From: Nibricoccus sp.
GTDB lineage: Bacteria > Verrucomicrobiota > Verrucomicrobiia > Opitutales > Opitutaceae
Reading direction: 5' to 3'
Length of the DNA stretch: 64,000 nucleotides
NCBI GenBank assembly: GCA_047602425.1
Contig: JASGHG010000001.1
Coordinates: 2,912,001-2,976,000, forward strand
Shown: in pieces, positions 1 through 64,000 of the stretch
Layout of the letters: each line of letters opens with the position of its first letter
How positions within the stretch are numbered: the first letter of the stretch is position 1
Program-made: the position numbers and the translations under genes
Notes under the pieces: generated by a model
Seen by the model: the letters and a program-made list of their open reading frames with translations, nothing else
Databases searched by the model: none
Told to the model about the DNA's origin: nothing

Positions 1-1833
1 GCATACGATGTCGGTTATGCGCGTGAGTTGGGGTACACCGAGACGCAGATCTATAATGTCCCAGTCGGCGGAACGAGTGCGCAACGGACGGCCAACGCGG
101 GTGCTCTCTACCAAGGCCCTGTGAACAGCGGCCTCGATTTCAACCCGAACTATGCGCCGGTTAGCAAGAGCTACACTGGCCAGCAATACTACTGGGGCGG
201 TATCCACTCGCGCATGAAAGAGGGCTACCTTAACGAAAGCGTAAACTACTTCCACAAACCGCAAGCCAACGTCAACTGGTACCTAACTATCAATGATGAC
301 CTAAAGCTCACTTCGGTGTTCTATTATTCCGGTGGTCGTGGCGGTGGTTCTGGTACGCTGAATAACGGTTCCAGCGGCAATGCCTTTGCGCGTTACGCCA
401 ATACGGATCCTAACTACGGCAGCAATATCAACTGGGACGGCACGATAGCCAGCAACCGTGGCTCGACGAATGCAGTTGGCGGCGCCAAGACCGCCGGGCA
501 GTCCCTCGGCATTCTCCGAAACAGCGTCAACAACCAGGACCAGTTCGGCGCTGTCTCAAAACTTGCATTTCAGGCCACACCCGAATTGAAACTCACCACC
601 GGCCTCGACTGGCGCACGGCTACGATTGATCATTTCCGCGAAATCCGTGACCTGCTCGGCGGTGACTACTATCTGCCTACGGCCGCGCAAGCCAGCGAGT
701 TCTGGTCGACGGGCGCCAACACCCGCTTGGGACTCGGTGACAAGGTCGATTACTTCAACACCAACACCGTCGATTGGCTCGGTCTTTTTGCTCAAGGGCA
801 ATATGATCGCGATGCGTTCTCCGCATTCGCCGTGTACGGTTTTTCGACGATCAAGTACACCTTTGAGGATCTGTTCCGTCGTGCCAATGCCAGTTCCAAC
901 GAAACCTATAAGCTCGAACCCGGTTCGATCACCGGGCAACAAATCAAAGGCGGCGTAAACTACGCCTTCACGAAATCCTTTAGCACCTTTGTCAACGCCG
1001 GCTGGGTTTCGAAAGTGCCGATTTATGACGGCGTGATCAACGATATCGTTGGCAAACTTGTGACCAATCCCTCCAACGAAAAATTTACGTCCATCGAAGC
1101 CGGTGTTCGTTGGGAGCCGAACCAACAGCTCAAAGCCACGGCCAGCATTTACCACACGCTCTGGCGCGAGCGCACCATTTCCGTTACCAACGAAACGGCT
1201 GATTCCATCACCTACTTGCGCGGCGTCGGTTCGAATTATTCGGGCTTCGAAGCCGAACTCGCCTACCAGCCTCTCAAATGGGTTCGCTTCGATGGAGCTC
1301 TTTCGATCGGCCAGTGGGTCTACACCAACGACGTGCAGGGCGAAGCCTACTCGATTAGTTCAGGCGCGCAGATCGCCGGCGCGCCCACCTATTACTTGAA
1401 GGATCTCAAGGTCGGCGACGCGCCCCAATCGCAGATCGCCTACGGAGTCACCTTTTATCCCGTGCATGGTTTGAAGATTCGCGCCGAAGGCCGCTGGTAT
1501 GACCGTTACTGGTCGGACTTCACGCCTGAGTCCCGCAACACCACTCTAAACACAGCTGCGCCGCTTCATATCCAGCCTTGGCGTGTTCGCGCCTACACTG
1601 TTTATGATCTGCATATCGACTACGATCTGCCGTTCAGAACCGGCCCGGCCAAATTCCAAGTTTTTGCCCACGTCTTCAACGTGCTGAACAAAAAATACGT
1701 TTCCGACGCGACCGACGAAAGCTCGTTCGAAGCCGTTGGCACCAACCTCGCCGCGCGTCACAGCGCCCAGCGCGCCGAAGTCTTCTTCGGCACGCCGATC
1801 AGCTTCAACACTGGCGTGAAGGTTTCGTTCTAA
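1..1833 (+). CDS. TonB-dependent outer membrane receptor, beta-barrel part (5' end outside window)
   Basis: Frame open from base 1; amphipathic beta-strands, 'VFNVLNKKY' motif near the C-terminus, terminal Phe (GVKVSF). Confidence 0.88.
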   Translation, partial: AYDVGYARELGYTETQIYNVPVGGTSAQRTANAGALYQGPVNSGLDFNPNYAPVSKSYTGQQYYWGGIHSRMKEGYLNESVNYFHKPQANVNWYLTINDDLKLTSVFYYSGGRGGGSGTLNNGSSGNAFARYANTDPNYGSNINWDGTIASNRGSTNAVGGAKTAGQSLGILRNSVNNQDQFGAVSKLAFQATPELKLTTGLDWRTATIDHFREIRDLLGGDYYLPTAAQASEFWSTGANTRLGLGDKVDYFNTNTVDWLGLFAQGQYDRDAFSAFAVYGFSTIKYTFEDLFRRANASSNETYKLEPGSITGQQIKGGVNYAFTKSFSTFVNAGWVSKVPIYDGVINDIVGKLVTNPSNEKFTSIEAGVRWEPNQQLKATASIYHTLWRERTISVTNETADSITYLRGVGSNYSGFEAELAYQPLKWVRFDGALSIGQWVYTNDVQGEAYSISSGAQIAGAPTYYLKDLKVGDAPQSQIAYGVTFYPVHGLKIRAEGRWYDRYWSDFTPESRNTTLNTAAPLHIQPWRVRAYTVYDLHIDYDLPFRTGPAKFQVFAHVFNVLNKKYVSDATDESSFEAVGTNLAARHSAQRAEVFFGTPISFNTGVKVSF

Positions 1834-1854
1834 GATAACACGCGTTTTTCACCG

Positions 1855-1885
1855 GGCGGCTCCGTCAAACGGAGCCGCCTTTTTT
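1855..1885 (+). terminator. Intrinsic terminator after the receptor gene
   Basis: GGCGGCTCCG-tcaaa-CGGAGCCGCC followed by T6. Confidence 0.85.
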
Positions 1886-2518
1886 GTGTATTTTGAAGTC
1901 GAATACGCTTTCGAGATTCGGGCAAAACCAAGCGCCAGAACTAGGGAACGATTGCAAAAAGTCCGGGCACTTTACCGTGGCCGGTTGAACTTAGCAAAAC
2001 ACCCGGAGAAGAGTGTGGCGATGAGCTTGGCGTTGCCGAAGTAGGTTTCTCGCCATGCTCGACACGGGCGCCAGGCACGCGGCGGTGGGCTGAACTGGAG
2101 GGCCGACTTCCACGTCCGCCGGCCTGCGCGACCAAGAGCCGATGCGGAAACCAGCTCTCCACCCGAACCAACCAACGGGCTGCTAGAGTATGTTGATTGG
2201 TTGTAGTTTCGCCGCCGGAGTCTTCGCCATGTGGATTGCATCATTTTTGTGGTTAAACGATGCGCGCGGAGGCGATTTTAGATTTTTTTGGAGCTGACTG
2301 GGGACCGAAGGCGGCGGCAGATTTTGTGCGAAATCTGTCCACAGCCTGTGAGCAAATTCCAATAACTGCGGCTTGAGCCGGGCCGCCTGCAGCGTTGTCG
2401 TCAGAGCTTCGTTTTTACACCGCTTTCCCGGTGTAAAAACCGGCCGTCCTAGGGCAGAAACGCGTCAAAATAAAATTAGGGTAAAATCGCTTTATTAAAT
2501 AGTTTTATAAGTAGACAA

Positions 2519-2566
2519 CCACTACCGGTAGTGGTTGACAGGGGTGGCCACCACAAGCCCTAGTGG
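2519..2566. promoter_or_regulatory. Tandem NrdR-like boxes flanking a TTGACA -35 hexamer
   Basis: CCACTAccggTAGTGG (2519-2534) and CCACAAgcccTAGTGG (2551-2566), 32 bp apart, matching the arms of the NrdR consensus acaCwA-N4-TwGtg; TTGACA at 2535-2540; directly upstream of nrdJ. Confidence 0.75.
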
Positions 2567-2604
2567 CAGCCCGTTTTCGTAACTGAGGAGCAACTATTAT
2601 CACC

Positions 2605-4695
2605 ATGACCGCCTTCGCTACCCCCGCATCTCGTCCCGTTTCCCATCGTCAGAACGGTCTTCAAGACTACATCGCCATCTCGAAATATGCTCGTTACAAC
2701 CCCGCCAAGCGTCGTCGCGAAACCTGGTCGGAGGCCGTCGCCCGCGTGCGTGATATGCACCTCACGCATTTCAAGGACGCGTCGCTCAAAGACGTGGCCC
2801 GCGACCTGATCGCGAAGGGCGAAGTTTCAGCGGAAACCGTCGCACTGGCCGGTGAACTCGGCTCGTTGCACGGCGGAATTTTCTCGGCGTTTGCCGGTGT
2901 CGACAACAAAGAGGTGCTGCCTTCAATGCGCAGCCTTCAGTTCGGCGGCGAGGCGATCCTCTCCAAACACACGCGCATCTATAATTGCGCTTTCACGCAC
3001 ATCGACCGTCTCGAAGCGTTTCGCGAAAGTTTCTATCTTTTGCTCTGCGGTTGCGGCGTCGGTTTCTCCGTTCAACGCCAGCACATCGACCGCCTGCCGG
3101 CTCTTGCCGTTCAAAACAAATCCCTTCCGGTTGAGACCCATGTTGTCGCCGACACGATCGAAGGCTGGGCCGATTCGATGCACGCGCTCTTCCTCGCCGC
3201 AGTCGAAGGCCGTCGCGTTCAATTCGATTTCAGTCTCATTCGTCCCGCTGGTTCGCCGCTGCGCACTTCTGGTGGCAAAGCTCCTGGCGCCGAACCGCTG
3301 ATGCACGCGCTCAAACATATCGAGGCCATCCTCGACAAGGCCGCTGGCCGCAAGATGCGCTCGATCGAAGCCTACGATTGCATCATGTGGGCTGCGAAGG
3401 CCGTGCTTTCCGGTGGTATCCGCCGCTCCGCGACGATTTGCCTTTTCTCCGCCGACGACGTCGAGATGACCAATGCCAAAACTGGCAGCTGGTTCGACAC
3501 CAACCCGCAGCGCGCCGCGAGCAACAACTCCGCAGTCATTGTTCGCAGCAAGGCCAGCCGCGAAGATTTCGACCGCCTTTTCGAAGCGCAAAAACAATTC
3601 GGCGAGCCCGGTTTCTACTTCGTCGAAGATCCTGAACACGGCTCGAATCCTTGCGTCGAGATTGGTCTCAATCCTCGTGTCAATCTCGACCAGGAATCGA
3701 TCGCGCGTCTCCGCGAACTCGGTTATCAGGGTGAGCTCAAGGAAGGCGAAACCGTTTCCGGTTTCCAATTCTGCAATCTCACGACGCTTTCCGCCGCTGT
3801 CGCGGAAACTCCTGAGAAGTTCTATAAGCTCTGCGCCAAGGCCGCGCTCATCGGCACGCTTCAAGCCGGTTACACGAACTTCAATTACCTTTCGCCGGTC
3901 GCCCGCTACGTCACGGAACGCGAAGCGCTCCTCGGCGTGTCGATCTGCGGCATCCTTGACCGTCCGGACGTTCTCCTGAATCCCGACGTGCTCCGTCAGG
4001 CCGCCGAGGTCGTGAAAACCGTCAACCTCATCGTCGCAAAAGCCATAGGCATCCGCCCGGCTGCGCGCACGACCTGCGTGAAGCCCGAGGGCACCGCCAG
4101 TTTGCTCCTAGGCACCAGTTCGGGCCTGCACCCGCACCACTCCGTGCGCTACTTCCGCCGCGTGCAGACCAATATCTACGATCCGATCTACAAGCATTTC
4201 AAGAAGGCCAACGAGCACATGTGCGAGGTCAGTATCTACGATCCGCACAAGCGCACGGAAATGATCACCTTCCCCGTCGAAGGCCCGGCCTTTGGCATCT
4301 ATCGCGAAGATGTTTCCGCGCTCCAACATCTCGACTACATTCGCACCGTGCAAACGCACTGGGTCATGGCGGGTCGTCGTCACGAGGACTTCTCGCCCGG
4401 TCTGCATCACAACGTTTCCTGCACCGTCACGGTTCGCCGCGACGAATGGAACGATGTCGCCGACTATATCTGGAACAATCGCTCGACCTTCACCGGTATC
4501 GCGCTGCTCCAGGACAGCGGTGACAAAGCCTACGCTCAGGCCCCCCGCGAATCCGTGGCCTCGCCTGAAGACATCGAGAAATGGAATACTTTGACCTACA
4601 AGCCGGTTGACTACACCGAACTGTGTGAGGACGAAGACATCACCGAGCTCAAGCAAGTCGCAGCCTGTGCCGGCGGCGCCTGCGAACTCGTGTGA
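2605..4695 (+). CDS. nrdJ: Adenosylcobalamin-dependent (class II) ribonucleotide reductase, monomeric RTPR type
   Basis: IYNCAF, LLLCGCGVGF, NPCVEI finger loop, FCNL, TTCVKPEGT, C-terminal CAGGAC redox pair; GAGGAG RBS. Confidence 0.92.
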   Translation: MTAFATPASRPVSHRQNGLQDYIAISKYARYNPAKRRRETWSEAVARVRDMHLTHFKDASLKDVARDLIAKGEVSAETVALAGELGSLHGGIFSAFAGVDNKEVLPSMRSLQFGGEAILSKHTRIYNCAFTHIDRLEAFRESFYLLLCGCGVGFSVQRQHIDRLPALAVQNKSLPVETHVVADTIEGWADSMHALFLAAVEGRRVQFDFSLIRPAGSPLRTSGGKAPGAEPLMHALKHIEAILDKAAGRKMRSIEAYDCIMWAAKAVLSGGIRRSATICLFSADDVEMTNAKTGSWFDTNPQRAASNNSAVIVRSKASREDFDRLFEAQKQFGEPGFYFVEDPEHGSNPCVEIGLNPRVNLDQESIARLRELGYQGELKEGETVSGFQFCNLTTLSAAVAETPEKFYKLCAKAALIGTLQAGYTNFNYLSPVARYVTEREALLGVSICGILDRPDVLLNPDVLRQAAEVVKTVNLIVAKAIGIRPAARTTCVKPEGTASLLLGTSSGLHPHHSVRYFRRVQTNIYDPIYKHFKKANEHMCEVSIYDPHKRTEMITFPVEGPAFGIYREDVSALQHLDYIRTVQTHWVMAGRRHEDFSPGLHHNVSCTVTVRRDEWNDVADYIWNNRSTFTGIALLQDSGDKAYAQAPRESVASPEDIEKWNTLTYKPVDYTELCEDEDITELKQVAACAGGACELV

Positions 4696-4739
4696 ACGCG
4701 GCCCGTCGCCCGACGGGTGTCAGCTCGATAATAGCGAAC

Positions 4740-4774
4740 GAAGCGCGGTTTTCAGACCGCGCTTCTTCGTTTTT
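4740..4774 (+). terminator. Hairpin/terminator after nrdJ
   Basis: GAAGCGCGGT-tttcag-ACCGCGCTTC then T-rich tail. Confidence 0.65.
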
Positions 4775-4819
4775 GGAGCGGTGACGTGCTTCTCTTTTGG
4801 AGAAATGAGCCGCTCTAGA

Positions 4820-5242
4820 TCACTCCCCGGCCCAGTGGATCTTCAATGGCTTCTCGATCGACGGGTGCAAGCTGCGACCAACGGGGCACGAACTACTCAT
4901 TTGTTCTAAAAGATTCACAAGTTCGGCCGGCAACGCATGGCGCGGCGTAGACAGCCAGACTTGAACAGGCAGGCCGACGATGCGTCGTGGTGTGTCGGAC
5001 GACATGATTTTGGTGACCTCAAACCGCGCACCATTCAACTCATGACCATGTTTTCGGGCGACGAGTGCCATTGTGGTAAGAATACAGGTGCCAAGCGAGG
5101 TGGCGGTGAGGTCGGTTGGGGAGAACGCCTCGCCGCGTCCTTGATTGTCTTTTGGCGCGTCGGTGACGAGCGAGTTGGAGGACGGAGTATGGATGGCGAC
5201 GCAATGGAGATCGCCTTGGTATTCGCCTGTGATTTTGACCAT
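4820..5242 (-). CDS. OsmC/Ohr family protein
   Basis: TDAPKDNQGRGEAFSPTDL..LGTC and CPVGRSL conserved Cys motifs. Confidence 0.9.
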   Translation of the reverse strand: MVKITGEYQGDLHCVAIHTPSSNSLVTDAPKDNQGRGEAFSPTDLTATSLGTCILTTMALVARKHGHELNGARFEVTKIMSSDTPRRIVGLPVQVWLSTPRHALPAELVNLLEQMSSSCPVGRSLHPSIEKPLKIHWAGE

Positions 5243-5396
5243 GGTAAGAGGGGATTGCGGGAGATTGTGGCGCTGCATTTACGCACCTGAATGTGGGGAC
5301 TTCAAGCAGCCCACGCCGGTGTGCTTAAAAAACGACGCCGCACCGAGCAACGTTCTGCTTGCCGCCGGCCGGGTGGGCTGCGATGACGTTTCGCCT

Positions 5397-5726
5397 ATGG
5401 CCAAACTTCCTGAACAATTCGCCGGCGTGACCGTCGTCACAAAGGCCAACGTCTACTTTGACGGCAAAGTCGTCAGCCACTCGGTGATTTTTGCCGACAG
5501 CTCCAAAAAAACCCTGGGGCTGATCTATCCCGGCTCGTATCACTTCGGCACGGGCGCTCCTGAACGCATGGAGATTGTCGCTGGTTCGTGCAAAGTGACG
5601 CTCGACGGCCAGACTGCGGTCAAGACCTACAATGCTGGGGAATTTTTCGACGTCCCCGGCAAAAGCGGTTTCACCATCGAAGTCGCCAGTGGCCTCTGCG
5701 AGTACATCTGCTCGTTTTTGAGCTGA
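5397..5726 (+). CDS. ppnP: Pyrimidine/purine nucleoside phosphorylase (DUF1255, cupin)
   Basis: KANVYFDGKVVS...KKTLGLI.PG.YHFGT..PERMEIVAG...EYICSF. Confidence 0.88.
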   Translation: MAKLPEQFAGVTVVTKANVYFDGKVVSHSVIFADSSKKTLGLIYPGSYHFGTGAPERMEIVAGSCKVTLDGQTAVKTYNAGEFFDVPGKSGFTIEVASGLCEYICSFLS

Positions 5727-5798
5727 GCGGCTTTCTGGGGTAGGGCGGATTCCGCCCGGTCAATGCAAGAGCATGACCCTGCCTTGGTGCACTTCTGA

Positions 5799-5864
5799 GA
5801 CGGGCGCCTTTCACGGCGTCCGTTTTTTTTGTGTACAAAAAAGGCGCGCTGGATCGGCGCGCCT
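5799..5864. terminator. Back-to-back terminators between convergent ppnP and yebC paralog
   Basis: GACGGGCGCC/GGCGTCCGTT + T-run on plus; A-run + AGGCGCGC/GCGCGCCT for minus. Confidence 0.75.
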
Positions 5865-5888
5865 GAAAATTAACTTTGGGCGGAAGGT

Positions 5889-6620
5889 TTACTTCACCGC
5901 GGCCCAGACGCGTTGGACGTCGTCGTGGTCTTCGAGGGCTTGCAGGAAATTGCCGACGTCTTCGCGGTCGGCGTCACTGAGCTCGGGGAAGGTTTTAGCG
6001 ACATAGCCGAGTTCGGAAGTAATCACCGACCAGCCGTGTTCGCGCAGCCACACGGAAGCGGCATGGACGCCCGCGCGGTCAGTGAGAAGACGGACGCCAA
6101 TATGGTCGGCGGGAACGTCGTCGTTTTGGGCGTGGGTCAGGGTTTCGAATTCGTTGGCGCCAGCTTCGATCGCGATGGCTTCGAGGTCGGCTTTGGTGTC
6201 GGCGTGGTGGACCTCAACGATGCCGACGTGATCGAAAAGGAATTTGTTGCTACCGGCGCCGCCGAGCACGCCCTTCTTGAAGAGCACGCGCATCTCGGGC
6301 GCGGTGCGCTGGGTGTTGTCGGTCATGACCTCGACAATCACGGGTACTTTATGCGGTGCGTAGCCTTCGAAGACGACATGTTCGAGGACCATTTTATCGT
6401 CGCCGATGCCCGCGCCTTTTTTGATGGCGCGTTCGATGACATCGCGGGTGACGCTCTGTTTTCGGGCTTTTTCGCAGGCGGCGAAAAGGCGTGCGTTGGC
6501 GTTGACATCCGGTCCGCCGAGTTTGGCGGCGACGGTGATTTCTTTGACGATTTTGCCGACCGTTTGGCCTTTTTTGAGGTTAACGATGGCGCGTTTTGCG
6601 TGAAGCCATTGGCGTCCCAT
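5889..6620 (-). CDS. YebC/PmpR family protein (divergent paralog)
   Basis: KEITVAAKLGG, IERAIKKG, FEGYAP, VMTDN..RT, LEDHDDVQRVW. Confidence 0.9.
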   Translation of the reverse strand: MGRQWLHAKRAIVNLKKGQTVGKIVKEITVAAKLGGPDVNANARLFAACEKARKQSVTRDVIERAIKKGAGIGDDKMVLEHVVFEGYAPHKVPVIVEVMTDNTQRTAPEMRVLFKKGVLGGAGSNKFLFDHVGIVEVHHADTKADLEAIAIEAGANEFETLTHAQNDDVPADHIGVRLLTDRAGVHAASVWLREHGWSVITSELGYVAKTFPELSDADREDVGNFLQALEDHDDVQRVWAAVK

Positions 6621-6823
6621 GGCGGGAGACGTTGGCGAACCGTTTGCGCGCGCGCAATCCGGAAGGTGAGGGATGGAAGCAATTTTCGAAGGCGGTCGGT
6701 GGAAACTCCGAAATGGATTGGCGGGTTGGGATCCGGGAAGCTGCGGGTCGGCTCGAGCGGGGGCAGCCTACAGCGACTGTTTCGGCCTCTTGCCAATTGG
6801 CCATGGCGGGCTAATTTTCCGCA

Positions 6824-7357
6824 ATGCGTAATTTTTTCCTCCTTCTTTTGCTTGGCGGTTTGTTGGCTACGGTCGCGCTTGTGGTGCGTGCTGGGCTGCT
6901 CGCCCGCGAGGATCCGGGACAACCGATCAATAAGGCGATGCGCCAAGTGGTGAACGCCCGCAACGCGAAGCATTGGAGCGAAGCGGATGAAAAGTTGATC
7001 GCGGAAAAATATCCCAACGCGCAGAAAACCGAATCGGGTCTGCTCTACATCGTGACCACGCCGGGCGAAGAGGGGCCAACGCCGTCGTTTGGCTCACGTG
7101 TGACGGTGAACTATGAAGGACGTTTTCTCGACGGGCAAAAATTTGACAGCAGCTATGATCGCAAGGAGCCATTCACGTTCACCGTGGGAGTGGGGAAGGT
7201 GATCAAAGGCTGGGATGAAGCATTCCAAACGATGAAAAAGGGCGAGAAGCGCACGCTGATCGTGCCACATTGGCTGGGGTACGGCGACAAGGCACGTCCG
7301 CCGATCCCGCCGCGAGCGACCCTGGTATTTGACGTGGAACTCGTTTCGTTTCGCTGA
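6824..7357 (+). CDS. FKBP-type peptidyl-prolyl isomerase with N-terminal membrane anchor
   Basis: VNYEGRFLDGQKFDSSYDR, VIKGWDEA, GYG..PPIPP.ATLVFDVEL. Confidence 0.93.
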   Translation: MRNFFLLLLLGGLLATVALVVRAGLLAREDPGQPINKAMRQVVNARNAKHWSEADEKLIAEKYPNAQKTESGLLYIVTTPGEEGPTPSFGSRVTVNYEGRFLDGQKFDSSYDRKEPFTFTVGVGKVIKGWDEAFQTMKKGEKRTLIVPHWLGYGDKARPPIPPRATLVFDVELVSFR

Positions 7358-7404
7358 AACGTGTTTCTTTCGTGGTGGTATAGAATGGTTTGGCTGCGGA
7401 GAAA

Positions 7405-9918
7405 CTAGTAGCGTTTTGACGGGATGACCTTGCGGCCGCGTCGGCAGCCGCGCCAGACAAAGAGCACGGTGGCGAGAGCGGATAACCAGGGATTGATGGC
7501 GCCGCCGCCTCCGCCCTTGGCGGGAGGTGGTGGTTGGCTGCCCGAGCTGGAAGACGAACTGCTGCTACTCGACGAGGACGAAGAAGAACTCGAACTGCTC
7601 GACGAGGAACTGGACGACGAGGACGAAGAACTTGAAGAGGATGAGCTCGAAGACGATGAGGAGGAACTGCTGGAAGACGACGATCCGAGCGCCGTGATCC
7701 ACGAAGTCACGAGTGCAATGTCGGTGTTGTCGAGTTCGGTGCTGGCAAGCGGAGGCATCTGTCCGGGGCCGCGCGTGCCGATTTTGGTCAGCAGCATGGA
7801 GAGTGCGGTATTGCCCGGGACGATCACGCGGGCGGCAGGATTGCCGCCGTTGTTGACGAGAGGGCCATTGATCAGGCCGGCGCTGCCGGTGGGTGTTTCG
7901 ATGCGAGCGTCCCAGTTGCCAAGGGCGGCGCCGCCGGGCTGGTGACAGGAAATACAGTTGGCCGCGAGATACGAGCGCACGCGGAATTCGAGCGGCGCGG
8001 ATGTGTCGGAGGCCGGGGCGAGCGCGTACATCGTGCTCAGGACCGGAAGTGTGGTGGTGGTGAAATATCCCGCGTTGTTTAGCGCAGTCAGCTGGTTGGC
8101 GGAACCGCTGGGATAATTGAAGACGTGGTTGAGCTGGGGAGTGTTGAAACTCAGGGCGTGGCCGGCGACGGCGGTGTGGCATTGCAGGCATTCGGAGCGG
8201 CTGGGATAGCGCCAGGTTTGGGTGCGCATCGTGCCATTGTCATTGATGGCGATGCTCTCGGTTTCGCCGGCTTCGGCCACGAGCGTAGCTTCGGTTTGCG
8301 CGATATTCCAACGATAGGTCACGCCATAAACGCCGCTCGCGGTTTTCACGAGGAAGCGGGTTTCAAGGCGGCGCGAGCTGGACGGGACACCGCGGGTGGT
8401 TTCCAGATCAAAGTGTTTGATCCAAACCGTGCCTGCGGGAAAAGTCCAATTGTCGTCCGGTTGAAAAGTGATCTTGTCGGCGAGCGCGGGCACGCTGAAC
8501 CAGCGGCGTTTGATCGCATAGTCGGACCAGAAAGAGACGTTGGGTTCGTAAGGCACGATGCCGGCGTGGGGTGTAAGCGTGGCAAGATCGGAAAATGCTC
8601 CGGTGGCGCTCAGCGTGGCGGGGAGCGGCGTTCCCGTGGGCGTGGAATTATAAATGAGGCGGCGGATGGCGCCGGTGCCGATGCTGGCGTAAAGGACATC
8701 TCCATTGCGGGGATCGAGGCCGAAGCCGACGGGCGTGGAATCGTTGAACAATGTCTGCACCTGCACAGGACCGCTGGCAGGAAATGTCATGAGGAAGATG
8801 CGATTGGTTCCGTAATCGCCGAAAACGTATTTCCCAAAAAGTTGGGAAAAGCGACTGCCCCGGTAGACGACGCCGCCGGTGATCGAGGAGGCGGTGGAAC
8901 GATCGGTGTCCCAAATCGGATCGATAAAATTGGCGCTGGCGGGTGGGTTGGCGCGCGGCCCGGCGATGGTGCCCTCGCGATAATTCCAGCCGTAGTCTCC
9001 GCCTTTGGTGATGAGGTCGATTTCCTCACGCGCACCCTGTCCGACGTCGCCGAGAAGAAGTCGCCCAGTGGCATCATCGAAGGAAAAACGCCAGGGGTTG
9101 CGCAATCCGACGGCCCAGAATTCCGTATGGACGCTGGTTGGAGTAACCGTGACGCCATTGAAGGAAGTGGCGCCGACGAACGGGTTGTCCGCAGGGACCT
9201 TGTAAGTGCCGGCGTGGACGGAGGGGTGGGAGTTGGGTGTGAGGTTGGAAGCGAGTTGATCCACGTCGATGCGCAGGAGGCCGGAGAAGAAATCTTTGTC
9301 GATGCGCTGGCTGTTGTTGCGCGAATCGTTGCTGTCACCCTCGTCGCCAAGTGCGACATAGAGATAGCCATCAGAGCCGAAATGAAGATCGCCGCCGTTG
9401 TGGTTGCTGGCCTCGTCATACTGCGAAATCATGGGAACTTCGGTGGCGAGGATGTCGGCATTGGTTGCGGGAGCGGCGAGCGCAGTGAAACGCGAGAGGC
9501 GGTCGTGACGCCCGGAGCCGGCCGAAGTCGTGGCGGTGCAAGTATAGAAGACGTAAAAGTAGCGATTGGTGGCGAAATTCGGATGGAACGCGAGGCCGAG
9601 CAGGCCCTCTTCGCCGCTCGTGAGCGTGCGGGCACTGATGTCGAAGAAGAGTTGTTTGGCCGGGGTGGAGGCAAGACCGGTGACGGCCTGGATGGTGCCG
9701 GTTTTTTCCACAACGAAGAGCCGGTCGGTTTCGCCTGGTGCTGTGGCGATGGCAAGTGGTTGGCTAAACGTCAGACCGGGAAACGCCGCCTCGGCGGTGT
9801 AGCCGAAGGATTGCGGATTCTGCGGCAGGGCGAGCGTGGTGTTGGCGACACGGGTGATCTGGGCGGCGGCGTGGAGAGATGCGAGCAGCACCGCCAGGGT
9901 GGTCAGAATAAAACGCAT
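7405..9918 (-). CDS. Secreted glucose/sorbosone dehydrogenase-like beta-propeller fused to a diheme cytochrome c domain, poly-Ser linker, GlyGly-CTERM-like tail
   Basis: Signal peptide; GEEGLLGLAFHPNF, NHNGGDLHFG.DGYLY, GLRNPWRFSFD; CLQCH and CISCH heme motifs; Ser run; GGGGGA-TM-RRGRK. Confidence 0.85.
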   Translation of the reverse strand: MRFILTTLAVLLASLHAAAQITRVANTTLALPQNPQSFGYTAEAAFPGLTFSQPLAIATAPGETDRLFVVEKTGTIQAVTGLASTPAKQLFFDISARTLTSGEEGLLGLAFHPNFATNRYFYVFYTCTATTSAGSGRHDRLSRFTALAAPATNADILATEVPMISQYDEASNHNGGDLHFGSDGYLYVALGDEGDSNDSRNNSQRIDKDFFSGLLRIDVDQLASNLTPNSHPSVHAGTYKVPADNPFVGATSFNGVTVTPTSVHTEFWAVGLRNPWRFSFDDATGRLLLGDVGQGAREEIDLITKGGDYGWNYREGTIAGPRANPPASANFIDPIWDTDRSTASSITGGVVYRGSRFSQLFGKYVFGDYGTNRIFLMTFPASGPVQVQTLFNDSTPVGFGLDPRNGDVLYASIGTGAIRRLIYNSTPTGTPLPATLSATGAFSDLATLTPHAGIVPYEPNVSFWSDYAIKRRWFSVPALADKITFQPDDNWTFPAGTVWIKHFDLETTRGVPSSSRRLETRFLVKTASGVYGVTYRWNIAQTEATLVAEAGETESIAINDNGTMRTQTWRYPSRSECLQCHTAVAGHALSFNTPQLNHVFNYPSGSANQLTALNNAGYFTTTTLPVLSTMYALAPASDTSAPLEFRVRSYLAANCISCHQPGGAALGNWDARIETPTGSAGLINGPLVNNGGNPAARVIVPGNTALSMLLTKIGTRGPGQMPPLASTELDNTDIALVTSWITALGSSSSSSSSSSSSSSSSSSSSSSSSSSSSSSSSSSSSSSSSSSSSSSSGSQPPPPAKGGGGGAINPWLSALATVLFVWRGCRRGRKVIPSKRY
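7543..7683 (-). repeat. Poly-serine tract (47 codons by coordinates)
   Basis: Uninterrupted Ser codons mixing TCN and AGY. Confidence 0.9.
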
Positions 9919-10079
9919 GCGACAAGAAAGGCGTGTGGCTGTGAAAGACAAACGCCCGATCGCGGTTCGAGGCCGGACGGGGTCCCAAACAACTCACTAT
10001 CAACAGCGCGATGTAAAGGGATTGCGAAAGCTTGCTTCCTGATCCCCCGGATTCTGACGGCGCGAAAGCGCTGCGGCAG

Positions 10080-10811
10080 TCAAAGGCCGAGCAGGCTGCC
10101 ATTCTGTTTGATCCAACGTTCGGCGTCGCGCCAGGCGGGACAAACTTCCTCCACGCGAGCCCAGAAGCGGTCGGAGTGGTTCATTTCCCGCAGGTGCATG
10201 AGCTCATGATAGATGATGTAGTCACGAACTGAATACGGCGTTTGCACCAGGCGCCAGTTGAGCGAAATCACGCCGCCCGAGGAACAGGAACCCCAGCGCG
10301 AACGCTGGTTGCGCACGGAGACTTCCTTCACTTCGACGCCGGTTTCGGCCGCGAGCTCCCAAGTGCGGCCGGGAAGCTCGATTTTGGCCACGCGCAGGAA
10401 ATGGGCTTCGAGGGTGGGGCGCAGGTCGCCTTGAAGCTGCGAAACGCGGAAAACATCGGCCGCGAGACAGACGCGAGGCTTGTCGCCTTCGATGGCGGCG
10501 CGAACCTCAACCATTTCTCCCCGCCAGAGCACGTGGGTGCCAAGCGTCCAGACGGTCGCGCCGCGAGGGCGAAGTTTTTGGCGTTCGCGCGTGCGCTCGA
10601 GCCAGTCGCGATGTTGGTCGACGAAAGCGCGGGCTTCGCGTTCGTTGCCGCGAGCGGGGATGGTGGCGACGGCGACGCCATCGCGACGAAGCGTGAGGCG
10701 ATAACGATCCGCGCGGAGGCTCCGCTGAAAAACAATGTCTGGCGGGCCCTTGTGCACGCCGGATTCCGGCGTGAAGGTGTCGAACAGGCTTTGCTGGATT
10801 TCGTCGCTCAC
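10080..10811 (-). CDS. YgjP/DUF45 family zinc metallohydrolase
   Basis: RNQRSRWGSCS, ISLNWRL, DYIIYHELMHL..MNHS.RFW. Confidence 0.88.
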   Translation of the reverse strand: MSDEIQQSLFDTFTPESGVHKGPPDIVFQRSLRADRYRLTLRRDGVAVATIPARGNEREARAFVDQHRDWLERTRERQKLRPRGATVWTLGTHVLWRGEMVEVRAAIEGDKPRVCLAADVFRVSQLQGDLRPTLEAHFLRVAKIELPGRTWELAAETGVEVKEVSVRNQRSRWGSCSSGGVISLNWRLVQTPYSVRDYIIYHELMHLREMNHSDRFWARVEEVCPAWRDAERWIKQNGSLLGL

Positions 10812-10864
10812 TGGTCGATGAGTGAACCCATCGCAGGCGTCGACGCCAGCAGTTTGTAGAGGAG

Positions 10865-11566
10865 TTAGTCTTGAAGTCCCGCAAACCAGCGTCCGATGCG
10901 CGGCATGAGGTGGCGCTCGGTGTCGAAGGAGAGCACGACATTGTTGGCGCGGCCGATGATTTTTTCGCGCGGGACGGTGCCAAAATAGCGGGAGTCGAAA
11001 CTGTTGTCGCGATTGTCGCCCATCATGAAGTAGTGGCCGGCTGGCACGGTGGTTTCGGGGAAATCTCGCATGGACGGCTGTCCGGCGAGCTGCATCAGCG
11101 AATGACTCACCGTTCCAAGTTTTTCAGTGGTGACACGCGCGTTTTGTTTTTCGAGTGGCGTGGCGTAGACGCGCCAATTCTCGGATGCGACACTCCAGGG
11201 AACGACCTGGCCGTTGATCACGAGTTGATTTGCGTGCAGGGCAATGCGATCGCCGGGCAGACCGATCACGCGCTTGACGAGTCGTGTCCCATCGAGAGGG
11301 GAGAAAAACACGGCGACATCGCCGCGTTGTGGGCTGGCCCATTCGGTGAGGTGTACCGTGGTGAACGGAACTTTCAGGTCGTAGGCGAGCTTGTTGATGA
11401 AAACGAGTTCGCCTTCGAGGATGGTGGGCCGCATGGAGCCGGACGGGACCCAATTCCAATCGGCAAAAGACGATTTGACGGGCAATACGATGGCGGCGAC
11501 GACCAGCAGCGGTTTGAGCCATTCTTTCCAGAGGTAACGCGTGGCGGAACGGAGAAGTTTTTTCAT
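10865..11566 (-). CDS. lepB: Signal peptidase I
   Basis: VPSGSM.PT, LVKRVIGLPGD, MGDNRDNSFDSRYFG. Confidence 0.92.
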   Translation of the reverse strand: MKKLLRSATRYLWKEWLKPLLVVAAIVLPVKSSFADWNWVPSGSMRPTILEGELVFINKLAYDLKVPFTTVHLTEWASPQRGDVAVFFSPLDGTRLVKRVIGLPGDRIALHANQLVINGQVVPWSVASENWRVYATPLEKQNARVTTEKLGTVSHSLMQLAGQPSMRDFPETTVPAGHYFMMGDNRDNSFDSRYFGTVPREKIIGRANNVVLSFDTERHLMPRIGRWFAGLQD

Positions 11567-11589
11567 GACGCGATCAACACTGAGAGTGT

Positions 11590-12030
11590 TTACAGCGGCA
11601 CAAGTTCCCACGTGTATTGCTTTGGCTCTTCGTGAAAATGCAACCACCCGAAACTGGGCCCCCAGCCGCGATTGGGGCGGGAGACGCAGCCGGGATTAAG
11701 CCAGCGCACGCCGCCAAGTTGTTCGTCGCGCGGCACGTGGGTATGACCATGCATAATCACATCGCAGTGCAGAGGCGGATGTGGCGGCGGGATGTGCTCA
11801 AGATGAAAATGCACGCCATTGCGCCGAAGATTAAGCGTGAGCGGCCATTCGTCGTTGGTGTCATTATTGCCGAGAACAACCCGGATCGGGCGCCGAAGAA
11901 TCTCCAGCGACGTAATAACACTGGGGTTGCAAACGTCGCCGAGGTGCCAGATCTCGTCGGCTGGCGCCAGATGGTAGAGAAGTTTTTTGGGGAAACTATT
12001 GTGCGTGTCGGCGATGACCGCGATATGCAT
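11590..12030 (-). CDS. Metallophosphoesterase, YfcE/MJ0936 family
   Basis: DTH, HLGD, GNND, GHTH, NPG motifs. Confidence 0.88.
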   Translation of the reverse strand: MHIAVIADTHNSFPKKLLYHLAPADEIWHLGDVCNPSVITSLEILRRPIRVVLGNNDTNDEWPLTLNLRRNGVHFHLEHIPPPHPPLHCDVIMHGHTHVPRDEQLGGVRWLNPGCVSRPNRGWGPSFGWLHFHEEPKQYTWELVPL

Positions 12031-12277
12031 CGCATACTCAAGAAAAGTGCCTTACCGCGGAATCAAGGCAAAACAGAATACAAAAGCGCGAATGCTTTTC
12101 CCTGCTTGCCCATCTCGAACGCCTGCAAGGAGAAAACGACCGCGTTTACTGGTACGCTTTGGCCGGCTCGGCTAAATTTCGTTAGCCGCGACCAGCCCGG
12201 GCCCGATCTTCGCAAACCGCGCCTTGACACCGGTCGCCGGGTCCAGTCATCTCTCAACTCTTTTTCCTTTAACAACC

Positions 12278-12415
12278 ATGCAACCAACATTCCGCCCACA
12301 CCGCCTGAAGCGCGCCCGCAAGATCGGCTTTCGCGCCCGCAAGTCCACCGTCAGCGGCCGCAAAGTGCTCGCCAATCGTCGCCGCAAAGGCCGCAAGCGC
12401 CTGACTGTTGTCTGA
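12278..12415 (+). CDS. rpmH: 50S ribosomal protein L34
   Basis: [22 protein letters not shown]...RRRKGRKRL; first gene of the rnpA-yidD-yidC cluster. Confidence 0.96.
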
Positions 12416-12453
12416 TTCCGGCATTCGCTCACGACGGCACTCTTTCCTGCGCC

Positions 12454-12869
12454 ATGCGATTTCGTGCCGAGCAACATTTGCGCCGGCAAAGCGATTTTCG
12501 CAATGCCCGCGAGAAAGGCCGCCGTCTGGACTGTGGCGCGTTCACCCTTTGGTGGTACAAGCGCCCCTCTGATCTAACGGGCGAGCCAGCGTCTGCACTT
12601 GATAACGCAGAGCAGGTTGCGCCCTCGATTCCTGTGCAAGGTCCGCGCGTAGGCGTTATCGCTTCGACGATGCCGCAGTCGGCAAGGCGGTCAAACGCAA
12701 CCGCGCCAAACGCCGCATGCGCGCCATCTTTTGCCAGCATCAAAATCTCGTTCCGGCGGATCATGATTTGCTCATGATCGCTCGCAACGCCCTCAACCGG
12801 CTCGAATACCGCCAGATCGAACAGAAGTTCGTCGACGCGTGCCGCAAAATTTTTCCTCCGGCACCGTGA
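12454..12869 (+). CDS. rnpA: RNase P protein subunit, split by a frameshift near 12667-12672
   Basis: N-part [15 protein letters not shown]...RVGVIAS in one frame; RNR motif [23 protein letters not shown] in the shifted frame ending TGA 12867-12869; synteny. Confidence 0.88.
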
Positions 12870-13282
12870 AATCTGGCGATTCACCCTTTGTCATCCAGAC
12901 CGCAGTGGAAGATCCAACCGGATTCCGCAGGGGGCGACTTTCTGGATTTTCCGCCACGCTTAGAATGGCAACGAGGATGCTCATTCGACTACCCGCGCTG
13001 CCTTTGTTGGCGCTCATTTGGATTTATCAGCGGGGAATTTCTCCTTCCATTCCCGCGCTCTTCGGGCCGACCTGCAGTTGCCGTTATTACCCGACCTGCT
13101 CGCACTACGCCGCCGAGGCGCTGCGCACGCACGGAGTTTTCCTCGGCATCTTTTTTGCGGCGCGACGCCTGTTGCGCTGCACGCCCTTTCACCCGGGCGG
13201 CAACGACCCTGTACCCGAAGCCGGCGTGCTGCGTCGTGTTTGCCAGCGGGTGCGCGACCACCGTCAAGTTTCCTCTGCTTAA
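12866..13282 (+). CDS. yidD: Membrane protein insertion efficiency factor YidD (start GTG 12866 or ATG 12965)
   Basis: [31 protein letters not shown]. Confidence 0.9.
12889..12970. repeat. Degenerate palindromic (REP/RPE-like) element
   Basis: 28-nt arms 12889-12916 and 12943-12970 match 19/28 as inverted repeats. Confidence 0.55.
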
Positions 13283-13294
13283 ACTCATTTTTTC

Positions 13295-15118
13295 ATGGAT
13301 AAAAAGAACACCATCATCGGCGTCCTGTTGATCGTCGCGGCGATCGCCGCTTTTGTTTTTGGCCCGAAAGCCCCGCAGCGCGCGGTGCCCGCGGCGCCGC
13401 AGCCCGCCGCCACCGCCTCCAGCCCATCCGCTCCCGGCACGGCGGTCCCAGCCATATCGACGGTCGCGCCCTCCAACGCCGCGTTTGCGGCCGTGGTGCA
13501 AGAGAATGGTTCGTCCCAAATCGTCACGCTTTCCAACGACTACATTGAAGTCGCCTTCACCGATCACGGTGGCGCGATTCGTGACGTCGGCCTGAAGAAA
13601 TACCCGGCCGTCAAGGACAAGCCCGAGCTCTACCATATCAACCAATTTCACGCCGATCCAATCCTCGCCTTCACGCAAGATACGTTCCCGGGGCTCGACC
13701 GCACGGTGCGCTACCAAATCGTCTCGCAGACGGCCAACGAAGTGGTTTTCCGCGCGGTCTTTGAAAACCGTATCGAAGTCACGCGACGTTACACCCTCGC
13801 CCCCAGCGACGTGGCCAAGGATAAAGGCGACCCTTACCAGCTCCGTCACGAAACCGTCTTCCGCAACCTGACCGACCAGATGATCGTGCTGCCCAAGGCC
13901 GCACTGAGTCTCGGCACCGCCGCGCTGCTCGACGTGAACGACGTGGGCCAGTATTTGAACGTTGGATACTACACGGGCAAGGATTACGAAACCATCAGTC
14001 AAACGGCGCTGGCTGGCGGTGGCTTCCTCGGCTTTGGCCGCAAGGACCCTCTGCCGTCGATCGAGCGCTCGACACCGGTCGTATGGGCTTCGGTGAAAAA
14101 TCAATTTTTTGCCAGCATCGTGACGCCCGACCAGCCGGCGGTTGGCACCGTGACGCGCCGCGTCGAGTTCGCCCCGTTTCCCGGCAGTTCGCGCGCGAAC
14201 ATCGGTCTTGCCGGTGCCATCCGGTTCGATACGCAGACGCTTTCGCCCGGTACCGAAGTTAAACTCGGCATGGGACTCTACGTTGGCCCGCGCGAATACA
14301 AGCGCCTCTCCAATACTGCAGTGTTCAAGCAGGACCAGGACAAGGCGATGGACTACTCGAGCTTCTTCTTTAATCGCATTTTCCTTTCCGGCTATTTCGC
14401 ACCGTTGATGAACAGCCTGATCAATTGGACCGCTTCCTGGGTGCACAATTGGGGACTCGCCATCATCCTTGGCACGCTGCTGATCAAAATCGCCTCGTTG
14501 CCTTTCACGCTTGCCGCCGCCAAGAGCGCGAAGCGCATGCAGAAACTCCAGCCGCTGATGGCCGCGATCAAGGAGAAGTACAAAGACAATCCCCAGAAGA
14601 TGCAGCAGGCGAATCTCGAACTCTTCCGTGAACACAAGGTCAACCCGCTCGGCAGCTGCCTGCCCGTGTTGATTCCGTTCCCATTCTTCATCGGTTTCTT
14701 CGCCATGCTTTCGAGCGCGCCCGAACTGCGCTTTGCTTCTTTCCTTTGGGTCGATAATCTCGCCGGTCCCGACACCGTCTGGACCATTCCGGGAATAAAT
14801 TTCCCGATTAACATTTTGCCGCTCCTTCTCGGCGTTACGATGATCGTGCAGATGAAGCTCGTGCCGCAGCCGAGCATGGACACCGATCAAGCCAAGATGA
14901 TGGCGAAGATGATGAAGTGGATGCCGCTGATCTATGTGGTGATCTGCTATAATTTCTCCTGCGCCCTCGCGCTCTATTCGACGTTCAATGGTCTCTTTAC
15001 CATCGGCCAGCAGCTCTACATCAACAGCAAGAAAGATCCGGAGCCGGCGGTGGCCGTTGCATCTGCTGGCGGTCGTGGAATGAAGAACGTGACACCGACA
15101 AAAAAGAACCGTAAGTAA
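13295..15118 (+). CDS. yidC: Membrane protein insertase YidC
   Basis: LYVGP, NWGLAII, MQKLQP, KVNPLGSCLP, FLWVDNL..PD. Confidence 0.96.
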   Translation: MDKKNTIIGVLLIVAAIAAFVFGPKAPQRAVPAAPQPAATASSPSAPGTAVPAISTVAPSNAAFAAVVQENGSSQIVTLSNDYIEVAFTDHGGAIRDVGLKKYPAVKDKPELYHINQFHADPILAFTQDTFPGLDRTVRYQIVSQTANEVVFRAVFENRIEVTRRYTLAPSDVAKDKGDPYQLRHETVFRNLTDQMIVLPKAALSLGTAALLDVNDVGQYLNVGYYTGKDYETISQTALAGGGFLGFGRKDPLPSIERSTPVVWASVKNQFFASIVTPDQPAVGTVTRRVEFAPFPGSSRANIGLAGAIRFDTQTLSPGTEVKLGMGLYVGPREYKRLSNTAVFKQDQDKAMDYSSFFFNRIFLSGYFAPLMNSLINWTASWVHNWGLAIILGTLLIKIASLPFTLAAAKSAKRMQKLQPLMAAIKEKYKDNPQKMQQANLELFREHKVNPLGSCLPVLIPFPFFIGFFAMLSSAPELRFASFLWVDNLAGPDTVWTIPGINFPINILPLLLGVTMIVQMKLVPQPSMDTDQAKMMAKMMKWMPLIYVVICYNFSCALALYSTFNGLFTIGQQLYINSKKDPEPAVAVASAGGRGMKNVTPTKKNRK

Positions 15119-15202
15119 TCGATCGTTTTGTTGGCCCCCTGCGAGCGACGCATTTCCGTCGCTCGCGACCTCAACTTAAAGCTTCTTACTTAAACTCGCC
15201 CC

Positions 15203-15955
15203 ATGGCCGGCCATAATAAGTGGTCCAAAGTCAAACGCCTGAAAGCCGTCACCGACGCCCGCAAGGGCAAGGTGTTTTCCCGTATCTCCCGTGACATTAC
15301 ACTCGCAGCCAAGTCCGGCGGCGGCGATCCCGACGGCAACGCGCGTCTGCGCACACTGCTGCTCAAAGCTCGCGAGGCCAACATGCCCGTCGACAACGTC
15401 GACCGGGCGATCAAAAAAGGCACGGGCGAACTGCCCGGCGTAGTCATTGAGGAAATCACTTACGAAGGTTACGGGCCCGGCGGCGTCGGCCTGATCGTGA
15501 AAGTCACGACCGACAACAAACAGCGCGCGGCCCAGGAAGTGCGTTCGATCTTTGCCCGTTGGGGTGGCAACCTCGCCAGCACCGGCGCGGTGTCATTCCA
15601 GTTTCTCCATGCTGGTCAATTCCTTATCGCCAAGGAAAAGACAACCGAGGACAAGCTGATGGAAATTGCGCTCGAAGCCGGCGCCGACGATGTGGTGACG
15701 ACCGACGAGGGGTATGAAGTCCGCTGCGACGTGCATGCCTTCGACAAGGTCAGCCACGCGCTCGATACCGCGGGCATCAAAGCCGAATCAGCTGAAATCG
15801 CCTACATACCCAAGGTGACCGTGCCGGTCGCGGACGTCGCTGTGGCCAAAACACTGGTGAAATTGCACGACGCGCTCGACGAGCAGGACGACGTGCAGGC
15901 CGTTTTCTCGAACGAGGAGATGGACGAAGCCACCAGCGCAGCGGCGCACGGATGA
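15203..15955 (+). CDS. yebC: YebC/PmpR family protein (canonical)
   Basis: MAGHNKWSK, ANMP.DN..RAIKKG, YEGYGPGG, TDN..R, DDVQAVFSN. Confidence 0.93.
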   Translation: MAGHNKWSKVKRLKAVTDARKGKVFSRISRDITLAAKSGGGDPDGNARLRTLLLKAREANMPVDNVDRAIKKGTGELPGVVIEEITYEGYGPGGVGLIVKVTTDNKQRAAQEVRSIFARWGGNLASTGAVSFQFLHAGQFLIAKEKTTEDKLMEIALEAGADDVVTTDEGYEVRCDVHAFDKVSHALDTAGIKAESAEIAYIPKVTVPVADVAVAKTLVKLHDALDEQDDVQAVFSNEEMDEATSAAAHG

Positions 15956-16030
15956 TCGTCAGAGGCGATTTTTGGCCCGATTGCGCGAGTCGAAGCGAAC
16001 CAATTGATAAGGACTACGCCCGGCGTGGGG

Positions 16031-16486
16031 TTAATCCCCAACCGCTTGATCGACCATGCTGTCGCCTTTTGCCTTCTTGAAGGAAAGGTTGAGTTTCGTG
16101 GCGATGGTTTTTTCGAGATAGCCGATTTGGCGTTGAGCGAGGCGCTTGAACTTGTCCTCAGGGACTTCCTTGTCCGAGGTGAAGTTGGCGTAGAACTTGA
16201 CGTCCGCGGCCGTCGCTACGGCGTACACTTTGATCGTGATTTTGCTCTGGACGGTGGTTGCGGTGGTGACGTTGCGTTCCCAACCGAGGTTTTCCCACTG
16301 CTCCTCCACGAGGGCTTTGCTGACCGCGACAGAAACCTTGCTCTGGTCCATGCCGGCAGGCATCGCCAGAATCGCGATCGGATCGCCGGGCGGCGGCGTG
16401 AAGGCCGGCGAAAGTTCCTGGCCGCGCAGCACGGGAAGCGCACAGAGAGTTGAAACGAGGAATAGCAGGGGCAGTAATTTTTTCAT
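16031..16486 (-). CDS. Hypothetical exported protein
   Basis: MKKLLPLLFLVSTLCALP signal peptide; protein-like composition. Confidence 0.7.
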   Translation of the reverse strand: MKKLLPLLFLVSTLCALPVLRGQELSPAFTPPPGDPIAILAMPAGMDQSKVSVAVSKALVEEQWENLGWERNVTTATTVQSKITIKVYAVATAADVKFYANFTSDKEVPEDKFKRLAQRQIGYLEKTIATKLNLSFKKAKGDSMVDQAVGD

Positions 16487-16692
16487 GAGCGAATCAATGC
16501 GCGAAGTAATGGGCTGGACAGGCAAAGCCACGGTCATCCGAGGCCGTGAGGGTGATGCGCGCCGCTAGCCGGAGTTGTGTTGGCACGAAATTACAGCCCA
16601 CGGGCCGTGGGAGACAATAAGAATTCACTGCGTTTCACTTCCAAGCAGATTTTTGGCGACGCTCGAAAATTTGGCGCAATCCGTTGTATCAG

Positions 16693-18234
16693 CTAATTTA
16701 TGGATTGCAGGCTGGCTTGCAGATCGTCGCTCAAACAGGCGCGCAGCCCTTGGGGTTGACGCGGATGCGGTTGATAGAGGGCGCGCTGGGCTCCGAGCTG
16801 CTTTTTGTTCGAGGTGAAATAGCGTGCGGCCTGCACGAAGCGTGGCGCGTGCTTTGCGACATGCCAGAGACTCCAGCGATGTTCCCAGAGGCGTTTGGCG
16901 AAACGATTCCGATACGGCCAGCTGTCATAGAAACGACGCACGTGTTGGTTATAAAGGAGGTCCATTTCTTCGCGTGAGGCGAAGTCTTTGGGGCGATAGA
17001 CAAAATTCAGGCAATTCATCAGGCGCCAGTCTTCCTGCATTTCGCCGGTTTGGTTGCTGGCGCATTCGTCCCAAATGGGCGCGCCATAGAGCGGACTGAA
17101 CTTGGTCATGTTCATGTCGTCCAAGTCGAGCGAGAGGATGAAATCGCTGGTGGTTTTAATCGTTTCGGGTGTTTCCCCGGGCAGGCCGAAGATGAAAAGT
17201 CCCTTGGCGCGCAGGCCGGCGGCGTGGATTTGGTGGACGGTGTCGCGCACGGCGTCGAGAGTGACGCCGGCTTTGTGACGACGCATCATTTCGGAGTCCG
17301 CGGACTCGATGCCGAGTGAGACCATGAGGGCGCCCGCGCGTTTGAGCAGTTTCAACAAATCGCCGGACGTGTGCCCGGCGCGAATGGCGCAATTGAAATT
17401 CATGCTGAGCGGCTCGCGGATGAGTTTTTCGCACAGCGCGGTCACACGTTTCACGTTGGCCGTGAAAAGATCGTCGTAGAAATTGATGTGCCGCACACCG
17501 AAATGGTCGCGCAAATGCCGCATGTGCGCGTGGATATATTCGGGGGAATTGCTGCGGTGGATGCGTTCGAAAACCGTGCGATCGCAAAACGAGCACGTAT
17601 ACGGACAACCCCGTGAGGTGATCATGGTCGCGCCCCGCCGCTTGATGTAAGAAAAAAGCGGCAGGTGATAGCCCTGCGGGAAGCCGGGAAGCTTTTCGTA
17701 GGCGGGAAAAGGGAGTGTATCGAGATCGAGAATACGCTGTCGCCGCGGATTGGATACAACGTGGCCGTTGTCGCGCCAGACGAGATTGGCAATTTCGCGA
17801 AGCGGTCTGCTATCGGCGAGGTCGAGCATTGGGCCTTCGCCTTCGCCGATGCAGAGATAGTCGATTTCGGGAAAGAGTTTTAACAGCGGGGCGCCGATTG
17901 AAGACGCGTGGACGTTGCCGACGACGATCTGGACTTCGGGACGCTCGCGCTTGATCGCGGCCGCGAGGTCAACGCCTTCGAGAAAAGCGCAGGTGGTGGC
18001 GGAAATGCCGACGAGATCGGGTTTCGTTGCGAGGATGGCGGCGGCGTTGGCCTCAATGCCCGTGGGCGCGACCGGCCCGAGGCAATCGTGCACGGCGGTG
18101 GCGTGACCATGTTTTTCCAACCAAGCGGCAAGGGCAAGAATGCCGACGGGCGCCATGCGATTGGCGAGCACGGTGAGATCGAGCTGTCCGGGGACGAAAT
18201 TGAAGCCGGAGGGATGGACGAGCGTGATTCGCAT
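16693..18234 (-). CDS. Cobalamin-binding radical SAM protein (class B type)
   Basis: N-terminal B12-binding-like domain (PDLVGIS, GEGE), TSRGCPYTCSFC, GIES, FIFGLPGET. Confidence 0.9.
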   Translation of the reverse strand: MRITLVHPSGFNFVPGQLDLTVLANRMAPVGILALAAWLEKHGHATAVHDCLGPVAPTGIEANAAAILATKPDLVGISATTCAFLEGVDLAAAIKRERPEVQIVVGNVHASSIGAPLLKLFPEIDYLCIGEGEGPMLDLADSRPLREIANLVWRDNGHVVSNPRRQRILDLDTLPFPAYEKLPGFPQGYHLPLFSYIKRRGATMITSRGCPYTCSFCDRTVFERIHRSNSPEYIHAHMRHLRDHFGVRHINFYDDLFTANVKRVTALCEKLIREPLSMNFNCAIRAGHTSGDLLKLLKRAGALMVSLGIESADSEMMRRHKAGVTLDAVRDTVHQIHAAGLRAKGLFIFGLPGETPETIKTTSDFILSLDLDDMNMTKFSPLYGAPIWDECASNQTGEMQEDWRLMNCLNFVYRPKDFASREEMDLLYNQHVRRFYDSWPYRNRFAKRLWEHRWSLWHVAKHAPRFVQAARYFTSNKKQLGAQRALYQPHPRQPQGLRACLSDDLQASLQSIN

Positions 18235-18293
18235 GGCGAAGCGGAACCTTTGCATGAAAGGTCACGGCGTGAGTTGGCTCAACTTTGGAAAAT

Positions 18294-18323
18294 AAAAAAA
18301 CCGGCGTTTTGAGGCGCCGGTTT
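18294..18323 (-). terminator. Intrinsic terminator
   Basis: A7 then AAACCGGCG/CGCCGGTTT stem on plus. Confidence 0.7.
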
Positions 18324-18348
18324 GCGAAATTAGAAAGTTGTCTGCGAC

Positions 18349-18945
18349 TCAGTAGAGACCGCGCCCTTTTGCCAGGACGCCGTCTTGGAAAACGAGAAGA
18401 TGTGTCCCGAAGCGATTGTTCCAATAGGTCCAAGAATCGATTTCGAGCGAAGGCGTTTTATGGCCGGGAGGATAGCCGCGCGTCATGATGACTTGTTCCT
18501 TGGTCATGCCGAGCGTGAGGATGCCGTTGCGAATGTTTTTGGCGACTTTCTCGTCGAATTTTTCAATCGGCACAGGAGTGCGCGTGAGCATGTTTTTGGC
18601 AATTTCCGCCATCTCGCGCTGACTGTACTTTTGCACATTTTCGATCGTCAGCACCTGGCCGGACTTCTCGATTTTGATCTGCATGGAATGCGAACCGAGC
18701 GAGTTCAAGGTGACCTTGGAGTTGATCGGCACGAAGATGCTCGAATCGGTCCAATAATTGGTGGTTTCCCATTCTTTGCCTGCTTCATAGCGAAGGCAGT
18801 GTCGCATGTAATATTGTTCGCCCACGACGGGAGCGGCTTCTTTTTCAATGGATTCAAAATACCCGATGGATTTGGTGTCGGCGTGGAGACTTGAGAGCGC
18901 GGAGACGAAGGCTGCAAAAGCCAGGAGGTGTTTGATCGTTTTCAT
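18349..18945 (-). CDS. Hypothetical exported protein with C-terminal BamE/SmpA-like motif
   Basis: Signal peptide; LGMTKEQVIMTRGYP...SWTYW...LVFQDGVL. Confidence 0.72.
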   Translation of the reverse strand: MKTIKHLLAFAAFVSALSSLHADTKSIGYFESIEKEAAPVVGEQYYMRHCLRYEAGKEWETTNYWTDSSIFVPINSKVTLNSLGSHSMQIKIEKSGQVLTIENVQKYSQREMAEIAKNMLTRTPVPIEKFDEKVAKNIRNGILTLGMTKEQVIMTRGYPPGHKTPSLEIDSWTYWNNRFGTHLLVFQDGVLAKGRGLY

Positions 18946-19201
18946 AGAGAAGGAGTAAAAGACAGCTGGAATGGAAGTGGTTCCCGACGTTGCGGTTTTG
19001 AGGCAGCTGATGACGAACAAGCGGAAAATGGATCAGCATCGAAAAACCGGCAACGGGGAATGATATTTTCTGCGCATTTGGGAACGTTTTGCAGGAATAG
19101 GTTCGCGGGGCGTGTTGGCTGGGGCAGACCGGCCGGGCGGGCTGACGTTGGTTTTGGAATTGCTCGCCTTGTGGTTCCCGCTTCTCGATGTTGCCTGCCA
19201 C

Positions 19202-20350
19202 ATGAACGACGCTGAACAAATCGAGATCACGACCCGCTCCGAGCCCGGGGAAGTGGGATTGGTGGAGCCGCGCGACTTTGTTTCAACCGAGCCGTTCACC
19301 TTCGAAAGCGGCCAGGTGCTGCCGGGTTTTACGCTGCGTTATGAAACGTACGGTCACCTTAACGCGGCGCGCGACAACGTCGTGGTGGTCTGCCACGCGC
19401 TCAGCGGGGATCATCACTGCGCCGGCATTCATTCGCTCAACGACAAAAAACCCGGCTGGTGGAACAACATCATTGGCCCGGGCAAAGCCGTCGATACGAG
19501 CCGGTATTTTGTCATTTGCGCGAACGTGCTGGGCGGTTGCCAGGGCTCGTCGGGTCCGTCGACGATCAATCCCGCCACGGGCAAACCTTTTGGCATCGCG
19601 TTTCCTTTTGTGACGGTGCGCGACATGGTGCGGGCACAGAAACGTCTGCACGATTCGCTGGGCATCGCCTCGTTGTACGCCGTGATCGGCGGCTCGATGG
19701 GCGGCATGCAGGTGCTGCAATGGGGCATCGAATATCCCTCGTACGTGCGCCGCATGTTGCCGATGGCCACAACCGCGCGCGAGAGTGCGCAAGGCATCGG
19801 TTTCAACGAGGTGGGCCGCCAGGCGATCATGCAGGATCCTGAATGGCATCAGGGCGAGTACCCGAAAAACGGCGGCCCGAAAGTCGGCCTCGCTATCGCA
19901 CGCATGATGGCGCACATCACCTACGTTTCCGATGCAAGCATGGACCGGAAATTCGGTCGCAAGCGCAAGACTCCGACGGACAACGCGGCGTACACGTTTG
20001 ACGCGCAATTCGAGGTCGAAAGCTACCTGCGCTATCAGGGCGAAAGCTTCATCAATCGCTTCGACGCCAACTCGTACCTCTACATCACGCGCGCGATCGA
20101 CCACTTCGATTTGGCGGCGGCGTATGGTTCGCTGGAAAAGGCATTCGCCAATGTCGAGGCCGAGGCATTGGTCGTGGGCTTTACCAGCGACTGGCTGTTC
20201 CCGCCGGAACAAAATCGTCAAATCGCGCTGGCGCTTTTACGAGACGGCAAACGCGCGAGTTACGCCGAATTGTCCACCGACCTGGGTCATGATTCGTTTC
20301 TGCTCGAATCGGAGGAGCTCTACGCCTTGGTCCGCGGATTTCTGGCCTGA
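19202..20350 (+). CDS. metX: Homoserine O-acetyltransferase
   Basis: CHALSGDHH, NVLGGC.GSSGP, GGSMGGMQ, RFDANSY, GHDSFLLE. Confidence 0.93.
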   Translation: MNDAEQIEITTRSEPGEVGLVEPRDFVSTEPFTFESGQVLPGFTLRYETYGHLNAARDNVVVVCHALSGDHHCAGIHSLNDKKPGWWNNIIGPGKAVDTSRYFVICANVLGGCQGSSGPSTINPATGKPFGIAFPFVTVRDMVRAQKRLHDSLGIASLYAVIGGSMGGMQVLQWGIEYPSYVRRMLPMATTARESAQGIGFNEVGRQAIMQDPEWHQGEYPKNGGPKVGLAIARMMAHITYVSDASMDRKFGRKRKTPTDNAAYTFDAQFEVESYLRYQGESFINRFDANSYLYITRAIDHFDLAAAYGSLEKAFANVEAEALVVGFTSDWLFPPEQNRQIALALLRDGKRASYAELSTDLGHDSFLLESEELYALVRGFLA

Positions 20351-20411
20351 CGAAAAATAAAAAAGCGCGGCATTTTTCCATGCCGCGCTTGGATATTGAA
20401 AGCAGTTCGTT

Positions 20412-21029
20412 TTACTCCGGGCCATTGAGCGATTTGAAGGCGAGGGCGGCGACCGCGCCACCGGCGAGATCGGCCACGCAGTACACCCCGAGTTGTTGGA
20501 TCTTTTCCAGACCCATCACGAAAACACCAAGGCCGACAGCGGGATTGAACGCGCCGCCGGACACGCCACCGACTGCAACCGCACCGGTCAGCACGGTGAA
20601 ACCGATGGCGAGACCGTAGAAGGAATTGCCCGAAGTGCCTTTGGCGGTTGCGGCATTCAGGACCACCCACGCAAGCGCGAAAGTGAACAGAAATTCGACA
20701 ATCAACGAGGGCACCGTGCCATGGAGCGCCGGAGCGGCGGGTTTGCCGACAAAAAGATAGGTGACCAGCAAGGCGGCCACCGCACCGGCGACGAATTGAG
20801 CGATCCAGTAGGGGAGGAGATCCTTGGGCGCCGCTTTGCCGCGCAGCGTGACGGCGAGCGTGACCGCCGGGTTAAAATGGCCGCCGGAAATGTGACCGCC
20901 GGCAAAAATCATAACCATCAAAGCAGAGCCAATCGCGACGGGAGCCAGCGGAGCGCCGCCGCGGACGGACATGCCGACCGTGAAGACGAGGAAGAAGGTG
21001 CCGATGAATTCGACGATATATTTTTTCAT
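20412..21029 (-). CDS. MIP family channel (aquaporin)
   Basis: ISGGHFNPAVT and SGGAFNPAV (two NPA motifs). Confidence 0.93.
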   Translation of the reverse strand: MKKYIVEFIGTFFLVFTVGMSVRGGAPLAPVAIGSALMVMIFAGGHISGGHFNPAVTLAVTLRGKAAPKDLLPYWIAQFVAGAVAALLVTYLFVGKPAAPALHGTVPSLIVEFLFTFALAWVVLNAATAKGTSGNSFYGLAIGFTVLTGAVAVGGVSGGAFNPAVGLGVFVMGLEKIQQLGVYCVADLAGGAVAALAFKSLNGPE

Positions 21030-21116
21030 GGGAAGGAAGCGATGCTGTTAGACTTCGGACAAGGGAAAGGCAATCGGGCAGAATGGATCTGCAAACTGGT
21101 TATGAAAGCAATTTGC

Positions 21117-21872
21117 TTAAGAGATGCTTTGCCCTGCGGCGCGGCGAAGATTGTCGCAAACAATGGCGGCGGCGACGGCGGCGTTGAGCGATTCGGCACT
21201 GCCGAACCGGGGAATTGTGATAAAACGGGTCACACGGCTGCGCACGGTGGGGGAAAGTCCGCGGCCTTCGCTGCCGATGGCGACCACGGCGTCCTGCAGC
21301 GGCGCGAGATTATGCACATCGTCGCCCGCTAGATCGCAGCCGAGAACCGGAGCCGTGGTTTGTGCGAGCGTAGCGGCTAGATCGACGTTGAAAAACTTCA
21401 CGCGGCTAAACGAGCCCATGCTGGCGTGAATCACCTTTTGATTGAAAAAGTCGACGCTGTCCGACGATGCCACCACGCGGTCGAAAGCAAACCAATCCGC
21501 GATGCGCAGAAGCGTGCCGAGATTGCCCGCATCCTGTATGCCATCCAGGAGCAATGTAAGGCCGCGATTGAGCGCCTCGGGCGCAAGGACGGCGCGTTCA
21601 AGCCGGCCCACCGCGAGGATCGAGGAAGCGGTGGGGAAATGGCTGATCCGCGCCATTTCATCCGCTGAGATGACGCGCGGCCGGGGGTGATCCGATTTTG
21701 TCTGGACGGCGGACTGCCATCCGGCCGTGACATACAATTCGCAAAGCGGATGGCCGGTAGTGAGCAGTTCGGCGACGACCTTTTCGCCTTCGATCGCGAA
21801 GAGGCCGAGGGCATCGCGATGTTTCTTGTCGCGCAGGGAGCGGAGTCGGGCGATTTCTGCCTTCGATAGCAT
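21117..21872 (-). CDS. TrmH/SpoU family RNA methyltransferase
   Basis: DGIQDAGNLGTLLR, ASMGS, GSEGRGL, ESLNAAVA. Confidence 0.92.
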   Translation of the reverse strand: MLSKAEIARLRSLRDKKHRDALGLFAIEGEKVVAELLTTGHPLCELYVTAGWQSAVQTKSDHPRPRVISADEMARISHFPTASSILAVGRLERAVLAPEALNRGLTLLLDGIQDAGNLGTLLRIADWFAFDRVVASSDSVDFFNQKVIHASMGSFSRVKFFNVDLAATLAQTTAPVLGCDLAGDDVHNLAPLQDAVVAIGSEGRGLSPTVRSRVTRFITIPRFGSAESLNAAVAAAIVCDNLRRAAGQSIS

Positions 21873-21966
21873 ATTCCGAGCAGATACAACCGGCCGACAA
21901 AGGCAAAGCTTCCGCGAGGACGTTTTTTTCATTGCGTCAGTCTTTGGGCTTGAGACTTTGCGACGC

Positions 21967-22215
21967 ATGAAAATCCAAGCTCTGTTCCGGGGTATTGTTG
22001 TTTTGGCGCTGGTTTTTGTCGCGATTTACCTGGGCATGTCCAACACGCAATCCATCCAGTTTTCGTTTCCGCTTTTGCTGAAACAGAAAATCTCGCAGCC
22101 CGCCGCGCTGGTCTTTTTCGGCATGTTCGCCTTGGGACTCATCGTCGGGCTCATGCTGGTGCCGCGCCAGAAATCGGAAGACGAAGGAAATGCGCCGGCC
22201 CGGAGAAAAAAATAG
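21967..22215 (+). CDS. Small two-TM membrane protein, LapA/DUF1049-like
   Basis: TM-N.Q...F.F.L-TM-basic tail pattern. Confidence 0.65.
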   Translation: MKIQALFRGIVVLALVFVAIYLGMSNTQSIQFSFPLLLKQKISQPAALVFFGMFALGLIVGLMLVPRQKSEDEGNAPARRKK

Positions 22216-22490
22216 CCTGTTGTCGTGGCGGACGCGCGGCCTGCGGCCGGCGTTTGGAGCTGGCAAACGTTTCTGCTAGTGATGCAAAATGGTTGTGTAT
22301 TCGAATTTCAAAGACAGAGCTGGCTAAAAATTTGAAAAACGCGGGAACAAATATGTTTTAGGGTTTACCTATAGGGTTTTTTCCTATCAAAAAAATTCGT
22401 TAAATCCCCAATCAATCCACCCCACCAGCCGAATTGCTTGTCAGGCCAGTGTGCATGTGAAGACCCGATGTGCACGAACCTCCAACTCCA

Positions 22491-23231
22491 ATGAATACAT
22501 CCAGTAGTCTCTCGAAATCCCGTGTCGGTGCCCTCGCTGTTCTCGGAATGGCACTGACGATCGGTCTGTCGGCCGCGCCCAGCTCGGCCTCGCAACCCAC
22601 CAAAATCGAAGCCAAAGCCCAGCGCGAAATCGCGATGGTTTATCCCTACGAAATGCTGATTCAGGGCAAGCAGGGCTGGGCCGAGGCGAGTTTTGTGATC
22701 GACTACGCGGGCAAGCCGCTGTTCGCAACCCCCTCCACTTCAAGCGATCCGGCCTTTGCCAAGGCGGCGGTTGCAATGATCGAAGCCAACCGGTTCGCAC
22801 CGGCAAAAAAAGACAAGCGGGCGACGATGGCGATGTCCGCGCAGCGTTTCAGTTTTGAGGGAGACGCCTCCCTGACCCCGGAAACCCGTCGCGTGGTTGT
22901 CGAACTGCGCAAAGAGCGTCCGGCGATTTGCAGTCTGACGGAACTCGACGAACGGCCGAAAGCCCTGCGGCAGGATGCACCGGTGTATCCGCGCGCAATG
23001 AAAGACGACGGCCTCACCGGCCAGGCTGAGATTGAATTTGTGGTGACAGCCGAGGGCAACGTGGTTTGCCCACGAATTGTTTCGGCTTCGCAGGAAGATT
23101 TTGGTTGGGCAGCTGCGGCCGCGGTTGCGCAGTGGCGCTTTGAGGCGCCGACCAAAAACGGACAGAAGGTCGATGCCCGCATGACCGTTCCCGTGTTGTT
23201 TGACGCGCGTCGTCTCGCCGCGGCGGATTGA
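22491..23231 (+). CDS. Protein with two TonB C-terminal domains
   Basis: Signal peptide; two YP...G.A...F.. / W.F.P..K.G.KV repeats. Confidence 0.82.
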   Translation: MNTSSSLSKSRVGALAVLGMALTIGLSAAPSSASQPTKIEAKAQREIAMVYPYEMLIQGKQGWAEASFVIDYAGKPLFATPSTSSDPAFAKAAVAMIEANRFAPAKKDKRATMAMSAQRFSFEGDASLTPETRRVVVELRKERPAICSLTELDERPKALRQDAPVYPRAMKDDGLTGQAEIEFVVTAEGNVVCPRIVSASQEDFGWAAAAAVAQWRFEAPTKNGQKVDARMTVPVLFDARRLAAAD

Positions 23232-23264
23232 GTAATTAGTCCTGCCATTTAGTCATTTTCTCGC

Positions 23265-23298
23265 GCAAGGCCGGTTGATGCCGGCCTTGCTTTTTTTT
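23265..23298 (+). terminator. Intrinsic terminator
   Basis: GCAAGGCCGG-ttgatg-CCGGCCTTGC + T8. Confidence 0.85.
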
Positions 23299-23410
23299 AC
23301 GAAGTCGAAATGATGTAGGCATGGCCAAGAACAAAGCAGTGCGGTCGGTCCTTTGGAGCGATTTTCCCAACCGGAAAACGTCAGACCGTTTGTCGAAGAC
23401 GTTGTGCATC

Positions 23411-24121
23411 ATGAGCCGCCTCTTAGTGGCGGCCCTCCTCATCAAGGTGGGTTTGTGCAGTTCCTCAGCATGGGCTCAGGCACCGAAAGCGTTGCCGAAA
23501 GTTCAGGTATCGCGCTCGATCAATCCGGTGTTTCCGTATGAAGCGCTTATCGCGGGCAAGTCCGGTTCGGCCGAGGTCAATTTCACCGTCGGTACGGACG
23601 GTCGGGCCATTCTTTTGAGCACGGAGCGAGCCACGGACCGCGCCTTCGCCATGGCGTTACAGGCTGACATTGAGGCCATCGAATTCATCCCGCCACGTCG
23701 CAACGGCCAGCCGCAGATGACGATGACGCGCGAAAGCTTCGACTTTTCCGCGAAGCCTGCGCTCGACCCGATCGCCGAAGGAATTTTGAACGAATTGCGC
23801 AAACCCAACCCCGCCATCACGCCGGTGGAAGCGCTTGATGCCAAACCAGAGGCCATCCGCCAGCCGCCGTCCGCTTATCCTTGGGTGTTGCGGGCGGACG
23901 CGATGTCGGGTGAGGCGGTCATTGAGTTCATCGTCGATCGCAACGGCCGCACGTTGTTCCCGCGCATCGTTTCCGCATCGCATGAGGATTTTGGCTGGGC
24001 TGCGGCGACGGCTGTTCTCCGTTGGCGCTATAAACCGCCCACAAAAGGCGGAGCCAAGGTCGACACGCGGATCACGGAGACCGTGGTTTTTGACATCAAA
24101 AAAGCCTCTGAGATGTGGTGA
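23411..24121 (+). CDS. Protein with two TonB C-terminal domains (paralog of the upstream gene)
   Basis: Shared PYE.LI.GK.G and PRIVSAS.EDFGWAAA.AV..W motifs. Confidence 0.82.
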   Translation: MSRLLVAALLIKVGLCSSSAWAQAPKALPKVQVSRSINPVFPYEALIAGKSGSAEVNFTVGTDGRAILLSTERATDRAFAMALQADIEAIEFIPPRRNGQPQMTMTRESFDFSAKPALDPIAEGILNELRKPNPAITPVEALDAKPEAIRQPPSAYPWVLRADAMSGEAVIEFIVDRNGRTLFPRIVSASHEDFGWAAATAVLRWRYKPPTKGGAKVDTRITETVVFDIKKASEMW

Positions 24122-24165
24122 CGGCTAGCGTCTGAGCCATTGTTGGCGGTAGGGAGGCGTTGGGT

Positions 24166-25113
24166 CTATTCCGGTCTTCGATCCCGAAGGCTGTAACGCA
24201 GTAATGCCGGGTCCTTGCGTTCCCCGGTGACATAAATGGCGCGGCTGTCTTTTGAAAAGCAAATGGCCTCAGCTTGGGGCAGCCCATGTGGATCGAGAAC
24301 GAGCGGCGGCCGGCTCAATGCAACCGCCCAGCTTTCGCCCGGACGCCTGGGGAACAATAAGACATCACCATAAGTGAGCACGGTCGCGGCGGACAGGTCT
24401 CCCGCAAAATCGGCGCCCGTGACGAACGCACGGAACCGTCCCGAAGGCATGGGAAGAACTTTCTGACGGGAATTCGGCTGGGGAACATGGGCGAGACGTG
24501 CGACCAATTCTGCCGGTGCCACAGCGCCGGAGACTGGCTTCCGCAGCGGCAAAGAATAAACCACGGGCGGTGTAGTACGTTTGGTGAACAGGTAAACTTT
24601 TTCCTCCCGCGCATCGACGGCGACCGCTTCGCAATCGTGCGCCGCGTCCGGATATGCGACGGGAGTGCGCCACGCTACCTTCGTGGTCAGCTCCTGTGTG
24701 GTCGAGAGCTGTGAAGGATCCGGTTCTGCAACGACGAGCAGGGAACAGTCTTTGCGTTTGCCGTTGTTGTCACCGGTGTCGGCAATGAGCAGCCAGGACT
24801 GGCCGTCGAGTTCGAACGAGGCGATGTCTTCCCAATCGATGTTTTTGACGCCCTCGACACGCAGTGTGCCCCGCAAGCGGCCATCGGTGCCGATGGCGTA
24901 CAGGACGGGCTGGCCCTTGCTGTCGTTGTGGATCCAGAGTAGTTCGGGAGTGCGCCGCGAGGGCGCCAAACCGCTCGTTTCAGTGGCGGCGGCGTGGAAA
25001 AGCCGGCCGGCTTTTTCCGGCGGGGACGCTGGCTTTTCCTTGCACGCGCCGAGCAGCAGCGCCGCAAGGGCGAGCGTCAGACCGAGCGCGCGAAAAAACC
25101 GATGCCGGTGCAT
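24166..25113 (-). CDS. Putative lipoprotein, beta-propeller-like hypothetical
   Basis: LLGAC lipobox; ETSGLA, WIHNDS, DWEDIA, IADTGDN, DCEAV, QAEAICF. Confidence 0.75.
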   Translation of the reverse strand: MHRHRFFRALGLTLALAALLLGACKEKPASPPEKAGRLFHAAATETSGLAPSRRTPELLWIHNDSKGQPVLYAIGTDGRLRGTLRVEGVKNIDWEDIASFELDGQSWLLIADTGDNNGKRKDCSLLVVAEPDPSQLSTTQELTTKVAWRTPVAYPDAAHDCEAVAVDAREEKVYLFTKRTTPPVVYSLPLRKPVSGAVAPAELVARLAHVPQPNSRQKVLPMPSGRFRAFVTGADFAGDLSAATVLTYGDVLLFPRRPGESWAVALSRPPLVLDPHGLPQAEAICFSKDSRAIYVTGERKDPALLRYSLRDRRPE

Positions 25114-25120
25114 CAGGAAC

Positions 25121-25822
25121 TTAATATCCGCCACTCGCACCTGTGGAAGCAGCCCCGCCAGCTTCAGCGAGGATGGCGGCGGCGCTGGAGGTGCCCAATC
25201 GCGTTGCGCCGGCGGCGATGAAAATGCGGGCGTCGGCCAGTGTCTTGATGCCGCCGGCGGCCTTTAGCTGGATTTTGGTGGTTCGGTTTTTTGCCCAGAG
25301 CGCGAGATGTTCGACTTTTGCTCCAGTTGAACCAAATCCAGTCGAGGTCTTGATGAAATCGGAGCCGGCGTCCTCGCAAATTTTCAGCGCCGGCAGCAGA
25401 TCGGCGTCACGCAGGTAGCAGGTTTCGACGATGACCTTGATCAGCAGTCCGAGTTTGTGCGCATGGGCGGTCAGGAAGGAAACCTCGGCGGCAGCAGCGG
25501 CAACCTCGCCTTCGCGAAGTGCGGCGTAATTCATCACAATGTCGACTTCACGCGCACCCGCTTGGTGTGCGGCGGTGATTTCCTCGGCCTTGGCGCTGGT
25601 CGCGAAACGCCCACTGGGAAACCCAATCACCGTTCCAATGGGAACTCCTGTGCCTTTCAGAACCCGCGCAGCCGAGGCGACACTGGCTGGATAAATCATC
25701 ACGCAGGCGAAACGTTTGTCGGCGGCTTCGCGGCAAAGTTTTTCGATGTCGGCATGCGTGGCGTCGAGTCGGAGATTCGTCGAGTCGAAGGTGGCAGCGA
25801 GTTGCGCAAGGGTTAGATTCAT
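25121..25822 (-). CDS. deoC: Deoxyribose-phosphate aldolase
   Basis: TVIGFP.G, GA.EVDIVMN, KVIVET, DFIKTSTGF, KAAGGIK, TRLGTS. Confidence 0.95.
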   Translation of the reverse strand: MNLTLAQLAATFDSTNLRLDATHADIEKLCREAADKRFACVMIYPASVASAARVLKGTGVPIGTVIGFPSGRFATSAKAEEITAAHQAGAREVDIVMNYAALREGEVAAAAAEVSFLTAHAHKLGLLIKVIVETCYLRDADLLPALKICEDAGSDFIKTSTGFGSTGAKVEHLALWAKNRTTKIQLKAAGGIKTLADARIFIAAGATRLGTSSAAAILAEAGGAASTGASGGY

Positions 25823-25881
25823 GGCGCAAGGCTAGTTGGGCGGGGCCCGCCGGTGCAACTCTCGCGATGGATCCGCCTTGT

Positions 25882-26841
25882 TTAGCGGCGTGTTTTTAGA
25901 AAACGCGCGATCTCGCTGGCGCGCGGCATGGCCGGGGCGGTGCCGAATTTTGTAACGGACAGCGCCGCGACGGCATTGCCAAAACGGGCGGCTGCGACAA
26001 GGTCGCCTTCAAATTTGACCAAGCCCGCCGCGAACCCGCCCACGAAGGCGTCACCCGCGCCGGTTGTATCGACAACTTTGATACCTGTATAGGCCGGAAT
26101 AAAAACGAATCCATCCTCGCGCGACACGAAGCAACCGCGGGCGCCGAGGGTCACGATGACTGTGGGGACGCCGAGACTTTGGCAGAGGGCGTGAAGCTGG
26201 GTTTCTGTTGTTGCCTTCAGCGTATCCTCCGTAAACCCCGAACATCCCGTCTGAGGCAAAAGATTCATCAGGGCCGCAAACTCAGTCTCGTTCGGGATCA
26301 GTATGTCGGTGTGATTGAGCAGCGTCGCCGGAAAATCCGGCCGCATCGGCGCGGGATTGAGCACGGTGGTGACGCCGGCTTTGCGGGCGATTTTTAAAAC
26401 ATAGGCGGCGGTGTCGAGGTTCGATTCCAGTTGGGAAACCACCACGCGGGCCTGCTGTAGTGCTTTGGCGGGTACATCGCTTTTTTTGAGGTGGTCGTTG
26501 GCGCCCAACGCCACGATGATTTCGTTCTGGCCGTTCTCATTGACGAGAATGGCCGCGGTTCCGGTCGCGTGGGACGGTTTGAGCGCAAGCTGACACCCGA
26601 TTTTTTCCGCGCGATAAAATTCCCTCGCCTGGCTGGCGAAGGCGTCGTCTCCGGCGGCGCCCACAAAAAGTGTATCCACTCCAGCCCTACCGCTGGCAAC
26701 CGCCTGGTTGGAGCCTTTGCCGCCCGGCCCGGTCTTGAAAGTCCCGACGGTGGTCTCCCCGGGGCGAGGGAAAGCCCGGCATTTCCAAGTGAGATCCTGC
26801 ACAAAACTGCCAACGACAACGACGGAGGGGTGGGTGGGCAT
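25882..26841 (-). CDS. rbsK: Ribokinase (PfkB family)
   Basis: GGKGSNQAVA, NPAP, PNETE, DTTGAGDAF. Confidence 0.9.
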   Translation of the reverse strand: MPTHPSVVVVGSFVQDLTWKCRAFPRPGETTVGTFKTGPGGKGSNQAVASGRAGVDTLFVGAAGDDAFASQAREFYRAEKIGCQLALKPSHATGTAAILVNENGQNEIIVALGANDHLKKSDVPAKALQQARVVVSQLESNLDTAAYVLKIARKAGVTTVLNPAPMRPDFPATLLNHTDILIPNETEFAALMNLLPQTGCSGFTEDTLKATTETQLHALCQSLGVPTVIVTLGARGCFVSREDGFVFIPAYTGIKVVDTTGAGDAFVGGFAAGLVKFEGDLVAAARFGNAVAALSVTKFGTAPAMPRASEIARFLKTRR

Positions 26842-27079
26842 GGACCGATCATTGAACAACCATTCCGTTGTGACAAGCCGCGGTCGTTGGATTTTGTAAC
26901 AAAATTTTGATACAAACCGCTTCGGCTGGTGAAAAAAAAGTTAAGGCCCGGCATGCAATTTTCGAGGGGAACCAACCGCGGTAAAGAACGGGTAAATCCC
27001 CATTTATCATGCTCAATCGCGTGGCGAATCCGGTCGCTATTTGTAGTGTGAGGCCAACAAAAAACCACCGGTTCCTACC

Positions 27080-28495
27080 ATGAATTTAGTGAAAAAAATT
27101 TTGATCGTTCACGGCGATGCCAAGATGAAGCGTCGTCTCGTTTTGCTGCTGGCGGACGCGGGGTACGACTTGCGCGCATACACCGCGGGCGACCCCGCGC
27201 TTGAAACTGCGCGTGTCGAATGGTTCGACCTTGCCCTTGTGGATGCCTACCTGACCGGCCAGCCAAGTTTTGATTTTGTCGAGGCATTGAAAAAAGTTCA
27301 GCCCACGGTTCCGGTGGTCATGGTGGTTCCCCAACTCGAACTTCCCTTGATCGTGAAAGGCATTCGTATGGGCTTGAGCGACGTGCTTCCCACCACGGGC
27401 GACTTCCGTCCGCTCCTGCGGCGCGTCAACAACCTCCTCAGGCCGAACCAGGATATATCGACCATAGGGGAAAGCCTTACCTCCGCGGAGTTGGCCGACG
27501 CCGAGGCCGTGTTGCAGGTTCTCGGAAATCCCGAGATCGGCCAGAGTCAGGATCCCTTTAACGTGCCGGATGTTCGCGCCGAGCTCCTCAAAGGCGAAAA
27601 AGAACGCGCGCAGCTCGAGACCAAGATCGAACGCCTCGCGCACGAAAAGGCCGCCCTTGAGGCGGAGATGAAAACATTGCTCGCGCAAAATACCGACGCG
27701 GTTCGCATGCAGACCGAATTCAAGGATCTGCGCACGCAACGCGACATGGCCGCTGCGGCCCAAGCCATGATCGATCAGAAGGCGCGCGCCCTCGCCGACG
27801 CCCGCTCGGAACTTGCGCGTGAGCGCAGCCTGCTCGAAGAGGAGAGGCGGAAACTGGCCGAGACCACGCAGAAAATCGCTCCGGGTGGAAAAACGATTGA
27901 GGAACTTGCGAAGGAGAGAGCTGAATTCGACGCGATGCGCGCCAAGCATCTCGCCGACGAAGCGCGTTTGCGTGAAGAAGGCACGCGTCAGCAACACGAA
28001 GCCATGCAGATCGCACAGGAACGCCGTCGCTGGCATGAAGACCTCGACCTGCTCCGCGAGCAGGAAACCAATCTCCGCGAATACGAGGCTCGTCTGCGCC
28101 AATTGCAGGCCCAACTCGAGGCGGATCGAGTGCTTTGGTTCAGCTCCCGTCCGACTTCGCGTTCGCCGTTCCAGGACGACGCAGCCGTCAAAGCGGCGTG
28201 GGAAAAACTCCAGCGCGCGACCGATCTGCTCGAAGCCGAGCGCGCCGTTTTCCGTGACGAACGCATGGCGATGCGTGAGCTGGAAGCCGACATCAAACGT
28301 CGCGAAGCCAAACTGAACGAAGGCGATGCCGGCCTGGCCGACCACGATAAGCGTCTGCGCACCTTGATCACCACGACGCCGACCAACACGGCTCCCGGCA
28401 TTCCGGCTGGGGTTTCCATGGCAACGTCGCCGATGAAAATTCTCTCGAATCATCCTTTCGATCCGGCGAAATCCACGCCGACCCGCAAAGGCTGA
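27080..28495 (+). CDS. Atypical receiver domain plus long coiled-coil protein
   Basis: KKILIVHGD...FDLALVD receiver fold, then about 270 aa of E/R/K/A heptads. Confidence 0.78.
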   Translation: MNLVKKILIVHGDAKMKRRLVLLLADAGYDLRAYTAGDPALETARVEWFDLALVDAYLTGQPSFDFVEALKKVQPTVPVVMVVPQLELPLIVKGIRMGLSDVLPTTGDFRPLLRRVNNLLRPNQDISTIGESLTSAELADAEAVLQVLGNPEIGQSQDPFNVPDVRAELLKGEKERAQLETKIERLAHEKAALEAEMKTLLAQNTDAVRMQTEFKDLRTQRDMAAAAQAMIDQKARALADARSELARERSLLEEERRKLAETTQKIAPGGKTIEELAKERAEFDAMRAKHLADEARLREEGTRQQHEAMQIAQERRRWHEDLDLLREQETNLREYEARLRQLQAQLEADRVLWFSSRPTSRSPFQDDAAVKAAWEKLQRATDLLEAERAVFRDERMAMRELEADIKRREAKLNEGDAGLADHDKRLRTLITTTPTNTAPGIPAGVSMATSPMKILSNHPFDPAKSTPTRKG

Positions 28496-28566
28496 GTTTC
28501 TTATAACCGCATTCAGTTTTTATTTGAGCTTGCCCAGCTTGGGCGGAGCTGTTGGTTTCCCGCACG

Positions 28567-28665
28567 ATGAATCTCGTCTCCAAACGTACAAATATGGTCT
28601 CCGCCTCCAAAGCGGTGCGTATTTGCACGCATGCATGGTGGCACGGAGTGGCTCGACGATGGTGA
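28567..28665 (+). CDS. Putative Trp-rich leader peptide (32 aa; alternative start 28594)
   Basis: MNLVSKRTNMVSASKAVRICTHAWWHGVARRW*; TGG TGG at 28636-28641, TGG at 28660-28662. Confidence 0.7.
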   Translation: MNLVSKRTNMVSASKAVRICTHAWWHGVARRW

Positions 28666-28758
28666 CGCGCGAAGATCGCGTCCGGTGTTAACGAAACCAA
28701 AAAATAAACACCCCTCCCGTCGAGCCCGACTCCAAACCGAGTCGGGCTTTTTATTTTT
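28650..28758 (+). promoter_or_regulatory. Attenuator: antiterminator overlapping an intrinsic terminator
   Basis: GGCTCGACG (28650-28658) complementary to CGTCGAGCC (28718-28726); terminator AGCCCGACTC-caaacc-GAGTCGGGCT (28723-28748) + T-tract. Confidence 0.72.
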
Positions 28759-28823
28759 CCCGTCCGAACCTCGATAAAACCGCAAAGCCAGAAAGCTCAG
28801 ATTTTTCAAAACCACTTTATGTC

Positions 28824-29555
28824 ATGAATACCTCCCTTGCTCTCGCTCCCGCTCCTTCGCCGGTGGAACTGGATGTTCCCTCGATCGCGTTTTTCGGCCG
28901 CACCCTGGCCGAGTATGCGCAGTTTTTTTCCCTCGATATCGATGCTCTTGACGGCCTCTCGGTCCTCGATGTCGCCGCCGGTCCGTCGTCTTTCACGGCC
29001 GAAGCCTGTAGACGCGGCGCTGATGCCGTTGCGGTCGATCCGCTATACGGCTGCACCCTGCAAGCGTTGTCGGCACATGTCCAAATCGATTACCGGCGGA
29101 TGATCGAACAGATGCGGACCAAGCCGGAGTTGCTGCGCTTTCGGTCGTTCAAGTCGATCGACGAAGCCGAAAGCAGCCGGCGCACCGCGGCCGAAAGATT
29201 TTTGGCGGACTACGAACAGCACTTCGTGCACAACCGTTACATTGGCGCGGCGCTTCCACAGCTGCCGTTCCTCGACGGGGCCTTCGATCTGGTGCTTTGT
29301 GCGCATTTTCTTTTTGTCTACGCGAAGAAGTTCGGTTTCGAGTTTCATCTTGAGGCTTGCCGTGAGCTTGTGCGCGTGAGCAGCGATGAAGTGCGGATCC
29401 ACCCGGTGGTTGGTTTGGGCGGAAAGACCTACGCTGAACTCGACCGTTTGAGATCGGTGCTCGACGCCGAAGGAATCGAGAGCGAAGTCGTGCCGGTGGA
29501 ATACGAATTCTTCAAGGGCACCGACTCGATGCTGGTGCTGAAGCGTGGCGCGTGA
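28824..29555 (+). CDS. Class I SAM-dependent methyltransferase-like protein, uncharacterised family
   Basis: VLDVAAGPSSF motif I, AVDPLY, LPFLDGAFDLVLCAHFLF, ELVRV. Confidence 0.82.
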   Translation: MNTSLALAPAPSPVELDVPSIAFFGRTLAEYAQFFSLDIDALDGLSVLDVAAGPSSFTAEACRRGADAVAVDPLYGCTLQALSAHVQIDYRRMIEQMRTKPELLRFRSFKSIDEAESSRRTAAERFLADYEQHFVHNRYIGAALPQLPFLDGAFDLVLCAHFLFVYAKKFGFEFHLEACRELVRVSSDEVRIHPVVGLGGKTYAELDRLRSVLDAEGIESEVVPVEYEFFKGTDSMLVLKRGA

Positions 29556-29606
29556 ACGGCACTGCGCTTCTGACAAAACTATTATCTATCTGTAAAACAT
29601 AGTGCC

Positions 29607-30053
29607 ATGAATATCTGTTATGAAGTGGATCGGGTCATCTCTGAGGACCAGTTTATCGACTTGTTGCGACGCTCGACCTTGGCAGAACGCCGGCCGGTGG
29701 ACGACGTGCGCTGCATCCGCGCAATGCTGGAGCACGCCAACCTGCTTTGCACGGCGTGGGATGGGCCGAAGCTCGTCGGCGTGGCGCGATCACTGACCGA
29801 TTTTAAATACTGCTGCTATCTTTCCGACCTCGCGGTTGATGAAAGCTATCAGCGGAGCGGCATTGGCCGCGAACTCGTCCGACTGACAAGTTCTAAACTG
29901 GGTCCGCGGGCGAAAATAGTCCTGCTGGCCGCGCCGAAGGCCGAAGCCTATTATCCGAAAATCGGTTTTGAGGCGCATCGCTCTGCGTGGGCAATGCCGG
30001 CGTCACGGCTAGCGCGAGAAGTAAACCACATTCAAGAGGCATGGATGCATTGA
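29607..30053 (+). CDS. GNAT family acetyltransferase
   Basis: LVGVARSLTDF, YLSDLAVD..YQRSGIG, YYPKIGF. Confidence 0.9.
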   Translation: MNICYEVDRVISEDQFIDLLRRSTLAERRPVDDVRCIRAMLEHANLLCTAWDGPKLVGVARSLTDFKYCCYLSDLAVDESYQRSGIGRELVRLTSSKLGPRAKIVLLAAPKAEAYYPKIGFEAHRSAWAMPASRLAREVNHIQEAWMH

Positions 30054-30057
30054 AATA

Positions 30058-30082
30058 GTTTGTCATTTAATGAATGACAAAC
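30058..30082. repeat. 25-bp palindrome, copy 1
   Basis: GTTTGTCATT-taatg-AATGACAAAC. Confidence 0.7.
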
Positions 30083-30118
30083 CATTCGGCAGAGGGAACT
30101 GCGTGAGCTATTGCCGGC

Positions 30119-32002
30119 TTAGGCTTTTTCCATTTCCTCCAGCTTAGAGGCGGCCTGCTCCCAGTCGGCGGTGGCGGCGGTGATTTGATCGACGATGCTG
30201 CTGAGTTCCCGATTTAAATTCTGGGCTTTGCCGGGCGTGGAATAAGTTTCGGGCGCTTCCAACTCGGCGGTGAGTTCGGCTTGCTTTGCTTCCAACTCGG
30301 CAACGGCTTTTTCCAGCTGGCCAACTTTTTCGCGGAATTTGCGGATTTCGTTCGGGGTCGGCTTTTTTGCGCTCGAAGCTGCGGGTGTCGCTTTGGAATT
30401 TGAAATCTGCGCTTTGGAATTTGCAGCCGCCTGCACAGGGCGCCCATCGGTGAAACCGGCGGTGAGCGCGGCGCGGGCGTCGCTGGCTTTGGACTTTTCC
30501 AAATAGTAATCGTAGTCGCCGGCGTAAGGCGTCAGACGACCGGAATGGACGTGGAGAACATTCTGCGCGAGGGCACGGATGAAATGAACGTCGTGGCTGA
30601 TGAAAATGAGGGTACCTTCGTAGTTTTTCAGCGCGCTGATGAGCGAGTCGATCGACTGAATGTCGAGATGGGTGGTCGGCTCATCCATGAGCAGGAGATT
30701 CGGCGGCTTAACGAGAAGGCGGGCGAGGGCGAGGCGGGATTTTTCACCGCCGGAAAGAACATTGATGGGTTTGTGAACGTCGTCCTTGCGGAAGAGGAAG
30801 GCGCCGAGAATGGCTCTGGCTTGTTGTTCGGTGAGCTGATTTTCGTTAGTCCGCAGCGACATCACGTTTTCGAAAACGGTCAGATTGGGATCCAGGTTGT
30901 CGAGTCGGTTCTGCGCGAAGTAGCCGGGGACGACGTTGCTGCCGAGTTCACGCGTGCCGCCCTGAATGGGAATGACGTCGGCGAGGATTTTGAGCAGCGT
31001 GGATTTGCCGGCGCCATTGGGTCCGACGAGGACGATGCGCTGGCCGCGCTCGGCCGTGAAATTGAGATCCCGATAGACGACGTGATCGCCGTAGGCCTGT
31101 TGGACGTGTTCGAGTTCGATAACCTTGAGTCCGGAGCGCGGGGGTTGCGGGAATTTGAAATTCATTTTCCGCAACTCTTCGGTAGGTTCCTCGACGGCGA
31201 CTTCCTGAAGACGCTCGATTTGTTTTTCCTTAGACTTGGCGCGGGACGCCATGGAAGCCTTGGCACCGAAGCGATCGACGAATTTCTGAAGATGGGCGAT
31301 TTCGCGCTGTTGGTTTTTGAAGGCGGCGAGTTGTTGGGCTTTTCGGGCTTCTTTCTCGGTTAGGAAGTTGTCGTAGTTGCCGTGGTAGTAGTGAAGCGTG
31401 TTCGCGCGCAGTTCGAGCATGCCGGTGCAGAGCGCGTTGAGAAAGGCGCGGTCGTGGGAGATGACGACGAGGCCGCCGGGGTAGCGCGTGAGATAGTCCT
31501 GAAACCAGAGGAGGGCTTCGAGGTCGAGATGGTTGGTCGGTTCGTCGAGGAGGAGAAGGGCTGGTTCGGCAACGAGGAGGCGGGCAAGATGGGCGCGCAT
31601 GACCCAGCCGCCGGAAAACGTTTTCGCAAGTTTGAGAGCATCGCCTTCCTTGAAGCCAAGCCCGGCGAGGATTTTTTTTGCGCGCGGCTCGAGCGTGTAG
31701 TCGATGTCGTAGTCGTCGTCGGTCGGTTCGAGCTTTTTGCCGCTCGTCGCGATGTGGAGAATGGTTTCGTCGCCGGCGGGCGCGCTTTCCTGCGGAAGGA
31801 AACCGAAGTCGGCGCCGCGTTCCCATTCGATGGTGCCGGTGTCGGGTTTTTCCTCGCCGAGGATGAGATTGAACAGCGTGGATTTCCCGGCGCCATTGGG
31901 GCCGATCAGGCCGAGGCGGTCGGTGCGGGCAATGAAGAGCGACACGTCGCGAAAAAGTTCGCGCGTACCATAGGACTTGGAGACATCGGCGATCGTAAGC
32001 AT
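30119..32002 (-). CDS. ABC-F family ATPase (Uup/YheS-like)
   Basis: Two GPNGAGKS Walker A motifs, LDEPTNHLD and MDEPTTHLD, no TM segments, C-terminal coiled coil. Confidence 0.93.
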   Translation of the reverse strand: MLTIADVSKSYGTRELFRDVSLFIARTDRLGLIGPNGAGKSTLFNLILGEEKPDTGTIEWERGADFGFLPQESAPAGDETILHIATSGKKLEPTDDDYDIDYTLEPRAKKILAGLGFKEGDALKLAKTFSGGWVMRAHLARLLVAEPALLLLDEPTNHLDLEALLWFQDYLTRYPGGLVVISHDRAFLNALCTGMLELRANTLHYYHGNYDNFLTEKEARKAQQLAAFKNQQREIAHLQKFVDRFGAKASMASRAKSKEKQIERLQEVAVEEPTEELRKMNFKFPQPPRSGLKVIELEHVQQAYGDHVVYRDLNFTAERGQRIVLVGPNGAGKSTLLKILADVIPIQGGTRELGSNVVPGYFAQNRLDNLDPNLTVFENVMSLRTNENQLTEQQARAILGAFLFRKDDVHKPINVLSGGEKSRLALARLLVKPPNLLLMDEPTTHLDIQSIDSLISALKNYEGTLIFISHDVHFIRALAQNVLHVHSGRLTPYAGDYDYYLEKSKASDARAALTAGFTDGRPVQAAANSKAQISNSKATPAASSAKKPTPNEIRKFREKVGQLEKAVAELEAKQAELTAELEAPETYSTPGKAQNLNRELSSIVDQITAATADWEQAASKLEEMEKA

Positions 32003-32107
32003 TGAAACGGTCCAACTAAGCGGACGGGTGCGGGGATGGTCAACCCGGCGTTTGTGAAATCACGGAGGGTTTTGCGTTGCCGGTGATTGTTGATAGAAGT
32101 TGTGCGC

Positions 32108-34252
32108 ATGCCCAACCGCCTCGCACAGGAAAAATCGCCTTATCTGCTTCAGCATGCCGACAACCCGGTGAACTGGCTGCCTTGGGGCGAGGACGCTTTT
32201 GCAAAGGCGCGGACCGAGCAAAAACCGATTTTTTTGAGCATCGGATATTCGACGTGTCATTGGTGTCACGTGATGGCTCACGAGTCGTTCGAAAACACTG
32301 AAGTCGCGGCCATACTTAACCAACACTTTGTGGCAATCAAGGTGGACCGCGAGGAGCGACCCGACGTCGACCGCGTGTACATGGCTTACGTGCAGGCGGC
32401 GACGGGACACGGCGGCTGGCCGTTGAGCGCATGGCTGACACCGCAGTTGAAACCTTTTTACGGCGGCACGTATTTTCCACCCGAAGACTGGAATGGACGC
32501 CACGGTTTCAAGGCGGTTTTGCGGGCGCTGGCGCACGCGTGGGAGACGGACCGCGAGAAAATCGAGGAGGAAGGCGAACGCGTGATCGGTTCTTTGCGGC
32601 AGCATTTTGCCGAACAGGGTAAAACCGACACAATTCCCGGCGATCTTTCCGGCGCGGTGGCGGTGGCGCTGGGGGGAGCATTCCAATATTTTCACGAGTA
32701 CTTCGACGGTGGTGAAGGCGGCTTTGGCGGAGCGCCGAAGTTTCCGCGGGCATCGAACATCGACCTGCTTTTGCGCTTTGTGGCGCGGGCGGGCCAGGAG
32801 ACCGCACGCGGGCGCGAGGCCCTCGCTATGGCGGAACTGACCTTGCAGAAAATGGCGAAAGGAGGGATCCGCGATCACGTCGGCGGGGGCTTTCACCGCT
32901 ATTCTGTCGATGATGAATGGTTTGTTCCGCATTTCGAGAAGATGCTCTATGACCAGGCGCAGATCGCGGCAAATTATCTGGAGGCATTTCGTGTGACGGG
33001 CCGGGAAGCATATGCCTGGGTGGCGCGAGATACGCTCGACTATGTTTTGCGCGATCTGCGGTCGGCCGATGGCGGATTTTTTTCCGCCGAGGATGCCGAC
33101 AGCCTGATTGCGCATGGAAAACCCGAGCACGCGGAAGGTGCGTTTTATCTTTGGACACAGGCTGAGCTTGAGCAGGCGCTCGGCGAAGATGCGCGTTTGG
33201 TCTGTGCGCATTTTGACGTGGAAGCGACGGGGAATGTAAGTCCTGAACGCGACGCACACGAGGAATTTGTCGGGAAAAACATTCTGCGCCAACGTAATGC
33301 CCTCGTGAATACAGCCGGCGCGCAGGGAATTTCTTCCGAGGATGCCGAAGTTCGGTTGAGCGCTGCATTGTTACGATTGCGCGAGGTGAGGGCGAAACGT
33401 CCGCGGCCCCATCTCGACGATAAAATCGTCACGGCATGGAATGGGCTGGCGATATCCGCGTTGGCGAAGGCGGGACGAATCCTGGGCGAACCGGTCTATG
33501 AGGCTGCGGCGACGCGCGCGGCGGAATTTTTGCAACGGGAACTGTACGATGAGCGTCGCGGAATCTTGTTTCGAAGCCACCGTCAAGGGCGCGGCGCCGC
33601 CGAAGGTTTTGCCGAAGATTATGCTTTTTTAATCGAAGGGTTGCTCGACCTCTATGAAACGACATTTGAAACGCGCTGGCTGCAATGGGCGCAGAGCTTG
33701 CAGGCGAAGATGAATGAACTTCTCTGGGACGAAGCGCAGGGCGGCTATTTTAATTCGGCGGCTGGCGATGCCAATTTGTTGCTCCGCTTGAAGGAAGAAT
33801 ACGACGGTGCGGAACCTGCGCCGAGTTCCGTGGCGATTTCGAATCTGGTTCGCCTGGCACCGCTTTCGGGTGACGAAGCGGTTTTCATGGAACGCGCGCG
33901 GCGGACGGGCGCGGCATTTCAAAAGCAGTGGAGCCGCGCGCCGCAGGCACTGCCGCGGATGTTATGTTCCTTGGAATTGGTTGTGGAAACGCCGGGACAG
34001 GTGGTGCTGACGGGCGATCCTCAATCAGCGGCTTTTCGCGAACTATTGGCGGTAGTCGACCGGTCGTTAGGGCCGCGTCGATTGGTCTTTGCGGCAAAGT
34101 CGGTTGCCGACTGGCAGTGGTTGGTGGGTCGCGCACCCTGGTTGCAAGCCATGAACAAAACGCCGGAGCGGGCGACGGCGTATGTGTGCGAGCACTACAG
34201 CTGCAAGGTGCCGGTGACGAGCGCGGCGGAATTGCACGCGCTGCTTAAATAA
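32108..34252 (+). CDS. YyaL/SPATA20-like thioredoxin-domain plus alpha/alpha-barrel protein
   Basis: [39 protein letters not shown]. Confidence 0.93.
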
Positions 34253-34296
34253 AACGCCTGATGCAAAACGGTGGCAATGAGCCCCGTTGTTTTCAC

Positions 34297-34788
34297 TCAG
34301 CTGCTTTCGGCGACTTCAAGGTGTGCCTGCATTTCCTCGGAGGACCGCGCGGAACGTGCGGCCACGAGGTCGCGGATATTTTCGAGGATCGTGATGATTT
34401 CCGGTCGGCCGGAGGCGAAGAGAAGCGCGCGAATTTGGTCCACCGTAAGATGTTCAGCAATCACGGTGTCGGCGAGCAATTGCGCCGCTTCCTGCTCGGT
34501 GGCGCGATAGCGGGCGATTTTTTTGCGAGCCTCTTCCGTGCTTTGTTCGGAGGTGAGGTTGACGCCGCTGACGGCTTCAAGCCAGAGCAGGGCAATGCTC
34601 TTGAGCTCGGCGGATTCCTGCCCGTAGCCCATGACGGTCATGAGCTCGGCGATCGTTTTGAACTTAACCGGCCGGCCGCTCTCAACGTTTATCACGGTGT
34701 TGCGGTGGCAGGCAGCTTTGCGGGCGAGGCCTTCGTGGGTCAGCCCTTTGATTTCCCTGAGGTTGCGGAATAGCTGGGTGTAGTGCAT
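34297..34788 (-). CDS. XRE-family helix-turn-helix protein
   Basis: LREIKGLTHEGLARKAACHRNTVINVESG. Confidence 0.8.
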   Translation of the reverse strand: MHYTQLFRNLREIKGLTHEGLARKAACHRNTVINVESGRPVKFKTIAELMTVMGYGQESAELKSIALLWLEAVSGVNLTSEQSTEEARKKIARYRATEQEAAQLLADTVIAEHLTVDQIRALLFASGRPEIITILENIRDLVAARSARSSEEMQAHLEVAESS

Positions 34789-35069
34789 GCGGTCTTTTGT
34801 ATGTGGATGCTGAGGGGTGTGGCGTGATGCTAAGTCAACGGCGTCGTGAGGACGAAGCCCGTACGTACCTTGTAGCGGGTAGTTGTCTACCGGCCGGGTG
34901 GTTTGCCGGTTGACAATTGTTGGGCGTACACAGAGCGTTGACGTATGCCGATTGCTAACATCGAGCACGGAATGTCGGACGTCAATGCGTTACATGCAAG
35001 TTGTAGCGAAAAAGTGGTTACAAATCAAAATCCGTCCCTAACTAGCTGCCATCGGGAGGTGTGGTGACG

Positions 35070-35429
35070 ATGGCCCGGGTGCTGGTGGTCGACGACGACA
35101 ACGCGGTGCGCGAAGTGCTGCAATTGATCCTGCGGCGCGCCGGTTACGACGTGCATGTGGCGGGCAACGGCTTGGAAGCCCTGGAGAAGATGCGGACTGG
35201 CGGTGCGGACTTGGTATTGCTCGATATTGAGATGCCCGGAATGAACGGGCTGGAATTTTGCGAGCAGTTGCGCGCGGATCCCGCCTGGCAAAAAATCCCT
35301 GTGATCATGATGACGGGACGGCCGGTGCAGGGACTTTCGGAAAAAGCGAACCGCGTGGGGGCAATCGAATTGGTTAGCAAACCGTTTGAACGCGTGACGT
35401 TGTTGGAAAAAATCAAAGCTTCGCTTTGA
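35070..35429 (+). CDS. Single-domain response regulator
   Basis: VLVVDDD, LLDIEMPGMNG, KPF. Confidence 0.92.
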   Translation: MARVLVVDDDNAVREVLQLILRRAGYDVHVAGNGLEALEKMRTGGADLVLLDIEMPGMNGLEFCEQLRADPAWQKIPVIMMTGRPVQGLSEKANRVGAIELVSKPFERVTLLEKIKASL

Positions 35430-35581
35430 GAGACTTGAGAGTGCAATGGGTGCCCGGGGAAAGATAGGTCGAGCGGCAGTGGGGAACTTCGAAAAATTCG
35501 TAAACCCAAAGTAAAAGCGGCTGCGGCGGGCGTTTTTGGCTGATACCCAGGGACAACCCCTCAAACCATACGTCACCACAC

Positions 35582-38386
35582 ATGCACGACTCGGGGACAG
35601 TCCGTATACTATTAGTTGGGGACGACGAGTCTGACGACAGGTTGCTGCGGCGGCTGTTGATCGAGGCACGGAGGCCCGAATGGGGATTCGCCTGGCTGCG
35701 TTCCCCCGATGCCGCGCTGGCGCGTTTGATGCAGGAAGGTTGTGAGGTTGCACTGGTGAGCGAGCAATTGGGAAGGCAGAGTGGATTGGAGTTGGTTCGG
35801 CAGGCGCTGGCCCGCGGCTCGAAAGCGGCATTTATTTTGCTGACGGAAAACGAAGACCGGGAGATGCAAGAGGAAGCGTTGAGGGCGGGGGCGGCAGATA
35901 CATTGCCCCGCAACGAACTCTCAGGCACGCTGCTCGAAAGGCTGGTGCGCGCGGTGGTCGAGCGCCAGCGGGTACGCGAGGAATTGCAGGAGAGCGAGGA
36001 ACGTTTTCGCTCGCTTGCGGCCGCGACGCCGTTGCCGCTCTACGTGAAGGGGGCGGACGGCCGCGGAGTTTTTTTCAATCAAAGTTGGCTCGATTTTCGT
36101 GGGCGCGGCCTGGTGCAGGAATGCGGGGATGGCTGGCAGGAGGGATTGCATCCGGAGGATCGCGCGCGAATTCTCGCGTTTCTCGCGAACGCGACTCATC
36201 AGAAAACTCCTTTCGAGATCGAATATCGCGTGCGTCGACGCGATGGCGAATTTTGCCGCATGCTCGATGTGGGCCGGCCCCGTTTTGCCCCTGGCGGAAA
36301 GTTCGTCGGTCACGTTGGGACGTTGACGGAGATTCCGGCCCAGTCGCGGCTGGAGCACGATGTCGCGCTCGCGCGCGAGGAGGCGGTGAGCGCGTCGCGC
36401 CTCAAGTCCCAGTTTCTCTCCAACATCAGCCACGAAATTCGCACGCCGATGAACGGGATCATCGGCATGGCCGGCCTGTTGCTCGATACGCCCCTGACGC
36501 CGGAACAGCATGAACTGGCCGAAGCGGTGCAGAAGAGCGCGGACGTGCTATTGGGCGTGGTTAACGATATACTTGATATCGCCAAAATCGAGACGGGCCG
36601 CCTGCAGGTGGACGCGGTTGAACTGGAGTTGCGCAGCCTGATCGAGGACACGGTGGCGCTGCTGGGCGAGCGCGCGCAGGACAAAGGACTGGAACTCGTT
36701 TGCGAGATCGAGCAGGACATGGCGACGTTGCTGCGCGGAGATCCCGGGCGGTTGCGGCAAGTGCTCGCGAACCTGGTGGGCAATGCCGTTAAGTTCACCG
36801 AGGAGGGCGAGGTGCTGGTGAGCGCGCGCCGGGTGGAGGAGACGGAATCGATTTTGGTGTTTCGCGTCGAAGTGAAGGACACGGGCATCGGCATCACGCC
36901 CGAGGCGCAGAAATTGCTTTTCCAACCCTTTGTGCAAGCCGATGGCGGCCCGGCGCGGCGGCATGGTGGCATGGGACTTGGTTTGGCTATTTCGCGCCAG
37001 CTGATCGAATTGATGGGCGGGCGGCTGGGCCTGGAGAGTCAGCCGCAAAAAGGTTCTCTCTTCTGGTTCGAGTTGTCGTTGCCCAAGCTCGTGGGCGGCG
37101 GCGCGACGGTGGCCGCACATGCACGGCTGCCGCACGAGCCTTCGGTGCTGGTGGTCAATACCAGTGCGACGAACCGTCGCGTCCTGCTTAACCAATTGGC
37201 TGAACTCGGCGTGATGGCCGAGGCGGCGGGGGGCGCGGCCGAGGCTTTTTCGTTGTTGCGAATGCGGGCCAACGCGGGCCGACCGTTTGACATGGCCATG
37301 ATCGACCGGATGCTTCCCGGCACCAGCAGTCGCCAGTTGGCCCGGGAAATCCGGGCGGATTCCGCGCTGTGCTCGACGGCCCTGATCATGGCGACCTCGG
37401 CAAGTCACCTGGCGGAATTGCAGGGATTCAAGCAGAGTGGATTCGATGCCTTCCTTTTAAAACCCATTCGCCAGAGCCAATTGCGCCAGTGCCTGCTGCG
37501 ACTGTTGACCCGTCCGGTGCCAAACCGGTCCGGAGAGCGGAGATCCGCCCACCCATTCGTTCCGGAAATATCGCCGACGCGGCGCGGAGGGTTGCGGGTG
37601 CTGATTGTGGAGGACAATTACGTCAACCAAAAGGTCGCCCAGCGGCACGTCGAGCGGTTGGGACATCTGGCGGAAACGGCGGAGAACGGCGCGCAGGCTC
37701 TCGATATGCTGGCTTTGCAGCGTTACGACATCGTTTTCATGGACTGCCTCATGCCGGTATTGGATGGTTATGAAGCCACGCGCCGGATTCGCGCCGGGCG
37801 TGTGCCCAATCTCGATCCCAATCTTCCGGTCATCGCCTTCACCTCGTATGCGAACGAAACCGACCGCCAGAAATGCCACGCGGCGGGGATGGATGACGTG
37901 GTTTCGAAGCCCGTGAGATTCGAGGATTTTCAGGCCGTGCTCGAGCGCCGGGTGGTGAAGAATGGCGAACGCCACGTGATTCGTTCCGATTCCCAAGTGC
38001 CGTTCGAGAGAGACTTCGCTGTGCTCGATCGCAGCCGGCTCGATCACCTTTACGGACAGCATGCGGGCGACGAGGAATTTATTTGCACGTTGATCGATTT
38101 GTTTTTGGCGGAAACGCCGCGTCGCATCGAAGAGCTGAAGGCCGCCCGCTCCCGCGGCGATTTGCGCGCCTTGGCGAATCTCGCCCATACCGTTCAAGGC
38201 GCTGCCGCCAATCTCGGCGCCCGCGCGCTGGAGCAACATTGTTTGCGGCTCGATGAAATGGCGCAGGCAGGGCGCATGGGGGAAATTGATATTTTGATCG
38301 CCGGTCTCGACGAAGAGCTTGCCCGGCTCGCTTCGGCCTTAGATAAACAGAAGCAAAAGGCCTCCCTTGAAAATCCTCACCGTTGA
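35582..38386 (+). CDS. Hybrid histidine kinase (pseudo-REC, PAS, HisKA, HATPase, 2 REC, HPt)
   Basis: SHEIRTPMNG, NAVKFT, DTGIGI, GLGLAIS, MDCLMP, AHTVQGAA. Confidence 0.93.
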   Translation: MHDSGTVRILLVGDDESDDRLLRRLLIEARRPEWGFAWLRSPDAALARLMQEGCEVALVSEQLGRQSGLELVRQALARGSKAAFILLTENEDREMQEEALRAGAADTLPRNELSGTLLERLVRAVVERQRVREELQESEERFRSLAAATPLPLYVKGADGRGVFFNQSWLDFRGRGLVQECGDGWQEGLHPEDRARILAFLANATHQKTPFEIEYRVRRRDGEFCRMLDVGRPRFAPGGKFVGHVGTLTEIPAQSRLEHDVALAREEAVSASRLKSQFLSNISHEIRTPMNGIIGMAGLLLDTPLTPEQHELAEAVQKSADVLLGVVNDILDIAKIETGRLQVDAVELELRSLIEDTVALLGERAQDKGLELVCEIEQDMATLLRGDPGRLRQVLANLVGNAVKFTEEGEVLVSARRVEETESILVFRVEVKDTGIGITPEAQKLLFQPFVQADGGPARRHGGMGLGLAISRQLIELMGGRLGLESQPQKGSLFWFELSLPKLVGGGATVAAHARLPHEPSVLVVNTSATNRRVLLNQLAELGVMAEAAGGAAEAFSLLRMRANAGRPFDMAMIDRMLPGTSSRQLAREIRADSALCSTALIMATSASHLAELQGFKQSGFDAFLLKPIRQSQLRQCLLRLLTRPVPNRSGERRSAHPFVPEISPTRRGGLRVLIVEDNYVNQKVAQRHVERLGHLAETAENGAQALDMLALQRYDIVFMDCLMPVLDGYEATRRIRAGRVPNLDPNLPVIAFTSYANETDRQKCHAAGMDDVVSKPVRFEDFQAVLERRVVKNGERHVIRSDSQVPFERDFAVLDRSRLDHLYGQHAGDEEFICTLIDLFLAETPRRIEELKAARSRGDLRALANLAHTVQGAAANLGARALEQHCLRLDEMAQAGRMGEIDILIAGLDEELARLASALDKQKQKASLENPHR

Positions 38387-38969
38387 AGACGACCTCGTTG
38401 CACGTAAAATCCTAGTGCAAGCTCTGCATCGCCTGGGCTACGCCACGGCTGAGGCGGCCAATGGCGAAGAAGCGCTTCAAGTCATCGAAAAGGAGCCCGT
38501 GCGGGTGATCGTGAGCGATTGGCTGATGCCGGGAATCGACGGGCTTGAGCTGTGCCGGCGCATCCGCTTTCGGGTCAACAGCGAATACACTTATTTCATT
38601 TTGCTCACCAGTCGCGAAGCCGATTCGACGAATCAGCGCGAGGCGATCGAAGCGGGCGTGGACGATTTTCTGACGAAACCGCTCGACATGCAGGAGCTTT
38701 GGATGCGGCTGCACGTTTCCGAGCGTATTCTGAAATTCACTACACAAGTCCGGCAACTGGAGGCGTTTCTCCCGATCTGTTCGTACTGCAAGAAAGTGCG
38801 CGACGACCAGAATTACTGGCAGCAGATCGAGGCTTACATCAACGAGCGCACCGGCAGCGAATTCAGTCATTCGATCTGCCCCGACTGTTATCAACGCGTG
38901 ATCGTCCCTGAGTTGGAACGCATGAAAATTCCGCTGCCCAAGCCAAAGGTCGAGCGCCCAAAGGGTTGA
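38367..38969 (+). CDS. Response regulator with C-terminal Cys-rich (putative Zn) domain
   Basis: SDWLMPGIDG; LPICSYCKKVRD...FSHSICPDC. Confidence 0.88.
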   Translation: MKILTVEDDLVARKILVQALHRLGYATAEAANGEEALQVIEKEPVRVIVSDWLMPGIDGLELCRRIRFRVNSEYTYFILLTSREADSTNQREAIEAGVDDFLTKPLDMQELWMRLHVSERILKFTTQVRQLEAFLPICSYCKKVRDDQNYWQQIEAYINERTGSEFSHSICPDCYQRVIVPELERMKIPLPKPKVERPKG

Positions 38970-38991
38970 TCGCTCCGGCTCGAAAAACCAC

Positions 38992-39198
38992 ATGGACCAA
39001 GCGCAACAAATTGCCCGGCTTGAGGAGCGGCTGGCCTGGCTGGAACGTCACGTCGTCGAGCAAGACAAGGTGATGCTCGAAATGTCGGAGGATATCATGC
39101 GGCTGCATCGCGAACTACGCGCCATGCGCGATCGCCTGCCCTCGGGCACCCCGGGCGAACCTGACGATACCGCTAACGAACGTCCGCCGCACTATTGA
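38992..39198 (+). CDS. slyX: SlyX family protein
   Basis: IARLEERLAW.E coiled coil, C-terminal ERPPHY. Confidence 0.9.
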   Translation: MDQAQQIARLEERLAWLERHVVEQDKVMLEMSEDIMRLHRELRAMRDRLPSGTPGEPDDTANERPPHY

Positions 39199-39219
39199 TT
39201 GTTGCGGATGGAGCAGGGT

Positions 39220-39357
39220 TTATTTGATCGGAATCTGGCCTGATGACGGGACCTGGATTTTAGGTCCGACCCGATAGCCGGATTTAGTCGCGCAACCGGT
39301 GCAGAAGAAACCGAGCAAAAACACAATTGCGGCCGAAGCCCAGAGTTTGTGAAGCAT
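39220..39357 (-). CDS. Putative small lipoprotein (45 aa)
   Basis: MLHKLWASAAIVFLLGFFCTGC-ATK: basic N-terminus, hydrophobic core, lipobox-like TGC. Confidence 0.55.
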   Translation of the reverse strand: MLHKLWASAAIVFLLGFFCTGCATKSGYRVGPKIQVPSSGQIPIK

Positions 39358-39424
39358 TGAGTTTGCGATCTTGGCGGGGCGGATTCGTTCGGTCGATCGT
39401 GAAAAGTGGCGAAAACTCGCAACC

Positions 39425-41023
39425 TTAGTTGAAGCTGGCCATGACTTCATGCTGATGTCCGGGGGCAATCGAGAGCGTGCCCACGTTGGAACATTCCTGC
39501 GTGTCGTTTTTGTAGAGCTTGAGTTGCACGGGACCGGTGGCGTCGGCGGATTCCCAGCGCCATTTGCCGATGGAGACAAATTGGAGCGGAACGCCGCGAT
39601 CCCAAGCAAGGCCGGGACCTTCGCCGCGGACGTATAATTTATTTCCGATGCCAATGTAGGCGGTGACAATCAAGCGGGTGAGTCCGTCGGCGGAAACCGC
39701 GGGAATCGCTTCGTCGGGTGCGAGTTGGGAGAAATCGCTGGCCGGTTCAAGCTCGATGCCAAGGGTGAGCTCGTTGTCGGTGACCACTGGTTTGCGAGAA
39801 GCGCGTTTGCGAATGGGCTTTTCCTCGGTGAGCAAGGCGGTCGGCACGTCCTCGGCCGCGGGCTCCAGCAAGGCGGAGGTTTCCGGAGTGGAATTTGGAG
39901 CGCGGTGGGGCGAGGTTTCCGAAAAGGACTTGGTGGCCAACGGTGGTCGGGTGGCGGGCTTTTCGGCTGGCGCGGAGCCGGTTTTGGCAATGGGGAATTT
40001 TGAAGGGGAAGGCGGGCTGTCCGCGCTCTCGGCCGAAATTTCGGCGGAGGTATTCGGAGAGTCGGAAGGAGAAATATTGGTGTCTGGCTCAACGGACGGC
40101 GCAGGCGCGGGTATTTCGAACGGGGGAGTGGTGGCCGCCTGCGTCGGAGGGCGCGAGCTGGTGCTGGTGACTGGTTTGGCCGCGATTACCGAGGGAGTTT
40201 CAGCAGCCTGGGTCGTCGCCGGCTTGGCCGCAGGAGTCTCGATTTTAGCACTGGCTATTTGTTCGGAAAGTTTGTCCGCAAAGCTGGAAAATTTCTGGTC
40301 GAGGCGGGCGATGGCGCTCGCGACGGATTCCTGGAGGGCGTCAAGGGCGGCCGTGTGGGCGGTGGAGAGGGATTTTTCAGCGGCGTGGCGGGCCGATTCG
40401 ATGGATTTCGCGGCGGAATCGGCCGACTTGCCGGCGTCGGCGGTGAAACGGGCCAGCGATGCGTTTAGCTCTTTGAGATGTTTTTGGGTGGTGGCTTCGA
40501 GGTTGGAAAGCTCGAGGGCGATCTTCCGCACGCCGGTCAGCGCGGTTTCGAGACGTTCGGTTTCGCTGGTGCGCAGCGTGTTGACCTCCTGCGAGAGGGC
40601 CTCGTTTTCGGTGACGGCGACCTCGTTGAGCTGGGTTTTGAACTCGTTGATTTTTTCCTGAAGCTTGTGGGGAAGGGCTTCACCGAGTTTGAGGGCGCGC
40701 GCGGTGTGGTCGGCGAGCGTATGCAGACTGGCGGCGGCGATGCTAATCTGTTCGGCCGAACTGGCGGTGGTTTGTGCGAGCGCGGAGATTTCGCGCTGGC
40801 GGTCGGCAAGGGCGAGGTCCTGTTTGCGCGTGTGATTCAGGACAAATGGAATGACCGCGACCACGGCGCCGAGGCAGACACAAACGGTGATGGCGATGAG
40901 CGGCAGTCCGTTGAGAGGAGCTTGGGCCTGACTGGAGATCAGAATAGCAGTGGCGACTAAGAGGGCGTCACCGGCGAGGAAGGGCCAGGGGTTGAGGGGT
41001 GGAGCCTCATCATGAATGTGCAT
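39425..41023 (-). CDS. Hypothetical membrane protein: 2 TM, coiled coil, Pro-rich linker, C-terminal CBM20-like beta domain
   Basis: Composition; IGIGNKLYVRGEGPGLAWD.GVPL....GKWRW. Confidence 0.75.
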   Translation of the reverse strand: MHIHDEAPPLNPWPFLAGDALLVATAILISSQAQAPLNGLPLIAITVCVCLGAVVAVIPFVLNHTRKQDLALADRQREISALAQTTASSAEQISIAAASLHTLADHTARALKLGEALPHKLQEKINEFKTQLNEVAVTENEALSQEVNTLRTSETERLETALTGVRKIALELSNLEATTQKHLKELNASLARFTADAGKSADSAAKSIESARHAAEKSLSTAHTAALDALQESVASAIARLDQKFSSFADKLSEQIASAKIETPAAKPATTQAAETPSVIAAKPVTSTSSRPPTQAATTPPFEIPAPAPSVEPDTNISPSDSPNTSAEISAESADSPPSPSKFPIAKTGSAPAEKPATRPPLATKSFSETSPHRAPNSTPETSALLEPAAEDVPTALLTEEKPIRKRASRKPVVTDNELTLGIELEPASDFSQLAPDEAIPAVSADGLTRLIVTAYIGIGNKLYVRGEGPGLAWDRGVPLQFVSIGKWRWESADATGPVQLKLYKNDTQECSNVGTLSIAPGHQHEVMASFN

Positions 41024-41178
41024 AGGCGATGCGCTGCGACCGAAGTTTTCTGCGACGGGAAATAATTTTTCTCAAGGCCAAAGCCACGCTGTCGCCGGCA
41101 ATTTTTTATCCAAAGGATGTGACATTGGCGACTGACTCCCTAGATCGCTTCAGTAATTTTATTGGCGGTGTCAAAATG

Positions 41179-41279
41179 TTATGTCATCTAATAGATGACA
41201 AGTGTATTTTGGGATAGTTACGATACGGAAACTCGCAGAAAATGGCGCGGATGGGTTTGTCGTCCATTAGATGACAAAC
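41179..41279. repeat. 25-bp palindrome, copies 2 and 3
   Basis: ttaTGTCATCTAaTAGATGACAagt (41179-41203); GTTTGTCgTCcattaGATGACAAAC (41255-41279). Confidence 0.7.
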
Positions 41280-41545
41280 TTGCTGGGTGGGGACGGCGGA
41301 TGGGCAACCCCGAAATGTGCAATCGAATAGGGACGTCGTTTGTTGAATTCAGATATCGTTTGCTGAAATGCCCGCCGTGTACGGAGACGTCACTTGCCCG
41401 GGATGAGACGGTGGGCGTGGCACTTGGCTGGGGGATGGAAGGGGAGCGTGGTCGTCGCGGCGGGGAGGTGGGGCGGCAGAAATCTGAGTCTGCGACGCAG
41501 GCGGGCAAAGTGGAGGCCGACCGCGGGTGGACAAAAAACAGGCCG

Positions 41546-41914
41546 TCAGAGCCGGCGCCAGATTACGGCGGCGAGCGAGAGAAGCATGCCGATGCGGATC
41601 GCGCCTTCAAAGGTGAGCACGACTAGCACCCACTTGAGGCCGCAGTTGCGCCGAATCGAATAGCCCACGATCGTGATGACGATCATCGCAGCGACTTGTC
41701 CGCGGCCAATCGGCTGGAGAAGCATCGTGAACTGCCAGAGCCAGAAGAGCACGAGGCTGGCGCTCCACCCGAAGGCAAGCGATTCGCGCGGTCCGTTTTG
41801 GCGCGGGTCGGTGCCGGCCTCGATTTGTTTCACCCCCAGGAAACGTTCGCAGGCGACGAGCTGCGCGATTTCCGCGACCATCCAGAGAGGGGTGAGATAA
41901 ACGAGGGGCCACAT
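41546..41914 (-). CDS. Hypothetical membrane protein
   Basis: Several hydrophobic segments; starts 6 nt after the upstream gene stop. Confidence 0.7.
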   Translation of the reverse strand: MWPLVYLTPLWMVAEIAQLVACERFLGVKQIEAGTDPRQNGPRESLAFGWSASLVLFWLWQFTMLLQPIGRGQVAAMIVITIVGYSIRRNCGLKWVLVVLTFEGAIRIGMLLSLAAVIWRRL

Positions 41915-41920
41915 GCCAAC

Positions 41921-42439
41921 TCAGGGTTTGGCGCTGACGGTGAGTTCGGTCACTTCGCGACTGAAAACGAGGGTCTGCTTGATCGCGCCGTCGCGCAAAT
42001 CGACCGAGTTGATCTGGTCGGGGAGGCGTTCGAGGAGAAGGGTATTCGCGACGCGCAGGCCTTGGAGGCTGCCATTGAGCGGGGTTTCAAAAAAGAGAAA
42101 GAGCTGTTTTTCCGCGACGTCGTGGCCAGCCCACTCCAGGCGAAGAGCGTCGCCGCGCGGAGAGGTGAGGCGGAGTTTTTCGCGCACATACTCGAGAGCG
42201 AGGGGGGCGAGTTCGCCGGGTTCGGAGGCGGAGATTTTATGTTTGGCGCGTTCGGAGAGGACGGCTTCGAGGTCGGCGGTTTGTACGCGAACGGTGAGAA
42301 GGAGGCGGCCGCGTTCGCGGTTGAGAGTGGCCTCGGTCAGGCTGAGATGAAGGGGGGCCGATGGCTCGGCTCGCAGCGGCGAGAACACACAGGCGAGAAT
42401 AAGAAGACAGACGAGACGAGGGAGTCTGGCGATAAGCAT
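41921..42439 (-). CDS. Hypothetical exported protein (DUF6702-like)
   Basis: Signal peptide; LHLSLTE, DLE.VL, NTLLLE.LPDQIN.V. Confidence 0.65.
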   Translation of the reverse strand: MLIARLPRLVCLLILACVFSPLRAEPSAPLHLSLTEATLNRERGRLLLTVRVQTADLEAVLSERAKHKISASEPGELAPLALEYVREKLRLTSPRGDALRLEWAGHDVAEKQLFLFFETPLNGSLQGLRVANTLLLERLPDQINSVDLRDGAIKQTLVFSREVTELTVSAKP

Positions 42440-42639
42440 GAGATGAAGAATGGGCAGGCGGGCGGGCCGGATGTTCCGGGAAAATTTACCGAAGGGCAAC
42501 CGCGAGCTGGCGCAGCTTGACGATTTTTTGCACGGATTGGGCTAAAATTGATGCAACGCCCACCGGTGTTGGGCGTCTATTTTCAGCGGGGCTGCGCTGG
42601 ACAAGTACCCCGCCGACCGAATAAACACTCTTCACCACC

Positions 42640-43095
42640 ATGCATCACACATACCCTGCCCACTCAAGGTGTCGCCAGGCCAAAGCGGCCGTGCGCGCCT
42701 TCACTGTTCTCGAAATGATGGTCGTTATCGCGATCATCGCCATGCTTGTCGGCCTGACAGTGACCAATTTCGACAAGATTATTGGCGATACGCGCGGCAA
42801 GACCGCTGAGATGTTCGTCAAGAGCAGCATCAAGGTCCCTATGCAGCAATATAACATGGCGATGGGCGACTATCCCAGCACGGCAGAAGGTTTGCAGGCA
42901 TTGGTGACCGCCCCCTCAAGCAAAGCAGATCGTTGGAAAGGGCCTTACTTGGAAGGCGGGAAATTGCCGGCCGATCCGTGGGGTGAGCCTTATCAATATC
43001 GATATCCCGGCACGAAGAATAAGAACGGTTACGACATCTGGTCCAAAGGTCAGGATAAACAGGACGGCACCGAAGACGACGTCGGCAACTGGTAA
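42640..43095 (+). CDS. gspG: Type II secretion major pseudopilin
   Basis: RA/FTVLEMMVV, YPST.EGLQALV, WKGPYL, DPWG.PYQY..PG, DDVGNW. Confidence 0.93.
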   Translation: MHHTYPAHSRCRQAKAAVRAFTVLEMMVVIAIIAMLVGLTVTNFDKIIGDTRGKTAEMFVKSSIKVPMQQYNMAMGDYPSTAEGLQALVTAPSSKADRWKGPYLEGGKLPADPWGEPYQYRYPGTKNKNGYDIWSKGQDKQDGTEDDVGNW

Positions 43096-43101
43096 ACTTC
43101 T

Positions 43102-43665
43102 GTGCCAACTGAGGCACAACGGCAGAGACAGGACCGCGTGATTCAACGTTTACATCGTTATCGCGCGTTCACCGTCTTGGAGGTCATGGTGGTCATCGCC
43201 TTGATCTCCTTGCTTGCGGCTGTGCTGGTGACGGGTGGTTTGCATCTTACTCGCGAAGGTTCGGCCACTCCGGAAGAAACCTTCTGGAATGCCGTGACTG
43301 AAGCGCGTCGCATGGCGCTGCTTTCGGGACGCGATGTCCATATGAGTTTCGTTGGCGCGGCAAAGGGCGAGAAGGAACGGGCGCTCGTGATTCGCGCCTT
43401 GGACGGCACCGAAAAACGCATTCCTTTCGAGCCAACGTCGGGCGAACTGATCATGGATTTTCTTTCCGCGCAAAAAGGCGGGGCGTCGATTCTGCTGGCC
43501 AGCCAGATTGTGGAAACCTCCACGGTCCCTTATGTGACATTTTATGGCGATGGCACCTGCTCGCCCTTCCGCGTACAAATTCGCACTGGAGGCGAGGCCC
43601 GCCAATTGAGGATCGATCCTTGGACCTGTGCGTTGGTTTTGCCGGGCACGGAGGAGAAAAAATGA
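43102..43665 (+). CDS. gspH: Minor pseudopilin, GspH-like (start uncertain)
   Basis: RA/FTVLEVMVV; F..DG...PF; position after gspG. Confidence 0.75.
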   Translation: MPTEAQRQRQDRVIQRLHRYRAFTVLEVMVVIALISLLAAVLVTGGLHLTREGSATPEETFWNAVTEARRMALLSGRDVHMSFVGAAKGEKERALVIRALDGTEKRIPFEPTSGELIMDFLSAQKGGASILLASQIVETSTVPYVTFYGDGTCSPFRVQIRTGGEARQLRIDPWTCALVLPGTEEKK

Positions 43666-44219
43666 GCTTCCGCCGCAAAGGTTTCACCGTGATCGAAGTA
43701 ATGGTCGCCATGGCGATCTTTTTCGGTGCGGTCGTGGTTTTTGCCGGCTCCTACCTCGATATTCTCAATGCCTACGCGAAGATCGAAAACGACGGCGACT
43801 ACAAGAACGACGTGAAGTTCGCCCGCGCGATGCTCATGGCCGAGCCCGATCTGGAGACGGTCGAAAAAGGCGCCGACTTCGAAACGGTGGGCGGTCATCG
43901 CATCAGCTGGAAAGCCACGATTGAGGGAACGAATGTCGCCGACCTTTTCGCGGTGACTTTCGATTGCGACATCAATTCCGCCGAACTCAAGGAACCGCTG
44001 CATATCACCGAAAAATTCCGTTTGCTGCGTCCGACGTGGTCGAAGCCGGAGGACCGCGACAAGCTTCGCGCCGACGCGCGCACCCGCATCCAGGAAATGC
44101 AGGGCAACAATGGTGGCGACAGTAGTGGCGGCGGCACTACAAGTGGTGGAACCATCGGGGGGGGATCGACGAACCGAAACGGCAATACTTCGAGACCAGC
44201 TGGAGGAAACCGCCGATGA
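43662..44219 (+). CDS. gspI: Minor pseudopilin, GspI-like
   Basis: RKG/FTVIEVMVAMAIF; ATGA overlap; gene order. Confidence 0.72.
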   Translation: MSFRRKGFTVIEVMVAMAIFFGAVVVFAGSYLDILNAYAKIENDGDYKNDVKFARAMLMAEPDLETVEKGADFETVGGHRISWKATIEGTNVADLFAVTFDCDINSAELKEPLHITEKFRLLRPTWSKPEDRDKLRADARTRIQEMQGNNGGDSSGGGTTSGGTIGGGSTNRNGNTSRPAGGNRR

Positions 44220-44860
44220 AACGCCGCGCTGCCTTCACCATGCTCGAGATCCTCATCGCGGTCACGATGGTGGGCATGCTGCTGCTGGCGCTGAACACCT
44301 TCATTTTTTCGATGGGCGAACTTTGGGGACGCAATTCCGAGCCGCGCCTCTTCGAACAGCACGTGCGCAACGTCACTCGTTTCCTCCAGCAGGAGCTTGA
44401 GCGTGCCGCGTTGCCGCCTGCCGGGCGCAGCGGCCAGAACGCAATCGCGTTGAAGGAAATCAAACCGCAAAACGGTTCCACGGAAAACCTGATCACCTTC
44501 GAACTGCCGCAGGGCAGCCGCCTTATTCACTGGCCGGGTCGAGCGCTTCCCGACGTCGAATGTTCGCTCCAAGTACGGGAGCGCGAAGGCTTGTACCTCC
44601 TCTGGCATTCGCGGTTGGAAAAGAATTTCGAGGATGAGGCGCCGCGCGAAACGGTGATCACTCCGCTCGTGACCGCGCTGGCTTACGATTACTACGATAC
44701 GGATTTCAAACGCTGGAAAACCGAAAACAACCTCCAGCGCGATTCCACCGGCAAATATCTGACGCCGCAACGGCTGCGCTTGAAATTCACCTACGAAAAA
44801 CTCACGCGCGAGACCGTTGTCACGCTGCCTAACACCACGGAGGGATTGCCGCAATTCTAG
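44216..44860 (+). CDS. gspJ: Minor pseudopilin, GspJ-like
   Basis: RAA/FTMLEILIA; C-terminal P..LRL.F; ATGA overlap. Confidence 0.72.
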   Translation: MKRRAAFTMLEILIAVTMVGMLLLALNTFIFSMGELWGRNSEPRLFEQHVRNVTRFLQQELERAALPPAGRSGQNAIALKEIKPQNGSTENLITFELPQGSRLIHWPGRALPDVECSLQVREREGLYLLWHSRLEKNFEDEAPRETVITPLVTALAYDYYDTDFKRWKTENNLQRDSTGKYLTPQRLRLKFTYEKLTRETVVTLPNTTEGLPQF

Positions 44861-44861
44861 C

Positions 44862-46052
44862 ATGAACCCGCGCGTTCCAACCTCTCTTCCCTGCGAGCTC
44901 GTTCTGGCGCGTCCCGCGCCCGTAGCTCGCCGCGCACGCGGTTCGGTGTTGCTCGTCGTGTTGGTGACGATCGCTTTTGTGACCGTTGCGTTGACCGCCT
45001 TTATCGAGCGTTCAATGAACGACCTGCTGGTCGAACACCGCGCCTACGCCGCGAACCGCTTGCGCCTCGAAGCGTGCTCCGTGCTGGAAACGACGCTGGC
45101 CGTGCTGGAGGATTTTCGTCTTGCGAATGGTTCGTTGAAAAGCCCGGCCGAAGGCTGGGGCGATCCGTTGACCTGGGTCGGTTACGAACCAGCCGAAGGA
45201 CACAAGGTCGAGGTTACCTTCATCGACGAGAGCGGAAAGTTTTCCCTCCCCAATGTCACCCAGTCGACGCTTCTGAACCTCTTCAAAGACTGGGGCCTTT
45301 CCCAGTCCGAAGGCGAAATCATCGCCGACGCCATCCTCGGTTGGATGAAGGCCGATTACGTGCCGACCTCGGCCAGTGCGCCCGACAAGGACGACTATGA
45401 ACGCGAGGAAATCCCCTTCACGCCACCCGGCCGTCCGATGCGCTCCTTCGACGAACTCGCGACGATTGCGGTGGCTCGCGATGTTTTTTACGATGACGCA
45501 GGCCAGCCGAACGAATTGTGGCACCGTTTCGCGTCCGCTTTCTCGTTGTATAGCTATCAGAGTCCCAGCCTCAACGGCGCGACACCCGAGCTGCTGGCAG
45601 GCCTTGGGGCCTCCGACGCCAACCAGCAGAAACAACTTAACGATTACCTTGCGGGGCGAGGCGTGTACGAGAGCAACGGCCCCGGCTTTTTCAAATCCGC
45701 TGCCGATGCCGCCACCATCCTCGGCGCGCAATCTCCTGCCACGCAACTCGACACGCAAATTCGTGCCCTGCGCATTATCGTGACGGTTCGCGAAGGCCGC
45801 TCAGCCTATCGAATCAACGCTCTCATCGCTCCGCCGAACGGCGCAACCATTCCGGCCGCCGCGCCGCCTCGTAAAGCTGACACCACCAAGCAAAACGAGG
45901 GTCAGACCAGTAACAACCCGCCTACGCCCGCCGTCAGCAACACTTCCGGCGCCACTCAAACCGCAAAAAAACTCAATTATCCCTTTACGATCTTGGAATT
46001 CCGCGAAAACGATGAGATGCCTAGTCCGATAACCCCACCCACCAGCTCCTGA
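44862..46052 (+). CDS. gspK: Minor pseudopilin GspK
   Basis: RG/SVLLVVL lacking E5, IDESGKF, IADAILGW, SFDEL. Confidence 0.82.
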   Translation: MNPRVPTSLPCELVLARPAPVARRARGSVLLVVLVTIAFVTVALTAFIERSMNDLLVEHRAYAANRLRLEACSVLETTLAVLEDFRLANGSLKSPAEGWGDPLTWVGYEPAEGHKVEVTFIDESGKFSLPNVTQSTLLNLFKDWGLSQSEGEIIADAILGWMKADYVPTSASAPDKDDYEREEIPFTPPGRPMRSFDELATIAVARDVFYDDAGQPNELWHRFASAFSLYSYQSPSLNGATPELLAGLGASDANQQKQLNDYLAGRGVYESNGPGFFKSAADAATILGAQSPATQLDTQIRALRIIVTVREGRSAYRINALIAPPNGATIPAAAPPRKADTTKQNEGQTSNNPPTPAVSNTSGATQTAKKLNYPFTILEFRENDEMPSPITPPTSS

Positions 46053-46054
46053 GC

Positions 46055-47194
46055 ATGCAACTGCCAGCCCGTTTCAAACTCACCGTGCCCACGCGGAAAG
46101 TCGTGTTGCTTCCCGACACGCACTTTTTCTGCCGGACCGTGCCGGTGCCCGCAATGGCTTCGCCGGCGGAAGTCGCCGGGCAGGTCGAAATTGCGCTGGA
46201 AGGCATGGCTCCTTTCCCGGTCGCGCAAATGTACCACGGACACTATTGGCGTTCGGGTGCGCGAAACGCCCTCGTCTACGCGGCCTACCGCAAACGTTTT
46301 CCCTCCGAGCAGGTTGAAACTTGGGCCGACGCGGAAGCGGTGATGCCGGCCTTCGCCAGCATGTTGCACGCGAAAGTCGCAGGCTCGACCACGCTCCTGA
46401 TTTGGGCGGAAAAAACACTTACCGCCATTCGTTGGGAAGATCCTTTCGACGCCCCGATCAGCGTCCATGCCCGTGAATTGCCGCCGGATTTCAAACCCGA
46501 GGATCGCGACGCCTTGCGTGACGATCTCCTGCGCATCTCGGGCGCCAGCATTCACGTCGCTGAGACCGAAGCGGCGCCGACGCTGGACTCGGCCGCCTCG
46601 CAGGACGACGAGTACCTTTTCCGCAGCACGTCCTACGACTCCAACTTTACCCGCGAGGAGATGGACGTGCTCGACGTGCGCGACAAAGAGGAGCTTCAAA
46701 GCCGGCGTCGCGCGCGTTCGCGCGACCTTATTCTTTGGCGTGTATTGCTTGGTTGCGCTGCGACCATCGCCTTGTGCTTGCTCCTGGAAGGCACGGTCTT
46801 CGGCCTCGGGATCTGGCAGAAAAATCGCGAAAACCTGGTGCGCGAGCAGACGCCTCAAGTGGAAAAGATCAAACAAACCAACAGCTTGGTTTTGCAGGTC
46901 GAAGAACGCTCCACCAAACGCATTCGCCCCTTTGAGATGTTGACGCTCCTCGACGGAAAGCTGCCGGCTTCGGTCGTATTTTCCCGGGCGACGGTGAAAG
47001 ACCTCTACACCTTGGAAATCGAAGCCTCCGCCACCAATCCGAGCGACACCGATCTCTTCCGCGTGACGCTCAGCAGTCTGCCCTTCTGCGAAAGCGTCGA
47101 CGTCAAACTCCAACCAGCCCAAGCCGGCCGCAATCCGTTCCGCGCCACGGTTAAATTCCGGCCCAACGCCTTTCAAGGATTCACGCAGTCATGA
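46055..47194 (+). CDS. GspL/PilN-like assembly platform protein
   Basis: Cytoplasmic domain, single TM, coiled coil, LP..V.F ferredoxin-like tail; gene order. Confidence 0.65.
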   Translation: MQLPARFKLTVPTRKVVLLPDTHFFCRTVPVPAMASPAEVAGQVEIALEGMAPFPVAQMYHGHYWRSGARNALVYAAYRKRFPSEQVETWADAEAVMPAFASMLHAKVAGSTTLLIWAEKTLTAIRWEDPFDAPISVHARELPPDFKPEDRDALRDDLLRISGASIHVAETEAAPTLDSAASQDDEYLFRSTSYDSNFTREEMDVLDVRDKEELQSRRRARSRDLILWRVLLGCAATIALCLLLEGTVFGLGIWQKNRENLVREQTPQVEKIKQTNSLVLQVEERSTKRIRPFEMLTLLDGKLPASVVFSRATVKDLYTLEIEASATNPSDTDLFRVTLSSLPFCESVDVKLQPAQAGRNPFRATVKFRPNAFQGFTQS

Positions 47195-47799
47195 AAGCCT
47201 TGAAACTCCCCAAACTTTCCATGCGTGCGGCCCCCAAACTGCGGCTGCCGAAACACGCGTCGCTCCTAAAAGTCTTTTTTCTCACGCGTGCGCTTCGCGA
47301 AAAAGTCCTTTTGCTGGCCTTTATCCTGATCGTCACCGTGACCTGGCTCAGTAGCGTTGCCGGGCGAACCAGCAAATTTAGAAGCCATTTCAAGGAGACT
47401 TCGACCGAACTCGAAACCCAGGCCGAATGGCTCAAAAATCAAGCCCGCATCGACGCCAACGCCAAGGCCGCAGTCGAGCATCTTGATCCCGCCAAAACTT
47501 ACGACGGCGTGCGCCTGCAATCGGAAATCGTTTCGATTTTGCAACGCGTCGGAATAACCACGGGTTACAGTGCCGATCCTGCAGTTTCCGAGCGGGCCAG
47601 CGTCTTCACCAAGCACTCGATCCAAGTCACCATTCGCAACGTGGAATATGCCGCGCTCGTGAAATTCTATCTCGAGATCATCAAGCAGACGCCATACATC
47701 GGCTTCGACCAGGTGAATATCACGGTTCCCAGCAACAATAACAACCGGAACATCCACAACGCGACAATGCGCATCACTTCGGTCGAGTTGGTGAAGTGA
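47191..47799 (+). CDS. GspM/PilO-like protein
   Basis: REKVLL + TM + coiled coil + Y..LVKF; ATGA overlap. Confidence 0.68.
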   Translation: MKALKLPKLSMRAAPKLRLPKHASLLKVFFLTRALREKVLLLAFILIVTVTWLSSVAGRTSKFRSHFKETSTELETQAEWLKNQARIDANAKAAVEHLDPAKTYDGVRLQSEIVSILQRVGITTGYSADPAVSERASVFTKHSIQVTIRNVEYAALVKFYLEIIKQTPYIGFDQVNITVPSNNNNRNIHNATMRITSVELVK

Positions 47800-47954
47800 A
47801 CGCCGCGGATATTTGAAATCGCGCAAAAATTAAGCGGTTTCAAATTCGCGAAAAAACCAGCCGACAAAACAGGGCAAACTTTTCGCTCGGATCTACGGCG
47901 GGAATTGCGGTTTCCTTTTGCCAGGCGCGACTCCTGCTGGTGAAGTCGCCCTTT

Positions 47955-48563
47955 ATGTTGCTCGATATTCCCAAAGGCGATTTCGCCGGTTTTATCTTCG
48001 ATCTTGATGGTACACTCGTCGACACCATGCCGCTCCACTACTTGGCGTGGGATGAGGCGATGCACGACGTCGGTCTGAAAGAGAAATTGAGCGAAGATCT
48101 TTTCTATTCGCTCGGCGGGGTGCCGACACGTCTCGTGGCCGAAAAAATCGCGCAACACTACGGACTCACGATCGATTCCGCCGCCGTGATGCACAACAAG
48201 GAACAGCTCTATCTCAAGCTCGTGCATCAAGCGCAACCCATCGGTCCGGTTGTGGAATTTCTCGAAAGCATGGCGTCCAAATTTCCGTGCGCGATTGCCA
48301 CGGGCGGCACGCCCGATGTGGCGTTGCCCGCGCTCGAAGCCGCCGGCTTGCGGTCGCATTTCAAGGTCATCGTCACGCCGCTCGACGTCCCTCCTGGTCG
48401 CGGCAAACCTGCGCCCGACATGTTTCTGCTCGCAGCTAAAAAAATCGGCGTGGCTCCGGAGAAATGCCTCGTTTTCGAAGACGCAGAGCCCGGCATTGTC
48501 GCCGCCAAAGCCGCAGGAATGAAAGTCGTGCACGTCCCCAGCCGCCGCTACGGCAAAAAGTAG
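47955..48563 (+). CDS. HAD family phosphatase (beta-PGM/YqaB-like)
   Basis: FDLDGTLVDT, GKPAPD.FL, VFEDA..GI.AAKAAGM. Confidence 0.92.
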   Translation: MLLDIPKGDFAGFIFDLDGTLVDTMPLHYLAWDEAMHDVGLKEKLSEDLFYSLGGVPTRLVAEKIAQHYGLTIDSAAVMHNKEQLYLKLVHQAQPIGPVVEFLESMASKFPCAIATGGTPDVALPALEAAGLRSHFKVIVTPLDVPPGRGKPAPDMFLLAAKKIGVAPEKCLVFEDAEPGIVAAKAAGMKVVHVPSRRYGKK

Positions 48564-48574
48564 TCCTGAGGATT

Positions 48575-48682
48575 GCCACAAAAAGCACAGAAATTTCCCC
48601 GGCTCCGTCAAAATCCCCTGCGCGCCTATAGGCACGATGGAGAGTTGAGGAAAAACCTTGGAATTTTTGCGCCTTTTGTGGC
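48575..48682. repeat. Short element with 21-bp imperfect terminal inverted repeats
   Basis: GCCACAAAAAGCACAGAAATT vs reverse complement of AATTTTTGCGCCTTTTGTGGC: 18/21. Confidence 0.6.
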
Positions 48683-48753
48683 GAAAAATCCGGCCCACTG
48701 TACTGCCTCGTGCCTGCAATAAAGACTTCCGCCTGTCGGCCGGTTCCGCTTGA

Positions 48754-49851
48754 ATGGCGGGCATGAACGTTTTGTCCCTCGCCAAAGGCGCCGTGCTTTC
48801 CCAACCGGTCTATGAACCGGGTAAACCGATCGAAGATGTCGCCCGTGAACTCGGACTCGATCCGGCCGGCATCATCAAGCTCGCCTCCAACGAAAATCCC
48901 TTCGGCCCGTCGCCGCTCGCGGTCGAAGCCGCCCGCAAGGCCCTGACGCAGGCGGAACTTTATCCCGATGGCGGGTGCGTTGTGCTTCGCAACAAGCTCG
49001 CCAAAAAACTCGAACTCGCGCCCGAACAAATCGTCATCGGTAACGGCTCCAACGAGCTGCTCGAACTGGTCGGCCACGTTTTTCTCGGCCACGGGGACGA
49101 AGTCGTCATGGGCAACCCGGCCTTCATCGTCTATAAACTCGTCACGCTGCTCTTTGGCGCAAAAGCAGTCGAAGTGCCGCTCGTGAAACACCGCCACGAC
49201 CTTGGCTTGCTGCTGGAGGCGGTGACACCGCGCACCAAGATGGTTTTCCTGCCGAGCCCGAACAACCCAACTGGCACCGCCAACACACAGGAGGAAATTT
49301 TCGCCTTCGTGCGCAGCCTGCCCGAGCACGTGATCTTCGTGTACGACGAAGCCTACGCCGAATTTTTGGACAACCCGCCCGACCTGCGTCCGCTGACCAA
49401 GGAAGGCCGCAATGTTATCTGCCTGCGCACGTTTTCGAAAATCTACGGCCTCGCCTCGCTGCGCGTTGGCTACGGTTATTGCAGCCCTGAAATGGCCGGT
49501 TTGCTCAACCGCGTTCGCCAGCCTTTCAACGTCAACGCCATTGGCCAGGCCGCGGCGATTGCCGCGCTTGACGATCAAACCTTTACCGCCAAATGCCGGA
49601 AGGAAAACGCCGCTGGCCTCAAGCAACTCGAAGCCGGCTTCACGAAGCTCGGATTGGAATGGGTGCCCAGCGTGGCGAATTTCATCCTCGTGAAAGTAGG
49701 CGACGGCGTTCGCGTTTTCGGTGAACTGCAAAAACGCGGCTTAATCGTCCGCCCCATGCGCCCCTACGGCATGCCCGAATGGCTCCGCGTCACCGTCGGT
49801 ACGCCGACGCAGAACGAAAAGCTGTTGGCTGAGCTCGCAAAGGCGAAGTGA
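48754..49851 (+). CDS. hisC: Histidinol-phosphate aminotransferase
   Basis: KLASNENP, GNGSNEL, PNNPTG, DEAY, RTFSKIYGLA.LRVGY. Confidence 0.93.
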   Translation: MAGMNVLSLAKGAVLSQPVYEPGKPIEDVARELGLDPAGIIKLASNENPFGPSPLAVEAARKALTQAELYPDGGCVVLRNKLAKKLELAPEQIVIGNGSNELLELVGHVFLGHGDEVVMGNPAFIVYKLVTLLFGAKAVEVPLVKHRHDLGLLLEAVTPRTKMVFLPSPNNPTGTANTQEEIFAFVRSLPEHVIFVYDEAYAEFLDNPPDLRPLTKEGRNVICLRTFSKIYGLASLRVGYGYCSPEMAGLLNRVRQPFNVNAIGQAAAIAALDDQTFTAKCRKENAAGLKQLEAGFTKLGLEWVPSVANFILVKVGDGVRVFGELQKRGLIVRPMRPYGMPEWLRVTVGTPTQNEKLLAELAKAK

Positions 49852-49857
49852 ACCTAT

Positions 49858-50184
49858 ATGGCGCTCAAAACTATGATCGTGCGCTTACTGGCACTGCCTC
49901 TTCTATTTTGTTTGGTTCTCCCGCTTAGCGGGTGCCGAACGGCCGGAATCGTTGTTGTCGATACGGCTGGTGCGCCGATTAAGGACGCAAAAGTTGTGGG
50001 TATTTCACTTTCGATGGGCGGGCAATCGACTGTAACGAACAAGAAGGGTCGTGCGTCGATACCGTCGGCGATCCAGCAAACCCGATGGATTTACGTCACG
50101 AAAGAAGGCTACTTTCAAAGCGACCAGATAGAGGTTTCCGCCCCCAAGCCAATTAAAGTGATTTTAAGAAAACGGGGAGAATAG
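49858..50184 (+). CDS. Small putative lipoprotein, carboxypeptidase-regulatory-like fold
   Basis: LSGC lipobox; VVD..GAPI.DA.V...T...G...V.KEGY. Confidence 0.65.
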   Translation: MALKTMIVRLLALPLLFCLVLPLSGCRTAGIVVVDTAGAPIKDAKVVGISLSMGGQSTVTNKKGRASIPSAIQQTRWIYVTKEGYFQSDQIEVSAPKPIKVILRKRGE

Positions 50185-50196
50185 ATTGGGCAGGAT

Positions 50197-51276
50197 TCAA
50201 CGTTTCGCCGCCGCTCGCGTCAGCCGGTCGTTGATCGCGAGGGCGAGGGCGTCTTGGCCGGGGGCGCGTTCGGCGCGGATTTGTTTCCATTTGCCTTGAT
50301 CGAGCGCCCGCAGTTTGGCGAAAAGATTTTTGGCGGCGGTCGCTAGTTCGCCTTTTTCCGAGAGCCAGAAAATATTTTTCGGCTCGCGACCTTTTGCAAA
50401 TTCAGCGGGGCGACGGAAGTAGAGGTAGGCTTCGGTGGATCGAAGGTAGGGACGCACCGCCGGGGCGTCCGTTACCGTTGCCTGTGTCTGGCGTTGCGGA
50501 CGGCCCGGCGGTCCGTCCCTACCTTCGGAAAGCTGGTCGTACAACTTGATCGGCGTGCGCGGACTGTAGTGCCGGGCGAGCAGGCCGGGGGCGATGGCGG
50601 CTTTGGTGCGTTTGACTGTTTCGCCAGCGGCGGGTTTTACCTTTGCGCGCAGGACGCGTTCGATCGCCCGGCGTTCGATTGCACCGGGACGCAAAATCGC
50701 CGGGTGCTTCGGATCCCGCAGATCGAGGATCGTCGATTCGAGTCCGATGGCACAGTCGCCGCCTTCGAGGATGTAATGTATTTTTTTGCCAAGGCTCTCG
50801 GCGACGTGGGCGGCGCTCGTCGGGCTGATGTAGCCGAAGGGGTTCGCACTGGGAGCGGCGAGGGGACGGCCGCAGGCGTGGAGGAGTTTTCGAAAAAGCG
50901 GATGGCGTGGCATGCGGATCGCCACGCTCGGACGGCCGGAAGTCACGAGATCGGGCACGGCCGGTTTTTTCGGTAGGACGATCGTGAGCGGGCCGGGCCA
51001 GAAGGCGCGGGCGATTTTCTCGACGGCCGGATTTGTCTCAGCGAGCTGGTTGAGCTGCTTGAGCGAGTGCAGATGTACGATCAACGGATCGTTGGCGGGG
51101 CGGCCCTTGGCGCGGAAGATCTTTTCGACGGCATTCTCGTTCAACGCGTCGCCCGCCAGGCCATAGACAGTTTCCGTCGGCACGGCGACGACCTCGCCGT
51201 CGTTCAGCGCGCGGGCGAGAAAGGCGAGGTTGCGAGGGGTGCCGCGAAAAATTTTGGCGTTGGGCCTGATGGGCAT
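50197..51276 (-). CDS. sua5: L-threonylcarbamoyladenylate synthase (YrdC + SUA5 domains) with an in-frame palindromic insertion
   Basis: PTETVYGL, KGRP..DPLIVH, FWPGPLT, APSAN, APG....HYSP, AINDRL.RAA. Confidence 0.94.
   Translation of the reverse strand: MPIRPNAKIFRGTPRNLAFLARALNDGEVVAVPTETVYGLAGDALNENAVEKIFRAKGRPANDPLIVHLHSLKQLNQLAETNPAVEKIARAFWPGPLTIVLPKKPAVPDLVTSGRPSVAIRMPRHPLFRKLLHACGRPLAAPSANPFGYISPTSAAHVAESLGKKIHYILEGGDCAIGLESTILDLRDPKHPAILRPGAIERRAIERVLRAKVKPAAGETVKRTKAAIAPGLLARHYSPRTPIKLYDQLSEGRDGPPGRPQRQTQATVTDAPAVRPYLRSTEAYLYFRRPAEFAKGREPKNIFWLSEKGELATAAKNLFAKLRALDQGKWKQIRAERAPGQDALALAINDRLTRAAAKR
50441..50527. repeat. GTAG-type REP doublet (REPIN-like) inside sua5
   Basis: 31-bp inverted arms 50441-50471 and 50497-50527, 29/31 match; each contains GTAG + a 6-bp hairpin. 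Confidence 0.82.
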
Positions 51277-51287
51277 CGTGGAGGCAC

Positions 51288-51314
51288 AAAAAAACCGGAG
51301 GCATGCTCCGGTTT
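51288..51314 (-). terminator. Terminator after rpsR
   Basis: A7 + AAACCGGAG/CTCCGGTTT. Confidence 0.75.
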
Positions 51315-51339
51315 GGAAAGAGGGCGACGAGCGGATCGC

Positions 51340-51537
51340 TTATTTGGCGAGCAGCATGTTGCGCGACTTCTTGATCGTCGAGGTGACGACGCGCTGTTGT
51401 TTGGCGGAAAGGCCGGTGTATTTGCGCGGAAGGATCTTGCCGGTGTCGGTGACGTAACGGTTCATCAGCTCAGGAGCCGTGAAGGGAAAGTTTTCGGGCG
51501 TGAGGCTGTGTTGGGTTTGTTCGGGCGTGCTGCTCAT
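51340..51537 (-). CDS. rpsR: 30S ribosomal protein S18
   Basis: RYVTDTGKILPRKYTGLSAKQQR....IKKSR.MLL. Confidence 0.92.
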   Translation of the reverse strand: MSSTPEQTQHSLTPENFPFTAPELMNRYVTDTGKILPRKYTGLSAKQQRVVTSTIKKSRNMLLAK

Positions 51538-51882
51538 AAAAAGTAGAGTTGGCCAAAAAGCCACGCGCTGAGGGCCTTGTCAACAGGTTTGTCCGGGCGG
51601 AATTTCTCTTTGGGAGGGCAAATGCCTTCGCCGTCGGCGATCCGCTGCTACAAAGCAGGGGCGGGGCAGGCGAATGCTCAGAGTTTACGGCTTCGTCGCT
51701 TGGTCGGCCTCGCCAACCTTACCCTATGTCCGGTAGGGCCTTTTGACCCCACGGCGGGGCGGATTTTACAACTTTACGTAACTGTTTCGGCGGACTTGGC
51801 GGGAGGATCCAGTTGAATGGTGCCATCGCGGCCGGGACGGCCGACGACCCTCTTTTTACTCAATTTCCCGCATTTCGCTCCC

Positions 51883-54800
51883 ATGAAAACAAAGATTTTT
51901 GCCGCGTTTGCCTTATTGGTGCTCCTTGGGGCCATCGTAGTTGTTCGCCGACCCGTCGCGGAGATGGCGGTTGGGAAAAATCCAGCCGCAGCGCCGCATG
52001 CTTCCGAAACGCCGCCGGGGCTGCCCGGTGATCAAGACCGCAGCGGCTCCGCGACGACGACGGCCGAAAAAATGAGCGGCGAGCAAGCGAAGGGTGCGGT
52101 TGCCCCTACTCACACCGCCGCAGTGCCGAGTCTGAGCTTGGAGGCGGAAAAAGCATTGCTGGCGAAAATCCCTGAAGGGGACTTGCGAACGGATTTGTTG
52201 AAACTGCGGCCCGAAGTTCGCAGCCGCGTGCTTGCGCGCATCGATGAACAACAGATCCCGAAGGAGGATTTCGTGTCGTTGCGGGTTTCGGCCGAGGGCG
52301 ATCTTTTTTATGTGTGCGTCTTGAAACCCCAGGCCGAGGCTCAAGGCTCGGCGTCGGTGCACGAGGACAATGAAGTTGTGACGCGTGCCGACACGGGTGG
52401 GCTTGAACAAGCGCCCGTTCTGATCGCGAATCCTCCGGCCCGCCATTCGCGTCCCGGTGCGACCAAGGTGCTCTATCTCGACTTCAACGGCCATACGATC
52501 ACCGGCACGGCGTGGAATTCTGGCGGCAACACCCTCGTAGCGCGACCGTTCGACACGGATGGCGACGAATCGACTTTCAGCGATGCCGAACAAACGCTCA
52601 TTATCCAAGTGTGGGAACGCGTGGCGGAGGATTTCGCGCCATTTGACGTCGATGTGACGACCGAGGAACCTGCTACTTTCACCAGCACGACCGGTCGGGC
52701 GCTCATTACGCGCAACGTCGATGCCAACGGCGTCGACATGCCCTCGACTTCAGCGGGCGGCGTGGCCTACCTCAGTGTTTTCGGCAATTCCAACTACGCC
52801 ACTTACTCTTCGCCTGCGTTGGTCTATTTCAACAACCTTGGCAGTTCCGCTAGCAACATCGCCGAAGCGTCCTCGCACGAGTTGGGTCACAACCTTGGCC
52901 TCAGCCATGACGGAACGACCAGTGGTTCGACCTATTACGGCGGCCATGGTTCGGGCGATACGTCGTGGGGCCCGATCATGGGCACGGGTTATGGAAAAAA
53001 CGTTTCGCAGTGGTCGAAGGGGGAATATTACCTCGCGAACAACACGCAGGACGACCTCAGTATTATCGCGGCGCGGCTGACCTTGCGGGCCGACGATGTC
53101 GGCAACTCCACCGGTACCGCGTCGCCCTTGGTGGTTACAGCCGGTTCGTTTAGCGGCTCGGGCCGTTTGCATGCGTCGAGCGATGTCGACGTGTTTTCCG
53201 TCACGCTGGATGCGGGCACGCTCAATCTTTCCGCCATCGGTTACCGGGCGTCCAGCAGCACGCAGGGCGGCAACACCGATCTCAAACTGGAGCTGCTCGA
53301 CGCCGGAGGCGCTGTCATCGCTTCCGACGATTCGGCTTCCACCACGAAATGCTCTCTGCCGATCACCATTGGTGCGGGTAACTATTTTATTCGCATTTCC
53401 GCCTCTCAAACCGGGGCGCCGCTTATCGCTTCGCCCACGGGCTACACGAGCTACGGCTGTCTCGGTCAATACACGATCAGCGGAACCGTCACGACGACCA
53501 CCAACATCGCTCCCGCCTTTACGACCCAGCCGGCGACGCAGTCCGTGGTCAATGGCACCGGCGCCACCTTTACAGCTGCCGCTGTCGGCAATCCCGCGCC
53601 CACTTATCAGTGGTATTTCAAAGGTGCTGCGATCAGCGGTGCAACTGGCACGTCCTACACTCTGGCAACCACCAGCTCGACGAATACGGGAAACTACCAC
53701 GTCGTTGCCACCAATGCCGCGGGCACGGCCACGAGCGCGTCGGCCTATCTCACCGTGCAATACGCGACGGCGATCACGAGCCAGCCGGCCAGCATTTCGA
53801 TTCCCAGCACCACCTCCACTACGCTCAGTGTGACGGCTACTGGTGTGCCCACCCCAACCTATCAATGGTACCAAGGCGCCAGCGGTACGACGACGACTCC
53901 AATTTCCGGCGCAACTTCCGCCAGCTTCTCGACACCTTCGCTCACCGCCACGACTTCTTACTGGGTGCGCGTGACGAACCTTCTTGCCACGGTCGACAGC
54001 AACACCGCCACGGTGACCGTTGTTCCCAACGTCGCACCGGCGATCACGACGCAGCCCGTTTCGCAAACCGCCATCGCCGGCAACAATGCGACGTTGAGCG
54101 TGGTGGCGACCGGTACCCCGGCGCCGACCTATCAATGGTTTTTCAATGGCGCGTCGATCGCCAACGCCACCGGTTCCAGTTACACCCTTGCCCCCGTCGC
54201 ACCTTCCAATGCGGGCAATTACTACGTCCGCGTCAGCAATCTCGCCGGCAATGTGAACAGCAATACCGTCGCGCTCACCGTGAATGTTGTTCCGACCATC
54301 ACGGCCCAGCCCGCCAGCACCTCAATCCTCAGTGGAGCGACGGCTACACTTAACGTTACCGCCAGTGGCACACCAACTCCTACCTACCAATGGTATCAGG
54401 GCGCCAGCGGTGTCACCACCACGCCCGTTTCCGGTGCGACCTCGGCCCTGTTGACCACGCCGGCGCTTACGGCGACGACGTCTTACTGGGTGCGCGTCAG
54501 CAACGCTGCCGGCACTGCCGACAGTAACACCGCCATCGTCACGATCACCGCTGCTCTCCAACCACCGGTTATCACCAGTGCGACGCAGGCCGGCGCAGCA
54601 GTGGGAGAACCGTTCAGCTACACCATTGCCGCCACCAATTTCCCTTCTGGCTTTGCTGCCCCGGCCCTTCCTGCGGGTCTCTCGCTCAACACCATTACCG
54701 GTGTCATCACTGGTACGCCCACTGCAGCGGGCATCAACAGCGTGACGCTTAGCGCGACCAACGCGGCCGGCAGCGGCAATGCCACGCTTTCGCTCTCGGT

Positions 54801-56277
54801 GTTGCCCGCGACGACCATCACGACCTTTGCCGGCGTGCTGGGCGGCAGCGGTTCAACCAATTCCACGACGCCTACTCTGGCCAGGTTCAACGCTCCTTAC
54901 GGCATTGCGAGCGATTCCACCGGAAACATCTATATTGCCGATTCTCTCAACAACCAGATTCGCAAAGTCGCCCTTTCCGGCGCGGTGACCACCTTTGCTG
55001 GCGCCACGACTTCGGGTGTGGTTGACGGCACGGGCACCAACGCCCGGTTCAACAACCCTCGCGGCGTGGCCCTCGATGCCAACGGAAACGTTTACGTTGC
55101 CGACACCAACAATTCTACGATTCGCAGCATTACTCCTGCCGGCGTGTCCTCTCATTTTGCGGGCGCGGCCAGCATGGTCGGCTCGACCGACGGCACGGGA
55201 CTCAACGCGCGTTTCAACCTGCCCACCGCCATCGCGGTGGATGGCGCCGGCAACCTTTACGTGGCTGACACCGGTAACCACACGATTCGAAAGATTACTC
55301 CGGCGCGCGAGGTGACCACCTTGGCGGGCCTGGCTGGTTCGTCAGGCATGTCCGACGGCACGGGCACGGCGGCCCGCTTCAATTCTCCGAATGCGGTTGC
55401 CGTCGACAGCGCGGGTAATGTTTACGTGGCGGACTCTGGCAATCACACAATCCGAAAAGTAACGTCGGCGGGCGTTGTGACCACCCTGGCTGGGACTGCT
55501 GGCACGGCGGGAACGGCCGACGGCGTGGGCACGAGCGTGCAGTTCAATTCGCCTTCAGGTCTGGCGCTCGACACCGCTGGCGGGCTCTATGTTTCGGATA
55601 CGTCGAACCATACGCTAAGACTAGTGAAGATCTCGAACGGCCTGGTTGTCACGGTGGCTGGCGCCGTCGGAACTTCCGGCGCGGTCGATGGCAGCGGCGC
55701 CACCGTGCGATTTAACCGTCCATGTGGGTTGGTGGTGGATACCGACGGGTATCTCTTCGTTGCGGATAACAGCAACCACGGCATCCGTGTGACCAGCCGC
55801 AGTCCGTCGATCACCCTGCAACCTCTCAGTCAGTCTGTCACGGCTGGCACGACCGTCACGTTCACCGCCGCGGTGCTCGGGCACCCGACGCCCACTTTGC
55901 AATGGTACAAGGATAACATGGCCTTCACAGGCCCGACTTCGGCCACGCTCACCCTGACCAACGTGCAATCGACAAATGCCGGCGCTTACAAGCTCGTTGC
56001 GACAAACAATATGGGTAGTGCCACCAGCGATACCGTCATGTTGACGGTCACCGGCTCCAGCAGCTCATCTTCGTCCAGTAGCAGCAGCAGTTCCTCGTCG
56101 AGCAGTTCGTCTTCTTCCAGTTCATCGAGCAGTAGCAGCTCCAGTTCGTCGTCGGGTGCCACCGGTTCAGGCTCGTCGTCTGGTGGTGGGGGAGGTGGCG
56201 GAGGCGGGGCGCCCGGCGCGGGTTTCTTCATGGCGCTTGCCCTGTTGGCCACCCTTCGTCGGACGATTCGGCGGTAG
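51883..56277 (+). CDS. Large surface protein: metzincin protease, PPC-like, several Ig-like domains, NHL repeats, poly-Ser, GlyGly-CTERM-like tail
   Basis: HELGHNLGLSH + IMG Met-turn; repeated ITTQP...PTYQWY; ARFN.P.GIA.D..GN.YVAD repeats; G9-APG-TM-RRTIRR. Confidence 0.88.
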   Translation: MKTKIFAAFALLVLLGAIVVVRRPVAEMAVGKNPAAAPHASETPPGLPGDQDRSGSATTTAEKMSGEQAKGAVAPTHTAAVPSLSLEAEKALLAKIPEGDLRTDLLKLRPEVRSRVLARIDEQQIPKEDFVSLRVSAEGDLFYVCVLKPQAEAQGSASVHEDNEVVTRADTGGLEQAPVLIANPPARHSRPGATKVLYLDFNGHTITGTAWNSGGNTLVARPFDTDGDESTFSDAEQTLIIQVWERVAEDFAPFDVDVTTEEPATFTSTTGRALITRNVDANGVDMPSTSAGGVAYLSVFGNSNYATYSSPALVYFNNLGSSASNIAEASSHELGHNLGLSHDGTTSGSTYYGGHGSGDTSWGPIMGTGYGKNVSQWSKGEYYLANNTQDDLSIIAARLTLRADDVGNSTGTASPLVVTAGSFSGSGRLHASSDVDVFSVTLDAGTLNLSAIGYRASSSTQGGNTDLKLELLDAGGAVIASDDSASTTKCSLPITIGAGNYFIRISASQTGAPLIASPTGYTSYGCLGQYTISGTVTTTTNIAPAFTTQPATQSVVNGTGATFTAAAVGNPAPTYQWYFKGAAISGATGTSYTLATTSSTNTGNYHVVATNAAGTATSASAYLTVQYATAITSQPASISIPSTTSTTLSVTATGVPTPTYQWYQGASGTTTTPISGATSASFSTPSLTATTSYWVRVTNLLATVDSNTATVTVVPNVAPAITTQPVSQTAIAGNNATLSVVATGTPAPTYQWFFNGASIANATGSSYTLAPVAPSNAGNYYVRVSNLAGNVNSNTVALTVNVVPTITAQPASTSILSGATATLNVTASGTPTPTYQWYQGASGVTTTPVSGATSALLTTPALTATTSYWVRVSNAAGTADSNTAIVTITAALQPPVITSATQAGAAVGEPFSYTIAATNFPSGFAAPALPAGLSLNTITGVITGTPTAAGINSVTLSATNAAGSGNATLSLSVLPATTITTFAGVLGGSGSTNSTTPTLARFNAPYGIASDSTGNIYIADSLNNQIRKVALSGAVTTFAGATTSGVVDGTGTNARFNNPRGVALDANGNVYVADTNNSTIRSITPAGVSSHFAGAASMVGSTDGTGLNARFNLPTAIAVDGAGNLYVADTGNHTIRKITPAREVTTLAGLAGSSGMSDGTGTAARFNSPNAVAVDSAGNVYVADSGNHTIRKVTSAGVVTTLAGTAGTAGTADGVGTSVQFNSPSGLALDTAGGLYVSDTSNHTLRLVKISNGLVVTVAGAVGTSGAVDGSGATVRFNRPCGLVVDTDGYLFVADNSNHGIRVTSRSPSITLQPLSQSVTAGTTVTFTAAVLGHPTPTLQWYKDNMAFTGPTSATLTLTNVQSTNAGAYKLVATNNMGSATSDTVMLTVTGSSSSSSSSSSSSSSSSSSSSSSSSSSSSSSSSSGATGSGSSSGGGGGGGGGAPGAGFFMALALLATLRRTIRR
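56056..56154 (+). repeat. Poly-serine tract (33 codons)
   Basis: Mixed TCN/AGY Ser codons. Confidence 0.9.
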
Positions 56278-56418
56278 CGAAGCGCGGTTCCGCGCTCCTG
56301 CTTGATAATACCTCTCTGTTCAACAACGTGAACAGAGGGAAACTTGGCTCGTGCCCGCAACGTCGTCAGAAAAGCCAGTTCCCGTGTTTTTCACACCAGC
56401 CCCGATCGACTGACCACC

Positions 56419-57831
56419 ATGCCTACCCGATATTTTTGTGTCTTAGCACTCTTTTTGGCCGCCGCCATTCCCTTCACCGCCACGGCAAAACCAGTGGGCT
56501 GGGAATCCATGCCCGCCATCCTCGCCCGCATCAAGGCTCCGGAATTTCCGTCGCGCGATTTCGAAATCACAAAATACGGCGCGGTCGCGGGTGGCGCCGA
56601 TTGCACCGATGCGATCAAGCAGGCCATCGCTGCCTGCAACAAGGCGGGCGGCGGTCGCGTGGTTGTGCCCGCGGGCGTCTGGCACACCGGCGCCGTTCAC
56701 CTCCTGAGCAACGTCAACCTCCACATTAGCGAAGGCGCCACGCTTAAATTTTTTCCCGATCAGACCAAATACCTGCCCAACGTGCTCACGCGCATTGGCG
56801 GTATCGAGTGTTTCAACTACTCGCCTCTCATCTACGCGTTCGAACAGGAAAACATCGCGCTCACCGGCAAGGGGATCATCGACGGCGGCGCCTCGTGGGA
56901 GAAAGGCGGCTGGTGGGAATGGACCAAACGCGGCAAGCTCGCCAAGGAAGGCCAGGCCAGCGGCGACCGCATCATGGAGATGGAGGAGAAACAAATTCCC
57001 GTTGCCCAGCGCATCTTTGGCGAAGGTCACTATCATCGCCCGAATTTCGTCCAACCTTTCCGCTGCAAAAACGTCCTCATCGAAGGCGTCACAATCCACA
57101 ACTCGCCCAACTGGGAAATCCATCCCGTCTATTGCACCAACGTCACCGTCCGCGGACTCACGATCGACACCCACGGCCCGAACAATGATGGCATCGATCC
57201 CGATTCGTGCCGCGACGTGCTGATCGAAAACTGCTCCATCGACACCGGTGACGACTGCATCGCGATCAAGTCCGGCATCAACGACGACGGTCGCCGCGTC
57301 GGCCTCCCTTCGGAAAACCTCATCATCCGCAACTGTGTGATGAAGGACGGCCATGGCGGCGTCGTGCTCGGCAGCGAAGTGGCCGGCAGCGTGCGCAATG
57401 TCTTCGTCGAAAACTGCAAAATGGACAGCCCGCACCTCGACCGCGCGCTGCGCTTTAAGTCCAACGCCCGCCGCGGCGGCGTGCTCGAAAACGTTTTCCT
57501 GCGCAACATCGAGATCGGCCGCGTCGCCGAGGCGATTGTCACCGTCGACTTCCTCTACGCCGAAGGCGCGAAAGGTCCGCACAAGCCCGTCGTGCGCAAC
57601 GTCCGCCTCGAAAATGTCACCAGCAAGTCCAGTCCGCGTGTGTTGTACGTGATCGGCTTCCCCGGCGCGATTGTCGATGACGTCGAGTTCGTGAACTGCA
57701 CATTCCGCGGCGTCGAAACCGCCGAAGTCGTGATGAACTCCGCCAACTTCTCTTTCCGCAACACGACCATCGAACCAGCGAAGCTGCCGAAGGCACTCAA
57801 CTCGCCCAAGGTCGAACCGGCGAAAGAGTAA
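56419..57831 (+). CDS. Glycoside hydrolase family 28 (polygalacturonase-like)
   Basis: Signal peptide; NNDGIDP, GDDCIAIKSG, GHGG..LGSE, RFKS. Confidence 0.92.
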   Translation: MPTRYFCVLALFLAAAIPFTATAKPVGWESMPAILARIKAPEFPSRDFEITKYGAVAGGADCTDAIKQAIAACNKAGGGRVVVPAGVWHTGAVHLLSNVNLHISEGATLKFFPDQTKYLPNVLTRIGGIECFNYSPLIYAFEQENIALTGKGIIDGGASWEKGGWWEWTKRGKLAKEGQASGDRIMEMEEKQIPVAQRIFGEGHYHRPNFVQPFRCKNVLIEGVTIHNSPNWEIHPVYCTNVTVRGLTIDTHGPNNDGIDPDSCRDVLIENCSIDTGDDCIAIKSGINDDGRRVGLPSENLIIRNCVMKDGHGGVVLGSEVAGSVRNVFVENCKMDSPHLDRALRFKSNARRGGVLENVFLRNIEIGRVAEAIVTVDFLYAEGAKGPHKPVVRNVRLENVTSKSSPRVLYVIGFPGAIVDDVEFVNCTFRGVETAEVVMNSANFSFRNTTIEPAKLPKALNSPKVEPAKE

Positions 57832-57999
57832 TCGCAAGTCGAACGCGGGGAGAAATTCAATTTCCCGAGCGTGACGGCTTGTCGCGCTCTGTGACGCCCC
57901 CAGGTTCAGCTCGGCACACAGGGATTTTGGCATGCGAATCCTGCCAAGGGAAGCACCTAGGTTTCCATTTGGAACATTCCATGCAAGAATGTGGGCACC

Positions 58000-60582
58000 A
58001 TGGACCCGCAAAAGCTCACCGTCATGTCCCGTCAGGCTGTCACCGATGCGCAAAACGAAGCGCGCCGCCGCCAGCACAACGAGGTCGACACCTGGCATCT
58101 GCTGCACGCGCTGCTCACGCAGGAAAACGGACTCGTGCCGGCCCTCGTTGAGAAATTGGGCCTAACCACCAGCGCGCTCCAACTCGCCGTCGATCGCGAG
58201 CTCGATCGTCTGCCGCGCGTTTCGGGCAGCGTCGATGTTTCCAAAATCTACGTCACGCAGGCCGTGCAGGAAGTGCTCACCCGCGCCGAGAAAGAAGCCG
58301 AGAAACTCAAGGACGAGTTCGTGAGCGTCGAACATCTTTTCCTCGGCCTCATCGACGTCGCCAAGCCCGATGCGCTGGCGAAACTTTTCAAAAGCTTTGG
58401 CCTCGATCGTGCAAAAACTCTGAACGTGCTCCGCGAAATGCGCGGTGCCCAACGCGTCACCACCGACAATCCCGAAGCGACTTACCAGGCGCTCGAAAAA
58501 TACGGCATCGACCTCGTCGCCCTCGCGAAAAAGGGCAAGATGGACCCGGTGATCGGCCGTGACGACGAGATCCGCCGCACGATCCGCATTCTTTCCCGTA
58601 AAACAAAAAACAATCCTGTGCTCATCGGTGAACCCGGCGTCGGCAAGACTGCCATCGTTGAAGGGCTCGCGCAGCGTATTCTCCGCGGCGACGTGCCGGA
58701 GGGGCTGAAGGACAAAACTATTTTCGCGCTCGATATGGGCGCGCTGCTCGCGGGCGCGAAGTTCCGCGGCGAATTCGAAGAGCGTCTCAAAGCCGTGCTC
58801 AAGGAAATCAAGGAGAGCGACGGACGCATCCTGCTTTTCATTGACGAACTCCACACCATCGTCGGCGCGGGCAAAGCCGAGGGCGCGATGGACGCCGGTA
58901 ATCTGCTCAAGCCCATGCTCGCCCGCGGTGAGTTGCACTGTATCGGCGCGACCACGCTCGACGAGTACCGCAAGCACATCGAAAAAGACGCCGCACTCGA
59001 ACGTCGTTTCCAACCCGTGTTGGTCGAGCCGCCGAGCGTCGAGGACGCCGTCTCGATTTTGCGCGGCCTGAAAGAACGCTTCGAATTGCACCACGGCGTC
59101 CGCATTCAGGACAACGCGCTCGTGAGCGCCGTGACGCTTTCGAACCGCTACATTTCCGATCGGTTCCTGCCCGACAAGGCGATCGACCTTGTTGACGAAG
59201 CCTGCGCGATGATTCGCACCGAAATGGATTCCGCGCCGCAGGAACTCGACGCGCTCCAGCGCCGCGTGCTCCAGCTCGAAATCGAGGAAGCCGCGCTCAA
59301 ACTGGAAAAAGACGAAGCCTCCAAACGGCGTCTCGCCACGCTGCGTAGTGAATTAACCGATACACGCGGACAGACTGCCGCGCTCAAGGCCAAATGGGAG
59401 AAGGAAAAAGCCGCGGTCAACCGCGTGCGCAAGGTCCGTGAGGAACTTGAGGCGGCGCGTCTCGAAATGGAAAAAGCCGAACGCGCCTACGACCTCAGCA
59501 AGCTTGCCGAACTGCGACACGGAAAAATCCCGAACCTTGAGGCCGAGCTAAAGAAACTCGAAAAAACCGAGGCCAAAACCGAACTCTTCAAGGAAGAGGT
59601 TTCCGCCGAGGAGATCGCCGAGGTCGTTGCGAAGTGGAGTGGCGTGCCGGTCACGCGTTTGATCGAGAGCGAAAAAGAAAAACTTCTGCGCCTCGGCGAC
59701 GTGCTGCACGCCCGCGTGATCGGTCAGGATGAAGCCGTGCAACTCACGAGCGAAGCGATTCTGCGTGCGCGCGCAGGCATCAAGGACCCACGCCGTCCCG
59801 TCGGTAGTTTCCTTTTCCTCGGTCCGACCGGCGTGGGCAAAACCGAACTCGCCAAGACGCTCGCCGAAACCCTTTTCGACAGCGAAGCCGCGATGATCCG
59901 CATCGACATGTCGGAATACATGGAAAAGCACAGCGTGGCTCGTCTGATCGGCGCACCTCCGGGTTATGTTGGTTACGACGAGGGCGGCCAGCTCACCGAG
60001 GCCGTGCGTCGCAAGCCCTACGCGGTTGTGCTTTTCGACGAAATCGAAAAGGCACATCCCGATGTATTCAACGTCCTGTTACAAGTCCTCGACGACGGGC
60101 ACATCACCGATTCGCAGGGACGCACGGTCGATTTTAAAAACACGATCATCATCATGACGTCGAATCTCGGCTCGCGCTTTTTGCTCGAAGGCGTCAGCGG
60201 CGACACGATTTCGGAAAGCGTGCGCGAGAGTGTGATGAGCGAATTGCGCCGTGCGTTTCGCCCGGAGTTCCTCAACCGCATCGATGAGACAATTCTGTTC
60301 AAGCCGCTCACGCTCGAAGAAATCACGAAAATCGTGGACCTGCTCGTGGCCGATTTGAACAAACGCCTCGCCGATCGTCGCGTGACCGTGTCGCTCGACG
60401 CGAAAGCGAAAGAGTGGGCCGCCGAAAAAGGCTACGATCCGGTCTTCGGCGCGCGTCCGCTGAAACGTTTTCTCCAGCGACAAATCGAGACGAAGCTGGC
60501 CCGCGCACTTGTCGCCGGCGAAATCGCCGAAGGCAGTGCCGTAAAGTTCAACGTCAAGGAGGACGAACTCACCATGAAGTGA
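58000..60582 (+). CDS. clpB: ATP-dependent disaggregase ClpB
   Basis: Two AAA+ modules ([16 protein letters not shown]), long middle coiled coil, GARPLKR. Confidence 0.96.
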
Positions 60583-60607
60583 TCAGACGCTTGCTTTGCG
60601 TCGCCGG

Positions 60608-60634
60608 AACTTCAGTGCCTTGGGCACTGAAGTT
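60608..60634 (+). terminator. Hairpin after clpB
   Basis: AACTTCAGTGCC-ttg-GGCACTGAAGTT; weak T tail. Confidence 0.55.
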
Positions 60635-60678
60635 TCTGCTTTGCGCTCCGCGGGATTTGCGCGAACGTGTGCATTCTC

Positions 60679-61600
60679 ATGCCTGCCGTACCGATCCAAT
60701 TCTACAATCGCTACACCAAATCGCTCGAGACCGAGGCCGTCTACGGCGAGGCCTGGCTGCGCTTTGCGTACGAAAATCCCGCGGGTCGTCTGATGGTGTG
60801 GGCGTTTGCCCAGCGGGCCTTGTTCTCGCGATACTTTGGATGGCGAATGGGCCGGCAATACAGCCAGTTCAAGGTTCTGCCGTTCATCGTTAAGTATAAT
60901 CTCGATGTGGAGGAATTTGCGAAGAAGGCCTACGATTACGCGACCTTCAATGAATTTTTCACCCGCGCGTTGAAAAAGGGAGCGCGTCCCATAGCCGAAG
61001 GCGATCGCGTGGCGGTTTTTCCCGCCGACGGACGGCATTTGGCCTTTCCGAATATTGACCTCGCGGAAGGCTTTTACGTGAAGGGCGCAAAGTTTAGCCT
61101 TGCCGAGTTGTTCGGTGAAGAAAGCTTGCCGCAGGATCAGCAAGTTCTAACCCTGAAATATGCCGGTGGGGCGATGGTGATTTCGCGGCTGTGTCCGGTG
61201 GATTATCACCGTTTTCATTTCCCCTGTGCCGGTGTGCCCGGCGAGCCGCGGCTGATCGACGGACCGCTTTTTTCGGTCAGCCCGATCGCGCTGCGCCGCA
61301 AAATCAATTATCTGGTGCGCAACAAGCGCAAACTGACCGAGCTGGAATCGCCGGTTTTTGGCTCTGTGGCTTGTTTCGAAGTGGGTGCGACGAATGTCGG
61401 CAGCATTGTGCACACATTTGTGCCGGGCCGGTCCGGTGGCGAAGGGCGCGGAAAAGGGCCTGTTTAAATTTGGCGGTTCCTGCACGATCACCCTGTTCCA
61501 GGCCGGGCGCATCCGTTTCGACGAGGATGTGGTTGCGCAAAGTCGCGAGTGCATCGAGACCTACGCGCGCATGGGCGACCGGATGGGCGAGGCGCCGTAA
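60679..61600 (+). CDS. psd: Phosphatidylserine decarboxylase proenzyme, split by a +1 frameshift near 61432
   Basis: FNEFFTRALK, PADG, RLCPVDYHRFHFP, EVGATNVGSI in one frame; KG.EKG.FKFGGSC in the next frame to TAA 61600. Confidence 0.88.
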
Positions 61601-61664
61601 ACGGATTTATTTTCTCCGCTTGCCTGAGAACAATCAGGTCGCAAGCTGGGCAACTCCTCAACCC

Positions 61665-61748
61665 GCCCGGGTGGTGGAATGGCAGACACGAAGGTCTTAG
61701 AAGCCTTTGCCGTAAGGTGTGCAGGTTCGAGTCCTGTCCCGGGCACCA
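61665..61748 (+). tRNA. tRNA-Leu (anticodon TAG), CCA encoded
   Basis: Acceptor GCCCGGG/CCCGGGC-A-CCA; anticodon arm AAGGT-CTTAGAA-GCCTT; long variable arm; GGTTCGAGTCC T arm. Confidence 0.96.
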
Positions 61749-61769
61749 ATTACGGAGGGAGAGCTATAG

Positions 61770-61986
61770 CTTTGCGTTGATTCTGTCCGCTTTCTGGAAA
61801 TCCCTGAAATAGCCAGCAATAGCTTAAATTAAGTTATGGATCAACGACTTGGGAGAGTGAAAATCCGCGCAGGGCGATTTCGCCTTTGCGTTGATTCTGT
61901 CCACTTCTCACTTTGCGTTTGTGCTTTGTAAGTGGTTGGCCAGCTTGAAAAATCGCCCGAAAAAGTGGACAGAATCAACGCAAAGG
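61770..61986. repeat. Three copies of a ~24-bp sequence (two direct, one inverted)
   Basis: CCTTTGCGTTGATTCTGTCCACTT at 61883-61906, exact reverse complement at 61963-61986, one-mismatch 23-nt copy at 61770-61792. Confidence 0.9.
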
Positions 61987-62065
61987 TCTGCCGATACACA
62001 AACAGTTGTTTTTTACAGAGGTGGCGGATTTGCTCACCGCTTGCAGGTGAGGTGCAAGGGCGTTG

Positions 62066-62716
62066 CTAGCCTGTCTGTAGATGCGATTTTGGATCGGATT
62101 TGCGTAGGTCGTTTTGAGAACGACGTGAAGCGATCTTCCGATTCGCAGGTAATTGTTCGAAGTCTTCAGTTTCCATTTTTGCTACAGCCCAGTTGCCCAA
62201 CATTTTTACCCAAAAAACTTTGGATCGCTCATTCATCTTCACGTTTTTGAGGACGTCTTGGATTGCCTCCATGAGCTGACGGGAAGTCATTTTCTGACAG
62301 AGAAGGGCAACGACGACTGTAATTTGGGTGTTTTCCTCAAGCTCGTTGCCACGTGGTAGCTCATTCGGTTCCTTTCCTCCAGTGATATTCGGCCGGATTT
62401 GTTTTACCCCAGCCATCAGCATTGAGCCGAACATTTCAGGAAGAGTAGAGAGCGCCTCCGCCAAGCTCTTTTCCTTGGGAGGCTGGATTTCTCCTGTTTC
62501 AAGCCAAGTCGAGTCGCACCCTAACGCCTGAGCCAAAGCGGTAATTGTCGGTTTCGAAGTGACATAGTCACGCTCAGATTCCATGCGGCCAATTGCTGCT
62601 GCCGAAAGACCTACTTTTTCCGCAAGCATTCGTTGCGTAAGTTTCTTTTCCTGACGTAGCTCGCGAACACGGTCCCCAACAGTCTGCTTACTGGGTGGTT
62701 TTTTTTGTTGCGTCAT
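62066..62716 (-). CDS. XRE/cI-like repressor
   Basis: VGDRVRELRQEKKLTQRMLAEKVGLSAAAIGRMESE...LAQALGC...WLETGE. Confidence 0.85.
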   Translation of the reverse strand: MTQQKKPPSKQTVGDRVRELRQEKKLTQRMLAEKVGLSAAAIGRMESERDYVTSKPTITALAQALGCDSTWLETGEIQPPKEKSLAEALSTLPEMFGSMLMAGVKQIRPNITGGKEPNELPRGNELEENTQITVVVALLCQKMTSRQLMEAIQDVLKNVKMNERSKVFWVKMLGNWAVAKMETEDFEQLPANRKIASRRSQNDLRKSDPKSHLQTG

Positions 62717-62725
62717 GTCTACTGA

Positions 62726-62742
62726 GTAAGCATGTTGCTTAC
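62726..62742. promoter_or_regulatory. 17-bp palindromic operator candidate
   Basis: GTAAGCA-tgt-TGCTTAC between divergent start codons. Confidence 0.65.
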
Positions 62743-62747
62743 GTAAT

Positions 62748-62978
62748 ATGGTTGCCGCACCTGAGAAAAACTTCAAGCCCCGAGCGCAAACGCCCTTTGC
62801 GGCCGTACTGGCTTTGGAGTTTCAACGGACCAAAGGGCATATTCATCGTATCTGCACGGGAGAGAGAAAATCCCCGCTGCGCGAGCGTATTTTGGCGCGC
62901 CAGGCGGAACTTATGCACAGCGCGGCCATGGCTCCGGTGCCGGCGGAAACCTCAACCGATTCGAACCATGGAAACTGA
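62748..62978 (+). CDS. Small Cro-like DNA-binding protein
   Basis: LALEFQRTKGHIHRICTGERKSP resembles an HTH; divergent from the repressor. Confidence 0.55.
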   Translation: MVAAPEKNFKPRAQTPFAAVLALEFQRTKGHIHRICTGERKSPLRERILARQAELMHSAAMAPVPAETSTDSNHGN

Positions 62979-63186
62979 ACTCAATTCGAGCAGCCGAAAA
63001 GCCCGCCTCGTGCAGAAGCTCACCGCGATCTTCGCCGACGGCCCTCTTGTCGCGGCCCAAAATGCCGCGTCGGGAAATCCCCGGCTCGTGAGCGCAATCG
63101 GCCCCGAGCAGGCCTTCGATCCGATCCTGACCCAGGAGCGCGAGAGAACGCCGGGCCTCATTGCGGCGCACAACATCAAGGACTGA
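62968..63186 (+). CDS. Hypothetical protein (72 aa)
   Basis: ATG overlaps the upstream gene end; GC-rich third codon positions. Confidence 0.5.
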   Translation: METELNSSSRKARLVQKLTAIFADGPLVAAQNAASGNPRLVSAIGPEQAFDPILTQERERTPGLIAAHNIKD

Positions 63187-63221
63187 TCCTGCCAATTTCC
63201 CAAGTAACCGAACCAATTTTT

Positions 63222-63911
63222 ATGAAGAGAAACCAAGCACTTCCCACCGATCAGGCCCTTGACGCCTGCATCGCCGAGATTGCCACTCACCAAGAGGCCT
63301 ATCTCCAGCAACGAAAGGAATACCGCGCAGCATTGACCATGGAGCCGAAGCTCGTGCAGGACATCGAACGCCGGCAGGCCAGCTGCAAACTCGGAGATAT
63401 GCAGGAGGCCCGCGAAATCTGTATTGCGAAGGAGGCGCTGCTCAATGTCCGCAAACGGGCGGCCACGCTTACGCCCAACCCAAGTGACGATCTGAACATT
63501 TGGAGGGCTCGCTGGGACCGCGCGTTGCCGCTGGTTCGCCCCGAAGGCTACCGGCTCCTGGAACGCATGCGGGCGGAGTTCACCGCCAAATTGGTGCCGA
63601 TCATCGGTGCTGACGATGCCGGCAAGCTCGTTGAGTCGCTCACGCCCGTTCAACTTCTGGGCGAAACGCTCCGCGTCGGCTTTTTGATCCCCGGCGAGCC
63701 CGACTCTTATCGCGAAGCTTGCATTCGGATGATGGAACTCATCCGGGCGATGCGGAGTGATGGATTCGATGCCCACAAATGGAGCAAGGGCGAGCATCGC
63801 CTGATCAGATTTCTGCCGTCGAAATCGGCTCAATCCGAGCCGGCCCTCACCCAGGCCCTTGTCGAAGTGCCCGCCGCCGATGAGGAAGCGGAATCCGAAC
63901 AGCCGGAGTGA
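63222..63911 (+). CDS. Hypothetical helical protein
   Basis: 229-aa ORF with N-terminal coiled coil and acidic tail. Confidence 0.7.
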   Translation: MKRNQALPTDQALDACIAEIATHQEAYLQQRKEYRAALTMEPKLVQDIERRQASCKLGDMQEAREICIAKEALLNVRKRAATLTPNPSDDLNIWRARWDRALPLVRPEGYRLLERMRAEFTAKLVPIIGADDAGKLVESLTPVQLLGETLRVGFLIPGEPDSYREACIRMMELIRAMRSDGFDAHKWSKGEHRLIRFLPSKSAQSEPALTQALVEVPAADEEAESEQPE

Positions 63912-64000
63912 GCTTGTCCGCCGGCTTCCAATTCTTCACCGCAACCAATCAATCCACTTTCGACGCCCAGCAATGACGTCGTTTCGACATGGAGAAACAG

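Follow-up and report, generated by a model that had tools for sequence, protein, structure and literature searches.

Leader-peptide attenuation has reportedly been studied ahead of a methyltransferase at Bacillus subtilis tlrB/yxjB (PMC6851288), and Vecchione and Sello (2010) are said to have found an auxiliary, indolmycin-resistant TrpRS of Streptomyces under the control of an attenuator. Indolmycin resistance of TrpRS1 is treated in the accessible text of PMC9437257. For the whiB7 uORF, the accessible part of PMC10274678 reports that a single Trp codon explains species differences in the response to Trp limitation. Classical trpL attenuators (RF00513), among them the actinobacterial trp/trpS2 attenuators covered by the accessible text of Seliverstov 2005 (PMC1262725), combine a Trp-codon uORF, mutually exclusive antiterminator and terminator helices, and a U-tract. 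Here we analyze a leader from Nibricoccus sp. (Opitutales) that has the same elements and probably acts as a Trp-tRNA-sensing transcription attenuator, turning on a methyltransferase gene when Trp decoding stalls.

The window, by which we mean the whole 64,000-nucleotide stretch analyzed, carries a 32-codon leader uORF (28567..28665, +) ending HAWWHGVARRW*, with tandem Trp codons (TGGTGG, 28636..28641, +) as the predicted sensor (-5 and -4, counting back from the first antiterminator codon). The antiterminator joins a 5′ arm within the uORF (GGCTCGACG, 28650..28658, +) to a 3′ arm (CGTCGAGCC, 28718..28726, +) in nine perfect base pairs and encloses two nested helices (28664..28712, +), whose sequence and length vary among relatives. 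The 3′ arm shares 4 nt with an intrinsic terminator (28723..28758, +) consisting of a 10-bp stem (28723-28732 with 28739-28748) and a U-tract. This terminator lies 228 nt after the upstream gene and 65 nt before the start of the predicted regulated gene, a class I SAM-dependent methyltransferase of 243 amino acids (28824..29555, +). A sequence-only reading of this DNA had reported the uORF, the perfect 9-bp pairing, both nested helices, the terminator with its T-tract, the small overlap between the two structures and the two distances, and each of these parts stands. When the domain 28650-28726 is folded, both nested helices are present at -29.3 kcal/mol. A shuffling test of the fold gave z = -2.62, with 2 of 200 shuffles as stable. 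The genome has 359 strict terminators, and no other one is both followed by a long ORF and preceded by a perfect 8-nt antiterminator complement.

We sampled the methyltransferase in 25 of 61 related genomes, at 48 further loci, and in 28 of 301 genomes of the phylum. Removal of identical leaders left 86 distinct verrucomicrobial loci, and the leader is present before 80 of them. A script anchored 76 of the 86. In seven of these rows it had picked the wrong arm or frame; their leaders are visible by eye, but the rows were excluded, so that 69 leaders are counted below. At the 10 loci missed by the script, a leader could be seen by eye in four (three also found by the covariance model) and none in six. 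These six leaderless loci are distant homologues (33 to 37% identity) that branch apart from the clade with leaders (24 sequences; support, 0.87). The leader is also present at loci with a different upstream gene. Within the genome, a covariance model gave a single strong match, and all 12 of the new strong matches checked in other genomes precede the same methyltransferase gene. The weaker matches in the genome gave no further copy: 12 (of 21) were inspected, and each was either a chance match or an ordinary terminator. No relative was found in the viral contigs searched.

Both helices covary. In an alignment of 53 sequences (7 of 60 extracted regions were excluded as mis-cut or too divergent), 94.3% of antiterminator cells are paired and five of nine pairs have changed on both sides. 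In the terminator, pairing reaches 98.1%, and 7 of the 10 pairs covary. Neither helix was matched by any of 500 shuffles and slid controls scored far lower, although kinship among the aligned sequences inflates such tests. Columns 129-131 of the antiterminator, which are not part of the terminator stem, show compensatory changes too. Judged by comparative sequence analysis, then, this element is a real, conserved attenuator.

The reading frame of the uORF is conserved along with the RNA. The predicted sigma70-type promoter of the leader (28530..28558, +) has a -35 element, TTGCCC, a 17-nt spacer, and a -10 element, TGGTTT, that is off the family consensus (CATCAC or CATCTC in most relatives); the uORF ATG lies 37 nt from the -35 element. 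In a frame-independent test, we searched upstream of the 69 leaders for TTG[CT]-N19-CAT, which was present in 46, compared with 52 of 2,398 background windows. The first ATG or GTG 34 to 41 nt past the motif was in the frame of the Trp codon in 45 of the 46 cases and missing in one, with none in another frame. Because this spacing places an in-frame start at the likely start of the transcript, the mRNA is probably leaderless, beginning at the uORF ATG.

All 69 leaders encode Trp within codons -25 to -3, with a Trp codon three to seven codons ahead of the antiterminator; TGG occupies position -4 in 61 and position -5 in 27. The sequence-only reading had taken the tandem Trp codons as the sensor and had looked to orthologues for a conserved WW uORF with covarying pairs. 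The Trp-codon uORF and both covarying helices are indeed conserved, but tandem WW ahead of the arm belongs to a minority (22 of 76 rows, a set that includes the 7 mis-anchored ones and in which the window locus has WW); what is conserved instead is one Trp bordering the antiterminator. On the arm itself, CGA is found at position +2 in 69 of 69 leaders, compared with a genome-wide usage of 5.3 CGA per 1,000 codons, and in the window it is followed by TGG (28657..28662, +). GG..YG, the consensus of a polymerase pause site, is matched in 61 of 69 leaders. The ribosome may be kept on the arm by the invariant CGA together with the distal Trp codons, an element that might also serve as a pause site for polymerase. 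Over the 12 codons preceding the arm, pN/pS is 0.43, versus 0.78 and 1.81 in shifted frames, and it is 1.29 in the more N-terminal part of the uORF, all of these values coming from nonindependent sequence pairs. The last 12 codons thus appear to show some peptide-level selection beyond Trp.

To examine switching, we folded the nascent RNA of the 69 leaders with the ribosome modeled as a shield. When left untranslated, 63 of the 69 leaders form the antiterminator, and induction should accordingly follow a stall anywhere within the first ~22 codons. The sequence-only reading inferred that a ribosome stalled at the Trp codons frees the antiterminator. With a ribosome at the last upstream Trp codon this was so under a 9-nt shield (62 of 69) but not under a 12-nt shield (7 of 69). 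The model therefore depends on footprint length, and the folding results place the Trp codon at the edge of the permissive zone. A ribosome on the arm abolishes the antiterminator (0 of 69), a trivial consequence of the arm being blocked. At equilibrium, the full transcript favors the terminator even with a Trp stall (0.89 to 1.0), so the switch must be kinetic. In these predictions, no 1:2 protector hairpin appeared in the consensus fold upstream or in the folding of the leaders. The earlier proposal of ribosome-mediated attenuation with a Trp-codon uORF is thus supported by conservation, covariation, the in-frame leaderless start and a Trp-depleted product, although the leader differs from trpL in showing no protector hairpin.

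In the mechanism that we propose, a leaderless transcript would begin at the uORF ATG. When charged tRNA-Trp is plentiful, the ribosome would pass the Trp codon and occupy the 5′ arm of the antiterminator, where slow CGA and TGG codons and the stop codon would hold it; the terminator would then form and transcription would end near 28758. A shortage of Trp-tRNA would halt the ribosome on the Trp codon, which is roughly the last point at which the arm is still uncovered. The antiterminator would then form during transcription and take up the lowest 4 bp of the terminator stem, and polymerase would continue into the methyltransferase gene. An enzyme free of Trp could be produced under Trp stress.

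The methyltransferase matches PF08241 above the cut-off and conserves D49, G53 and D72 (the motif I glycine and the acidic residue after strand 2). Its AlphaFold model (pLDDT 96.8) shows a class I methyltransferase with a Rossmann-like fold, and a fold search with this model returned generic matches only (Z up to 12.3, with ties). Searches for substrate clues gave no PDB sequence match, weak profile matches only, and atlas clusters with generic names, and no NCBIfam resistance methyltransferase model was matched above its cut-off. With a pI of 5.1 (family median, 5.7), the enzyme is acidic, which argues weakly for a small-molecule substrate. The family is large (1,670 clusters at 50% identity, with E values up to 0.001), and distant homologues of the enzyme adjoin TetR, MarR, PadR, GNAT, DinB, and DJ-1 genes, a detoxification-like setting. 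Some Opitutaceae orthologues (L024/L026, L147/L160, L149/L161) carry an in-frame internal insertion, giving open frames of 317 to 346 amino acids.

The enzyme of the window contains no Trp. Across the family, Trp content is 10.6 per 1,000 residues for 50 leaderless homologues matched in GC content but 1.1 for 24 leader-bearing enzymes (log2 = -3.3), and no other residue shifts beyond 0.8 log2 units. At one position, Trp is found in 79 of 79 leaderless homologues and is absent from 24 of 24 leader-bearing ones. Of the 120 closest proteins, 73 contain no Trp; among 871 ORFs of similar size in the genome, however, 121 are likewise free of Trp. By shared ancestry, the loss could be traceable to few ancestral events. 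Enzymes of Trp biosynthesis show cognate bias according to the accessible text of PMC4209129, and the purging of Trp from the methyltransferase appears to resemble it; over the matched stretch in the same genome, TrpE has no Trp and TrpB has one.

Homologues from high-GC genomes have Trp leaders of another kind. A methyltransferase homologue on a Rhodococcus plasmid is preceded by a short WW leader, MTLTQHWWPYF*. Sufficient upstream DNA was available at 67 metagenome loci, and 5 of these have WW ORFs of 9 to 13 codons that end 112 to 143 nt before the match, compared with a background rate of 0.10 to 0.13% for a pattern that was defined after the first case had been seen. The other 62 lack a short WW leader, two of them having longer or differently placed WW ORFs; at L176, outside the short-WW count, a longer ORF ending ...DGWWRHWIV* lies 134 nt upstream of the match to a high-GC homologue. 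From GC content and tree position, the metagenomic WW-leader loci appear to be actinobacterial, the named record being that of Rhodococcus only. The homologues with WW leaders fall in three subclades apart from the Opitutales clade, and five of six retain the conserved Trp. Leaders of the Rhodococcus type contain GGCC repeats and no U-tract, and such repeats are described for actinobacterial trp attenuators in the accessible text of PMC1262725. Folding of the high-GC leaders gave no resolved switch structure, the Opitutales-type model found no match upstream of the gene at high-GC or Bacillota loci, and Rfam models found nothing relevant at six high-GC loci. With 6 of 24 plasmid records examined, the five plasmid homologues other than that of Rhodococcus (from Acinetobacter, Bacillota, and Synechocystis) had no Trp leader.

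We weighed three other explanations. An attenuator of the whiB7/tlrB type would respond to general translation stress or to antibiotics: a drug-induced stall or uncoupling within the first ~22 codons would free the antiterminator, and the enzyme would modify the drug or the ribosome. Formation of the antiterminator by untranslated RNA in 63 of 69 leaders agrees with this, as do an uncommonly fixed uORF length, mostly 25 to 28 codons to the arm, and the xenobiotic-regulator contexts of distant homologues. Of 76 rows, 40 contain [RK]x[RK], a motif of macrolide-dependent arrest, which the peptide of the window lacks. Precedents are found in the accessible portions of PMC12121999 and PMC10274678. 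We nevertheless consider this explanation unlikely: it leaves unexplained both the specific, tenfold loss of Trp from the enzyme and the separate WW leaders of the high-GC homologues, and the acidic enzyme matches no NCBIfam resistance methyltransferase. As to the inducer, the evidence from these sequences leans toward Trp rather than an antibiotic.

A second explanation reverses the logic of the switch. In an arrest peptide like TnaC, a ligand such as free Trp would arrest the ribosome at the C-terminal CGA-TGG-stop on the arm and cause termination, with read-through when the ligand is absent. The CGA invariant in 69 of 69 leaders would fit, as would the frequent distal Trp codons, which lie too far downstream to aid antitermination, the pN/pS of 0.43, and an Ala at position -6 that is kept via four synonymous codons. 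The stop codon, however, varies from 3 to 13 codons past the start of the arm; several leaders (L005, L034, L110, L123, L144, L145) have lost their distal Trp codons and retained the upstream Trp; and the high-GC leaders have only 9 to 13 codons and a different tail. On this evidence, such an arrest peptide is quite improbable. That the hairpin merely terminates the upstream response-regulator gene, with an incidental uORF, is scarcely credible and largely refuted by covariation: the upstream gene lies 228 nt away on the same strand and is often syntenic, and AAGCCCG starts are common among the genome's terminators, but the leader survives a change of upstream gene, has its own promoter motif and in-frame start, and shows compensatory changes at antiterminator columns 129-131, outside the terminator stem.

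Attenuation in response to Trp decoding, the reading that we prefer, appears to concern the methyltransferase gene alone. The sequence-only reading had paired this gene with a GNAT acetyltransferase (29607..30053, +), which proves to be a neighbor only. The GNAT gene follows the methyltransferase in 1 of 72 loci (the window and 0 of the 71 others, several loci having ≤1.5 kb of downstream sequence and one having none), lies 3.4 Mb from it in a same-genus genome, G004, and has its own promoter-like site (29570-29598), so that we rejected an operon of the two. Read-through into the GNAT gene is possible at the window locus but is not the conserved system. The GNAT site, CTGACA-17-TAAAAC-8-ATG (29570-29609, +), has the same 37-nt geometry as that of the uORF, which suggests that leaderless genes may be common in this family.

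Other features of the surroundings are recorded here. Upstream of the leader, in the window (27080-28495, +) and in most Opitutaceae loci, is a gene for a receiver domain with a long coiled-coil-like tail. Convergent on the locus is a gene for an ABC-F family ATPase (30119-32002, -), syntenic in same-genus relatives, which scores 486 against a cut-off of 380 with the NCBIfam model for ribosomal-protection-like ABC-F proteins and, being on the opposite strand, is outside the control of the leader. Many Opitutus-like loci (L008, L037, L039-L041, L044, L049, and others) have a 435-amino-acid gene starting MFPQH downstream on the same strand, which may be of the pyrimidine-nucleoside phosphorylase type. 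Elsewhere in the genome (G000:C1, ~2389000-2431000, outside the window), extra tRNA clusters include two additional tRNA-Trp(CCA) and unusual Arg(GCG) and Arg(TCG) anticodons, among 84 tRNA calls.

The Trp-codon leaders that the actinobacterial relatives possess in their own right suggest a Trp-stress function for the enzyme. We looked for the leader before trpE, a second trpE/pabB-like gene, trpS, trpB, and trpB2 of this genome and found none (trpA, trpC, trpD, and the DAHP synthase gene lay outside this check). The most plausible job of the enzyme, offered tentatively, may be the inactivation, through methylation, of a small molecule that antagonizes Trp or inhibits TrpRS; we favor such protection because the enzyme is acidic, its distant homologues have xenobiotic-type neighbors, and the trp genes checked lack the leader, and by analogy with the Streptomyces TrpRS. 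In a broader and more doubtful reading, this widespread methyltransferase family might be an inducible defense against Trp antagonists or TrpRS inhibitors, placed independently under Trp-codon attenuators in Opitutales and Actinobacteria and purged of Trp for synthesis while Trp decoding is poisoned. The Opitutales leader, the separate high-GC leader and the purging of Trp would together offer an initial clue to the function of a methyltransferase family that is large and unannotated, and these three Trp signals make its substrate directly testable.

In the literature searched, outside whose scope lay supplements, most subscription papers, and some uORF or attenuator catalogues, we found no description of the Opitutales leader. 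Trp attenuation would thereby extend to a phylum and a class of target for which that literature yielded no report. The design is also stripped down: predicted leaderless, with one edge-positioned Trp codon and no protector hairpin.

Compared with classical trpL attenuators, with which it has in common the Trp-codon uORF, the exclusive helices, and the U-tract, the Opitutales leader controls a PF08241 methyltransferase, not Trp biosynthesis, TrpRS, or Trp transport. It is predicted to be leaderless, has ~30 codons and often one Trp codon, and places the antiterminator arm inside the ORF; the 1:2 hairpin was not found. Rfam RF00513 (Trp_leader) scored 22.9 bits (E = 0.18), below the gathering threshold of 41 bits. 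It is thus a leader that acts, on our reading, as a Trp attenuator yet falls outside the classical group on target gene, protector hairpin, and Rfam score. The whiB7/wblC leaders, as presented in the accessible text of PMC10274678, are alike in that translation of the uORF leads to the terminator and stalling to the antiterminator, and in that a single Trp codon can confer a response to starvation. Their uORF varies, is rich in Ala, and governs a transcription factor, whereas in the Opitutales leader Trp is fixed at the edge of the antiterminator. The B. subtilis tlrB/yxjB and erm leaders similarly use leader-peptide attenuation ahead of a methyltransferase, but tlrB and erm encode macrolide-induced 23S rRNA methyltransferases, while the Opitutales enzyme is acidic and matches no such family. 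The attenuator of the indolmycin-resistant Streptomyces TrpRS, finally, reportedly also uses ribosome-mediated attenuation, ahead of a gene with a suggested role in protection from a TrpRS inhibitor; its product is a resistant synthetase, whereas that of the Opitutales leader would be a modifying enzyme.
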